From assembly GCA_011065125.1 (NCBI GenBank), contig JAAKFI010000004.1, positions 1 to 58,236 on the forward strand: a stretch of 58,236 nucleotides of DNA, in the 5' to 3' direction. Made by a program: the position numbers and the translations under genes. Source of the DNA: Candidatus Anoxychlamydiales bacterium (GTDB lineage Bacteria > Chlamydiota > Chlamydiia > Chlamydiales > SM23-39). The notes beneath the pieces are model-generated. The model saw only the letters and a program-made list of their open reading frames with translations, searched no databases and was not told where the DNA came from. This document shows positions 1 to 58,236 of this stretch, piece after piece; the first letter of the stretch is position 1; each line of letters begins with the position of its first letter.

Positions 1-223
1 CATTCAAAAAGTTCTTCAAATGGGAATAGAAAATAAAGGATGCACTCTTGGTAATAGCAAATCTAATTTTTCTTCTATTTTTGAAGATAAAGGAAAAAAT
101 CAAAATTTTTTATATGCCCATGGAAAAGTAAATAAAAAATGTAAATTTTGTGAAAATAATATTATTAAAATTAAACTCTTTCAAAGAGGAACATACATCT
201 GTAAAAAGTGTCAAAAAATTTAA
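1..223 (+). CDS. mutM: Formamidopyrimidine-DNA glycosylase (Fpg/MutM), 3' end only; the gene runs off the left edge
   Basis: The frame is open from nt 2 to the TAA at 221-223. The C-terminus carries a C-x2-C-x16-C-x2-C zinc finger (CKFCENN...YICKKCQKI), as in Fpg/Nei C-termini. Confidence 0.7.
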   Translation, partial: IQKVLQMGIENKGCTLGNSKSNFSSIFEDKGKNQNFLYAHGKVNKKCKFCENNIIKIKLFQRGTYICKKCQKI

Positions 224-1692
224 GACATGTGGGTTGTTTGCCATTTGAATTTTTTAAAGTTTTCTAAATCTAGACCTTTAAAAAAACTAGCATTAGATTG
301 TTTAACAAATCTAAAAGTTTTTTTAATCCCTTTGAAAAATGGTGCTAGAATATTTCCACCAATTAATTTTCTAGATGTTTCTAAATAACTTCTACCTACA
401 TTATTAAGATCATTTAAATCACCAAATTGTATTGCCATTTTTCCTAAACATTTATAAAAAACAAAGTTATGAGGATGAATTTTAGTTTTCATCTGACATA
501 TGTATCTTTGAAAATCTACGCTAACATTTTTAGGTGCATTGTATCCTAAATGATATTCCCCTGCCAATTCTACAATATCTTTTTTAGTTCTTCTAATATA
601 TAAATGAAAAATACTAGATATTTTTCTTACCCTTTCATTAAAAGCCTCTAGTGTTTTTTTAGGAACTCCGGGTGAATTAAATAAATATAAATTGTTTGTT
701 GGGTGTATCGATGCTCTATATTGAGCAATGCATCCTCCAATACTGTGTCCCATCTCTGTTGGTATATGTCCAAATTTTTGAAAATATTTTTCATATTTTT
801 CACAAGATTCAAAAGCAGTTTTTCCTAATTCCTTTTCCAAATCCGTTATAAAAAATGAAAGAGCATCAATATTTGCCGGTTTAAATCCTGACCCTCGAAA
901 AACTCTTACTTTATCAATATACATATTCTTAATAACTGGTATTAGTAAATAGCTTATGCATCCCTCTGCTGTAATTAATCTAGCAGCTACTCTATAGTAA
1001 TTTGGGCCTAGATAGTTATTGTAGGCTTTGATAATAGTTCCAACTTCTAAAAGTCGATTTATAATTACTTTACATAATTTTTCAAAAAAACCATGTTTTG
1101 TATAAAGATGATTATTTTCACATAAAAGCAATCTTTCATGAATAGATAAAAAATAATCAAAAAATATTCTAGATAAAAATTTAGTAGGCCTTCCAGATAT
1201 ATCATCAATATCTTTCAATTTAAATTGATCATCTATTGAACTAGATAAATGCTTGTAAATTTTATCAAATTCATCACTTTTTAAATCATCTAAATTGTTA
1301 ATTAAAACAAGTCTTTCATCAGAAAGTATTTTGCTATGTTTTTTTTCTTTAGCTTCTCTTATATAATCTAAAACATCTTCTACTTTCACATCTTTTGTTA
1401 AGAGCAATATTTTATAAGCAATATCTTGAGTTAATGCAGCTTTTTTTTTCATTAGATCTTTAAAATCAACATTCGCTTTAGATAAGATTCTACTTAATCT
1501 TGGATGGGAAATTTTATTTTTTAAATAATTTTGAAAATAAGTAATTGTACGTTGGTTTTCAAATGATTGATTTTTAAAATGAATATGAAAAAAGGACAAC
1601 AAATAATCAAAAAAAGATTTTTTTATAATAAAAAAATCTTTTTTTACAATAATTATAGAAGAAAAAAAATATGTTTTTTCTAAAGTAATCAT
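220..1692 (-). CDS. Class 3 lipase-like alpha/beta hydrolase (candidate effector)
   Basis: 490-aa ORF with a VFRGSG strand motif followed about 60 aa later by the nucleophile elbow GHSIGG, the pattern of the Lipase_3 family. Its start overlaps the ispG stop by 4 nt. The N-terminal ~80 aa are low-complexity, so the start is uncertain. Confidence 0.5.
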   Translation of the reverse strand: MITLEKTYFFSSIIIVKKDFFIIKKSFFDYLLSFFHIHFKNQSFENQRTITYFQNYLKNKISHPRLSRILSKANVDFKDLMKKKAALTQDIAYKILLLTKDVKVEDVLDYIREAKEKKHSKILSDERLVLINNLDDLKSDEFDKIYKHLSSSIDDQFKLKDIDDISGRPTKFLSRIFFDYFLSIHERLLLCENNHLYTKHGFFEKLCKVIINRLLEVGTIIKAYNNYLGPNYYRVAARLITAEGCISYLLIPVIKNMYIDKVRVFRGSGFKPANIDALSFFITDLEKELGKTAFESCEKYEKYFQKFGHIPTEMGHSIGGCIAQYRASIHPTNNLYLFNSPGVPKKTLEAFNERVRKISSIFHLYIRRTKKDIVELAGEYHLGYNAPKNVSVDFQRYICQMKTKIHPHNFVFYKCLGKMAIQFGDLNDLNNVGRSYLETSRKLIGGNILAPFFKGIKKTFRFVKQSNASFFKGLDLENFKKFKWQTTHMS

Positions 1693-3266
1693 AAAGCTTT
1701 AGTTCCATATTTTTTCTCTATTAGATTTTTAAGTTCAAAAAAAGCATCTTTCGATAAAATATTTTTCTTAATAACTTTTTGATTAACATATAAATCAACT
1801 AGATCTTTTCCAGCTCCAACATAACCAAACTCAGCGTCTTGCATCTCTCCTATTCCATTAACAATACAACCCATAACTGCAATTTTTAAATTGGGGATAT
1901 TTGAAAATTCTTTTTTTAATTTTAAGACAACTTTTTGAATGTCAAACAATGTTCTTCCACAAGACGGGCATGATATAAACTCTGTTTTAGAATTTCTTTT
2001 TCTGGATGCTTGCATAATATTTAAAACTATATCTAAATCATCTCCATTTGTAAAAATACCATCTATTATTCCATCGATTAATAAAGATCCAAGAATTGCT
2101 ATATTTTCTAAAGAATATTTTAAATTATTGGTATTTAATAAAATTTTGGTATTTATTTTTTTATCTTCTAATTTTTGAAATAATTCTCTTATATTTTTGT
2201 GAATTGGAAATATTGGAGTATAAATTATATATTCATGATTTTTATATTTTTTTTCTATCACTTCAATATCTTCTAAAAATAAAAACGAGCTATCTTTAGG
2301 ATCTACTTTAAAATCAATATTTTTATTTGCGTTATTATCATTTATGTCTACTGCAAGAATAGAGTTTTTATTATCTTTTGAAATATTTATGCTTTTGTAA
2401 TCTTTGTATTTTTCTTTAATTTTACTAATCTCATATGCAGGATTAATCTCTTCTATTGGATCATTTGTAAGTGATACTCTAATTGTATCGCCTATCCCAT
2501 CTAATAATAGAGAACCTATCCCAATTGCCGATCTAACTTCACCATCTAATCCTTCCCCAGCCTCTGTTACTCCTAAATGAAGAGGATAATTCAAATTCTC
2601 TTTAATTAGCTCAAAAACAAGCAGTCTATAAGCTTCTATCATTACTTTTACATTAGATGACTTCATGGAAAATACTATGGAATGAAAATTATGTTTTACA
2701 CATATTTTTGCATACTCAATAGCAGATTCAACCATCCCCTCTTTAGTATTACCATATTTTGACATAATTCTATCAGATAATGATCCGTGATTTACTCCAA
2801 TTCTAAGTGCTACTTTATTTTTTTTAAGTTTGTCTATTAGTGGCAAAAATTTTTCTTCTGTAATTTTTAGGCTTTGTAAATACTCTTCTTTAGTAAAATT
2901 ATTTTTTTTGTAATTTGCTCTTTTTTCAGCATAGTTACCAGGATTTATTCTAACTTTTTCAACAAAATCACTTACTATAATTGCAGCTTTAGGAAAAAAA
3001 TGAATATCAGCTACAAGTGGTATATCATATCCTTTTTTTAATAAAATATTTTTAATATTTTCACATGCATATGCTTGCGATATCCCTTGGACTGTTAGCC
3101 TTACTATATCACATCCATGATCTGATAAATTCATTATCTGAGAAGTTGTTTTTTCAATATCTAATGTATCGGTATTCGTCATAGATTGGATCTTAATTGG
3201 ATTATTATTGCCAATTAATAGATTTCCAATTTTAACTTCTTTTGAAATATATTTTTTACTTTTCAT
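1689..3266 (-). CDS. ispG: 4-hydroxy-3-methylbut-2-enyl diphosphate synthase (IspG/GcpE), long form with an internal insertion
   Basis: VKIGNLLIGNNNPIKIQSMTNTDT N-terminal TIM-barrel motif. C-terminal Fe-S cysteines (ISCPSCGRT ... MGCIVNGIGE). 525 aa with a central insert, as in chlamydial and plant enzymes. Confidence 0.9.
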   Translation of the reverse strand: MKSKKYISKEVKIGNLLIGNNNPIKIQSMTNTDTLDIEKTTSQIMNLSDHGCDIVRLTVQGISQAYACENIKNILLKKGYDIPLVADIHFFPKAAIIVSDFVEKVRINPGNYAEKRANYKKNNFTKEEYLQSLKITEEKFLPLIDKLKKNKVALRIGVNHGSLSDRIMSKYGNTKEGMVESAIEYAKICVKHNFHSIVFSMKSSNVKVMIEAYRLLVFELIKENLNYPLHLGVTEAGEGLDGEVRSAIGIGSLLLDGIGDTIRVSLTNDPIEEINPAYEISKIKEKYKDYKSINISKDNKNSILAVDINDNNANKNIDFKVDPKDSSFLFLEDIEVIEKKYKNHEYIIYTPIFPIHKNIRELFQKLEDKKINTKILLNTNNLKYSLENIAILGSLLIDGIIDGIFTNGDDLDIVLNIMQASRKRNSKTEFISCPSCGRTLFDIQKVVLKLKKEFSNIPNLKIAVMGCIVNGIGEMQDAEFGYVGAGKDLVDLYVNQKVIKKNILSKDAFFELKNLIEKKYGTKAL

Positions 3267-3317
3267 ATTCCTAGCAATTTTAAAATTGCTAAATACTACT
3301 ACTTTTAAAAAAAAATA

Positions 3318-4136
3318 TCAATATTCAAAATCAGCAAATTCAGGGTTTATTAATCTACTTCCTCTTTTATAATGAATTTCATCAATTATTTTGATATCTT
3401 CAGCTGATAAATTAAAATTAAAAATATCAAAATCTTCTTTTAAATGATTGATTGAAGAAGCCTTAGGAATTACAATTATATCTTTTGAAATAATCCAATT
3501 TAAAGATACCTGAGAGGGAGATTTATTATATTTTTTGCCAATTGCAATTAATTCTTTATCTTCAAATACCTTTTCTCTAGCAATTGGGCAATAAGCTGTT
3601 ATTGCAATAGAGTGTCTATTGCAAAAGTCTAAAAGATCTTTTTGATAAAGATATGGATGGAATTCTACTTGGTTTACTTCAGGCACTAGTTTTTGATCTA
3701 ATAAATCTTGAATATGATTTATTGTATAGTTTGAAACTCCTGTAGCTTTTATTTTTCCTTTCTCTTTTAGTCTTGTCATTTCATAGTATACATCAATTAT
3801 TGGTTTTGTTCTATCTGGCCAATGAATTAAGTATAAATCTAAATAATCTAAATTTAATTGCATTAAACATTTATCAACTTCACTCTCAACATTTTTAGGG
3901 TCTAAAAAGTCTATCCAAAGTTTTGTTGTAATAAATAAATCTTTTCTATTTTTATGAGCTATAGCTTTTGCTATATAAATGTGATTTTTATAAATATCAG
4001 CAGTATCAATATGAGTATATCCAATTTTAAAAGCATCTTTAATAGCGGATATACATTTTGTCTCTTCATCTTGCAACCACGTTCCAAGACCAATCATCGG
4101 AATTGAAGTGCTTGAAAGTAATTTTTTACTCTCCAT
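3318..4136 (-). CDS. Aldo/keto reductase (2,5-diketo-D-gluconate reductase-like)
   Basis: 272 aa. GLGTW, GYTHIDTADIY, LYLIHWP, NQVEFHP and IPKASS motifs are typical of the AKR superfamily. Confidence 0.9.
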   Translation of the reverse strand: MESKKLLSSTSIPMIGLGTWLQDEETKCISAIKDAFKIGYTHIDTADIYKNHIYIAKAIAHKNRKDLFITTKLWIDFLDPKNVESEVDKCLMQLNLDYLDLYLIHWPDRTKPIIDVYYEMTRLKEKGKIKATGVSNYTINHIQDLLDQKLVPEVNQVEFHPYLYQKDLLDFCNRHSIAITAYCPIAREKVFEDKELIAIGKKYNKSPSQVSLNWIISKDIIVIPKASSINHLKEDFDIFNFNLSAEDIKIIDEIHYKRGSRLINPEFADFEY

Positions 4137-4800
4137 TTCTATGCTCCTTTAAGATATTTATATAAGCTTTTGTTTTACCATATGCAAAATCTACATCAAA
4201 ACTTTTTGTGGTTTTATAATCTTTATCATAAAAATTTAAATCATAACTTATCGTTATAATTTTAGCTTTTTTAGATTCTTTTTTAAATTTATCTGTAAAT
4301 TTTAAAATTTCCTTCTCATTTAAGCATGTACCATAAAGATATATATGAGTAAAGTTATTAAAACTAATTTCAAACATGTCTTTTTTTAAAAAAATAATTC
4401 TTAAATAAAAAATTTTATTTAGAAATTTAGAGATGTTTATTAATTTATCTACCCATTCAATAGCTGTTACTTTACATTTAAAAATTAAACGAATAAAAAA
4501 ACTAACATTTCCTCTTCCAGAGCCTAACTCTAAAAAATTACTTTTTTTATCTATGTTTGATTCTTTTGCAATTTTATAAATAGTTTTTATAGGAGTCTCT
4601 CCATAAGTATAGATATCAGATAATCCTTTTTTTTGATTAAAAATTCTAACTTCTCTATATGGATTGATAAATAAGTATATGAATGAAAAAACAGAGTCTA
4701 ATAAAAAATATTTAAAATTTTTATAAAAATTAAAAATAGTAAATATTTTATCTTTGAAATTAAAAATTTTAACTTTTAAAAACAACTTAAAATTTTTCAA
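4126..4800 (-). CDS. Class I SAM-dependent methyltransferase, DOT1-like
   Basis: YGET (res 66-69) lies about 20 aa upstream of SAM motif I, FLELGSGRGNV (res 89-99). A CK..A.E post-I strand and a later hydrophobic strand follow, in the same order as DOT1/DOT1L. The ORF overlaps the AKR start by 11 nt. Confidence 0.6.
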   Translation of the reverse strand: MKNFKLFLKVKIFNFKDKIFTIFNFYKNFKYFLLDSVFSFIYLFINPYREVRIFNQKKGLSDIYTYGETPIKTIYKIAKESNIDKKSNFLELGSGRGNVSFFIRLIFKCKVTAIEWVDKLINISKFLNKIFYLRIIFLKKDMFEISFNNFTHIYLYGTCLNEKEILKFTDKFKKESKKAKIITISYDLNFYDKDYKTTKSFDVDFAYGKTKAYINILKEHRNGE

Positions 4801-4880
4801 ATAAACCTACATTTTATATATAAAATAAAAGTCTATTTTATAATTTTTTAATGAAAGAAAAAAGAAAATTATATAAATAT

Positions 4881-5864
4881 TTAAAAATTAATATAAGTTC
4901 CAGGATCTATAGCTAAAAAAGTATTATGATCAATATTTTCTTTTTGTAAATTCACAAAAAGTTCATATGGAGGTAGATTTATATCTTCTTCAGATAATTT
5001 AAAAGTTTTCCAATGCATTGCTATACTAAGTTTTGAATTCACATCTTTATGTATTTTAATTGCATTAACAGGATCTATATGAACAGGCAGCATAAACTCT
5101 CTTGGAACATAAGTACCAATAGGTATCAAAGATAAATCTATTTCATTAAACAACTTTTTAATTAATTTAAAATGTCTGTTATTATACCCCGTGTCTCCAG
5201 TAAAATATATTTTCTTATTATTTATTTTATTTTGTATAACAAAACCACACCATAGTCTTAAATTACCATCGAAAAGGCCTCTTCCTGAATAATGCTGTGC
5301 TGGTGTTGCTGTAACTTTGATATTATCATCTTCATATGTATGTAACCAATCTAACTCTACTACGTTTTTAATTCCCCTTCTATTTAGCCATTTTTTTATT
5401 CCCAATGGAACTATGAATTTAGCATTTGGAAATTTTTTACTAAGCATTTTAACACTTTTTTTATCCAAATGATCATAATGATCATGGCTGATTGTGATAT
5501 AGTCTATTTTAGGTAAATTTTCTATATCTATTGCTGGCTTTTCTTTTCTTTTAGGTCCAATTACACTTATAGGAGAGCAGCTGTTATAAAAAATAGGATC
5601 TGTTAAAATATGAACATTATGACTTTTTATTAAAAAAGTATCATGACCAATCCAAGTAGCATAATCTTTTTTATCATCAAATGTTTTATTATCAGATGGA
5701 TATTTAAAATCTGTTGGACAGGATAAGATAATATCTTCTTTATATTTACCTCTTTTCCACCTTACAAAATCCTTAATTGTTCTTCTAACTCTTTGATTTA
5801 CAAAGTTATTTATAAATCTTCCTGCTTTTTTTTGACTAAAAGGACCACTATTTTTATTAAACAT
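4881..5864 (-). CDS. Metallo-beta-lactamase-fold hydrolase, NAPE-PLD-like
   Basis: SHDHYDHLD (HxHxDH) zinc motif, then TGDTGY and a later His. I prefer the ATG at 5864, which is preceded by GGAGA. The ORF track extends the frame to 5966. Confidence 0.8.
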   Translation of the reverse strand: MFNKNSGPFSQKKAGRFINNFVNQRVRRTIKDFVRWKRGKYKEDIILSCPTDFKYPSDNKTFDDKKDYATWIGHDTFLIKSHNVHILTDPIFYNSCSPISVIGPKRKEKPAIDIENLPKIDYITISHDHYDHLDKKSVKMLSKKFPNAKFIVPLGIKKWLNRRGIKNVVELDWLHTYEDDNIKVTATPAQHYSGRGLFDGNLRLWCGFVIQNKINNKKIYFTGDTGYNNRHFKLIKKLFNEIDLSLIPIGTYVPREFMLPVHIDPVNAIKIHKDVNSKLSIAMHWKTFKLSEEDINLPPYELFVNLQKENIDHNTFLAIDPGTYINF

Positions 5865-6088
5865 TTTTATATCTCCATATATTATAAAAGAATAACAATC
5901 TGGATTTTTAAACAACTGTTTTTTATAATTATCTGCAATTATTTTTATATAAATTAAATTAAACAACTTATTATCAACTGAATAATATTATTAACATAAA
6001 ATTATTATTATAAATTAATTAAATAAATTTACTTGATTTAATGAAGCTCAGTAACTTAGAATTACAATTAAAGAATAAAACATAAAAA

Positions 6089-7537
6089 ATGATAGATAAA
6101 TTAACAAAACATCCCCAAGGAAGTATAAAAGAACTTTTTACAGTTTCTTTACCCTTAATGATTTCTGCACTTGCATCTTTACTTATGATCTTTGTAGATA
6201 GATGTTTTTTAGCAAGATACTCTCTAGATGCTTTAAATGCTTCAGTTAACTCAGGGACTCTAGCTTGGGCTTTTATGGGAGGGTTTGGAATGTTAACCGT
6301 TATGAGCTCCATTTTTGTAGCTCAATATAATGGTTCTAAACAGTTGGATAAGATAGGAAAAAGTGTTTGGCAGATGATATGGATATCTGTTTTTTCTACT
6401 TTATTTTTTATTCCACTTGCATACATGAGTTATTTAATTTTTAAAACTCCTAAATATGCAAATTATCAAATCGATTATTTTAAATATCTAATGTTTTTTT
6501 CTCCTTTCTATCCACTTTATACAGCATTAAGTGGTTTTTTTATTGGAAGAGGAAAGGCTAAAATTTTAATATATGTAGCTATCTTCGCAAATTTAATAAA
6601 CGTTTTATTTGATTATATATTAATTTTTGGTATTAAAGGGTTTATTCCATCATATGGCATTAAAGGAGCTGCTATTGCAACCTCTTTAGGAACCGTTTTT
6701 CAAGCTATTATTTTAGGTTATTTATTTTTTAGCAAAGAAAATATTAAAACATATAAAACTAATGATTATAAATTAGATTTTTCACTATTAAAAAAATCCT
6801 TTAAAGTAGGTTTTCCGCCTGCTATTTTTTTTACTTTAGAAATGATTGGTTGGGCTATTTTTTATATAATGATGACCAAAATATCAGAGATGCATATAAC
6901 CGTATCTAGTATATGTCAAAGTATTGTAATACTACTCTCTTTTTTCTTTGATGGTTTACATAGAGGAATATCAGCTCTTGCTGGTAATTTTATTGGTGCT
7001 AAAAAAACAGAGCTTATAAATAAACTTGTAAAAGCATCAATTAAATTATTAGTAATCTTTACTATAATAGTTTCTATGTTTTTAATAATAGACTCAAAAA
7101 TTGTAATAGATTTTCTAATACCTAAAAATATAGAAGGAAAAATAGCAGCCCTTCAAAAATCTTCAAATATAGCTTTTTATTCAACTTTGAAAATCTGTTT
7201 TTATTATGTGTTTGCTTATCTATTTTTTGAAGGTATTAGATGGATATTTGCAGGACTTTTAACAGCAGCTGGAGATACTTTATTTTTGCTTATCGCCGGA
7301 TCATTGTCTGTTTGGATATTTTTACTTCTTCCTATTTATTTTATTGTTGTTAGATTTTCTTTAAGTGTAGAAATAGCTTGGCTTTTTGCTGCTTCATATG
7401 CGTTTATTTTAAGCATTATATATTTTATTAGATTCAAAAATGGAAAATGGAAATCCATAAAATTATTAGAAGAAAAAACACCCATCGAAGATGAAGTCAT
7501 TGAATCTATTCAAAAAAATGAGAATGATCTAAGTTAG
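6089..7537 (+). CDS. MATE family multidrug/sodium efflux transporter
   Basis: 482 aa with about 12 hydrophobic helices. The N-terminal layout (L..P.....L..L...VD..FL) and two-fold repeat architecture match NorM/MatE. Confidence 0.8.
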   Translation: MIDKLTKHPQGSIKELFTVSLPLMISALASLLMIFVDRCFLARYSLDALNASVNSGTLAWAFMGGFGMLTVMSSIFVAQYNGSKQLDKIGKSVWQMIWISVFSTLFFIPLAYMSYLIFKTPKYANYQIDYFKYLMFFSPFYPLYTALSGFFIGRGKAKILIYVAIFANLINVLFDYILIFGIKGFIPSYGIKGAAIATSLGTVFQAIILGYLFFSKENIKTYKTNDYKLDFSLLKKSFKVGFPPAIFFTLEMIGWAIFYIMMTKISEMHITVSSICQSIVILLSFFFDGLHRGISALAGNFIGAKKTELINKLVKASIKLLVIFTIIVSMFLIIDSKIVIDFLIPKNIEGKIAALQKSSNIAFYSTLKICFYYVFAYLFFEGIRWIFAGLLTAAGDTLFLLIAGSLSVWIFLLLPIYFIVVRFSLSVEIAWLFAASYAFILSIIYFIRFKNGKWKSIKLLEEKTPIEDEVIESIQKNENDLS

Positions 7538-7555
7538 CACTATAAAAAAACTTAC

Positions 7556-8767
7556 TTACTTTTCAATTTTTCTATAATGAAACATGTAGGCCTTGTTAAA
7601 TGGTATTTTTTCTACTTCAATAGGTCTTGATCCACCATCATTATATTCAAACCATGTTTTAATCTCATAATCATAGTGATATTCAATATAATGACCGCCT
7701 CCAAATTCTCCCATATGATATATACATCCATCTAATACATATTGATCCTCTGTGCCCTCTACAGGACCAGGAAGCATAATCACTTGTGGAACATCATAGG
7801 CCTTATCAATTTTACTATATCCAAAAATTTCAGATCCATCACTTATAGCTTCAAATCTTTTCAATGTAATGAAAGCATCTTGGGGATTATCATCAAATCT
7901 CCTTTTTGTTCGGAGTATCGATTTATTATATTGAGGCAATTGAAGTGATACATCATTTACAACTTTATCACCTGGCATATGTTCTTCATCAAAATAATGA
8001 TTTAGTTGAAATTGCAATGGCAAATCATTTATTTCAAATTCAAAATTACCCCAAGTTTTTTGTTGGTTAGATCTTCTTTCTTCTAGTTGACCAGCTATTG
8101 GCGTCTCAGCATAAGGAGTCTCTATTAAATTTTTAAAAATAGATAGTTTGGGATCTAAACGACCTGCAATTAATTTGAGTACTTCTGTAGCATCATGTTG
8201 TTTATCTAAAGTGAACTCATATAGAGAATACCTTGTTAACTCAACTAATACTTCTCTTAATGCTTTAATATCATTTTCTGTTATTTGTTGGCCTGATTCA
8301 TATTTTCTTATAAAATCACCAAAAGATCTCAATTCACTTCCCTCTTCTTGAATTAAAAGTGCATTTTTAAAGGTTTCAACCCTCATAACCATTTGCATGC
8401 AAGATATAATAAAACAATCGTTCCCTGAGTTTGGCAATCCAATATTTGATAAACTGCTACTTTGAGCTGCAGCTCCTGCTGCGGCTTGTTGTCCTTCATA
8501 TGCTTTCCTTTTGCCTTTTCTATCTACCGTACTCTTAGGGTTCGGGCTTTGAGTGCAAAAAGATCCACAAGCACCTGCTCCTAAAACACCTGCAAGCGCA
8601 ACGCCACCTGCTGGAATAGATAAATAAAATAAACCACCCATAGCAGCAGTAAATATAACTCCACCAGCAATTACTCCGGCTATTTTCATAGCAGTAGAGG
8701 AACTTTTTTTATCAACTACTTCTCCTCTATGAATACCACCAGAACCTTGAATTTTATCTACAGACAT
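7556..8767 (-). CDS. Membrane-anchored ubiquitin-specific protease (USP/UBP, peptidase C19)
   Basis: Cys box GLPNSGNDCFIISCMQ (C118, codon 8414-8416). QHDATEVL motif. His box YVLDGCIYHMGEFGGGHYIEYH...WFEYNDG. The N-terminal Gly/Ala-rich bilobed hydrophobic segment spans res ~27-70. Confidence 0.85.
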   Translation of the reverse strand: MSVDKIQGSGGIHRGEVVDKKSSSTAMKIAGVIAGGVIFTAAMGGLFYLSIPAGGVALAGVLGAGACGSFCTQSPNPKSTVDRKGKRKAYEGQQAAAGAAAQSSSLSNIGLPNSGNDCFIISCMQMVMRVETFKNALLIQEEGSELRSFGDFIRKYESGQQITENDIKALREVLVELTRYSLYEFTLDKQHDATEVLKLIAGRLDPKLSIFKNLIETPYAETPIAGQLEERRSNQQKTWGNFEFEINDLPLQFQLNHYFDEEHMPGDKVVNDVSLQLPQYNKSILRTKRRFDDNPQDAFITLKRFEAISDGSEIFGYSKIDKAYDVPQVIMLPGPVEGTEDQYVLDGCIYHMGEFGGGHYIEYHYDYEIKTWFEYNDGGSRPIEVEKIPFNKAYMFHYRKIEK

Positions 8768-8936
8768 TATTATTCACCTTATTATCATTTATAATATAAT
8801 TAATTATATCATAATTATAATTAATACTTAATTAAAAAACAGTTTTTTAAATTAATTATTATAAATATTCCGTTAATTTCTATTAAAAAAGCAAGTCCTT
8901 GTTAATAAAGGTCTTATGAATAGAGAGTCCTTTTTC

Positions 8937-8965
8937 AAAAAAACACATGTGAAGTGTTTTTTAAT
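8937..8965 (-). terminator. Putative intrinsic terminator hairpin downstream of the second USP gene
   Basis: AAAAAACAC / GTGTTTTTT 9-bp inverted repeat with a 7-nt loop, immediately 3' of the stop at 8968. The stem is AU-rich, so this is a weak call. Confidence 0.35.
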
Positions 8966-8967
8966 TT

Positions 8968-18702: not shown

Positions 18703-19173
18703 TTTAACATACGAAATTATTTTAATTAAATTTGTCTAAAAACTATATGTTTTTAAGCTTTTATTTCAAAGAAAATTATATTTATTTGATTTTATTCAGT
18801 TAAATTTGTATTTTTATTATTTTATCTTCATTGGAACTTTTAATATTAATTTATTATTTTAAATATCTATCTAATTTTCTTTAATTTTTTTTAAAATTTA
18901 AATGAATAGGTATTAAAATTGAGCATAAAGAAGTCATTGCTATTATCAATTTTATTTATTTTTTAAATTTAAATTAAATATTAAGAAAAAATAAATTGTT
19001 TCTTATTACTTTCTTAATCAAACAAATTTTTGTTTTGAAAATTAAATAAAATTGTAGTAAAAAAAGTATCTTACGCTTATTTAAAAATAATTTTATAAGC
19101 CAAATAAACTATGAAAAAAAAACACATAGACTTATAATAGATTTAGTTTTTAAGCCTATAATTAAAAAAAAAA

Positions 19174-21252
19174 ATGCAACAAATACATTTTATACAAAAA
19201 TTATATACAAAATTTTTTCCTAAAAATTTCGCTAAAGGACTAAATTTATCTAAAATTCCTAAAAAATGGGAAAATCTATCCCCTGATGAGAAAAAAAAGC
19301 TGGCAAATGACCTTTTAGCTCAAGGAGAAGACCTTTTATCAAAAGAAGATTTGAATGCTATTAAATTATTTAATGAGGCTTGCCAACTAGATCCAGAAAA
19401 CCCTTTTGTTTGGTATAGACAGGGCCTTGCTTTTTTAAAATACAGCTCTGTTGAATCTCAATCTAAAGCTTTGCATTTAGCTAGTAAAAATTTTAAAATA
19501 GCCTCAAGTTTAGATCCTGAAGTTTTTGATTTTTGGATTTCTTGGGCTAATGTGCTTTTGCTTTTAGGTACTAATAATGATGAATATTCTTACTTTTTAG
19601 AAGCTAAGAAAAAATATAAACATGCAATATCGATTTCAGAAAATCAATCTAAAAAGACTATGGGCAAACTTTATTGGGACTATGCTCTTGTTTTAATAAA
19701 TATATCTACACACTCTGGAGAAGCAATAGACTTAAAAAAAGCAATAGAACTTTTATTAATATCACATAATTTACAAACTGAATTATCTTCCGCTTTTTTA
19801 TACGACTTAGGTGATGCCTATTTGAAAATGGGTCTTTTAATAAATGAGACTAATATGTATTTACAAGCAATTTCTTATTTTAAAAAATCACTTGAAAAAT
19901 CGACTAAAAATTTAGATGCCTGGATAGCTTTAGCTGATGCTTATACCCAACTTTACATAAACACTTTAGATGAAGTGTATTTTAAAAAGGCTAATGAATA
20001 TTTTGAAGCTGCAATAGAAATTAATCCCCTAGATCCAAACATATGGTTAGAATGGGCACATTTACTAGGAGAGAGTGGAAAAATCAATAAAGACCCAAAA
20101 AAATTAAGAGCTTCAATTGAAAAATGCATAAGAGCAAATAGAAAAGCTAAAAACCTACCTTCCATAATAGGACAGTGGAGTGAATCTTTAGCCCTTCTTG
20201 GAGCCTCTACAAATAGATTAGATTTGATATTAGATGCAGAAAGTAAAATAGTTAGTGCAACAGATCAAAACCCTCAAGAAAGCTCTCTTTGGCATGCATA
20301 CGGTATATGTATGGTTGCCCTCGGAATTTATTATAATGATATTGATTATGATTATTTTGCTATTGAAAAATTTCAAAATGGCCTATCTGTTGATAGAACT
20401 GATGCTGAGCTTTGGTATGAAACAGCAAATGCCCATGCAAAAATTGGTCGTGACCAAGAACATAGCGATATGTTAGAACGTGCTGTTAAATTTTATCAAA
20501 AAGCAATTGATTTAAAACCAGCATGCCCAATTTTACTATTTGATTACGCAAAAGCGCTCACTCATTTAGGTGAAATTACATCGAATGAAAAAACATTAAA
20601 AGAAGCTATTGTAAAATATGAAACTGCATTAGCTCTGCAAAAAAATGCAATTTTACAACATCCGGATTGGCTTTTTTATTTTGGAGTAGCTTTAGATCTT
20701 TTAGGAGATTTAACAGAAAAAGAAAGCTATTATAAAAAGGCTATAGAAATTTTTAATAGTGTTTTATTAGTTGAACCTGACTTTCCTAAAATTCACTACA
20801 GACTATCTCTTTGCTTTTCTCACCTTCTTGAAACAGAAACAAAATTAGAATATTTGCAAAGAGCAAATACTTCTTTTAATTTAGCTATAAAACAAGATCC
20901 TGAGGATGATGAAGTATGGTTAGAATGGGGCCTTATGTTAATTAGTTTTGCTAATGAAAATTTGTCTTTTTCTGAAAAAAATGATTATTTATTAAATGCA
21001 GAACAAAAAATTTCTAAATCAGGATCACTTGGTAATCCTCATGCTTATTATCATTTAGCATGTTTATATTCTTTAACTAATAGATTTGATGAAGCAATGG
21101 AACTTCTCAATAAAGCAAATAAGTTAGATGTCCTTCCTCCTATTGACGAAATATTAGAAGATGAATGGCTAGAGAATCTAAGATCTCAAGAAATGTTTAC
21201 TGAGTTTCTATATAATCTAGAAGGTCAAGATAATAAGGTAGAAGAATATTAA
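19174..21252 (+). CDS. Tetratricopeptide (TPR) repeat protein
   Basis: 692 aa with recurring 34-aa W/Y..G.A....G....A...Y.KA..LDP-type units (e.g. AIKLFNEACQLDPENPFVWYRQGLAF, AVKFYQKAIDLKP, AIEIFNSVLLVEPDFP). Confidence 0.75.
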   Translation: MQQIHFIQKLYTKFFPKNFAKGLNLSKIPKKWENLSPDEKKKLANDLLAQGEDLLSKEDLNAIKLFNEACQLDPENPFVWYRQGLAFLKYSSVESQSKALHLASKNFKIASSLDPEVFDFWISWANVLLLLGTNNDEYSYFLEAKKKYKHAISISENQSKKTMGKLYWDYALVLINISTHSGEAIDLKKAIELLLISHNLQTELSSAFLYDLGDAYLKMGLLINETNMYLQAISYFKKSLEKSTKNLDAWIALADAYTQLYINTLDEVYFKKANEYFEAAIEINPLDPNIWLEWAHLLGESGKINKDPKKLRASIEKCIRANRKAKNLPSIIGQWSESLALLGASTNRLDLILDAESKIVSATDQNPQESSLWHAYGICMVALGIYYNDIDYDYFAIEKFQNGLSVDRTDAELWYETANAHAKIGRDQEHSDMLERAVKFYQKAIDLKPACPILLFDYAKALTHLGEITSNEKTLKEAIVKYETALALQKNAILQHPDWLFYFGVALDLLGDLTEKESYYKKAIEIFNSVLLVEPDFPKIHYRLSLCFSHLLETETKLEYLQRANTSFNLAIKQDPEDDEVWLEWGLMLISFANENLSFSEKNDYLLNAEQKISKSGSLGNPHAYYHLACLYSLTNRFDEAMELLNKANKLDVLPPIDEILEDEWLENLRSQEMFTEFLYNLEGQDNKVEEY

Positions 21253-21336
21253 TACATCATTAAACAATGTGTTTTATTGCCTTTTAATTTAATCAAAATT
21301 TTTGTATTCTAAATATTAAATTTAAAAGGATTATCC

Positions 21337-23190
21337 ATGGATAAAAGAAATATATTATTTATAATTTTGCTAGCAGCTTCTTTTTATTTAATTCAGTTTA
21401 TTTTTCCACCACAAAAACCTCTTGTTCAACAAAAAATTGTAACAGAAAAGAAAATTGATACTCAAGATTCTGCAAAACAAAAAGTTTATAGATCAACTTC
21501 AAATGATGGAAAAGAAAAATTTTATGTATTAGAAAATGAATTTCAAATGCTTGTTTTTTCTACGAAAGGTGGAGCAATTTCTGAAATCAATCTTCCTTTT
21601 AAATCAAAATCTAATCCAAAAAGTATCATAAATTCAATTGAGTTTGATAAAGAAATTAAAGAAGTATCTAAAAAAAATGCAACATTTCCTCTTCATCCAT
21701 ACATGATATATGAAAATGATAAACAAGTTGACAAACAAGAAGGAACAATTGGTGGATATTACCCTCTACTTAGAAGAGAACTTATAGGAAATGATAATAT
21801 AGCAAAAAAATATTATGCTTTTAATATTTCAAGTGATTTTCAAGATATAGAAAATGCAAATTATGAAGTTACAAAATTTGATAAAGATTCAATTGAATTT
21901 AAATTATCAACACCTTCTAGAACAATAATTAAAAAATATACTTTATCTAATAAAGCTCCATACGTAATTGATATGGATTTAAATGTATCAGGAGAAAATA
22001 AAGATCTTTGGATTTCATCTGGTGTATTAGAAGTAGAGTTAACTTCAGGAAGATCTGATCCACTTTTAAAAATCAGTGAAATAAAAAAACAAAAAAATGT
22101 AATAGAAAAAATTAAACTCCCAAAAAACACAACAACTGTTGAAAATATTTATCCTGATTGGGTATGTAATTCAAATTCATTTTTTGGAATAATTATAGAT
22201 CCGTTAAATGAAATTTCTAATGGATATAGAAGTAAACAAATTCCAGGTGAAGTTTTACCATCTAGACTAACTTTAATAAATCAAAGACATAATGCATACC
22301 CTGCAAAAAAATATCCTGGTTATGAAATTTTTCTTCCTTTAAAAAATCTGAAATCAAATATAAAGTTTAGATTTTTTTCAGGACCACTTGCTAAAAATGT
22401 ATTAGTTGCAATAGACGACGTCTATTCAAATGCAATTACAGGCTACAACCCATCTTATGTAAAAGCTAGAAGCTTTCATGGAATATTTGCTTTTATATCT
22501 GAGCCTTTTGCAAAACTTATGTTTAGCATAATGCAAATGTTTCATAAACTAACATCTTCATGGGGAATATCTATTATTTTACTAACCCTAGTTTTGAGAG
22601 TAATGCTATATCCTCTAAATGCTTGGGCTATAAAATCTCAAGGAAAAATGCAAGAATTGCAGCCTAGAATTCAAGAACTACAAAACAGACATGCAAAAGA
22701 TCCTCAAAAATTAAAAATGGAAATGGCAACGCTTTATAGACAAAAGGGAGCAAATCCTCTTCTTGGATGCTTTCCAATGTTTATTCAAATGCCATTTTTT
22801 ATTGGAATGTTTGATCTTTTAAAAACAACATTTGAACTTAGAGGAGCATCTTTTATTCCAGGATGGATAAATAATTTAACAGCTCCTGATAATATCTTTA
22901 CTTGGGATTATCCAATTCCAATTATTGGAACAGGTTTGCATTTACTACCAATTATATCTGGACTTGTTATGTTCTTGCAAACAAAGTTTACAGCTAAAAA
23001 ACAAGATGTATCTCAAATGTCTGAAAAGCAAAGACAACAACAAGCTATGTCTTCAATATTCCCAGTTGTATTTACCTTAATTTTTTATAGTATGCCATCT
23101 GGACTTAATCTTTACTTTTTATTTTCAAATATTTTTGGTTGGATACAACAATGGCATATGAATAAGTATATAAAAAATAAAAAAATATGA
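21337..23190 (+). CDS. yidC: Membrane protein insertase YidC (long form with a large periplasmic domain)
   Basis: N-terminal TM helix, about 350-aa periplasmic domain, and a C-terminal 60-kDa IMP core (WGISIILLTLVLRVMLYPL, LYRQKGANPLLGCFPMFIQMP, MPSGLNLYF). Confidence 0.9.
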   Translation: MDKRNILFIILLAASFYLIQFIFPPQKPLVQQKIVTEKKIDTQDSAKQKVYRSTSNDGKEKFYVLENEFQMLVFSTKGGAISEINLPFKSKSNPKSIINSIEFDKEIKEVSKKNATFPLHPYMIYENDKQVDKQEGTIGGYYPLLRRELIGNDNIAKKYYAFNISSDFQDIENANYEVTKFDKDSIEFKLSTPSRTIIKKYTLSNKAPYVIDMDLNVSGENKDLWISSGVLEVELTSGRSDPLLKISEIKKQKNVIEKIKLPKNTTTVENIYPDWVCNSNSFFGIIIDPLNEISNGYRSKQIPGEVLPSRLTLINQRHNAYPAKKYPGYEIFLPLKNLKSNIKFRFFSGPLAKNVLVAIDDVYSNAITGYNPSYVKARSFHGIFAFISEPFAKLMFSIMQMFHKLTSSWGISIILLTLVLRVMLYPLNAWAIKSQGKMQELQPRIQELQNRHAKDPQKLKMEMATLYRQKGANPLLGCFPMFIQMPFFIGMFDLLKTTFELRGASFIPGWINNLTAPDNIFTWDYPIPIIGTGLHLLPIISGLVMFLQTKFTAKKQDVSQMSEKQRQQQAMSSIFPVVFTLIFYSMPSGLNLYFLFSNIFGWIQQWHMNKYIKNKKI

Positions 23191-24488
23191 AAACATGGAA
23201 TAACTTTTTAAAATCTATTGAAACAAAACTTGGAAAAAAAAATGTTGACAAATGGCTAAGAAGTTTAAAAGTAATTACTTTTGATGCTTGTAATTTATAT
23301 TTACAAGCTGAAAATTTTTTCCAAGTAAAATGGTTTGAAGAGCATGTAAGAACTCATATTAAAAAAACTTTATATAATGAAAACTACCACCCAATAAAAG
23401 TACATCTCACAATAAACAGAAACCAAGATAAAGAAAAATCAAATACAAATATTGAAGCTAAATATGTTAAACAAGACAGTTTTAATTTAGATCATACTTT
23501 TGAAAATTTCATTTCTACAAATGAAAATATGATTGTCTATAAACTTTTTTTAGAAGTTTCAAGTACTATTAAATCTTCTTTCAATCCAATTTTTATATTT
23601 GGAAAAAAATCAACTGGAAAAACCCATTTATTAACTTCACTAATGCAAAGTTTAAAAGAAAAAAAAGTAAAAGTTTTTTTTGTAAATGCTTCTTCTTTTA
23701 CCAAACATGTAGTGGATGCTATTAGATTTGGAAAAATGCAAGAATTTAGAAATGAATATAGAAATATAGATGTTTTAATAATTGATGATATACATATTCT
23801 ATCAAATAAAAACGCAACTCAAGAAGAGTTTTTTCATACATTTAATACTCTTCATACTTTAAATAAAACGATAGTTCTAAGCTCTAATCAACCTTCTTCT
23901 AAGTTAGAAGGAATAGCGCCTAGATTAACATCTAGATTTGACTGGGGAATATCTCTTGAACTCCAAGCATTAGATAATGAGGGTTTACAAAAAGCATTAT
24001 CAAATAATCTAAAATCTTTAAATTTATCCATAAACTCTGAAATACAAAAATTTTTATTAAATAACTTTTCTACTTTAGATAGTTTAAAAAAAGCACTTAA
24101 AACTATCACTTTAAATCAACACTTGGAAAAAGTAGAAACATTAGATATTTTCAGAGTAAAAAAATATATATCTCACCTATTAGTTCAAGAGAAAAATAAA
24201 AAATTAACTCATGAAAAAATAATTTATTCCATTTCAAATTACTATGGTATTACAAATAATGATATATTAGGAAAATCTCAAACTAAAGAATGTTCCCATC
24301 CAAGGCAACTGTCTATGTATCTTATAAGAGAACTTTTAAAAATGCCTTATATGAAGATAGGTTCTATTTTTAAAAGAGATCATTCAACTGTAATGACTAG
24401 TATTAAAACCATTCAAAAGCAAGTAGATTTAAATAAAAAAAATATTTACTACGCTCTACTTGAAATCAAAAAAAAATTAACAAATTAA
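23187..24488 (+). CDS. dnaA: Chromosomal replication initiator DnaA
   Basis: Walker A GKKSTGKTHLL, Walker B VLIIDDIH, and a C-terminal DNA-binding domain (SHPRQLSMYL...RDHSTVMTSI). Its ATG overlaps the yidC stop (ATGA). Confidence 0.9.
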   Translation: MKTWNNFLKSIETKLGKKNVDKWLRSLKVITFDACNLYLQAENFFQVKWFEEHVRTHIKKTLYNENYHPIKVHLTINRNQDKEKSNTNIEAKYVKQDSFNLDHTFENFISTNENMIVYKLFLEVSSTIKSSFNPIFIFGKKSTGKTHLLTSLMQSLKEKKVKVFFVNASSFTKHVVDAIRFGKMQEFRNEYRNIDVLIIDDIHILSNKNATQEEFFHTFNTLHTLNKTIVLSSNQPSSKLEGIAPRLTSRFDWGISLELQALDNEGLQKALSNNLKSLNLSINSEIQKFLLNNFSTLDSLKKALKTITLNQHLEKVETLDIFRVKKYISHLLVQEKNKKLTHEKIIYSISNYYGITNNDILGKSQTKECSHPRQLSMYLIRELLKMPYMKIGSIFKRDHSTVMTSIKTIQKQVDLNKKNIYYALLEIKKKLTN

Positions 24489-24494
24489 TAAAAT

Positions 24495-24528
24495 AAAAAA
24501 ACAGCATATTTTTTATGCTGTTTTTTTT
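24495..24528. terminator. Bidirectional intrinsic terminator between dnaA and the chaperone gene
   Basis: AAAAAACAGCATA-tttttt-TATGCTGTTTTTTTT hairpin flanked by A and T runs, located between convergent genes. Confidence 0.6.
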
Positions 24529-24553
24529 AAAAAAAATTGATTGAAATCTTAGG

Positions 24554-25084
24554 TTATACTTTTACGTATCCCCCGCCGCCTTCTTTAGGTGGTGGGTGCA
24601 ATCCACCTGGAGGTTTCACTCCTCCGCCTGGCATAGGCAGTGTATAAGGCTCTGGTTCTTTACCTTCACAAATATCAGTTACCATTTTTCTCCATTTTTC
24701 AACTGTCTCTACAAATAGTGGCGCAAATCTTCTCAATGCTGATGCATCAACGCCAAGTCCCATGTCTAGTACGCAATGAAGTAAAATTAATTCTTCTTTA
24801 GTAGCTACACCAACGCCGCCACCAGCCATTTGACCACCTAACATTGATCCTTCAAGCATTCTTTCATAAAGTTTTAATTTAATAGAATCATTTTTTGGCA
24901 ATCCATCTAATAATGGAGAGTATAAATATAGTCTATCTGAATTTGGCTCATATGTTAAATGAAGAGAAAAAGCATTATCAATTCCTAAAATACAAGTATT
25001 ATTTTCATCAAATTGTAATCCTTCTAAATTTAATTCCTTAGAGAACTCTTTAAGGTTTGCTTTTGCATTTTCAAAAGACATCAA
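24554..25084 (-). CDS. slc1: Type III secretion class I chaperone, Slc1/CT043-like (SycE/CesT fold)
   Basis: 176 aa. FSLHLTYEPNSDRLYLYSPLLDGLP and LEGSMLGGQMAGGGVGVATKEELILLHCVLDM core plus a Gly/Pro-rich tail. From memory this is near-colinear with C. trachomatis Slc1 (CT043). Confidence 0.8.
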   Translation of the reverse strand: MMSFENAKANLKEFSKELNLEGLQFDENNTCILGIDNAFSLHLTYEPNSDRLYLYSPLLDGLPKNDSIKLKLYERMLEGSMLGGQMAGGGVGVATKEELILLHCVLDMGLGVDASALRRFAPLFVETVEKWRKMVTDICEGKEPEPYTLPMPGGGVKPPGGLHPPPKEGGGGYVKV

Positions 25085-25734
25085 TTCCTCCTATTAGTAT
25101 TAATATTATTTGATTTATAAAAATTAGCATATAGCTTATTTTAATAACAATATTTTTTAAATTTTATAATTTATTATCAGAAAAATCCCAACCCATTACT
25201 ATTCTTAAACCTAATAATGTTTTAGCGTATTTTCACCCCAAATTCGTGGAAAAATATTAGACTCCAAATCTCTATTTGATTCTACATTAAAAACTCATTA
25301 TTAAATCTCTGTTTTTATTAAAAAATACAATTACCCATAATAATAATTATACTATAATTTCAATTTAATTGAAATAAATATAATTAAACGATATGCAAAT
25401 GTTTTAAAATTAAAAAAAAATAATTGCAATGAGTTTATTATAAACAGCTTACCAAGCACGCGAAAGTATTTAATGATGTAATTATTAATTATATTTTAGC
25501 AAGCTCTTTATGCATGGTCTATTAATCACTTTTAATTATTATGAAACAAAGATAAATGCTAGGAAAAAACTTTCTTTTTTTGCAAAAAAAAGATTCTATT
25601 GTTCTATTTTGAAGTGACTAAAAAAATAAAAATTCTTCAATATTCTTCTTCATAAATTAGATAAAACTTTAAAAGAATAAAAAATATCTGGTATGCTAAA
25701 AAATTAATGTATTAAAAAAAAGGAGGCAAATTTT

Positions 25735-26358
25735 ATGCGTTATTTAGCATTGCTTATTTTACCTTTGTTAATAGTATCTTGCAGCAATAGTAACAAAACA
25801 AATGCAATTTCGAAATTTTATGAAGATGGAAGAACAAGACCAATTGTAGCGATCGCTCCTGTTGTTGATTCAACATCTTACGATGTACCTTGGAGTTTGT
25901 CAGATGAATTAACTTCTTTAATTAGAACTAATTTATCAAAAAATAAAAGTATATTTATAGCTGATGGTGATGATGTAGCTAATACTTTAACTTCTTTAGA
26001 TAATCCATTTAATCCAGATATTTCTTGGATGGATGATAGATTTGATCAAAATGAATTTATTGTTTTTTTAGAACTTGTAAAACATACAAATTCTAAAGTA
26101 AATAAAGCTACTAATTTAGATATGATTATGAGAGTTAAAGTTGTAGATGTTAGAGGAAAAAAACCTAAAGTTATCTTACAAGAAAATATAAATGATAAAT
26201 ATTTTATTGCGAAAGGTAATTTTAAGTATGATTACAATACTACAAAATGGGGTTCTAAAGAATTTCAAGAATCAAGAATGGGTATGGCTCATATGCAACT
26301 AGCAAAAGATATCGCAAGTAGAGTAAGTGAATATGTTTCTTTATCTAAGAGTAGATAA
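25735..26358 (+). CDS. Lipoprotein, function unknown
   Basis: Signal peptide with lipobox LLIVSC, and an AGGAGG RBS upstream. 207 aa. Confidence 0.6.
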   Translation: MRYLALLILPLLIVSCSNSNKTNAISKFYEDGRTRPIVAIAPVVDSTSYDVPWSLSDELTSLIRTNLSKNKSIFIADGDDVANTLTSLDNPFNPDISWMDDRFDQNEFIVFLELVKHTNSKVNKATNLDMIMRVKVVDVRGKKPKVILQENINDKYFIAKGNFKYDYNTTKWGSKEFQESRMGMAHMQLAKDIASRVSEYVSLSKSR

Positions 26359-27227
26359 TGGTAGATCAAGAAAATTATAAAATCCTTTTATCACATGTTT
26401 ATAACATGATTTTTTTGATGATTATTATTTTAATAATATCTTCAATTGCATACTTTAAAGGGTTTTGTAAACTTGATAAAAAAATAAAAATACCTGTTAC
26501 ATTTTTTCAAATGATAACAGGTTTTTTTTTATATATTCTAATTTCAATAGGACTTGCTCCTATCATTGCTAAATATTTAAATTTATTGAATGAAAATGCT
26601 AGATTTACTGATTTAAATATTTTAAGTTTTTTTATTAATCTCTTTACTTTTCTATCTTTAATGTTTTTTGGAATTAAAATAAAAAGAGAGACTTTTAAAA
26701 GTATAATCAAAGTCAAATATAAAAATTCAAAATCTATAAAATATGACATAATTATTGGCATTCTATCTTGGATTATTATATTTCCAATTGTTATTTTCAC
26801 AACTGAATTATTAGAAATGCTTCTTTTAGTTTTTTTTAATATTGTTGAAACTCCAGATCAATTAGCTGTAAAATATTTGAAAATGGCACTCTCATCCCCT
26901 GTTAATTTAATAATTGCAATTACATCTATTTCAATTTTTGCACCGATCATAGAAGAGTTTTTATTTAGAGGTCTTTTACAAAATTATCTAAATAGATTTT
27001 TTAAAAGAGCTTACGCTATTATCATTACTAGTTTAGCTTTTACTTTTTTTCATTTTGCTCTGTCGCAAGGTTTGGGAAATATTACAATTATTGGATCAAT
27101 ATTTGTTTTATCCTTATTTTTAGGATATATATATGAAAAACAAAAATCTCTATACGCCTCAATTTTTTTACATTTTACTTTCAATTCGATAAATATCATT
27201 AATCTAATATTTTTTAAGGGAGTTTAA
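26358..27227 (+). CDS. CPBP (CAAX) family intramembrane glutamic protease
   Basis: Polytopic protein with PIIEEFLFRG and FxxxH (FFHF, LHFTFN) motifs. Confidence 0.8.
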   Translation: MVDQENYKILLSHVYNMIFLMIIILIISSIAYFKGFCKLDKKIKIPVTFFQMITGFFLYILISIGLAPIIAKYLNLLNENARFTDLNILSFFINLFTFLSLMFFGIKIKRETFKSIIKVKYKNSKSIKYDIIIGILSWIIIFPIVIFTTELLEMLLLVFFNIVETPDQLAVKYLKMALSSPVNLIIAITSISIFAPIIEEFLFRGLLQNYLNRFFKRAYAIIITSLAFTFFHFALSQGLGNITIIGSIFVLSLFLGYIYEKQKSLYASIFLHFTFNSINIINLIFFKGV

Positions 27228-27229
27228 AT

Positions 27230-27982
27230 ATGAGCTTATCTCCATATATGGAAGTATATGGTCTTAGTGATCAAGGCCCTGTTAGAAGCAAAAATGAAGA
27301 TGTTTTTAAAATTATTCATGAACATAATCTTCTTTCAATAGCTGATGGAATGGGAGGTCACAAAGCTGGAGAAATAGCAGCACTCACTTGTGTAAATCAC
27401 GTTTGCTCCTTGCTAACTAAACATCTTTTATTAAAAGATTCTTCAAAAAACATTGATCATATTATTTATCACTTAAATTTAGCTATACAAGAAGCAAATT
27501 TTAAAGTTTTTTCAATGTCCCAAGCAGATGAAAGATTAAAAGGAATGGGAACAACTCTTTGCATGTTGAAATTTTTAGAAAATACAGCAATTTTTGCTCA
27601 TGTTGGGGATAGTAGAATTTATCATTTTACTGATGATAAATTAATAACACTTACTAAAGATCATTCTTTATTAAATAAATTAAAAGATCAAAATAAATTA
27701 GATGAAAAAGAAAGCTCCAACTTTAAAAACATTATAACCAAAGCAATTGGTACAGCTTCTAGCGTAGAACCTTCTATTGACACTACTGATTTTAAAAATG
27801 GCGATTATTTTATTATGTCTACAGATGGCCTTACCGACTATGTAAATAACAATGAAATTCATCAAATTATACAACTTCATAAAAGTCCTAAAGAAATAGC
27901 TGAAAACTTATTAAAAAAAGCTCAAGAAAAATCAAGTAGTGATAATATAACAGTAATTGTGGTTAAAATTAATAATGAATGA
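27230..27982 (+). CDS. PP2C-family Ser/Thr protein phosphatase
   Basis: RSKNEDVF, IADGMGGH, GMGTTL, GDSRIY and STDGLTD metal-binding motifs. Confidence 0.85.
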   Translation: MSLSPYMEVYGLSDQGPVRSKNEDVFKIIHEHNLLSIADGMGGHKAGEIAALTCVNHVCSLLTKHLLLKDSSKNIDHIIYHLNLAIQEANFKVFSMSQADERLKGMGTTLCMLKFLENTAIFAHVGDSRIYHFTDDKLITLTKDHSLLNKLKDQNKLDEKESSNFKNIITKAIGTASSVEPSIDTTDFKNGDYFIMSTDGLTDYVNNNEIHQIIQLHKSPKEIAENLLKKAQEKSSSDNITVIVVKINNE

Positions 27983-29096
27983 AATAATTTATTTAGATAA
28001 TAATGCAACAACACCTATTGCTAAAGAAGTAATAGATATAATGCAAACAGATATTACCCTTCCATTAAATCCATCGTCTATTCACCAATATGGAAGAATT
28101 GCTCAAAAACACTTGATAAATTCAAGAAAAAAAATTGCTGATTTTTTAAAAGTTAAAGATGAAACTTTGATATTTACTTCAGGTGGTACTGAATCTATAA
28201 ATATGGCTATTAAAGGCATTTTAAAAAATCACCCAAAAGCTCACATAATAACTACTAATATTGATCATGCTTGTGTCTATAACACCCTTTTTAACCTTAA
28301 AAGAAATGAACATCACGTATCTTTCGTTAAAACTGATCAAAAAGGATACCCTGAAGTCGATGGAATTAAAGAACAAATTAAAGAAAATACTAGGTTAATA
28401 GTGGTTTCATATGTTAATTCTGAAACAGGAGTGATTGCTGATATAGAAAAAATTGCAAGTCTTGCTTCGCAAAATAATATTGATCTTGTTGTAGATGGAG
28501 TTGCTATTTTAGGAAAAGAAAAAATTTCTATCCCAAAAGGTGTTTCTGCCATGTGTTTTTCAGCTCATAAAATACATGGACCAAAAGGTGTTGGACTTTG
28601 TTACTTAAGAGAAAATGTGCATTTCACTCCTTTTCTAGAAGGAGGGTCTCAAGAATTTGAAAAAAGGGCTGGAACTGAAAATCTATCAGGAATTATTGGC
28701 TTTGCAAAAGCAATTGAACTCTTAAATGATTTAGATGAAAAAACTAAATACATAAAAAATTTAAGAGATCATTTTGAAAATAGTTTAAAAAAAGAACTAG
28801 ATATCGAAATTAATGGTGAAGGGAAAAGAGTTTGTAATACAACTAATATTTATTTCAAAGACATTGAAGGCGATACTCTTTTAATAAACCTTGATAGCTC
28901 TAATGTTATAGCGTCGCTTGGTTCAGCCTGTTCTAGCGGGTCTATATCGCCTTCTAGAGTGCTTTTACAGATGGGATATGATCCTAGAAGATGCAAAGCT
29001 TCTATTAGATTTAGTTTTTCTAGATATAACACAGAAGAAGAAGTTAATAAAGCCATTAAAATAGTAACTAATTTAGTTAAAAATCTAAAAAATTAA
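27975..29096 (+). CDS. Cysteine desulfurase (NifS/IscS class V aminotransferase)
   Basis: IYLDNNATTP start, TSGGTESIN, SAHKIHGPKG (PLP lysine), and GSACSSG catalytic Cys loop. The ORF track start at 27957 is also possible. Confidence 0.9.
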   Translation: MNEIIYLDNNATTPIAKEVIDIMQTDITLPLNPSSIHQYGRIAQKHLINSRKKIADFLKVKDETLIFTSGGTESINMAIKGILKNHPKAHIITTNIDHACVYNTLFNLKRNEHHVSFVKTDQKGYPEVDGIKEQIKENTRLIVVSYVNSETGVIADIEKIASLASQNNIDLVVDGVAILGKEKISIPKGVSAMCFSAHKIHGPKGVGLCYLRENVHFTPFLEGGSQEFEKRAGTENLSGIIGFAKAIELLNDLDEKTKYIKNLRDHFENSLKKELDIEINGEGKRVCNTTNIYFKDIEGDTLLINLDSSNVIASLGSACSSGSISPSRVLLQMGYDPRRCKASIRFSFSRYNTEEEVNKAIKIVTNLVKNLKN

Positions 29097-29134
29097 TTTT
29101 TTATAAAAAAATAATTATAACACAAATTTCAATG

Positions 29135-30361
29135 CTAATTAAGAGTTTTAACTTTTAGTTTTTTAACTCCTAAAAGAGATATCTCAATTATAGAAAACTC
29201 AAAACCTTCAAAATGAATAACTTCACCTTCAGAAGGGGGATGCACAATGATATAAGATATTAAATCTGATAAGGTTTTAGCTTTTTTGTAATGTAGATAG
29301 ACATTGAACACCTTATTAAACTCTATAAGAGTCATATCACCATTTAATGTCATTTCTATAAATACCTTTGATGCTTGAGATTTTTTTTCTTGGTATTTTG
29401 GATATTGTCCAAAAATTTCATCTATTATTTGATCTAATGTAATAAAACCAATAGATGCTCCTTTAGAATTTAATACAACTGCTATAGTTTGATTGTTTGT
29501 TCTAAATTGCTTTAATATGTCAACAACTTTTGTGTTTTCTAAAACAAACCAAGGGGGTTTAGAATAATTTATTACTTTTTCTTTTTCTTGGATATTTAAA
29601 AGATTTTTAGGATAAGCAATTGCTACAATATTATTTTTATTTTTATGGTATATTGGAATGTATGATACATAGTTAATAGATAAACTAGACATTAAGGTAG
29701 TGAAATTTGAATTAGAATCTATCATTTTTATAGAATCTATTGGTAATAATATATTTTTCGCTATTTTATCTTTAAGAGTAAATATTTTTGAAACTATATC
29801 ATTTATAGATTCTTTTTCAAAAGATGTGCCTTTTTTAGATGGTTCTTCAAATGCTTTTTGAAGTTCTTCTTTTGTTAAAAAAAATGTTGTTTCGGATTTT
29901 CCAAAAAATAAATTAGATATTTTAGATACTTTATCAACTATCCAAATAAATGGTGTTAAAATTTTAGAAATTAAATATACAATTGGAACAAATAATAAAG
30001 CTATGTGCTCTGGATGGCGTCTTGCTGCAAATAAAGGAGCAAGTTCTCCAAATATTAATACAATTATTATTTGTGATAACGGAGCAAAATCAGGACTTAA
30101 ATTTATAGATTCATAAAATCTTCTAGCAGCTTCTGATCCTATTTGCATTACAGTATTTACAGCTATTAATGTAGTTCCAAATAAAAAAGATGGTTTATTT
30201 AATAATTTTTGTGTCCAAATAGCTCTTTTATTATTTTTAGATACAAAATATTGAAGTCTAACTTTATTTATAGATACACAGGCCATTTCAAACATAGAAA
30301 AAAAACTTTCTAAAAACACACATATAAGTGCAAGAAATAAAAAGAATATAGTTGAATTCAT
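29135..30361 (-). CDS. HlyC/CorC (CNNM/TlyC) family transporter: DUF21 + CBS pair + CorC_HlyC
   Basis: N-terminal 4-TM DUF21 (FGELAPL), a central CBS pair, and a C-terminal transporter-associated domain. It is tandem with its paralog, as in the Chlamydia tlyC pair. Confidence 0.8.
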   Translation of the reverse strand: MNSTIFFLFLALICVFLESFFSMFEMACVSINKVRLQYFVSKNNKRAIWTQKLLNKPSFLFGTTLIAVNTVMQIGSEAARRFYESINLSPDFAPLSQIIIVLIFGELAPLFAARRHPEHIALLFVPIVYLISKILTPFIWIVDKVSKISNLFFGKSETTFFLTKEELQKAFEEPSKKGTSFEKESINDIVSKIFTLKDKIAKNILLPIDSIKMIDSNSNFTTLMSSLSINYVSYIPIYHKNKNNIVAIAYPKNLLNIQEKEKVINYSKPPWFVLENTKVVDILKQFRTNNQTIAVVLNSKGASIGFITLDQIIDEIFGQYPKYQEKKSQASKVFIEMTLNGDMTLIEFNKVFNVYLHYKKAKTLSDLISYIIVHPPSEGEVIHFEGFEFSIIEISLLGVKKLKVKTLN

Positions 30362-31605
30362 TTTTTTCCTTTTTTGAGTTTTCTAATATAGACTCTTCTT
30401 ACTTTGTTCGGTTCAGATGATAATATATAAAATAATAGTCCATCTTTCTTAAGTTTTTCTCCTGATTGAGGGATATCACCTAATTCATCTATTAAAAAAC
30501 CACCAACAGTTAATGCTTTTGTTTTTCTATCTATTTTTACATTAAATAGATTTTCTAAATCATCCATTTCCATTTTTCCACTTGCAATAATTACATTTTT
30601 AGATTGATGTGTATAAAAAGTCTGTTCATCTTTTTTGTCAGTAATTTCACCAATTACAGATTCAATTAAATCTTCTTGTGTAATAAGTCCTGCTATAGAT
30701 CCATATTCATCTACTACGATTGCCATATCCTCTCTTTTATCTCTTAAATTAATTAATAGTTTCCATGATCTTGTCGTTTCTGGAATATATGTTGGTTTTT
30801 TTAGATATTTTTTTAAATCTTGAGTTTTATGAATATGATTTTTATAAAAAAAGAATCTTTTTAAAGATATTATTCCAATAATATTATCTAAATCATTATT
30901 GCATACAGGAACTCTAGACACCTCTTTTTCTGAAAATATTTTGAATAATTTTTCGATAGGTTCATTTATATTAAAATAAAGCACTTCATCTTTCGGACTC
31001 ATATATTCCCTTACAATGGAATCTTGAAGATCTAAATATCCTCCTATTAATTGAACTTCATCTTTATTTAAAATATCTTTATCTTTAGATTTTTCTAAAA
31101 CATGCTGCAGCTCATCAATTGATAAAGGTTTTTCCTTTTTTAAAAAAAAGAACATAAGTCTAGATATATAATTCGTGATTTTAGCAAGTATTATTCTAAT
31201 TGGGGTTACTACTATTTTAGAAATTCTTAAAAAAGGAGCTACTTTATATGCAATAAATTTATTGTTTGGAAATGCTATTGATTTAGGGATAACCTCCCCT
31301 AAAAACAAAGTTAAAACCAATGGAATTCCTACTTTTAAAAACCAGCTTGTAAAATTTCCAAATAATGAAGAAACTGTATTTTGAATTAAAATATTTGAAA
31401 TAATATTTAACATCATAATAGTTACTAAAAGATCTCTTGGAGAATTTAATAGATTAGCAATCATTCTTTTTCGAGGATTGATATCATGAGCATATGAATT
31501 TATTGTATAAGTGGTTAATGAAAAAAACGAAGTTTCAGATGCTGATAAAATGGCTGAAAGCGATAAAAAACCAATTAGTAAAACTATTAATAAAATTAAA
31601 CTCAT
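30358..31605 (-). CDS. HlyC/CorC (CNNM/TlyC) family transporter, second paralog
   Basis: SASETSFFSL, GEVIPKS, CBS pair (VDEYGSIAGLITQEDL), and a CorC_HlyC tail. 4-nt overlap with the downstream paralog. Confidence 0.85.
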   Translation of the reverse strand: MSLILLIVLLIGFLSLSAILSASETSFFSLTTYTINSYAHDINPRKRMIANLLNSPRDLLVTIMMLNIISNILIQNTVSSLFGNFTSWFLKVGIPLVLTLFLGEVIPKSIAFPNNKFIAYKVAPFLRISKIVVTPIRIILAKITNYISRLMFFFLKKEKPLSIDELQHVLEKSKDKDILNKDEVQLIGGYLDLQDSIVREYMSPKDEVLYFNINEPIEKLFKIFSEKEVSRVPVCNNDLDNIIGIISLKRFFFYKNHIHKTQDLKKYLKKPTYIPETTRSWKLLINLRDKREDMAIVVDEYGSIAGLITQEDLIESVIGEITDKKDEQTFYTHQSKNVIIASGKMEMDDLENLFNVKIDRKTKALTVGGFLIDELGDIPQSGEKLKKDGLLFYILSSEPNKVRRVYIRKLKKGKK

Positions 31606-31609
31606 AAAA

Positions 31610-31942
31610 TTATTTATCTGTAAAATGAACTTTTAATTGATCTTCAGGAACAACTCCAAGCTCTCTCATTAAAACTTGCTCAACCCACTGCGGATCACTT
31701 TGAGAATTTATTCTTTGTTCTAAATCTTTACTTTCATATGAAAGTTCATCTTTTTGTTTTTCTAAAAGAGTATATCTGCTTTTCATTTCAAAAATATCTT
31801 TATTTCTTTTTTTTATTCCATTTTCATATCCAATGTAACAAATTAAAGCAAAAAGAAATACCCACCATGATTTAATAAAAAAAAAATCAATAAATTTATC
31901 AAAGATAGTCATCTTATTTTTTTTTGTTCTAATATTTGCCAT
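31610..31942 (-). CDS. Septum formation initiator family protein (FtsB/DivIC-like)
   Basis: 110 aa with a single TM helix, a coiled coil, and a C-terminal DPQWVEQVLMRELGVVPEDQ motif typical of FtsB/DivIC. Confidence 0.6.
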   Translation of the reverse strand: MANIRTKKNKMTIFDKFIDFFFIKSWWVFLFALICYIGYENGIKKRNKDIFEMKSRYTLLEKQKDELSYESKDLEQRINSQSDPQWVEQVLMRELGVVPEDQLKVHFTDK

Positions 31943-31997
31943 ATAATAAGTTATTCCTTTATGTTTTCAATGTTTCATTATTAAAAAAAAAATTCAA

Positions 31998-32561
31998 TCA
32001 AATTCTTGGAATTACAATTCCTCTTTGTTTCATATATTTCCCTTTTCTATCTGCGTAAGAAATCAAACAAGTCTCTTTTGCTTCAAAAAATAATACTTGA
32101 GCAAGCCCTTCATTTGCATAAATTTTAGCAGGAAGTGGTGTTGTGTTTGAAATTTCAAGTGTTACATAGCCTTCCCATTCAGGTTCAAATGGTGTTACAT
32201 TTACAATAATCCCACATCTTGCATATGTTGATTTACCAATACATATTGTAATTAAGTTTCTTGGAATTCTAAAGTATTCGATACTTCTAGCTAATGCAAA
32301 AGAATTTGGTGGAATTATACAAGTTGGAGCTTTTATATTTACAAAAGAATCCTCAGAAAAGTTTTTAGGATCAATAATACTATTATAAACATTTGTAAAA
32401 ACTTTAAATTCGTCCGCAACTCTTAAATCATAACCATAACTAGAAAGGCCATAACTTACTAATTTTTTATCTTCTGAATATTTGATTTGGGTTTTTACAA
32501 AAGGTTCAATCATTCCTTTATTTGCTAATTTTTCTATTAAATGATCTGGAAGCATTGCCAT
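31998..32561 (-). CDS. dcd: dCTP deaminase
   Basis: 187 aa. [17 protein letters not shown] and EISNTTPLP motifs. Confidence 0.9.
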
Positions 32562-32672
32562 AATTTTATCCTTGTTTTTAAATTTCTTACTAAATAGATA
32601 TAGCTTTTGAAATACTTTTCTTGCTAGAATTTGTATAAAAAAGTTATATTTTTTTTTAAGAGGTTTTAAAAA

Positions 32673-33665
32673 ATGGACAGTAATTTTATCAAATCTACCC
32701 TTTCAGAAAATGATTCATCTTTTCTTTCTCCTTTGCGTCCAAATAATTTAGATGATTTTATTGGTCAAAAAATTATTAAAGAAAGACTTAAAATATTTAT
32801 TGGTGCTGCAAAAAAAAGAAATGAAAGTTTAGGCCATATTATATTTAGTGGACCGCCAGGTCTTGGAAAAACAACACTTGCTAATATAATAGCAAAAACA
32901 ATGGGCTCTAATTTAGTTGTAAGCTCAGGGCCTGTAATAGAAAAACCAGGTGATTTAGCAGGGATTTTAACTTCTCTAAAAGAAAAAGATGTTTTATTTA
33001 TAGATGAAATTCATAGATTAAATATTTCTGTTGAAGAATATTTATATTCAGCTATGGAAGATTTTCAATTAGATATATTAATAGATAGTGGACCTAATGC
33101 TAGAAGTGTTTCTGTTAAATTAAATCCTTTTACTTTAATTGGAGCAACTACTAGATCAGGATTACTTTCAGCTCCTATGAGATCTAGGTTTCAATTTAAT
33201 GCAAGACTTGATTATTATGATGCAAGTACATTAAAAGATATAATTTTAAGATCTTCTAAAATATTAGGTGTTTCTTTAGAAGAAAAAGAGGCGTTTCAAA
33301 TTGCAAAAAGAGCAAGAGGAACCCCTAGAGTTGCTAATAATTTAATTAAATGGATTAGAGATTTTGCACAAATGCAAAACTTTAACAAAATAGATTCAAA
33401 AACTGTATTTGATGCTTTAAAACTTTTGTCAATTGATGATGAAGGATTAGATGAAATGGATAAAAAAATACTAACGACAATATCAAAACATTTCAATGGA
33501 GGACCTGTTGGAATCAATACAATCGGCATTTCAATTGGTGAAGATGCAAATACTTTATGCGAAGTTTATGAACCTTACTTAATTATGAAAGGTTTTTTAG
33601 AAAGAACCCCTAGAGGTAGAAAAATTACAAAGCTAGGTTTAGAGCATATAAAAAAAATTATTTAA
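32673..33665 (+). CDS. ruvB: Holliday junction branch migration helicase RuvB
   Basis: [49 protein letters not shown] and [10 protein letters not shown] motifs. Confidence 0.95.
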
Positions 33666-33688
33666 ATAAAAAATAGTGGAGAACACTT

Positions 33689-34873
33689 ATGAAATTTATT
33701 AGATTAATTATAACAGTAGTTGCTTTTTTAATAACTACTAATTCTTTTGCAAAAGAGATGTATGAAGTGCAACCTGATGCTCCTTCTAACATACAAGTTC
33801 TTCTTGCAAAAAATGTAACTGAGGCTCTTTTGGAAGCAAAAGGCGCATATGTTATCATAGATCCTTCAACTGGACATAAAGTAACATCTTCTCTTTTAAG
33901 TAAAAGATTTTTAGTAAGAGCTGGCAATGCTGGAATTAAATGGGGTGAAGAATATCCTGGAATTCATCAAATTTATGTTATGCCAAAAGATAAAAATTCA
34001 TCACTTTTATTAAATGGAATAGAATATAATGGTGGTATTGCTATATTTCAAATAAAAGAAAAAATCAATGTTATAAATGATGTTGATATTGAATCTTTTT
34101 TAAAATCAACACTATCCCCTCAATTTCCATATCCATTAGAAAATGAAGTAATGGCATCTATTGCAATTGCAGCTAGAACAACAGCATATTTACATGTTAA
34201 AAAAAATCAAGATGCTTTTTGGCATATTGCATATGATGATGCAGGGTATTATGGTAGTGCTATAGTTCAACCTGAATCACATGTATCCTCTGCAATTGAT
34301 AAAACAAAAAATCTTATATTAGTACACACAAAAGAAGGTCAAAATAGACCCTTTGCAGCATATTGGACAGAAAATAGCGCTGGAAAAACTATATCTTTCC
34401 AAAACTTTTATAGAAAAGATTGGTGGTCTCCAGATATTGGTGTAATAGCTAAACATGCAGAGCTTATCAGAAATGAATCTAAATGGAATTATACAGTTTC
34501 TAAAAAAGAATTAGCTCAAAAATTAGATATGTCAAATATTTCAGAAATAAATCTGTATACAGATTCTTTTTCAAATAAAACTTATGCTTTAAAAATTAAA
34601 GATAAAGAAATATCTAAAGATTTAGATTTTATTTCTTTTCAAAATATTTTAGGAAAAGATTTGATTAAGAGTTCTGATATTAGAGTTTTAGTTAAACAAA
34701 ATGAAGTTGTTTTTTCAGGCTTTGGAAAAGGACATGGTGTTGGTATTTGCATTCATTCAGCTACTCAAATGGCTCAAAATGGAGATAATGCAGCAAAAAT
34801 ACTATCGAAGTTTTTCCCTGAAACATATATATTAAATATTTCAACTACTTCAAATAAAAAAGTTGTAAAGTAA
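33689..34873 (+). CDS. SpoIID/LytB-domain protein (lytic transglycosylase-like)
   Basis: Signal peptide, then SIAIAARTTAY, YWTENSAG and GFGKGHGVGICIHSATQMAQNG motifs of the SpoIID family. Confidence 0.8.
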   Translation: MKFIRLIITVVAFLITTNSFAKEMYEVQPDAPSNIQVLLAKNVTEALLEAKGAYVIIDPSTGHKVTSSLLSKRFLVRAGNAGIKWGEEYPGIHQIYVMPKDKNSSLLLNGIEYNGGIAIFQIKEKINVINDVDIESFLKSTLSPQFPYPLENEVMASIAIAARTTAYLHVKKNQDAFWHIAYDDAGYYGSAIVQPESHVSSAIDKTKNLILVHTKEGQNRPFAAYWTENSAGKTISFQNFYRKDWWSPDIGVIAKHAELIRNESKWNYTVSKKELAQKLDMSNISEINLYTDSFSNKTYALKIKDKEISKDLDFISFQNILGKDLIKSSDIRVLVKQNEVVFSGFGKGHGVGICIHSATQMAQNGDNAAKILSKFFPETYILNISTTSNKKVVK

Positions 34874-34923
34874 AATAATTTACAAAATATTGAAATAGAT
34901 GGTAAAATAACTAATAATTTTAA

Positions 34924-35018
34924 CCGGGGACCTTTTAGAGTAATAAACTTCGAACCAGGTCAGGATCGGAAGATAGCAGCCTTAAGAAATATTTATTATG
35001 CTAAAAGATCATCTCCGG
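34924..35018 (+). ncRNA. ffs: Signal recognition particle RNA (4.5S-type, small bacterial SRP RNA)
   Basis: Conserved domain IV sequence CCAGGTCAGGATCGGAAGATAGCAGCC on the + strand. The terminal helix pairs CCGGGGA (34924-34930) with TCTCCGG (35012-35018). This is a GC-rich island in an AT-rich intergenic region. Confidence 0.8.
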
Positions 35019-35250
35019 TATTTCTAATTAAAATTTTAATTACAATAATTGTTTCCTTATTTTTTAAAAAAACATCAACTATTCTATTTACTTTATATTA
35101 ATAAATTTTTATTATACTTTTTCTATATTTATTTATTATTAAACATTTTATTTAGAACTACTTAAAACATATTTTTCTTTATTATTAACTAATTAAAATG
35201 TATAATATTAATTATAACTTATATTTAATAAAAGTAATTGTAGTGAAACT

Positions 35251-37536
35251 ATGACTTCAATAATTAATAATTTAATAAAAGCTAGAGATTATGGCATCAG
35301 CTCTACTAAAGTATTATTTAAGATTGGAAAACAATCACTTGAAACTGCATATAAAAACATTTCTTCCCATCCTGAAAAACATCCTGTACATGTAAATGAA
35401 GATAAAAAAACTTTAGATCAATATACAATCGATATAAAAAAACATACTGATATTTTAGTTAGAAAGACTTACTACGTAGCAATGATCCAATCTATGTATT
35501 TTGCTCAAAATTGGTTTTCAATTAGTTTTAGAAAAGCTAGTTTTGTAAGTTTTGAACAAGTAGTCAATATAATTGAAGAACTTGAAAAATCAAGAGATAT
35601 ATCTTTTAGTAGCTTTTATCGTTTAATGGAAAAACATATTCCAAAAGAACAAAGAAATTTTCTTGTACAATTCTTTTATAATATACATGACATCTTTTTT
35701 AGCGCTGCTATATTTTATTATTTAAGATGGAAAGACACCGAGAATCAATTAGATATAGTTATAAATAATTTAGTAGATTATGTTAAATCTTTGGCTGATG
35801 ATAAAAATAAATCCATTGAGATCACTGCTGTAACATTTAAACAACTAACTAAATTTTTAGCTTTATACAATCAACTAATAGAAGAGTTTAACAATCAATT
35901 AAAATCTGATGGAAGAATAGATAAGCTATCTGAAAAAGACTACTTAGAAGAAAGAAATAAATTTATATTAAATTATTTTAAAAATAATCAATATTTAGAT
36001 GGCAGAACAGAATCTGAAGTATATTCTCTATTTTCAGAAGTTATAACTAATAAATTCATAAAAGAGTTTAGTATTTTTAAATCAAAATATTTGGGTAACA
36101 AATTTATTAAAAACATTATATTAGATAATATGATGCAATGTGGAATTGAAAACACTATCGAATCTCTATCTAATCCAGTATTTATGAACAGTATATATCA
36201 GCTTACAAGTGAATTGATTACAGATACAATAACTGATATGAAAAAAGACCCTAAAGAAAAGAGTTTCTCAAGCGAATTAAAATCAAAACTCAAAATAAAT
36301 CCTAAGTTCATGAAATATTTTAATGATTTTGGAATGACTTTAGAAAAAACATTAAAATATTCTTCTTGCAGATCTTATGATCAGTTTGACAAAACAACTA
36401 ATTCAAATTATCATCCAATGATAACCGATGATCAAAAAGTTCTAAAAACTGCTAAATCCGAATTAGATAAAAGAAAAGGAAAAGATTATACAAATAATTT
36501 AATAAGTAATGGTATTGGATGGTTAATGGAGCAAACTGGAGAGATTACATTAAATCTAATTGCTTCTGAAAATTTAAATAAATATATAGCTCTTACTATG
36601 GAGCAATTATGCAATGTTTATACGCCATCATTAAAAAATGGAACTAAAGAATATGCAGAACAAATGGAAGGATTTAAAGAGAACGAAGAAAAATTTCATA
36701 GCGATGTAAGTGATGTGTTAGATATTTTATTAACTGAAAATGCTACCCAAAGTCTAGAAAAAGTAACTGGTTTTTTAACCAAATCCGATAAAGAGCAATT
36801 AGAAATTGCATATAAAAAGATTAAATTGTTAAAAGAATCTTTCCTAAAAAAATGTTACTCCATAACTAATAAAGATTTTAAAATTAGTATTACTACTTTA
36901 AAAAGTGAATTAGAAGAATTATTTAAAGAAATTGAAGCTTTAAAACAAAATCAAACAAATCCATTTAAAGTTGAATTTGACTCGCATTTAAAAAATCTTA
37001 GATCTAAAAAAAGTTTAATATTAAAAAAGATAACAAGTTTATTAAATCAATATGAAACTTATCAAAAAATTGATAAAAAAGATGAAAAGAAAAAGAGTGC
37101 AAGTGCTAAAAAATTTGAAAAATCCTTTGAAGCTCTTTCAGTTGAAATTACAAACTTGTCTTTGCTAATTGATACTATAAATAAAACTCCTAGTTTTAAA
37201 AATAGATTTTTTAGCTATTTGAATCCTTTAAATTATTCAACTTTTACAAACAAAGCAAGACTTGGATTTAATGCAGGAACAATCGCTACAGCAGGGGCTT
37301 TAACGTTTTTTGGGTACGTCTCCCCTATCGCATTACTTCTAGCTTCTATAAGTTCCCTTGGAGTTTCTAGTAAAATAAAACACACCTATAAATTAATTAA
37401 TCCTTTCCTTAAAACCTATGGAAAACCTATTCCGATAAAATATGTTAAAGAAAGTCTTGAATTAGCTAAATCACCATCTATTCATCACGGTCTTATACAT
37501 TCATTATTATCTATTGCTGCACAGAAAATTAAATAA
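35251..37536 (+). CDS. Large coiled-coil-rich protein with a C-terminal bilobed hydrophobic domain (Inc-like candidate)
   Basis: 761 aa, Lys/Glu/Asn-rich with heptad-like stretches. The hydrophobic domain GFNAGTIATAGALTFFGYVSPIALLLASISSLGVSS spans res 672-707 (nt 37264-37371). Confidence 0.45.
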   Translation: MTSIINNLIKARDYGISSTKVLFKIGKQSLETAYKNISSHPEKHPVHVNEDKKTLDQYTIDIKKHTDILVRKTYYVAMIQSMYFAQNWFSISFRKASFVSFEQVVNIIEELEKSRDISFSSFYRLMEKHIPKEQRNFLVQFFYNIHDIFFSAAIFYYLRWKDTENQLDIVINNLVDYVKSLADDKNKSIEITAVTFKQLTKFLALYNQLIEEFNNQLKSDGRIDKLSEKDYLEERNKFILNYFKNNQYLDGRTESEVYSLFSEVITNKFIKEFSIFKSKYLGNKFIKNIILDNMMQCGIENTIESLSNPVFMNSIYQLTSELITDTITDMKKDPKEKSFSSELKSKLKINPKFMKYFNDFGMTLEKTLKYSSCRSYDQFDKTTNSNYHPMITDDQKVLKTAKSELDKRKGKDYTNNLISNGIGWLMEQTGEITLNLIASENLNKYIALTMEQLCNVYTPSLKNGTKEYAEQMEGFKENEEKFHSDVSDVLDILLTENATQSLEKVTGFLTKSDKEQLEIAYKKIKLLKESFLKKCYSITNKDFKISITTLKSELEELFKEIEALKQNQTNPFKVEFDSHLKNLRSKKSLILKKITSLLNQYETYQKIDKKDEKKKSASAKKFEKSFEALSVEITNLSLLIDTINKTPSFKNRFFSYLNPLNYSTFTNKARLGFNAGTIATAGALTFFGYVSPIALLLASISSLGVSSKIKHTYKLINPFLKTYGKPIPIKYVKESLELAKSPSIHHGLIHSLLSIAAQKIK

Positions 37537-37650
37537 GATTATTTTTAAAATAACTTATTTATTTCAATAATTAATAAAATTCACTTTAAAAAAAATAGAA
37601 AAAGTATTATACGCCTTATATGCTTTTTTTTACCTACATAATATAATAGT

Positions 37651-39237
37651 ATGAAAAAAATATTTTATTTAATTTTTTGTTTTACTTTTTTTTTAACATC
37701 TTGCGAGAAAAAAATGACTTCTAAAAAAGTTTTAAAAACTGCTTTTCATTCTGATATGTTAAGTATTGATCCTAGAAAAAATGGGGATTATTTTTCATCA
37801 ACTATACAATTCATGGTGTTTAGAGGACTAATGCATGTGAATGAACATAAAGAAATTGCTCCTGCTTTAGCAAAATCATATAGATTATCAAAAGATAAAA
37901 AAACATATACCTTTCATTTAAGAGATGATATTTTTTGGTCTGATGGAACTAAAATAACAGCTTTGGACTTTGAAAAGAGTTTAAAAAAAATACTCTCTCC
38001 TGGCTTCCCATCTTTAACAGCTCAATTACTATATCCTATCAAAAATGCAGAAAAAATAGCTAAAAAAGAACTTACAGCCGATCATTTAGATGTAAAAGCT
38101 TTAGATGAAAAAACTCTTCAAATTAATTTAGAAAATCCAACTCCATATTTTTTATTTTTAACATCTTTTTGTACTTATTTCCCAATACCTTCTCACATAG
38201 AAGAAGAAAATCCAAAATGGCTAGAAGATCCTATTAAATATGTTAAATATTCAGGACCTTTTAAATTAAAAAAATGGAAAAGAGGATCTGAAATCATCCT
38301 TGTTAAAAATGATAAATTTTATGATGCGGATAAGATAGAAATTGATGAAGTTCATATTAGTATTGTAGGAAACGAAATTACAGCCCTTAATATGTACGAA
38401 AAAAATGAAATAGATTTTTTGAGTTCTTTTTTATCTCCTCTTCCAGTTGATTTTTTAGGCACTGTAAAAAAAAGAAATGATTATGATCTATTTGAAATAG
38501 GTGGAAGCTCTTTTTGCGTTTTTAACATAGATAAATATCCTTTCAATAATCAGAATTTAAGAAAAGCATTTTTGCTCTCAATTGATAGAAAATCAATTAC
38601 ACAAAATATAACTCAATTAAATGAAAAAATTGCAACTAGATGTGTACCTCCTCTTTTAACAAGCAATAAAGAGTTATCTTTTTATAAAGACTTTGATATT
38701 GAAAAAGCTAAATTTCATTTTGAAAAAGCTTTAAAAGAATTAAATATAGACAAGAAAGATCTAGATTTAACTTTCACATATGGATCTTATATTATTCATC
38801 GAAAAGAAGCTGAAGCTTTAAAAAGCATGTGGGAAAAATCACTTGGTATTCAAGTTAAATTAATGATGTTTGATGAAGCGTCTTATTTAGCAAAATTACA
38901 TAGACACGATTTTCAAATGGCCCTTAGTAGATTCTTGGTTCATTATAATGATCCTATGAATGTTCTTGAGAGATTTAAATATAAAAAACATCCAAAAAAT
39001 TATGCTAATTTTGAGGATAATACTTTTATTAATATGTTAGACACTGCTAATAAAACTATTAATGAAAATGAAAGAATAAAAATTTTAGAGGATGCTGAAA
39101 GATATTTCATTGACAAAGCTGTTTTAGCACCTATTTATCACTATAATTACGCTATTTTTTCAAAAAATAATGTTAAAGGTATATATGTCGGTCCTATAGG
39201 AGATATTTATATAGAGAATGCCAAAATAATAAAGTAA
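37651..39237 (+). CDS. oppA: Oligopeptide ABC transporter substrate-binding lipoprotein (SBP family 5)
   Basis: Lipobox FFLTSC. DPRK..D, F.LR.D..WSDG, and family-5 SBP length and architecture. Confidence 0.85.
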   Translation: MKKIFYLIFCFTFFLTSCEKKMTSKKVLKTAFHSDMLSIDPRKNGDYFSSTIQFMVFRGLMHVNEHKEIAPALAKSYRLSKDKKTYTFHLRDDIFWSDGTKITALDFEKSLKKILSPGFPSLTAQLLYPIKNAEKIAKKELTADHLDVKALDEKTLQINLENPTPYFLFLTSFCTYFPIPSHIEEENPKWLEDPIKYVKYSGPFKLKKWKRGSEIILVKNDKFYDADKIEIDEVHISIVGNEITALNMYEKNEIDFLSSFLSPLPVDFLGTVKKRNDYDLFEIGGSSFCVFNIDKYPFNNQNLRKAFLLSIDRKSITQNITQLNEKIATRCVPPLLTSNKELSFYKDFDIEKAKFHFEKALKELNIDKKDLDLTFTYGSYIIHRKEAEALKSMWEKSLGIQVKLMMFDEASYLAKLHRHDFQMALSRFLVHYNDPMNVLERFKYKKHPKNYANFEDNTFINMLDTANKTINENERIKILEDAERYFIDKAVLAPIYHYNYAIFSKNNVKGIYVGPIGDIYIENAKIIK

Positions 39238-39247
39238 TAAGGATTGT

Positions 39248-41338
39248 ATGACAGTATATAAACTAGAAAAAGAAATTTATAAAAATGATATTTTTAAAAT
39301 AAAACCATATTTTCATCTTCCAAGTAATTACATCCCCAAAAATATTGACTTATTTATTGAATCTATTGAAAGTCTGCTTTTTGAAATTTTACCAAAGGAC
39401 TTTATAGAACATAAAAATTTATCAAAAGATGATCTTAAAAATATATTTTTGAAATTAAATCAATCAATTCCATTATTTTATACAAGCGAATTTAAAAACC
39501 CCCCATTTTGTCTTTCTTTTTCTCTTCTTTGCTCAGCTGATCATACTCATGGAATAGGTAGATTTATAGGAGATTTGTTAAGTAAATGGTTAATGCCGGG
39601 TAGATCTCTTGCTATTAATTCACATAGATCCTTAATGTTTTCTTTTATTCACAATCCAAATAAAAATTTATATATAAGTGAATATTTCATATCTGTAGAT
39701 GATACAAAACAACTAAATCTATTAAAAAATAATTTAAGCTCATTTATTGAAGAACTTAAAATTATTTTGCTCTCTGTTTATAATGCTAGGCAAATAGTAT
39801 CCACTCAAAAATTGTCACAAAAACAAAAATCAATAATGATTCAAGAAAATTTAGACTCATTATTAGATAAAAATCAAAAAGCTGGAAATTCCGCTTTCGA
39901 TCAAATGCATAATTTTATGGTAAAATTATCCCATGAAAAAAAATTAAGTGAGATAAAAGAAAATTTAGCTTATTTAATGAATAAAAAACCTATCAATATA
40001 GATAGAGATATATTCGATTCAATCCATAATGTATCTTTACTATTCAAAGGTAGCTTTTCTGATGAAAGATCTCCAAAACATATTAGTAGAATAATCTCTT
40101 ATCAATATTTATTTAAAAAATCTTTAAAACAAGTTTTATCCTCAATAAAAACACAAAAAAGACATATTTATTTAAAACTTCTTCAAACGAAATATGCAAA
40201 TAAGGAAAGTACCACGCTTGGTATTTTAATAGTGATGAATCTGCTGCATGAAAATGAACATTTTGAAAAAGGTTATATTTTGGATGCTCTTTCAGGTTTA
40301 ATAAAAGATTATGTATATGTTGATGGATCTTATGTAATTGATTATAGAGATGATAAAATGCTCTCTTTTTATTTAGAAATAGATAAGTTAAATGCAAAAC
40401 GATTTCAAAAAGATGAAATCAATGATATTAGAGATAAATTGCATTTAGAGCTAAAATATAAAATGTTAAATGTAGTGCATCCTATTTTCTTACCAAGAAA
40501 TGAAGAAGAAGTGCTTAGAAACATTATTGTTTTATCAAAACAATTAAAATATGTAAAAGACATACCTCAAGTTATAATTTCATATGATAAACAAACGCAA
40601 AAAGAAATATCTTTTAATATTATATTGCTTAGATTAATTAAAAAAAATACCACCTCTTTAAAAGAAGCATTCTCAAATTCAATTATTAAATCTAAATATT
40701 TTGAAGATGAAGTTAAAATTGTAGGTAAATTAAAAAATAAATATCCCAAAGAAGCAAATATTTTTAGATTAAATATTAAGAAATTCCCTTTTTTAAGAAG
40801 AGACTATTCCCTTGATTTAAGAAAAGCTAGACTCTTTATTGTTAATGAACTTAAAAGATCTATTAAAGATTTTAGAGATTTTAATGGGGGTATGATTTCC
40901 AAACAATGTGAATCTCTAGATGATTTAAAAGCTTCTTTTTGTAAATTAAAAAAACATCAAGAATTCTATTTAGAAAACTTTTTTTATTCCCTAAGACCTG
41001 GGATTATGCAAACTATTTTAGATACATCAATTTTAAAAAACTTTTATTTATTGTTGATGGATCTTATTTCGCAAAGTTTATCTGAAAAAAAATGCACAAT
41101 AAAAACATTAAATTTTAAAAAACATTATTTCATTATTATTGGATCTTCAAGTTCTAAGTTCAAAGAAGAAGTTATTTATTTAGTAAATAAAATCAAACTC
41201 TCATCATTTGAACTTACATCAGCTTCATTCAATACAAATGATGTTTTTACACTTGGGTATATTCTACAATCAGAAGATGAAAAAAAGAAGAAATTACTTC
41301 ACGATACAATAACAGAAGCTATCTCTCATGTCTTTTAG
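39248..41338 (+). CDS. Large hypothetical protein
   Basis: 696-aa uninterrupted ORF starting 10 nt after the oppA stop. No motif recognised. Confidence 0.45.
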   Translation: MTVYKLEKEIYKNDIFKIKPYFHLPSNYIPKNIDLFIESIESLLFEILPKDFIEHKNLSKDDLKNIFLKLNQSIPLFYTSEFKNPPFCLSFSLLCSADHTHGIGRFIGDLLSKWLMPGRSLAINSHRSLMFSFIHNPNKNLYISEYFISVDDTKQLNLLKNNLSSFIEELKIILLSVYNARQIVSTQKLSQKQKSIMIQENLDSLLDKNQKAGNSAFDQMHNFMVKLSHEKKLSEIKENLAYLMNKKPINIDRDIFDSIHNVSLLFKGSFSDERSPKHISRIISYQYLFKKSLKQVLSSIKTQKRHIYLKLLQTKYANKESTTLGILIVMNLLHENEHFEKGYILDALSGLIKDYVYVDGSYVIDYRDDKMLSFYLEIDKLNAKRFQKDEINDIRDKLHLELKYKMLNVVHPIFLPRNEEEVLRNIIVLSKQLKYVKDIPQVIISYDKQTQKEISFNIILLRLIKKNTTSLKEAFSNSIIKSKYFEDEVKIVGKLKNKYPKEANIFRLNIKKFPFLRRDYSLDLRKARLFIVNELKRSIKDFRDFNGGMISKQCESLDDLKASFCKLKKHQEFYLENFFYSLRPGIMQTILDTSILKNFYLLLMDLISQSLSEKKCTIKTLNFKKHYFIIIGSSSSKFKEEVIYLVNKIKLSSFELTSASFNTNDVFTLGYILQSEDEKKKKLLHDTITEAISHVF

Positions 41339-41343
41339 AGATT

Positions 41344-42141
41344 TTAATATATTCTAAATTTTCTACTGTTGTTATTAAATTCTCCTTCAACTCTTTGATC
41401 ATTTTTATCTAATAACTCTAGTTTAATTTTATGAGTTCCTTTTTTAAGACCATAAATATAATAAGGAGTCCATCTTGTTAAAATTCTAGTTATTTTATTA
41501 TCTACTATAACTTTAACTTTATACCCATCTTGTGAAAGTTCACAATTTGAAATATAAAAATCTAATAATATAGGCTCTTGTTCTTTGAATCTCATATAAC
41601 TACTTGGTTCATTATATGTAATATAAGGAGCATCTAAATCTTGATCAATTTTTGGATCTAATGAGTTAACATAAAAGTATGATGAAGCAAATCCCTCACT
41701 ACTTTTTATAGATTCACCAAAAGATCTTGCTAAAAAAACTCTAATAGAATGCTCTCCACTATCTAAACTAAAAGGTATTTTGAATTTATACATAGATTCA
41801 TAATAATTTCCTTCCTCATCAAATGGAGCTATGCTAGGACCTGCTTTTGCAAAGTATGACTCATTATCTATTATAACATGTATACTTTGACCTAATCTTG
41901 AATTTGCAAGATCATTTGTTCTTGGCACTTGTGATCTATTACCAATTGAAAATCCCCTTACTCTAAGTTGAACTTTAACGTCTGAGCTAGTTTCCGTTTT
42001 ATTAGTTTTAGGAAAAACAATTGAAATAGCTGCATTTTCTGACATTGGTGATTCATTTACAGATATTATCTGAACTAAATCACTTGCAAAACCACTAATG
42101 GATAAAAAAGATAATAATACAGTAAAAATAACCTTTTTCAT
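41344..42141 (-). CDS. Secreted protein with two beta-sandwich-like repeats (DUF4399-like pattern)
   Basis: Signal peptide MKKVIFTVLLSFLSISGFA, with the start chosen at 42141. The pattern repeats: GQSIHVIIDN...GEHSIRVFL, then GYKVKVIVDN...GTHKIKLELL. Confidence 0.45.
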   Translation of the reverse strand: MKKVIFTVLLSFLSISGFASDLVQIISVNESPMSENAAISIVFPKTNKTETSSDVKVQLRVRGFSIGNRSQVPRTNDLANSRLGQSIHVIIDNESYFAKAGPSIAPFDEEGNYYESMYKFKIPFSLDSGEHSIRVFLARSFGESIKSSEGFASSYFYVNSLDPKIDQDLDAPYITYNEPSSYMRFKEQEPILLDFYISNCELSQDGYKVKVIVDNKITRILTRWTPYYIYGLKKGTHKIKLELLDKNDQRVEGEFNNNSRKFRIY

Positions 42142-42297
42142 AACAAACCTCTTTTTTTTGGATAATTGCATTTTTTTTTATCCTATGCAATATTTTTTTA
42201 AATGATTTTTATAAATAATAATTATATAAAATCCTTATTGATTTAAGTTAAGCATTTTAATAAATACTATAAGCTCTTAAATACTAACTATATGAAA

Positions 42298-43188
42298 TTA
42301 TTTTTTGTTTTTAATATTGATTTTTTGATACACACTACAAAAGGTAGCTCCATATAAAAAAATATACCAACTTATTTGAAGCCATATTAAAAAAAGTGGA
42401 AGAGCTGCAAAGCTTCCATATATGGCATTATACTTTGTAAAGCCTACTTGGAAATACACATAATAGTATTGAACTATTTGATACACAATACTAGTAAACA
42501 AAGCGGAAAGCATCGCAAATCTTAGCTTTACTTTAGTATTAGGTATATATATAAATAAAAATGCAAAAAGCGCCCAAATTAACACATATGTTGATAACTT
42601 AAGAAAAAAGACGGCTATATTTTCATGAAAAGTTGTAACTTGGATATTAGATACAATTTTTAAAAGATATACTTTAATACTACTAAATAAAACTATAAAA
42701 AGAGGAATTAAAAATATTACTGAAACATAAAGACTAAATCTATTTTTTATTTTTCTTTTTTTAGCTTTCCAAATTAAATTTAAAGTGTTTTCAATATTAG
42801 AAAATAGTTTAAGCAAACTATAAAACAAAAAAAGAGCACCAATTATAGCAACTATTCCTCCTTTAGTCTGCATTATGAAGTTATTTGTAAAAGTTATTAA
42901 TTCTTCAATTAGTTCTTTCTGAGATTCAAATCTTTCAATTAATTCAGTTTCCAAAAAAGATCTAAGACCAAAAAATGTACCAATTCCAAAAAAAATAGCA
43001 AATATTGGCACTATAGACATCAAAGTAAAATACGTTAAAGCAGGAGCTCTTAGAGATAATTTGTTTTTTACAAATCTTTTGAAGGTAAAATAAAAAACAT
43101 TAATTAATTTATTTAAAAAAGCTCTTTTTTTTATAAATTTAAAAAAATAACTTTTAGTTTTTTTAAATGATTTTCGTTTATGTTTCAT
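42298..43188 (-). CDS. YihY/BrkB family inner membrane protein
   Basis: 296 aa with six hydrophobic helices. RAPALTYFTLMSIVP and YGSFAALPLFLIWLQISWYIFLYGA motifs. Confidence 0.8.
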   Translation of the reverse strand: MKHKRKSFKKTKSYFFKFIKKRAFLNKLINVFYFTFKRFVKNKLSLRAPALTYFTLMSIVPIFAIFFGIGTFFGLRSFLETELIERFESQKELIEELITFTNNFIMQTKGGIVAIIGALFLFYSLLKLFSNIENTLNLIWKAKKRKIKNRFSLYVSVIFLIPLFIVLFSSIKVYLLKIVSNIQVTTFHENIAVFFLKLSTYVLIWALFAFLFIYIPNTKVKLRFAMLSALFTSIVYQIVQYYYVYFQVGFTKYNAIYGSFAALPLFLIWLQISWYIFLYGATFCSVYQKINIKNKK

Positions 43189-43291
43189 TTTTTTATCCTT
43201 AGCTTTAAAATAAATTAAAAATAATTGATATAAAAGAAAAAAATTGTTCTTTCAATTTTTTTTAATTAATATATAGAAAAAAGAGGAGTAT

Positions 43292-43918
43292 ATGTATTTC
43301 AAAGATAGAATAGATGCAGCTAATAAATTAAAAATAGCATTAGAAAAATATAAAAATAAAGATGTTGTTGTTTTAGCGCTTTTAAGAGGTGGAATTATCA
43401 TTGCTGATATAATAGCCACTTATCTAAATGCAAAATTAGATATAATAATTTGCAAAAAGTTATCTTCCCCTGATAGCAGTGAGCTTGCTATTGGATCTAT
43501 TTGCAGCAATGAAGTTTATTTAAATGAAGATCTAATTAAGAACTTAAATATTAACAAAGATTATATAGAAAAAGAAATAGAAAGAAAAAAGAATGAATGT
43601 ATAACAAAAGAGAAGCTGTATAGAAATTACAATCAAATAGATATAACAAATAAAACTATTATTTTAGTAGATGATGGGATTGCTACAGGATCAACAATAA
43701 TATCAGCAATTAATGCTCTGAAAAATAAAGCAAAAAAAATAGTAATAGCCTCGCCTGTTACATCTATTGAAGCTTCTAAAAAAATAAAGCAGTTAGTAGA
43801 TGATTTTATATGTTTGAATATACCTTCAGATTTTTTTTCTATATCTGAATTTTATGAAGATTTTGAACAAATAGACGATTGTAAAGTAACTGAAATCTTA
43901 AAAAACCATTTCAAATAA
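43292..43918 (+). CDS. Phosphoribosyltransferase-domain protein (COG1926-type)
   Basis: FKDRIDAANKL start, VLALLRGG, and the PRPP loop IILVDDGIATGST. Confidence 0.8.
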   Translation: MYFKDRIDAANKLKIALEKYKNKDVVVLALLRGGIIIADIIATYLNAKLDIIICKKLSSPDSSELAIGSICSNEVYLNEDLIKNLNINKDYIEKEIERKKNECITKEKLYRNYNQIDITNKTIILVDDGIATGSTIISAINALKNKAKKIVIASPVTSIEASKKIKQLVDDFICLNIPSDFFSISEFYEDFEQIDDCKVTEILKNHFK

Positions 43919-43965
43919 TTTTTTTATTTAGTAGCCTTTTTGTTTTTTAATAAAAGAGGTTATTA

Positions 43966-44673
43966 ATGGATCACATTTCAATAGATTCCTTACCAAGTGA
44001 AATAATTTTTAATTTAAAAGAACATCATTTCACAATTGAAAAAAAGCCAATAGTGCATAAGCCTATATTTGAATTTGAAGATTTTAAAATTAAAGCTATA
44101 GAAAAATTTCCAAATAGAAAAGATCTTTTATATTGTGCAAATCAAATTAAAAATTTGTTCATAGAGGGATTTAAATGGGAAGATCTAGCTTTTATAATGA
44201 ATTATGCTAATAAATTTATAGATCAATATAACAACATATCTAATTATAAAAAAAGACAAGGAATTATAACTATAATTAATCTATTAATTGATATAACAGA
44301 TACACCTTATCTACCTGATATAATTTTTGATTCTATCTTTAAAATGATTGCTGAAAATATAGTTTATTTAATTTTACCAGATCCCATGGAAGACTCCTCT
44401 GAAAACGCATCAAACTTAAATGTTGATGATTTTGCAAATGATTTATTAAAAGAATATAAAGTAATAGATTTCAAAGATCTATCTGAAATTACAAATAAAT
44501 CAATTTCTTTTGCTAAGAAACACGATCTACCTAAAGAGAAAAAAATTGAAATAGCTACTTATCTAGTTGATTCGATTATTGACAATGCAAATACACCTTA
44601 TATTCAAAATTATTATACTGATGGGATTATGAAAGATATTTCTTATGGGTTTATTATAGAACTAATAGAGTAG
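43966..44673 (+). CDS. Hypothetical protein with an internal duplication
   Basis: 235 aa. Res ~99-136 and ~193-235 repeat the pattern I..L(I/V)D....TPY.......D.I.K.I......LI. Confidence 0.4.
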   Translation: MDHISIDSLPSEIIFNLKEHHFTIEKKPIVHKPIFEFEDFKIKAIEKFPNRKDLLYCANQIKNLFIEGFKWEDLAFIMNYANKFIDQYNNISNYKKRQGIITIINLLIDITDTPYLPDIIFDSIFKMIAENIVYLILPDPMEDSSENASNLNVDDFANDLLKEYKVIDFKDLSEITNKSISFAKKHDLPKEKKIEIATYLVDSIIDNANTPYIQNYYTDGIMKDISYGFIIELIE

Positions 44674-44716
44674 CATAAAATCATTCCACTAGAAATCTAT
44701 TTGAAAAATTTATATA

Positions 44717-45391
44717 ATGTTTTTAAAAAATAACTTTTTTATGCAAAAAAAAAATATTGAAATACCTTTATCAAATAATGTTTTAAATGGAGAATTAACT
44801 CTTGTTGATAATCCAATTGGGATAGCTATCTTTGCACATGGCAGTGGCAGTTCTAGATTTAGCAAAAGAAATCAATTAGTTGCTAAAATATTAAACGAAC
44901 AAAAAATATCTACATTACTATTCGATTTACTAACAAATGAAGAAGAGGAATTAGACAAAGAAACTTTAGAATATAGATTTAACATTCAACTTTTATCTAA
45001 AAGGTTGCTTACAGCCACTAAATGGATTCAAAGCAACCCTAATATTAAAAATTTAAAGATAGGCTATTTTGGCGCTTCTACAGGAGCTGCAGCGGCCTTG
45101 ATTGCAGCAAGCTCTATACCAAATGAAATAAAAGCTATAGTTTCAAGAGGAGGTAGACCTGATTTAGCAAATTCATATTTATCTCAAATATCTTCCCCTA
45201 CTTTATTAATAGTGGGAGAATTAGATTTTACAGTCTTAAAGTTGAATGAAGAAGCATATAATCAAATAAATTGTGAAAAAGATATAAAAATTATTAAAAA
45301 TGCAACTCATGTATTTGAGGAAGGTCATTCACTAGAAGAAGTTGCAATGCTTGCATCAAAATGGTTTGAAAAATATTTTTTATCTAAATAA
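44717..45391 (+). CDS. Dienelactone hydrolase-family alpha/beta hydrolase
   Basis: FAHGSGSSRFSKRNQLVAKIL...TLLFDLLT and GYFGASTGAAAAL nucleophile elbow. This is the family that occurs fused to the PRTase domain in other bacteria. Confidence 0.8.
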   Translation: MFLKNNFFMQKKNIEIPLSNNVLNGELTLVDNPIGIAIFAHGSGSSRFSKRNQLVAKILNEQKISTLLFDLLTNEEEELDKETLEYRFNIQLLSKRLLTATKWIQSNPNIKNLKIGYFGASTGAAAALIAASSIPNEIKAIVSRGGRPDLANSYLSQISSPTLLIVGELDFTVLKLNEEAYNQINCEKDIKIIKNATHVFEEGHSLEEVAMLASKWFEKYFLSK

Positions 45392-46263
45392 GTATTTTCA
45401 AAATCTTTAATTATTTTTTCTGATTCGTTTAATAAAACAACCAACTTTTCTGGATAGCGTTTCATTAAATATCTTCTCAGCGATTTTGTTGATCTAATTA
45501 TTTCTTTTTTAAAAAAATAAGGCTCTTTTAATTTTTCATCCAAATAAGTTCTTCCGACATCGATAGTAATTACTTTATTATTTAAAACAGCATAGTTAGA
45601 ATGCCTTCTATCTAAATCGCTATCAATTACTAAAGCCTTTGCTCTTTTTTCTATGACATTTAAGTAATCTTTGATCAAGTGATCTTTAAGAGAATCCTCT
45701 GCTTTATCTAGTGCCTCATAAAAAATAAAATTTGCTTTTTTTTGTAAGATAAATACAACCTCATCTAAATCAACTGAATTTTTTCTATTTAACTTATCAA
45801 AAAAGTTAAGTGTTTTATTAAAACAATTTGTTCGATAAGGGTGAACATATACTAGAGCAGCTTCATCTCTAAAATTATCAAAAGCTAAATCTAAAGCCCT
45901 GCAGTCTTCTAAAAATCTTTTTTTTCTTCTTTCATAGTGTTTTTTTATATATTTTGAATTAAAGACATTATTCTTTAAAAGCTCTACATCATATCTTCTA
46001 CTGTTCAAAAACTTAATTACATATTTATCATCGTCAGATACGAAAACAAAGGATTGCCTGCCTCTAGCTAGATACTTAAAGTTTTGATCTAAAATAGAGC
46101 TGATTTCATCAATATTTTCAGTTTTTTTATTTGAAAAAACTAAAGGCTTTTGAATTAGCCTTAAACTAAATCCATCAGTTCTTATATAACCTAAAAAAAT
46201 TAATAATATAAGTATTTTTAAAGTTACAACATAAACTAAAATCTTATTTTTTATATTCATCAA
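45325..46263 (-). CDS. Signal-anchored protein-kinase-like (PKL) fold protein, paralog 1
   Basis: N-terminal TM helix. FKYLARGRQSFVFVSDDDKYVIKFL (Gly-loop-like plus an invariant Lys strand), LVYVH, FILQKKA, DSDLDRRHSN, and VITIDVG (DFG-like). Confidence 0.5.
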   Translation of the reverse strand: MMNIKNKILVYVVTLKILILLIFLGYIRTDGFSLRLIQKPLVFSNKKTENIDEISSILDQNFKYLARGRQSFVFVSDDDKYVIKFLNSRRYDVELLKNNVFNSKYIKKHYERRKKRFLEDCRALDLAFDNFRDEAALVYVHPYRTNCFNKTLNFFDKLNRKNSVDLDEVVFILQKKANFIFYEALDKAEDSLKDHLIKDYLNVIEKRAKALVIDSDLDRRHSNYAVLNNKVITIDVGRTYLDEKLKEPYFFKKEIIRSTKSLRRYLMKRYPEKLVVLLNESEKIIKDFENTYLDKKYFSNHFDASIATSSSE

Positions 46264-47077
46264 ATCTATCTATGTAATATGTATTTAATTTTATATTGTT
46301 TTTTATTTCATCAAATAGTCTATAAGTATTCTTTTTAAACATATCATATTCACTTATTTTTTTATTATCTTTAAAATGAAAACTTCCTATATCAAAAATA
46401 ATTAATTTATTTTCATGAATTCCTATATTTTTTAAATGATAATCATCATATGCAAAACCAGTTTTATCAATATCTTTTATTAAATTAAAATATAATAAAA
46501 TTAGATTTTTTTTATAGTCATTCGAAATATATTTATTATGAAAAATATCATAAATGCATTGAACTTTCTTTTGAATTACAAAATATGATCTATCTAAATT
46601 TATATTGTGTTTTCTATGAAGCTTATAATAGACATTTAAAAATTTATTTGATTTTGTATTATTTAGATGAACATATATTAAAGCTGTTTGATCTTTTAAA
46701 TTTTCATATACTTGAAAAATATTTTTTTTGAGATTATGAAATTTAAGTTTTTGATAAAAATCCTTCCTTTGATGTTTATTTGAAAATAATTTTAAAAATT
46801 TGTAAAAAAAACGATCTTGTCTGTAGGATTTTAAAAATTTTATAACATAGTTTTTATCTTCGCTTATAAATACATAAAATTGACTTCCTTGCGATAAATA
46901 ATAAAACTTTTGTTTTAAAATATGATCATAACTTTTTAAATCATCTTCAATAAAAACGGTATTTTCAATATTAATTTTATTTTGGGAAAAATTAAAAACT
47001 TTTTTAGAAGAACGAGCTAAAACAATACTCATTAAAACGATAATTAATATTTTTGCAAAAGATTGGAAAACTTTCAT
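46244..47077 (-). CDS. Signal-anchored protein-kinase-like (PKL) fold protein, paralog 2
   Basis: FYYLSQGSQFYVFISEDKNYVIKFL, LIYVH, FVIQKKV, DDYHLKNIG, and IIFDIGSF. Overlaps paralog 1 by 20 nt. Confidence 0.5.
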   Translation of the reverse strand: MKVFQSFAKILIIVLMSIVLARSSKKVFNFSQNKINIENTVFIEDDLKSYDHILKQKFYYLSQGSQFYVFISEDKNYVIKFLKSYRQDRFFYKFLKLFSNKHQRKDFYQKLKFHNLKKNIFQVYENLKDQTALIYVHLNNTKSNKFLNVYYKLHRKHNINLDRSYFVIQKKVQCIYDIFHNKYISNDYKKNLILLYFNLIKDIDKTGFAYDDYHLKNIGIHENKLIIFDIGSFHFKDNKKISEYDMFKKNTYRLFDEIKNNIKLNTYYIDRFDEYKK

Positions 47078-47964
47078 TTTAAATTAGATTTTTTACTTTT
47101 CTCATATATTTTTTCATCTAAAAAAACTGTTAAGTCAGGACTGTATTTGTTTGTCCATCTCTTATAATATTTAATAAATTTATTAAACTCCCTTTCATAT
47201 ATAAATTTATTATTTAAATTCTCTATTTTTTTAAAACTTCCAAGGTCTGTAAAAATAACAGTATTCTCAATAATCCCTGCATTTTTTATACAATTATAAT
47301 CAGAATTTATAAATCCTTTTTTATAAATAGAATCTGTTAAATTTATAAATGAAAGTGTGGTTTTTTGAAGGATAGTTTTATTATTTTTGTTGTTTTGTAA
47401 ATGCTTACTTAATGAATCCGCTTTTTTTTGCAGTATAAACCCATAATCATCTAAATTAATTTTATATTTTTGATTGAATTTATCTAATAGTGTAACTTTT
47501 TTATTTAAGTTATTTGTTTGATTTAAATGGATATATAAAATTTTAGTTTCATCTTTTAAGTAATCAAATGCTATTTTGTAACTATTAATTGATTGTAGAA
47601 ACAGCTTTTCTTTATGCTTTTTTATTTTATTATAATAATTATCTAAAAAATACTTTGAGTGCAGATTATCAAGCCAAAAAGGCACTTTATATCTATGAAA
47701 TCTAATAAATTTTAAAACATAATTTTCATCTTCGCTAATAAAAACATATGTTTGACAACCTTTAGATAAATATTTAAATCTTTGAGATATAATTTCATCA
47801 ATTTCATTAGATTGATCTTCGTTTTGGATCTTATTATTATAAAAAGAAACAAAATTAATTTTGTCAATTCTAAAACCATCTGTATATAACTGATAAAATT
47901 TTATGCAAAGACTGCTTATAACAATAAGAGATAAAATTTTGATTGAAATTATAAACTTTTTCAT
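47074..47964 (-). CDS. Signal-anchored protein-kinase-like (PKL) fold protein, paralog 3
   Basis: FKYLSKGCQTYVFISEDENYVLKFI, ILYIH, FILQKKA, SDYNCIKNAG, and VIFTDLGSF. Overlaps paralog 2 by 4 nt. Confidence 0.5.
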   Translation of the reverse strand: MKKFIISIKILSLIVISSLCIKFYQLYTDGFRIDKINFVSFYNNKIQNEDQSNEIDEIISQRFKYLSKGCQTYVFISEDENYVLKFIRFHRYKVPFWLDNLHSKYFLDNYYNKIKKHKEKLFLQSINSYKIAFDYLKDETKILYIHLNQTNNLNKKVTLLDKFNQKYKINLDDYGFILQKKADSLSKHLQNNKNNKTILQKTTLSFINLTDSIYKKGFINSDYNCIKNAGIIENTVIFTDLGSFKKIENLNNKFIYEREFNKFIKYYKRWTNKYSPDLTVFLDEKIYEKSKKSNLK

Positions 47965-48050
47965 AAATAAAATTTTTATTTACTAATGGGTGTTTTAACA
48001 ATATAATAACATAAAATAAGAATTCTAATATATTTTTTTTTGGAGGTTAT

Positions 48051-48593
48051 ATGTTTTTTGATGCTTTTAACCCAGATACAGAAATTGATAAAAAACCAAG
48101 CGAAGTTATTTATCATGTAAATTTAAATAAATGTTCATTTTTTGCTAAAATGATAAAAATACCTAAAATGAATACTGCAGAAAATCTTTCTTATCAAGAT
48201 CTTCCAAGGACTCTAGAAGATGAAACTAAAATAAATGAATTAATTACAACTTTAGGTTCTCATGGAAAAATAGATCTACTATTTAAACATTACAGTAGAT
48301 TAAATAAAATTGGTGATGAACTTAGATATTTACATCCTTTTAAATTCTTAGGTTATATCTTTTCTCAACCTAATTTAAAAAATTATATGAAAGATGTTTT
48401 TGAAGACTATTTTAAAAGAACAAATTTTGTAAAAGATTTTGCTAAAACATGTGATATGTATGATTTAAGAAATCAACTTTACAAGTATTTAGATAACTTT
48501 TCTAATGAAGTTAATGTTCCCTCTGAAAAATTAAAAAAGTATGTTGATAAAAAAGATTGGAAAGGTCTTTTAAAATGCTTAGTATACTATTGA
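48051..48593 (+). CDS. Hypothetical protein
   Basis: 180-aa ORF with a GGAGG RBS upstream and no recognised motif. It overlaps the convergent glycosyltransferase stop by 7 nt. Confidence 0.4.
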   Translation: MFFDAFNPDTEIDKKPSEVIYHVNLNKCSFFAKMIKIPKMNTAENLSYQDLPRTLEDETKINELITTLGSHGKIDLLFKHYSRLNKIGDELRYLHPFKFLGYIFSQPNLKNYMKDVFEDYFKRTNFVKDFAKTCDMYDLRNQLYKYLDNFSNEVNVPSEKLKKYVDKKDWKGLLKCLVYY

Positions 48594-49879
48594 TTAATTT
48601 TAGTTATCTCAGTTTTAAAAAGAGTTGGTGTTATTAATTCAGCTCCCATTTTCTCCATCATGTACATTGCATTTCCAGCTTCCCAAACAGGTATTCCTTT
48701 TAAAAGATTTTTTAAAGAGTAATTTTCATGTTTAGATTTGTATTCAGAATGAACAAATTTTTTAGCATTAGATACCGTCATAAGTTCAATTGCTGTTTGT
48801 CCACCACTTCTTGTAATTGTCATATCACTTCTATAAAACAGTCTTGCTATTACATCTTCTTTTTGAAAAGACATGAGTATAATCGAAATATTTTTAGGAT
48901 AGTCTTTTACTTTATTTAAGTGTTTGTAGATTTTATTCATCAATCCATCATTGTAATCAGCACAAAAAGCAAATAAATGTATTTTTTTATTGAAATTCTT
49001 TTCTTGTACAATTTCTACTAAATTTTTTATATAATTTTTCGTACCTTCAAATGATGGCTGAGAGCCTAGTAAAAGTGTAATTAGATAATCATTTTTTTCA
49101 ATTAAAAATTCTAATTGATTTTCAAATTCGATAATATTCAATGAACCTTTTTGAATTATTTTTTTTATTACTTCTTTTTCTTGAGAAGATTTTGTTTTTA
49201 AATGAATCTTAAATGAGTCTAAAACAACTTCTTTATGAATATAATTTTGGAATTCACATCTAATAGGATAACTTAAATAACAAACCTTATTTAAATCAAT
49301 TCCACAATGCTTTTTCCAAAAATCTATATCTGACTCATTTTTATTTAAAAGTGGCTCAACAGTAGAAATGTTTATATATTTTTTATCAGTTTTCGATAGT
49401 CTTTTCACATTTTTGAAAAAATGAATAGCCTTCGTTGTTGGTAGATCTACTATAATTCTTTGAAGAGATACATTCTTATTTGATATTTTATTATATATTC
49501 TAATTGCTTTTATAATAGCAGAACATCCAAGAGGTTGAGTATCTATAATTACATCTATATCTTCTTTTTTTAGAATTAAAAAAGTTTTTAAAAATATTTT
49601 GGGCCAAAAAATAAATTCAGCAAGTCTTTGAGAAAATCTATTTCCTAAAAAATGTTGCATTGCAACTTTTCCGGTTCTTTGTGCATTATTCCATGAATTT
49701 ACTCCAAAATGACCAAACAAACCACCTATCCATTCAAGCAATAAATCAACTTTTATAACTTTTGCATTTGGTTTTTCTTTTTTAATTATTTGTTGTTGAG
49801 CTTCTGCTGCTTGTAATAACCCACCACCACCTGAAGAAGTAATTATTAGAAAATTATTCCTTAGCTTTTTTTCAGTCAT
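48587..49879 (-). CDS. GT-B glycosyltransferase, MGDG-synthase/UgtP/MurG-like (GT28)
   Basis: N-terminal IITSSGGGGLLQAAEA (compare GGGH.asAeA of MGDG synthases). C-terminal TRSGGQTAIELM (G-G-x-T-x-x-E). I prefer the start at 49879, which has an AAGGAG RBS. The ORF track extends the frame to 49969. Confidence 0.65.
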   Translation of the reverse strand: MTEKKLRNNFLIITSSGGGGLLQAAEAQQQIIKKEKPNAKVIKVDLLLEWIGGLFGHFGVNSWNNAQRTGKVAMQHFLGNRFSQRLAEFIFWPKIFLKTFLILKKEDIDVIIDTQPLGCSAIIKAIRIYNKISNKNVSLQRIIVDLPTTKAIHFFKNVKRLSKTDKKYINISTVEPLLNKNESDIDFWKKHCGIDLNKVCYLSYPIRCEFQNYIHKEVVLDSFKIHLKTKSSQEKEVIKKIIQKGSLNIIEFENQLEFLIEKNDYLITLLLGSQPSFEGTKNYIKNLVEIVQEKNFNKKIHLFAFCADYNDGLMNKIYKHLNKVKDYPKNISIILMSFQKEDVIARLFYRSDMTITRSGGQTAIELMTVSNAKKFVHSEYKSKHENYSLKNLLKGIPVWEAGNAMYMMEKMGAELITPTLFKTEITKINQ

Positions 49880-50033
49880 TGAAACTCCTTTTACTATATT
49901 AATTTTCTTTCTATATATATTATTATTGAATGTCAATTCTAATTTTGTTTTATTAATATTTTTTTTCATTTTTAAAAGGTTTATTGCTTTTATTTATTAA
50001 ATTATTTAGTAATTAAATTAAGGATGAAGAAAA

Positions 50034-51089
50034 ATGAAAAGTTTTAAAAACACTCTATTTAGCCTATTTTTTGGCTCAGCTATAGTTTTATTATCAATTG
50101 TCTCATTTCTATGGTACAACAACTATCCACCCCTTTCAAAGTTTTCTAATCCAGATATTATAAAGATTACGTCTATTAAAACAAAAAAAAATATAAATAA
50201 AGATATAAAAATTGCATCATACAATATTCATTTTGGTATAGGACACAATGACAAAACGCTATTAAATGGTTATCAAAATTTTATAGATAGATTAAATGAA
50301 ATATCTCAAATATTAAAAAAAATAGATGCTGATGTAGTATTACTTCAAGAAGTTGATTTCAATTCAAAAAGATCACATAACATTGATCAAGCTTTGTACT
50401 TAGCAAAAAAAAGCGAATATAAATATGTTGTTAAACACACAACTTTAAAGCAAAAAATCCATCCATTTTTTCATAATATTTTTGGAAATATAGATCATGG
50501 CATGTGCATTTTATCTAAATATCCAATTACTTCATCTAGCGCTTTAGTATTTGAACATTATCCTAAAATTCCATTTTTTTTAAAATGGTTATATTCTCCT
50601 CATGGAGCATTAGAATGTGCAATTTCATTTCTTGAAAAAAACATAAAAGTTATTAATCTACATTTAGAACCATGGTCGAAATCACAAAGATTAATGCAAA
50701 TTGAAGAAATAAAAAATTATTTTTTTAATGATAAAAAAATTCCACTAATTGTTGGAGGAGATTTTAATACACTTCCTTTAGAACTACTGAAAAGAAATAC
50801 CTATCCTTTTCAAGAAGCTCCTTTTTTTGTCAATAAAGAAGAGTTAAATATAAAAAATGAAAAAACTATTGAAGTTATAAAAAAATTATCTTTTAGCGAA
50901 GCTGTTCCAATTAAATTATACTTAAATGATTCAAAAAAAGCTTTCACTTATCCCGCTATAAACCCAAAAGTTAAACTTGATTATATTTTTGCAGGATATA
51001 GAGCCAAAGTAAAATACGGATATATATATAAAGATGCCTTTATTGCATCGGATCATTTGCCTATTGTTGCAGAAATTAAAATAAATTAG
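50034..51089 (+). CDS. Membrane-anchored endonuclease/exonuclease/phosphatase (EEP) family phosphodiesterase
   Basis: N-terminal TM helix, then IASYNIH, VVLLQEVD, GGDFNT and SDHLPIVAEI catalytic motifs. Confidence 0.8.
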   Translation: MKSFKNTLFSLFFGSAIVLLSIVSFLWYNNYPPLSKFSNPDIIKITSIKTKKNINKDIKIASYNIHFGIGHNDKTLLNGYQNFIDRLNEISQILKKIDADVVLLQEVDFNSKRSHNIDQALYLAKKSEYKYVVKHTTLKQKIHPFFHNIFGNIDHGMCILSKYPITSSSALVFEHYPKIPFFLKWLYSPHGALECAISFLEKNIKVINLHLEPWSKSQRLMQIEEIKNYFFNDKKIPLIVGGDFNTLPLELLKRNTYPFQEAPFFVNKEELNIKNEKTIEVIKKLSFSEAVPIKLYLNDSKKAFTYPAINPKVKLDYIFAGYRAKVKYGYIYKDAFIASDHLPIVAEIKIN

Positions 51090-51475
51090 CCAGCTAGAAT
51101 AGCTCCAATTAATATTATCGATAAAAGATATAGAGTATTATCTAATAAAAAAAGTTTAAATGTTCTTTTTTTGAAAATTACTAAAAATAAATTATGAGGC
51201 ATTATAAATGCGAGCCATATTATAAACCCAAAAAATACTCCATCCCAAAATGAAGTTACACTTAAAATAACTTCAAAAACGGCAAAGAAAAAAACAAAAA
51301 CATAAATAGTGATAAATAAAAATAGATACTTTAAATATTTATTTTTTGTATCTATTTTTTTAGATTCCAATTTTTTATAAATTTTTCCAAATAAAAAATT
51401 TTGATGCCAACAGATATATAATATAAAATATATTACAGAAGAAAATAATATGGTTATAAAATCAAAGTTTTTCAT
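51086..51475 (-). CDS. DUF1761-like small membrane protein
   Basis: 129 aa with four hydrophobic helices and the CWHQNFLFGKIY motif. Its start overlaps the stop of the upstream lipoprotein gene by 1 nt. Confidence 0.55.
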   Translation of the reverse strand: MKNFDFITILFSSVIYFILYICWHQNFLFGKIYKKLESKKIDTKNKYLKYLFLFITIYVFVFFFAVFEVILSVTSFWDGVFFGFIIWLAFIMPHNLFLVIFKKRTFKLFLLDNTLYLLSIILIGAILAG

Positions 51476-52551
51476 TAACCTACTCCAACAGGAAGAGTTA
51501 AAACTGGTCCAGTATCTATAACTTTTGCAGATTGTAAATTATACAGTTCTAATAATAGCATAAAAGTTCTTTTAGAAGAAAGATCACAATCTTTTATATA
51601 AAACCATAAATCCCTGTATTTAATGGCTGCATAAGGGTTTTTAGGTTTTATTGAACTACTATAAATTGACATTATATTTTGTGAATTTGAACTTTTATCC
51701 AAAGATAAATCTATTGCTATACTATCTTCAATATCTTTATCTGGAATGATTACATTATGTGATAAATTATTCATACAAGATAGTATTGATCTTGGTAAAA
51801 TACCTACCCGGCCTTTTTTATCAAACCCTTGAGTTACATTTAAAACATACATGTCATTATCTAAAGTGGTAATATTTAGCAGCTCTGCTAATTTTTTACT
51901 ATCTTCATTATCTGCATTGAATGCAAATTGAATAGATTTTAAAGCACATCCATTTTCATTGCTTTTTGAATTTAAAACTCCAATTTGCAAGTCTCCATTT
52001 TCTTGAAGTTTATTCATCAATATTATAACTTCTATGAAGTTTTTATATCTTGGATTTTTTTCCATTATCAGTTCTTTTTCTTTTGGATTATTATGATATT
52101 CCAAAAAATTTTGAACAGCTAATCTAAATACTCTATAAACATCCCAACCAGCATATATTACCTGTTGAATTGTTGATACATCTAATGGTTTCATTAATTG
52201 ATTAGCAAATTCTTGGCCTTGAAGAGGTTGATATTGAATAGTTGGTTGATTTTGCCAAAGAGTCTCCCCTCCTAAAATAGTTGGATTTGTTTTATTAAAT
52301 CCAGGAAAAGAAAATAATGCGCTCGCTGAATTTTTAAAAGTAAAAGAAGAGGTAACAGAAGATACTTGTAAAAATAAAGGAGTATCATAGTATCTAAGCC
52401 TTACTAAATTTAAAAGCATTTCTTCAGAATTTGTTTTTTGTATTTCAATATTATAGGCGTTTCTACCACCTGGACCCTCCAACACATTGCTAGCTGGCAT
52501 GTGACAAGCATTTAAGAAAAGACTTAGGAGTCCAATATATATTTTTTTCAT
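51475..52551 (-). CDS. Lipoprotein, function unknown
   Basis: Signal peptide with the lipobox-like LFLNAC. 358 aa with no catalytic motif. Confidence 0.55.
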   Translation of the reverse strand: MKKIYIGLLSLFLNACHMPASNVLEGPGGRNAYNIEIQKTNSEEMLLNLVRLRYYDTPLFLQVSSVTSSFTFKNSASALFSFPGFNKTNPTILGGETLWQNQPTIQYQPLQGQEFANQLMKPLDVSTIQQVIYAGWDVYRVFRLAVQNFLEYHNNPKEKELIMEKNPRYKNFIEVIILMNKLQENGDLQIGVLNSKSNENGCALKSIQFAFNADNEDSKKLAELLNITTLDNDMYVLNVTQGFDKKGRVGILPRSILSCMNNLSHNVIIPDKDIEDSIAIDLSLDKSSNSQNIMSIYSSSIKPKNPYAAIKYRDLWFYIKDCDLSSKRTFMLLLELYNLQSAKVIDTGPVLTLPVGVG

Positions 52552-52692
52552 TTTTTCTCCTTAAAGCTCACTTTAAAAAAGATATAATAAAAAATAAATG
52601 AAAATTATAGAAAATTATAAAAAAAATATTTAAATTTAGATAAATTTCTATTAATCTTGTTATTAATGCAAAAAAATATAAAAAGGATTTAT

Positions 52693-53736
52693 ATGAAAAA
52701 ATTACTTTTAGCTATTTTAATTCCAATATTTACATATGCCTATCAACCTCCACAAGATGTTTTTTTCAATGGTCCTTTTGCTGCAAGTGATGGAGGTATA
52801 ACTCAAAGAAAAACATTTCCTTTTCATTTTACAGTCTTGTATTCAAGTTCAAACTATGTATATAAATCTGATTGGACGAGAAGAAAAACGGTGATTACAG
52901 AAAACATACATCCTTATTTTTCACTCAAAACTGGCATATTTAAATGGATGGATCTTACTATTGGATCTGGAATGATACATACTAAACAAAAATCTAATAA
53001 ATCCATTTCATGGACAGATACTGCTTTAAATGCAAAATTTAGAATATTTAAAGAGGGTAAATATTTACCAAAAGCAAATTTCGCTTTTACTGAAACAGTT
53101 CCATCTGGAAAATATAATGATTTAAATAAAAGCAAATTATCTTTAGATGCATCAGGTGCAGGTGCATTTCAAAGCATGTTTGGTTTAAATATGTCTAAAA
53201 CTATCAATTTAAAACGATTCCCCTTTCAACTTTTATTTAACATAATGTATTCATTCCCTTCTAAAGTTGAGGTATTTGGATATAATGCATATGGCGGTAT
53301 TAATGTAAATCATCAAGTTACAAGAGGATTTGTTAAACCTGGAAAACTCTTTATAACTAATCTATCTATTGATATTAGTTTAACTAAAAAATTGGACTTC
53401 TCAATGGATGCTATATTCGCTAATTCTTCTAAGATTAGATTTAAAGGAAGATTCGGTGTTTTAATTCCAGGATTTCATGGATCAATTCCCTATGAATCTC
53501 CTACAACACCTTTTTTCTCTTCTAACAACACTATTCCTCTAGTGCCAATTATACCTTCATTAGGAGAAATTGAATCTATAACAGCACCTAGCAGCACAAT
53601 AATATCTCTAACGCCATCTTTGGGATATGCTTTTTCAGATAAGTTTAATGCCCTATTAACGTATTGGACCTCTGTTGCTGGAAGAAATACTTCTGCTTTT
53701 AATTCAATTGCTTTAACGCTATCTTACACATTTTAG
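52693..53736 (+). CDS. Outer-membrane beta-barrel protein
   Basis: Signal peptide MKKLLLAILIPIFTYA, with the start chosen at 52693 after AAAAGGA. Alternating amphipathic strands and a terminal ...LTLSYTF aromatic signature. Confidence 0.55.
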   Translation: MKKLLLAILIPIFTYAYQPPQDVFFNGPFAASDGGITQRKTFPFHFTVLYSSSNYVYKSDWTRRKTVITENIHPYFSLKTGIFKWMDLTIGSGMIHTKQKSNKSISWTDTALNAKFRIFKEGKYLPKANFAFTETVPSGKYNDLNKSKLSLDASGAGAFQSMFGLNMSKTINLKRFPFQLLFNIMYSFPSKVEVFGYNAYGGINVNHQVTRGFVKPGKLFITNLSIDISLTKKLDFSMDAIFANSSKIRFKGRFGVLIPGFHGSIPYESPTTPFFSSNNTIPLVPIIPSLGEIESITAPSSTIISLTPSLGYAFSDKFNALLTYWTSVAGRNTSAFNSIALTLSYTF

Positions 53737-53860
53737 GTTCGAAAAAAAACAATCACATTTTTTTTTAAATAATGGTTGACTAAATTTTATAGCTTTACTA
53801 AACACAAAAATATGAGATATAAAAATATCTATCATTAAATTTACTAAAAGGGGAAGGAAA

Positions 53861-54289
53861 ATGTCTGAAGCAAAAATGGGAGATTTAGTTAAAGTTCATT
53901 ATACAGCTAAAGCTGAAAATATGATGATTTTTGACTCAAAACAACAGGTAACTCCTTTAGAGTTTAAAATTGGAGATGGTCAAATTATTCCTGCATTTGA
54001 AAGCGCTTTAATAGGCATGAAAGCTGGAGATAATAAAACAATAAACATTCAATCAGACGAAGCTTTTGGCCCATATGTAGATGAGCTAATAACAAAAGTA
54101 GATAAAAATCAACTTCCACCAAATTTAGATTTAACAGTTGGACAACAGCTTCAAATACAACAACCAGACGGTCAAGTTCTTTTAGTAAAAGTATTAAATA
54201 TTGCTGATAATGATATAACTTTTGATGCTAATCACCCCCTAGCTGGCAAAGATATAATTTTTGATATCAATTTGGTAGAAATTTTATAA
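53861..54289 (+). CDS. FKBP-type peptidyl-prolyl cis-trans isomerase (SlyD-like)
   Basis: GDLVKVHYTA, EFKIGDGQIIPAFESALIGMKAGD, an insert-in-flap region, and HPLAGKDIIFDINLVEI. Confidence 0.85.
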   Translation: MSEAKMGDLVKVHYTAKAENMMIFDSKQQVTPLEFKIGDGQIIPAFESALIGMKAGDNKTINIQSDEAFGPYVDELITKVDKNQLPPNLDLTVGQQLQIQQPDGQVLLVKVLNIADNDITFDANHPLAGKDIIFDINLVEIL

Positions 54290-54351
54290 ATTTTAAAAAT
54301 GACTTTTTTTTTTGAAGTGTTATAATACCTTTAAAAAATTTGGAGGTCATT

Positions 54352-54849
54352 TTGCTTAGCAAAACTATAGAAAAAGCATTTAACGATCAGTTAAATAAAG
54401 AATTTTATTCATCATATTTATATCTTTCAATGAGTGCCTATGCCGAGAGTAAAAATTTTAGTGGCATGGCACATTTCTTAAAATTAAAAGCTCAAGAAGA
54501 AAGAGAGCATGCTTTAAAAATTTTCGATTATATCATAGATAGAAGAGGCACTATTTTATTAAAAGATATAAAAGCTAACATTACTAAATTTAAATCAATT
54601 TTAGATCTATTTGAAAAAAGTTATGAGCATGAGTGCAATGTAACTAAATTAATAAACAACTTAATTACTCTAACAGGTAAAGAAAAAGATTATTGTTCTA
54701 AAGCTTTTCTGCATTGGTTTGCAATAGAACAAATCGAAGAAGAAAAAACATCTCTTGATATTGTAGAAAAATTAAAAATTATAAAATCTGATGGCCCATC
54801 ACTTTATATGTTAGATAAAGACCTTAAATCTTCAAACAATACCAAATAG
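54352..54849 (+). CDS. ftn: Ferritin (non-heme)
   Basis: LNKEFYSSYLYLSMSAY, QEEREHALK and EHE ferroxidase residues. The TTG at 54352 lies 5 nt after GGAGG and is preferred over the track start at 54340. Confidence 0.85.
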   Translation: MLSKTIEKAFNDQLNKEFYSSYLYLSMSAYAESKNFSGMAHFLKLKAQEEREHALKIFDYIIDRRGTILLKDIKANITKFKSILDLFEKSYEHECNVTKLINNLITLTGKEKDYCSKAFLHWFAIEQIEEEKTSLDIVEKLKIIKSDGPSLYMLDKDLKSSNNTK

Positions 54850-54857
54850 ATATAAAA

Positions 54858-54888
54858 TTAGAGCTTTTTGTGAATCAAAAAGCTCTAA
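54858..54888. terminator. Bidirectional intrinsic terminator between the ferritin and P-loop genes
   Basis: TTAGAGCTTTTT-gtgaatc-AAAAAGCTCTAA perfect 12-bp inverted repeat between convergent genes. Confidence 0.6.
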
Positions 54889-54897
54889 TAATATTAT

Positions 54898-55974
54898 TTA
54901 TTTATGCACTGTTTTTCTTGTAACTAGAGGTTTGAAAGCATCTTTTAAAGAAGTTTCTAAATCTGATATATCTTTTGAAGACCATAGAGTTTTATCAGAT
55001 CTTACAAATGTTGTTTTGTCATCTCTATTATCCAATCTAGTTGCTGGAAGATAAAATCTTTTGCTATGAGCATTAATAGTTATAGTATTTGGATACTTCG
55101 AAGTACTTAGCAAGTAATTAAAATCATCACATCCATAGTCATTATACATAACAGCTAGAGGCACACAATGATTTAAAATAGAGCCAGGATCATTTGGATC
55201 TTTTCTAGCTTCATTTTTTCTTCTTGATTCTTCAGGAGATACCCAAACATATAAAACTGATGAATTATTTAATATTTTTTCACTTAAAAGAGAAAGTGAA
55301 TATTGATATCCATAAGGTTTTGGAAGTGGAAAAGCAGCACCATCAGCACCACCTCTTGCAAATTCTATTACTATAGTTTTATCTTTATATCCTTTTTTAA
55401 TTTGAGAATTTTTCTCATTTATAACATCTAATGAATCTTTATCTAAAAGTAAACACAGCTCTTTTTTTAATTTTTTATCCATTTTTTTAAAAGGAGCTTC
55501 TAACCCCGCTTTAATTCTAGATTGATCTAGCCTTTTAAATATATATTCGGTTGGTGAAGATGCATTTATAATATTTTGATTGATTAAATCATCAAAATCT
55601 TCATTTAAAAGATGCATTAATGTTCCCCATTCTTTTGCATTACTAAAGGAATTTACTGGGGATACAAAAAAAATGGGATCTAAATTTTTCTTAGATAATT
55701 CTTCAGATATTCTTCTCATCATATGAACATACAAAAAGTCATCTAATTGAATAGTATCTTTTATACCAAAATGTTTTTCTAATTGATCATTAGAAAAAGT
55801 ATTTAAAAACTTTCTAACTTCTGATTTCCCGGAACCTGGAAGAGCGAGTATTAAAAGAACATTTAAGTTATTTTCCAACATTGCTTTTTTTTCAATTTTA
55901 TCAAAGCTACCCTTAGGGAAAGCAAAGCTGAACATTAAGATAAAAAAAAGCATAAACTTTGTAATATTTTTCAT
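54898..55974 (-). CDS. Secreted P-loop kinase/NTPase-like protein
   Basis: Signal peptide MKNITKFMLFFILMFSFAFP, Walker A ALPGSGKSE, a Walker-B-like IVIEFARGG, and the lid-like VWVSPEESRRKNEAR. Confidence 0.5.
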   Translation of the reverse strand: MKNITKFMLFFILMFSFAFPKGSFDKIEKKAMLENNLNVLLILALPGSGKSEVRKFLNTFSNDQLEKHFGIKDTIQLDDFLYVHMMRRISEELSKKNLDPIFFVSPVNSFSNAKEWGTLMHLLNEDFDDLINQNIINASSPTEYIFKRLDQSRIKAGLEAPFKKMDKKLKKELCLLLDKDSLDVINEKNSQIKKGYKDKTIVIEFARGGADGAAFPLPKPYGYQYSLSLLSEKILNNSSVLYVWVSPEESRRKNEARKDPNDPGSILNHCVPLAVMYNDYGCDDFNYLLSTSKYPNTITINAHSKRFYLPATRLDNRDDKTTFVRSDKTLWSSKDISDLETSLKDAFKPLVTRKTVHK

Positions 55975-56113
55975 TTTGACTCCTTTAAAAACATAATAGT
56001 TTTTGTAAAAATATTTATTTTTTAACTTAAAAAATCTTAAATAAATAAAAAGAATTTATCAATAAAAATAAAAAATTGTTTTCAAAATTCCTAAATTGGA
56101 TTATAAAACAACT

Positions 56114-56548
56114 ATGAAAAAAAATAATCAAAAAAACATAACATTTTTCATAGTTATTTTTTTTATTTTTATCTTAGCATTTTTTTATAAAAAATCTTAT
56201 ACATCTAATTTATTTTTAAAAATCTATCACTCTATTAGATATGATAAAATTAATGATTATCCAAATAAATTTGTAAAAGTTGAAGTTCGATTATATAAGG
56301 ACTCAAATTTAGAAATTGAAAAATTTCAAATTGGATCTAATAAATTCGATATAGAAAATTTATCTTCCAATGAAATTAAAAAAGTTTATTTGAATTTAAG
56401 GCCTGGAGACTACACTTTAAAATGGTGGATCAAAACCAAGACATTATTAGAATCGAACAGAAAACTATGTAAAAATAAATTTAAAATAAACAGATATGAC
56501 AAATGGATAAACATTGTCCTAAAAGGTTCTAATTCATACATTAAATAA
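56114..56548 (+). CDS. Hypothetical single-pass membrane protein
   Basis: ATG at 56114, with one TM helix (ITFFIVIFFIFILAFFY). No motif recognised. Confidence 0.4.
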   Translation: MKKNNQKNITFFIVIFFIFILAFFYKKSYTSNLFLKIYHSIRYDKINDYPNKFVKVEVRLYKDSNLEIEKFQIGSNKFDIENLSSNEIKKVYLNLRPGDYTLKWWIKTKTLLESNRKLCKNKFKINRYDKWINIVLKGSNSYIK

Positions 56549-56706
56549 AAGATTCTACATACTTTTTTAACAAAAACAAATATAGCTTAATAATTTCTTT
56601 TTTTTTATTACCATTCATTATAACCTTGGATAAGGTTTTTATATTTTTAGTTTCAACTTATTGTCTAAGAAGTAAAACCAATGAAACATTTAAAGGAAAA
56701 TTTATT

Positions 56707-56991
56707 ATGAAACTTTACGTAGGCAACTTGCCATACACATTTAATACAAAAGATCTAGAAGATCTATTTGAAAAATTCACATCAATAACTAGCGTTAAAC
56801 TAATTATTGACAGAGACACTAACAAATCTAAAGGATTTGGTTTTGTAGAATTAGACGATGATGAAGCTAAAACAGCTGTCGAAGAGCTAAATGAAAAAGA
56901 ATTTGATGGAAGAAAAATCGTTGTAAACGAAGCTCGTCCACAAGAAAAAAGAGATCCTAGAGGTCCTAAATCTTTTAGCAGAAGAAGATAA
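56707..56991 (+). CDS. RRM-type RNA-binding protein
   Basis: RNP-2 LYVGNL and RNP-1 KGFGFVEL with an Arg-rich tail. The start at 56707 follows an AAAGGA RBS. The upstream extension in the ORF track is unlikely. Confidence 0.85.
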   Translation: MKLYVGNLPYTFNTKDLEDLFEKFTSITSVKLIIDRDTNKSKGFGFVELDDDEAKTAVEELNEKEFDGRKIVVNEARPQEKRDPRGPKSFSRRR

Positions 56992-57023
56992 TTCAAAATA
57001 TTTTTAATATTACAAAATTATTT

Positions 57024-57054
57024 AAACCCTACTTTTTTAAGTAGGGTTTTTATT
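57024..57054 (+). terminator. Intrinsic terminator after the RRM protein gene
   Basis: AAACCCTAC-ttttttaa-GTAGGGTTT followed by a T-rich tail. Confidence 0.65.
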
Positions 57055-57264
57055 TTGACTCTACACTAAAATAGAACTCATCAAAAATAAAAATTTTTTA
57101 TCTAAAAAACATTCCAACAGAAATCCTTTCATTGCACTATTCGAAATGGAGGCATACAAAAAAATCTTGTTGTTCAAAATGGTAATATTATAGAACAAAA
57201 GCCTATTACATAGCTCATTCCAATATCGAAACATTAGCCTTATTAGATTCAAGAGAACAAAGAT

Positions 57265-57480
57265 ATGAATTGGTTGCAATGGCGGACGCGGTCACAACCA
57301 ATTCGCACTTTATCACTCATGCCCATGATGATTAAAATTACTCTAGAGCAAATAGTTCCTTTATATAAAAAGCTAGCTCCTAAAATTAGAGAATTGAAAG
57401 TTTTAGGTATGACAAATATTGAAATTGCAAAAAGCTTAAAGCTCAGTGAAAAAACAATTAGAAAAGCCTTAAATTTTTAG
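57265..57480 (+). CDS. Small helix-turn-helix protein (copy 1 of a duplicated gene)
   Basis: 71 aa. The C-terminal ELKVLGMTNIEIAKSLKLSEKTIRKAL is a classic HTH (LuxR/resolvase/IS-OrfA style). A diverged paralog starts at 58074. Confidence 0.55.
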   Translation: MNWLQWRTRSQPIRTLSLMPMMIKITLEQIVPLYKKLAPKIRELKVLGMTNIEIAKSLKLSEKTIRKALNF

Positions 57481-57500
57481 GTTAAGGCTTAGTTTTTTTT
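57464..57500 (+). terminator. Intrinsic terminator overlapping the stop codon of HTH copy 1
   Basis: AAGCCTTAA-atttttagg-TTAAGGCTT 9-bp perfect stem followed by AGTTTTTTTT. Confidence 0.6.
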
Positions 57501-57598
57501 AGAGTCTTTCAAATCCCGCTCAATCGATGTCTTCACTAACCCTATATTCAGTTCTCTAACAATTCAAGAAACATAGAGGATATTTTTTAAAGTATAGA

Positions 57599-57997
57599 TC
57601 AGGTGGAAAATGAAATTCCTTCTTTTGATTGTTTCATTTCCGCCCCATTTTTACCAGTAATAGAACCTTTCCCCACATCAACAGAATTGTGCTCTGTTTT
57701 ACTCGAACTGCCATCTTTAATTTGAAATTTAGTGCCACTAGAACTTGTTAAAAAAATAGATTCTTTTGCAAAAATTTTTGATCCTGAAATATTTATATCC
57801 CCATTTTTAGCTAAAAATTCAATGATAGAATCGGAAATAATTTCAGCATTTTCAATTTCAAGAGATTTTGAAAGCTCATTTTTAAAATCTTGCAAAGAAG
57901 AATCTTGTTGTTCCTGGAAAAATTTTCTTGCAACATCATAAATAAAGCTAGACGCAATATTAACACCAAAAGATATAAGTAACGAATCAAGAGACAT
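57599..57997 (-). CDS. Hypothetical protein with an N-terminal hydrophobic helix
   Basis: 132-aa ORF with no motif, lying between the two HTH paralogs and divergent from the second (76-nt spacer). Confidence 0.4.
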   Translation of the reverse strand: MSLDSLLISFGVNIASSFIYDVARKFFQEQQDSSLQDFKNELSKSLEIENAEIISDSIIEFLAKNGDINISGSKIFAKESIFLTSSSGTKFQIKDGSSSKTEHNSVDVGKGSITGKNGAEMKQSKEGISFST

Positions 57998-58073
57998 AAA
58001 ATACCACCTTAAATTTTTTAGATAATTATGCTTTTTTATACATTATTTGTCAAAAAAACATTTCTTTAAAAAC

Positions 58074-58236
58074 ATGACTCTCAATAAGATACGAACGAAG
58101 TGGGTACCAATTCGTACTTTGTCGCTCATACCTGTTCAGATTAAAATTACTATGGATGAGGATATTCCGCTATACCGAAAAATAGCACCGAAGGTTAGAG
58201 AATTAAAAGTACTTGGAATGACAAATGTTGACATTT
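58074..58236 (+). CDS. Small helix-turn-helix protein (copy 2), truncated by the right edge of the window
   Basis: MTLNKIRTKWVPIRTLSLIPVQIKITMDEDIPLYRKIAPKVRELKVLGMTNVDI aligns residue for residue with copy 1. By eye the two copies are roughly two-thirds identical at DNA level. Confidence 0.5.
   Translation, partial: MTLNKIRTKWVPIRTLSLIPVQIKITMDEDIPLYRKIAPKVRELKVLGMTNVDI

Follow-up and report, generated by a model that had tools for sequence, protein, structure and literature searches.

A same-strand array of three protein-kinase-like paralogs with probable N-terminal anchors in a Chlamydiota genome

The window analysed in this study is a stretch of 58,236 nucleotides from a Candidatus Anoxychlamydiales bacterium (contig JAAKFI010000004.1). 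It contains three consecutive genes on the minus strand, and all features of these genes given below lie on that strand. Gene 1 (47074..47964) appears in the ORF list with 296 aa and combines a predicted N-terminal anchor with a kinase-like domain. Gene 2 (46244..47077, 277 aa) overlaps gene 1 by 4 nt and gene 3 (45325..46263, 312 aa from a TTG start) overlaps gene 2 by 20 nt, exactly the coordinates, lengths and overlaps that an earlier note on this DNA had reported. In the protein database the gene 3 product (P0001) starts one codon later, at the ATG at 46260, which gives 311 aa and reduces the overlap with gene 2 from the 20 nt counted from TTG to 17 nt. The 3' end of gene 3 overlaps a convergent hydrolase ORF (44717-45391) by 67 nt. 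Judged by their sequences the three ORFs are genuine genes and not chance ORFs, because they score 297 (gene 1), 192 (gene 2) and 267 bits (gene 3) against the family profile HMM and have hundreds of homologs.

The three paralogs are 28-32% identical in pairwise comparison and have 48 invariant alignment columns in common, within which all motifs listed as shared by the earlier note are found. Gene 1 is the best conserved of the three. Gene 2 is the fastest evolving one, its closest external match being only 38% identical. It lacks the juxtamembrane TDGF motif, which genes 1 and 3 carry, and has substitutions at secondary conserved positions (Q130 for E139 and Y151 for D161), while it retains G64, K80, Q169, D212, N217, D229 and G231.

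In the AlphaFold2 model of gene 1, residues 2-27 (MKK, FIISIKILSLIVISSLCI and KFYQLY; 47884..47961) are predicted as a single, continuous helix with a pLDDT of 97-98. This segment comprises the putative membrane anchor and the juxtamembrane part and is followed by T-D-G-F31. Its hydropathy, in a Kyte-Doolittle window of 19 residues, is 2.18, and the corresponding value for gene 3 is 2.56. The hydrophobic stretch of gene 3 covers residues 8-27 (ILVYVVTLKILILLIFLGYI; 46183..46242) and is followed by R-T-D-G-F32. The stretch read from the sequence of gene 2 (residues 10-21, ILIIVLMSIVLA; 47015..47050), which precedes RSSKK, is shorter and, by a heuristic classification, more signal-peptide-like than those of genes 1 and 3.

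The hydrophobic N-terminal segment, read as a signal anchor in the earlier note, is a feature of the family. A 19-residue window with a Kyte-Doolittle value above 1.6 lies N-terminal of TDGF in 78% of the members, 97% of them carry a net positive N-flank, and F31 (gene 1 numbering) is conserved in 97% of 270 homologs. The family form of the juxtamembrane motif is ERxCHKxTDGF. There are also fusion proteins with two kinase domains behind one signal. Many members have E or D where the -1 residue of a signal peptidase site would fall, and a few have N-termini which resemble a cleavable signal or a lipobox; one example is P0099 (...IYAHA, then VSS). We therefore regard membrane anchoring of the kinase-like proteins as likely. 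The other part of the earlier claim, a compartment outside the cytoplasm, is read from the charge distribution, which favours an N-in/C-out orientation. The topology of the anchor is ambiguous, since the 15 residues that follow the hydrophobic segment likewise have a mildly basic character (+1.3, versus +1.7 for the N-flank) and the uncharged run, with a median of 15 residues across the family, is short for a transmembrane helix. On balance the kinase domain probably faces the periplasm.

The AlphaFold2 model of gene 1 (pLDDT 94.6, pTM 0.90) consists of the N-terminal helix and a compact bilobal domain. The N-lobe has the strands beta1-3 (62-68, 72-77 and 82-87), a helical alphaC region (108-140), beta4 (142-146) and beta5 (176-180). 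The C-lobe has the helix alphaE (196-215) and beta6-9 within residues 218-246, including strands 218-220, 229-232 and 235-238. Beyond the DxG motif it continues for about 55 residues with three helices and without an activation segment. A Foldseek search of the PDB returned 60 matches at E<=1e-3, and the 50 listed are all kinase-fold proteins. Leading among the matches listed are WbdD (4azs), AceK (3eps), MSMEG_1954 (7cz2), RIO1 (1zp9, 1zth) and RIO2 (1zar), followed by eukaryotic protein kinases. In BFVD 65 matches were found at E<=1e-3, and those listed are almost all kinase-fold proteins, mostly annotated as protein kinases and including viral kinases. The similarity to PDB and BFVD entries is remote with a TM-score of about 0.3-0.5; for the PDB matches listed, the TM-score normalised to the query is 0.29-0.40 and the RMSD 5-15 Å. 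The model thus points to a protein-kinase-like, bilobal fold with a remote relation to the protein-kinase-like (PKL) superfamily, in agreement with the fold expected by the earlier note.

Foldseek was used without residue-level alignments, so the motif equivalences are based on secondary-structure position and motif logic. Conservation was calculated over 270 non-redundant homologs and is given in gene 1 numbering. G69 in the G-loop, K85 in beta3 and Q179 in the hinge are present in 100% of these homologs, the catalytic Asp D222 in 95%, N228 in 98%, D240 in 99% and G242 in 94%. D79 is conserved in 99%. The residue at position 139, directly ahead of beta4, is a candidate for the acidic alphaC partner of the beta3 Lys; it is acidic in 86% and a Gln in gene 2 of the window. 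Conservation is hence 95-100% at the Lys, Asp, Asn and Asp positions that the earlier note had proposed and had named as a check. By hmmalign, all three window paralogs keep the set of Gly, Lys, Gln, Asp, Asn and Asp-x-Gly.

The nucleotide-binding core of the N-lobe of gene 1 reaches from G69 (YLSKGCQ, in the turn between beta1 and beta2) to K85 (YVLKF, beta3) and is encoded at 47710..47760; K85 lies in strand 82-87 and is the beta3 Lys common to the three paralogs. From the model and the conservation, the catalytic loop D222-x5-N228 and the predicted metal-binding D240-L-G242 are placed at 47239..47301. The loop is located between strands 218-220 and 229-232 (beta6 and beta7), and DxG follows strand 235-238 (beta8), so that the Gly turn, the Lys strand, the catalytic loop and DxG are all positioned as the earlier note had read them. 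Aligned to the family HMM, gene 2 has its beta3 Lys K80 at 46838-46840 and its catalytic loop D212..N217 with D229-I-G231 at 46385..46444. The same alignment places K84 of gene 3 at 46012-46014 and the loop D216..N223 (SDLDRRHSN) with D235-V-G237 at 45553..45618. Counted from the aligned Asp, five residues lie before the Asn in gene 1 (x5), four in gene 2 (x4) and six in gene 3 (x6), which corrects the D-x(4-5)-N spacing given in the earlier note. Two motifs had been described as hinge-like. In the gene 1 model F(I/V)(I/L)QKK covers beta5 plus the hinge, and L(V/I)Y(V/I)H forms strand beta4.

In several respects the active site is not canonical. The G-loop contains only one Gly, His-x-Asp is missing from the catalytic loop, the Asp-Asn spacing is non-canonical and variable, and the family-specific invariant residues Q61, S77, D79, D161 and Q179 have no canonical kinase counterpart. 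Considering fold and conservation together, it is very likely that this is a kinase-fold family with a competent active site.

Sequence searches did not connect the family to any named kinase family, as the earlier note had found by eye. None of 104 members matched a Pfam or NCBIfam kinase model, even at E<=10, and PDB profile sequence searches at E<=10 returned no kinase and no RIO sequence. With hhalign, the probability was 0.3% against E. coli WaaP and 0.1% against WaaY. The WaaY alignment, insignificant as it is, still superposes the D...N...ID segments. By the Pfam searches (104 members, E<=10) we rejected membership of the eukaryotic protein kinases (PF00069/PF07714), which is also not suggested by a domain without activation segment, of the RIO kinases (PF01163), where the likeness is at fold level only, and of the APH/choline kinases (PF01636), UbiB/ABC1 (PF03109), AceK (PF06315), Fam20C (PF06702) and CotH (PF08757). 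Membership of the Kdo/WaaP LPS kinases (PF06293) was rejected with no Pfam match among the 104 members and an hhalign probability below 1%. AceK and a UbiB-like ATPase are present only as remote fold neighbours. The family is annotated as hypothetical in every source, apart from one automatic UniRef label: P0265, an ortholog 50% identical to gene 1, has independently been auto-named "Protein kinase domain-containing protein". This is a new, uncharacterised family within the known protein-kinase-like superfamily.

The family comprises 2,648 clusters at 50% identity and is, as sampled, restricted to environmental Chlamydiota. All named matches and 71 of 71 species-representative loci belong to Chlamydiota MAGs or symbionts, and at oddly labelled loci the flanking genes are 50-92% identical to Rhabdochlamydia or Chlamydiae MAGs. 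Family members are arranged in same-strand tandem arrays of 2-8 diverged paralogs, which mostly overlap (82% of 100 tandem junctions across the family). Paralogs within a locus are 33% identical at the median and 58% at most. Positional orthologs of genes 1 and 3, 47-50% and 36-40% identical respectively, are found in six other three-gene arrays, those of gene 1 in loci L002, L004-L007 and L026. These orthologs and the low identity within loci support old duplications, which the earlier note had proposed. A 275-aa exported protein is in conserved synteny with the arrays in 28 loci of several chlamydial orders, and a 460-aa cytoplasmic protein is conserved beside the trio in nine loci of the window lineage. 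These neighbouring genes are themselves uncharacterised and give no clue to the substrate.

Among known kinases, RIO1 and RIO2 resemble the family in size and layout. Like the chlamydial proteins, they have a compact kinase domain of about 230-250 residues with a beta3 Lys, a catalytic Asp...Asn and a metal-binding Asp, and neither an activation segment nor large substrate-binding subdomains. RIO1/2 (1zp9, 1zth) have the highest target-normalised TM-score among the PDB matches listed (0.45-0.48), but there is no detectable sequence relationship. RIO kinases, atypical kinases or ATPases of archaea and eukaryotes, serve in ribosome biogenesis as soluble cytoplasmic proteins and have no membrane anchor. 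The chlamydial family differs from them by its invariant hinge Gln, by D-x5-N in gene 1 instead of D-x4-N, and by two insertions: a helical one of about 45 residues that separates beta3 from the alphaC region, and a beta-hairpin at 156-170.

The kinase domain of WbdD (4azs) has the best Foldseek E-value among the matches listed (6.2e-5, probability 1.0), with a query-normalised TM-score of only 0.37 and 14% sequence identity. WbdD, the chain terminator of the E. coli O9a polymannose, is a membrane-associated kinase with a eukaryotic-like fold acting on a lipid-linked glycan. It is a cytoplasmic enzyme that has both methyltransferase and kinase functions and carries a coiled coil at its C-terminus as well as a membrane-binding helix, whereas the chlamydial proteins have one domain and an N-terminal anchor. 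WaaP, WaaY and KdkA also belong to the PKL kinases of bacteria; they are small and act at the membrane, but the HGD motif of the LPS core and Kdo kinases is missing from the chlamydial catalytic loop. Eukaryotic secretory-pathway kinases such as Fam20C and Four-jointed, and bacterial CotH, resemble the family in architecture only: they have an atypical kinase domain, active outside the cytosol, behind a signal or type II anchor at the N-terminus. These kinases and the CotH domains are much larger and disulfide-stabilised; no conserved Cys pair was seen in the alignment of 270 homologs. No Fam20, CotH or WaaP structure is among the top 50 PDB fold matches of the gene 1 model, so the analogy to Fam20/FJ and Kdo/WaaP kinases drawn in the earlier note is architectural at most.

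We propose that the three genes are ancient paralogs in a single operon, which would encode active, signal-anchored minimal kinases, probably periplasm-facing, of a eukaryotic-like-kinase (ELK) type PKL family of Chlamydiota that appears to be ancient and vertically inherited. To this reading as a whole we assign a probability of about 0.6. Each protein is predicted to have a short basic N-terminus, a hydrophobic helix and a juxtamembrane motif ahead of its bilobal domain, which is about 235 residues long. The helix would serve as an uncleaved Sec signal anchor and the juxtamembrane motif would pack against the catalytic domain. The putative phosphotransfer set includes the G-loop Gly, the beta3 Lys, the acidic residue before beta4, the hinge Gln, the catalytic Asp, the Mg-binding Asn and the DxG Asp. 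Because a kinase fold is combined with a conserved and complete set, the proteins would bind ATP-Mg and transfer phosphate, and would be enzymes and not pseudokinases. The positive N-flank would hold the N-terminus in the cytoplasm, so that the kinase domain would lie near the bilayer on the periplasmic side of the inner membrane.

The orientation in the membrane could also be the reverse. In that case the proteins would be membrane-tethered small-molecule kinases facing the cytoplasm, akin to WbdD, WaaP/WaaY and KdkA, with a lipid-linked glycan, an LPS core sugar or a lipid as target and with each paralog modifying a different position. ATP is present in the cytoplasm, WbdD heads the PDB fold matches when these are ranked by E-value, and the rigid juxtamembrane motif points to a substrate close to the membrane. 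Basic residues of the C-flank are conserved (counted from F31, an R at -9 and K/R at -5 and -4), the protein beside the trio in nine loci is cytoplasmic, and the insignificant WaaY alignment overlays both catalytic segments. By the positive-inside rule, however, the N-flank, net positive in 97%, argues for N-in/C-out, and some N-termini resemble a cleavable signal peptide or a lipoprotein signal. The negative Pfam and hhalign results for Kdo/WaaP, the absence of WaaP from the top 50 fold matches and arrays of up to eight paralogs, which exceed known sets of LPS-core kinases, also speak against this orientation, and we consider it unlikely.

Less probable still is that the proteins leave the cell as effectors, by Sec and type II secretion or in vesicles, and act within the inclusion lumen or host membranes as type II-anchored kinases, functional analogues of the Fam20/Fjx secretory-pathway kinases or of Legionella effector kinases. 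Gene families that environmental chlamydiae use in contact with their hosts typically show massive lineage-specific expansions such as the present one, with 2,648 clusters and arrays of 2-8 genes, Sec-type N-termini are present, and the combination of signal anchor and kinase matches Golgi kinases. Against export, the duplications appear old, positional orthologs are kept across orders without rapid turnover, copies within a locus are never more than 58% identical, most N-termini look uncleaved, which would retain the proteins in the bacterial inner membrane, and Fam20 and CotH are absent from the top 50 fold matches. A kinase fold may also carry out other chemistry. An ATPase or switch role has been proposed for RIO kinases, UbiB/COQ8 and a mycobacterial MABP-1 homolog, and the chlamydial proteins could be ATPases, chaperone-like switches, or nucleotidyl or other transferases like SelO and SidJ. 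The closest structures include RIO1/2, with the target-normalised values given above, and MSMEG_1954, an ATPase that binds macrolides (PMC8696161). The C-lobe of about 55 residues after DxG, without an activation segment, offers no obvious platform for a protein substrate, and the invariant residues without canonical kinase counterpart would fit a different reaction. The catalytic Asp is normally the base for the acceptor hydroxyl. Its 95% conservation alongside the Asn and the DxG Asp is a phosphotransfer signature and not that of a flipped-nucleotide AMPylase. We consider other chemistry about as improbable as export.

Two points speak against a periplasm-facing kinase domain: to our knowledge, the bacterial periplasm normally contains no ATP, and WbdD and the LPS kinases act on the cytoplasmic face. 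Chlamydiae import host ATP via nucleotide transporters of the inner membrane, so ATP must cross the chlamydial periplasm, and this transit would make an extracytoplasmic ATP-dependent kinase feasible. The paralogs of one array might, speculatively, phosphorylate different membrane-proximal or envelope substrates, such as the head groups of lipids or glycans, or proteins that are exported; any particular substrate class is doubtful. A phylum-specific, expanded family of active inner-membrane kinases with a periplasmic domain, which use host ATP in transit and have one substrate per paralog, is a tentative picture. If true, environmental chlamydiae would carry out extracytoplasmic, ATP-dependent phosphorylation of envelope lipids, glycans or proteins, which would be impossible for free-living bacteria.

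The three open reading frames are present on the minus strand at exactly the coordinates reported in the earlier note. In the direction of transcription they are gene 1 (47074-47964, 296 aa), gene 2 (46244-47077, 277 aa) and gene 3 (45325-46263, 312 aa, with a TTG start). Genes 1 and 2 share an ATGA-type overlap of 4 nt. Between genes 2 and 3 the overlap is 20 nt; with the ATG one codon further on as the start of gene 3, which is the start used in the database entry P0001, it shortens to 17 nt. The last 67 nt of gene 3 are shared with a convergent dienelactone-hydrolase-like ORF. Pairwise identity among the products is 28-32%, and all the kinase-like motifs picked out by eye fall within the 48 invariant columns of their alignment. 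Because they score 192-297 bits each against the family HMM and have abundant homologs, we conclude that all three are real genes; with hundreds of homologs, chance ORFs are excluded. A search for promoters and terminators was uninformative in DNA of 20-25% GC, with 32 promoter-like sites against 34 expected and a sole terminator-like match inside gene 3. The GC content of the window is 25.6% overall and 19.4% over 46001-48000 (array genes 1 and 2), while all related loci fetched have 28-51%, so the organism is unusually AT-rich for its group. No tRNA genes were found in the 58-kb window.

The AlphaFold2 model of gene 1, built from an alignment of 94 family sequences, has a mean pLDDT of 94.6 and a pTM of 0.90. 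It consists of one confident helix (residues 2-27), a short low-confidence linker, the three-stranded unit beta1-beta3 (62-87), a helical region (89-140), beta4 (142-146), an inserted hairpin (156-170), beta5 with the hinge (176-181), helices (185-215), strands (218-246) and three C-terminal helices. Foldseek found 60 PDB matches at E<=1e-3, and the best 50 of these 60 are all kinase-fold proteins. They are led by the WbdD kinase (4azs, E 6e-5), AceK, MSMEG_1954, RIO1 and RIO2, followed by many eukaryotic protein kinases. Among the BFVD matches listed, almost all are viral protein kinases. The similarity is remote, with query-normalised TM scores of 0.29-0.40 and best target-normalised scores of 0.45-0.51, which places the family roughly equidistant from all solved kinase families. 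Structure prediction thus settles the modelled fold as kinase-like, as had been proposed from the motifs, though the relatives are distant.

Conservation was measured by aligning 270 non-redundant members to the family HMM, with residues numbered as in gene 1. G69 in the beta1-beta2 turn, K85 in beta3 and Q179 in the hinge are conserved in 100% of the members, D240 and G242 of the DxG in 99% and 94%, and N228 and D222 of the catalytic loop in 98% and 95%. Position 139, just before beta4, is acidic in 86%. The Lys, Asp, Asn and Asp positions suggested earlier are therefore those that the family keeps (95-100%), and the whole set of Gly, Lys, Gln, Asp, Asn and Asp-x-Gly is retained in all three paralogs of the window. 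Further residues are near-invariant and family-specific: F31 of the juxtamembrane TDGF motif, Q61, F75, S77, D79, H146, D161 and F176. Among the three paralogs, gene 2 alone lacks TDGF, E139 (now Q130) and D161 (now Y151). This is the conservation pattern of active enzymes, and activity is predicted; pseudokinases were rejected on the 95-100% conservation of the catalytic set. After the DxG there are only about 55 residues and no activation segment, which indicates a minimal "eukaryotic-like kinase" type, as in RIO or LPS kinases, rather than an ePK.

Sequence models assign the proteins to no named kinase family, and the earlier note could place them in none by eye. Neither Pfam nor NCBIfam matched the three paralogs, and Pfam searches at E<=10 with 94 members and 10 further orthologs returned no kinase family. 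Profile searches of PDB sequences with the 3-sequence and 94-sequence alignments also found no kinase; the top matches, KduI, TCTP and DrrA, are insignificant and non-kinase. When the family profile was compared by hhalign with E. coli WaaP and WaaY, the probability was below 1%. The named families tested by HMM or profile, all without a match, were ePK, RIO, Kdo/WaaP, APH/ChoK, UbiB, AceK, Fam20 and CotH. The proposed likeness to Fam20-type kinases holds for the architecture and extends no further. The family is called hypothetical almost everywhere and has no Pfam or NCBIfam model. UniRef100_A0A0F9H597, which is 50% identical to gene 1, is automatically named "Protein kinase domain-containing protein", in independent agreement with the kinase reading; this single name was the sole prior recognition we found, and literature searches turned up no account of these proteins. 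Fold and motifs both support a place in the PKL superfamily, and we rate the proteins as a new family within this known superfamily.

N-terminal features were counted over the 264 members with an intact N-terminus. The N-terminal flank is short and net positive in 97% of them, the uncharged run before TDGF has a median of 15 residues (IQR 12-18) and the conserved Phe of TDGF has a median position of 31. The juxtamembrane consensus is G-(L/V)-E-R-(F/L)-C-H-K-x-T-D-G-F. The hydrophobic anchor noticed in the three paralogs is a feature of the family, with a Kyte-Doolittle value >1.6 in a 19-residue window N-terminal of TDGF in 78% of members. Glu or Asp often occupies the residue that signal peptidase would need as -1, and most members therefore resemble uncleaved anchors. 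Cleavable-signal-like N-termini occur in a minority, for example P0099, where a signal-like sequence (...IYAHA|VSS) takes the place of anchor and TDGF, and 12 of 264 are lipobox-like. P0099 is one of three metagenomic proteins (P0098, P0099 and P0100, 501-564 aa) that are natural fusions with two complete kinase-like domains behind one N-terminal signal. Pfam searches of long or fused members found no informative domain fusions; the long forms are tandem double-kinase proteins. In the gene 1 model the TDGF segment packs on the catalytic domain, and together with the one confident helix 2-27 this means that the catalytic domain should sit close to the membrane.

By the fold and the conserved ATP-Mg and catalytic residues, the window products would carry out ATP-dependent phosphotransfer, and as signal-anchored proteins they would be retained in the inner membrane. 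By the positive-inside rule, N-in/C-out is the favoured orientation, in which the kinase domain would be periplasmic. The topology evidence is not clean, as the C-flank is also mildly basic (+1.3 versus +1.7), and we give the periplasmic orientation a probability of roughly 0.6. Chlamydiae import host ATP through inner-membrane nucleotide transporters, and this ATP must traverse the periplasm, which takes away the argument normally raised against bacterial kinases outside the cytoplasm. Each paralog of the array might, more speculatively, act on a different membrane-proximal substrate.

The same anchor and the basic C-flank are also compatible with a domain that faces the cytoplasm, as a kinase tethered to the membrane that acts on glycans or lipids in the manner of WbdD or WaaP. 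WbdD is the closest PDB match by E-value and RIO kinases are the closest by TM score; with the flank charges favouring N-in/C-out and the profile comparison with WaaP at <1%, we consider this reading unlikely. Release of the proteins as effectors to the inclusion or host is improbable for a family whose members mostly look like uncleaved anchors. Inc-type effectors were rejected, since the one hydrophobic segment of these proteins lies at the very N-terminus and is not bilobed. A kinase fold may also serve ATPase or other non-kinase chemistry, as in RIO, UbiB or SelO, and among the leading structural matches MSMEG_1954 is a macrolide-binding ATPase (PMC8696161); given the near-complete conservation of the catalytic set, we hold little expectation of such chemistry here. 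Anchored kinases with a periplasmic catalytic domain remain our preferred reading.

The family HMM was run in full against 1.84 billion cluster representatives (clusters at 50% identity) and detected 2,648 clusters at E<=1e-3 and 1,997 at E<=1e-30. The range from 1e-10 to 1e-3 holds just some 200 of them, so the family is large but sharply bounded at the sequence level. The source names are all "hypothetical protein" from Anoxychlamydiales, Parachlamydiales, Rhabdochlamydiaceae, Simkaniaceae and unclassified Chlamydiota. A locus scan of one genome per GTDB species, with a pattern from the 3-sequence alignment, gave 71 loci. Each belongs to a chlamydial MAG or symbiont; Parachlamydiaceae HS-T3, Neptunochlamydia and a Xenoturbella-associated chlamydia are among them. 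Within the named matches and this pattern-limited scan, which cannot decide on presence or absence in Chlamydiaceae or the classic cultured environmental chlamydiae, the family is restricted to Chlamydiota. In loci labelled "Verrucomicrobiae" or "Acidobacteriota", the flanking genes share synteny and 50-92% identity with Rhabdochlamydia or Chlamydiae MAGs, and occurrence outside Chlamydiota was rejected on these grounds. A tblastn search of gene 1 against 72,556 plasmids gave no match, hence no chlamydial plasmid with the family. A 311-aa member is found in locus L068 (CAMDHO010000014.1), a MAG titled "Chlamydia trachomatis isolate MsH-30apr19-142"; at 36% GC this species label looks doubtful, and a DUF8085-like neighbour links the locus to the lineage of the window.

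Across 75 loci there are 209 family ORFs. Of the 74 loci counted, 42 have them in tandem on one strand, 2-8 genes in a row, and in most of the genomes sampled the family has several diverged copies that are arranged like operons. Tandem junctions overlap in 82% of 100 cases, which fits co-transcription and translational coupling. The identity of paralogs within a locus has a median of 33% and a maximum of 58%, which excludes recent amplification. Six other three-gene arrays (L002, L004-L007 and L026) are present in Anoxychlamydiales and Parachlamydiales, and genes 1 and 3 of the window find their best matches in the first and third positions of these arrays, with 47-50% and 36-40% identity. 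This places the triplication before the split of these lineages, and the old duplications proposed earlier are borne out by these positional orthologs and by the low identity within loci. The middle gene of the three-gene arrays evolves fastest. Locus L069 (8073-12266, Rhabdochlamydiaceae MAG LVE1205-5) has a row of nine family ORFs that are mostly fragments (62-140 aa), from either pseudogene decay or assembly indel errors.

The window is syntenic with the Anoxychlamydiales MAG K940chlam1 (L002), with the common order DUF1761, Exo_endo_phos protein, ~450-aa protein, DUF8085 protein, three kinases, 235-aa protein, phosphoribosyltransferase and BrkB/YihY. The most widely recurrent neighbour is a 275-aa exported protein (41344-42171, minus strand), found within 4 kb of arrays in 28 of 75 loci from several chlamydial orders and directly upstream on the same strand in four (L009, L012, L018 and L048). 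It has >650 chlamydial homologs at 45-55% identity, all hypothetical, and members have weak DUF6130 matches. Its AlphaFold2 model (pLDDT 92) has a signal helix and two Ig/FnIII-like beta-sandwiches. This generic exported protein fits an envelope setting and identifies no pathway or kinase function. It is preceded by an OppA-like solute-binding protein (Pfam: PF00496) and a 696-aa hypothetical protein (37651-41338, plus strand). In Simkaniaceae loci these three genes likewise stand together beside the kinase arrays, indicating deeply conserved synteny of this chromosomal region.

The other array neighbours have no informative family match in Pfam or NCBIfam. A 460-aa protein (48587-49969, minus strand) without N-terminal signal adjoins the trio in 9 loci and has no match in Pfam, NCBIfam or PDB sequences; its N-terminal ...TSSGGGGLLQAAEA... 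motif may resemble GT-B/MGDG-synthase-type glycosyltransferases. A 180-aa protein (48051-48593, plus strand), whose L002 homolog has the Pfam domain DUF8085, is an array neighbour in 11 loci; some of its homologs carry a signal peptide. The endonuclease/exonuclease/phosphatase-family protein (50034-51089, plus strand; Pfam: PF03372, E 1e-18) has an N-terminal hydrophobic segment and shows synteny across Anoxychlamydiales and Parachlamydiales loci; it may be an exported phosphodiesterase or phosphatase. A 235-aa protein (43966-44673, plus strand) without family match has a conserved position downstream of the trio (9 loci) and looks internally duplicated (...DITDTPYLPDIIFD... and ...DNANTPYIQNYYTD...).

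The interest of the family lies in its size, its restriction to one phylum, its organisation in arrays and the possible ATP-dependent phosphorylation in the periplasm. About 2,600 clusters could change their annotation from "hypothetical" to "atypical kinase-like, signal-anchored". If our reading is true, this is a large, previously undescribed PKL family confined to one phylum of obligate intracellular bacteria. It would open a testable route to the roles of many conserved "hypothetical" chlamydial envelope proteins and would bear on whether energy-parasitic bacteria run ATP-dependent chemistry in the periplasm. Should the domain be cytoplasmic, the proteins would still be kinases of a new class, tethered to the membrane and acting on small molecules or glycans in the biogenesis of the chlamydial envelope.
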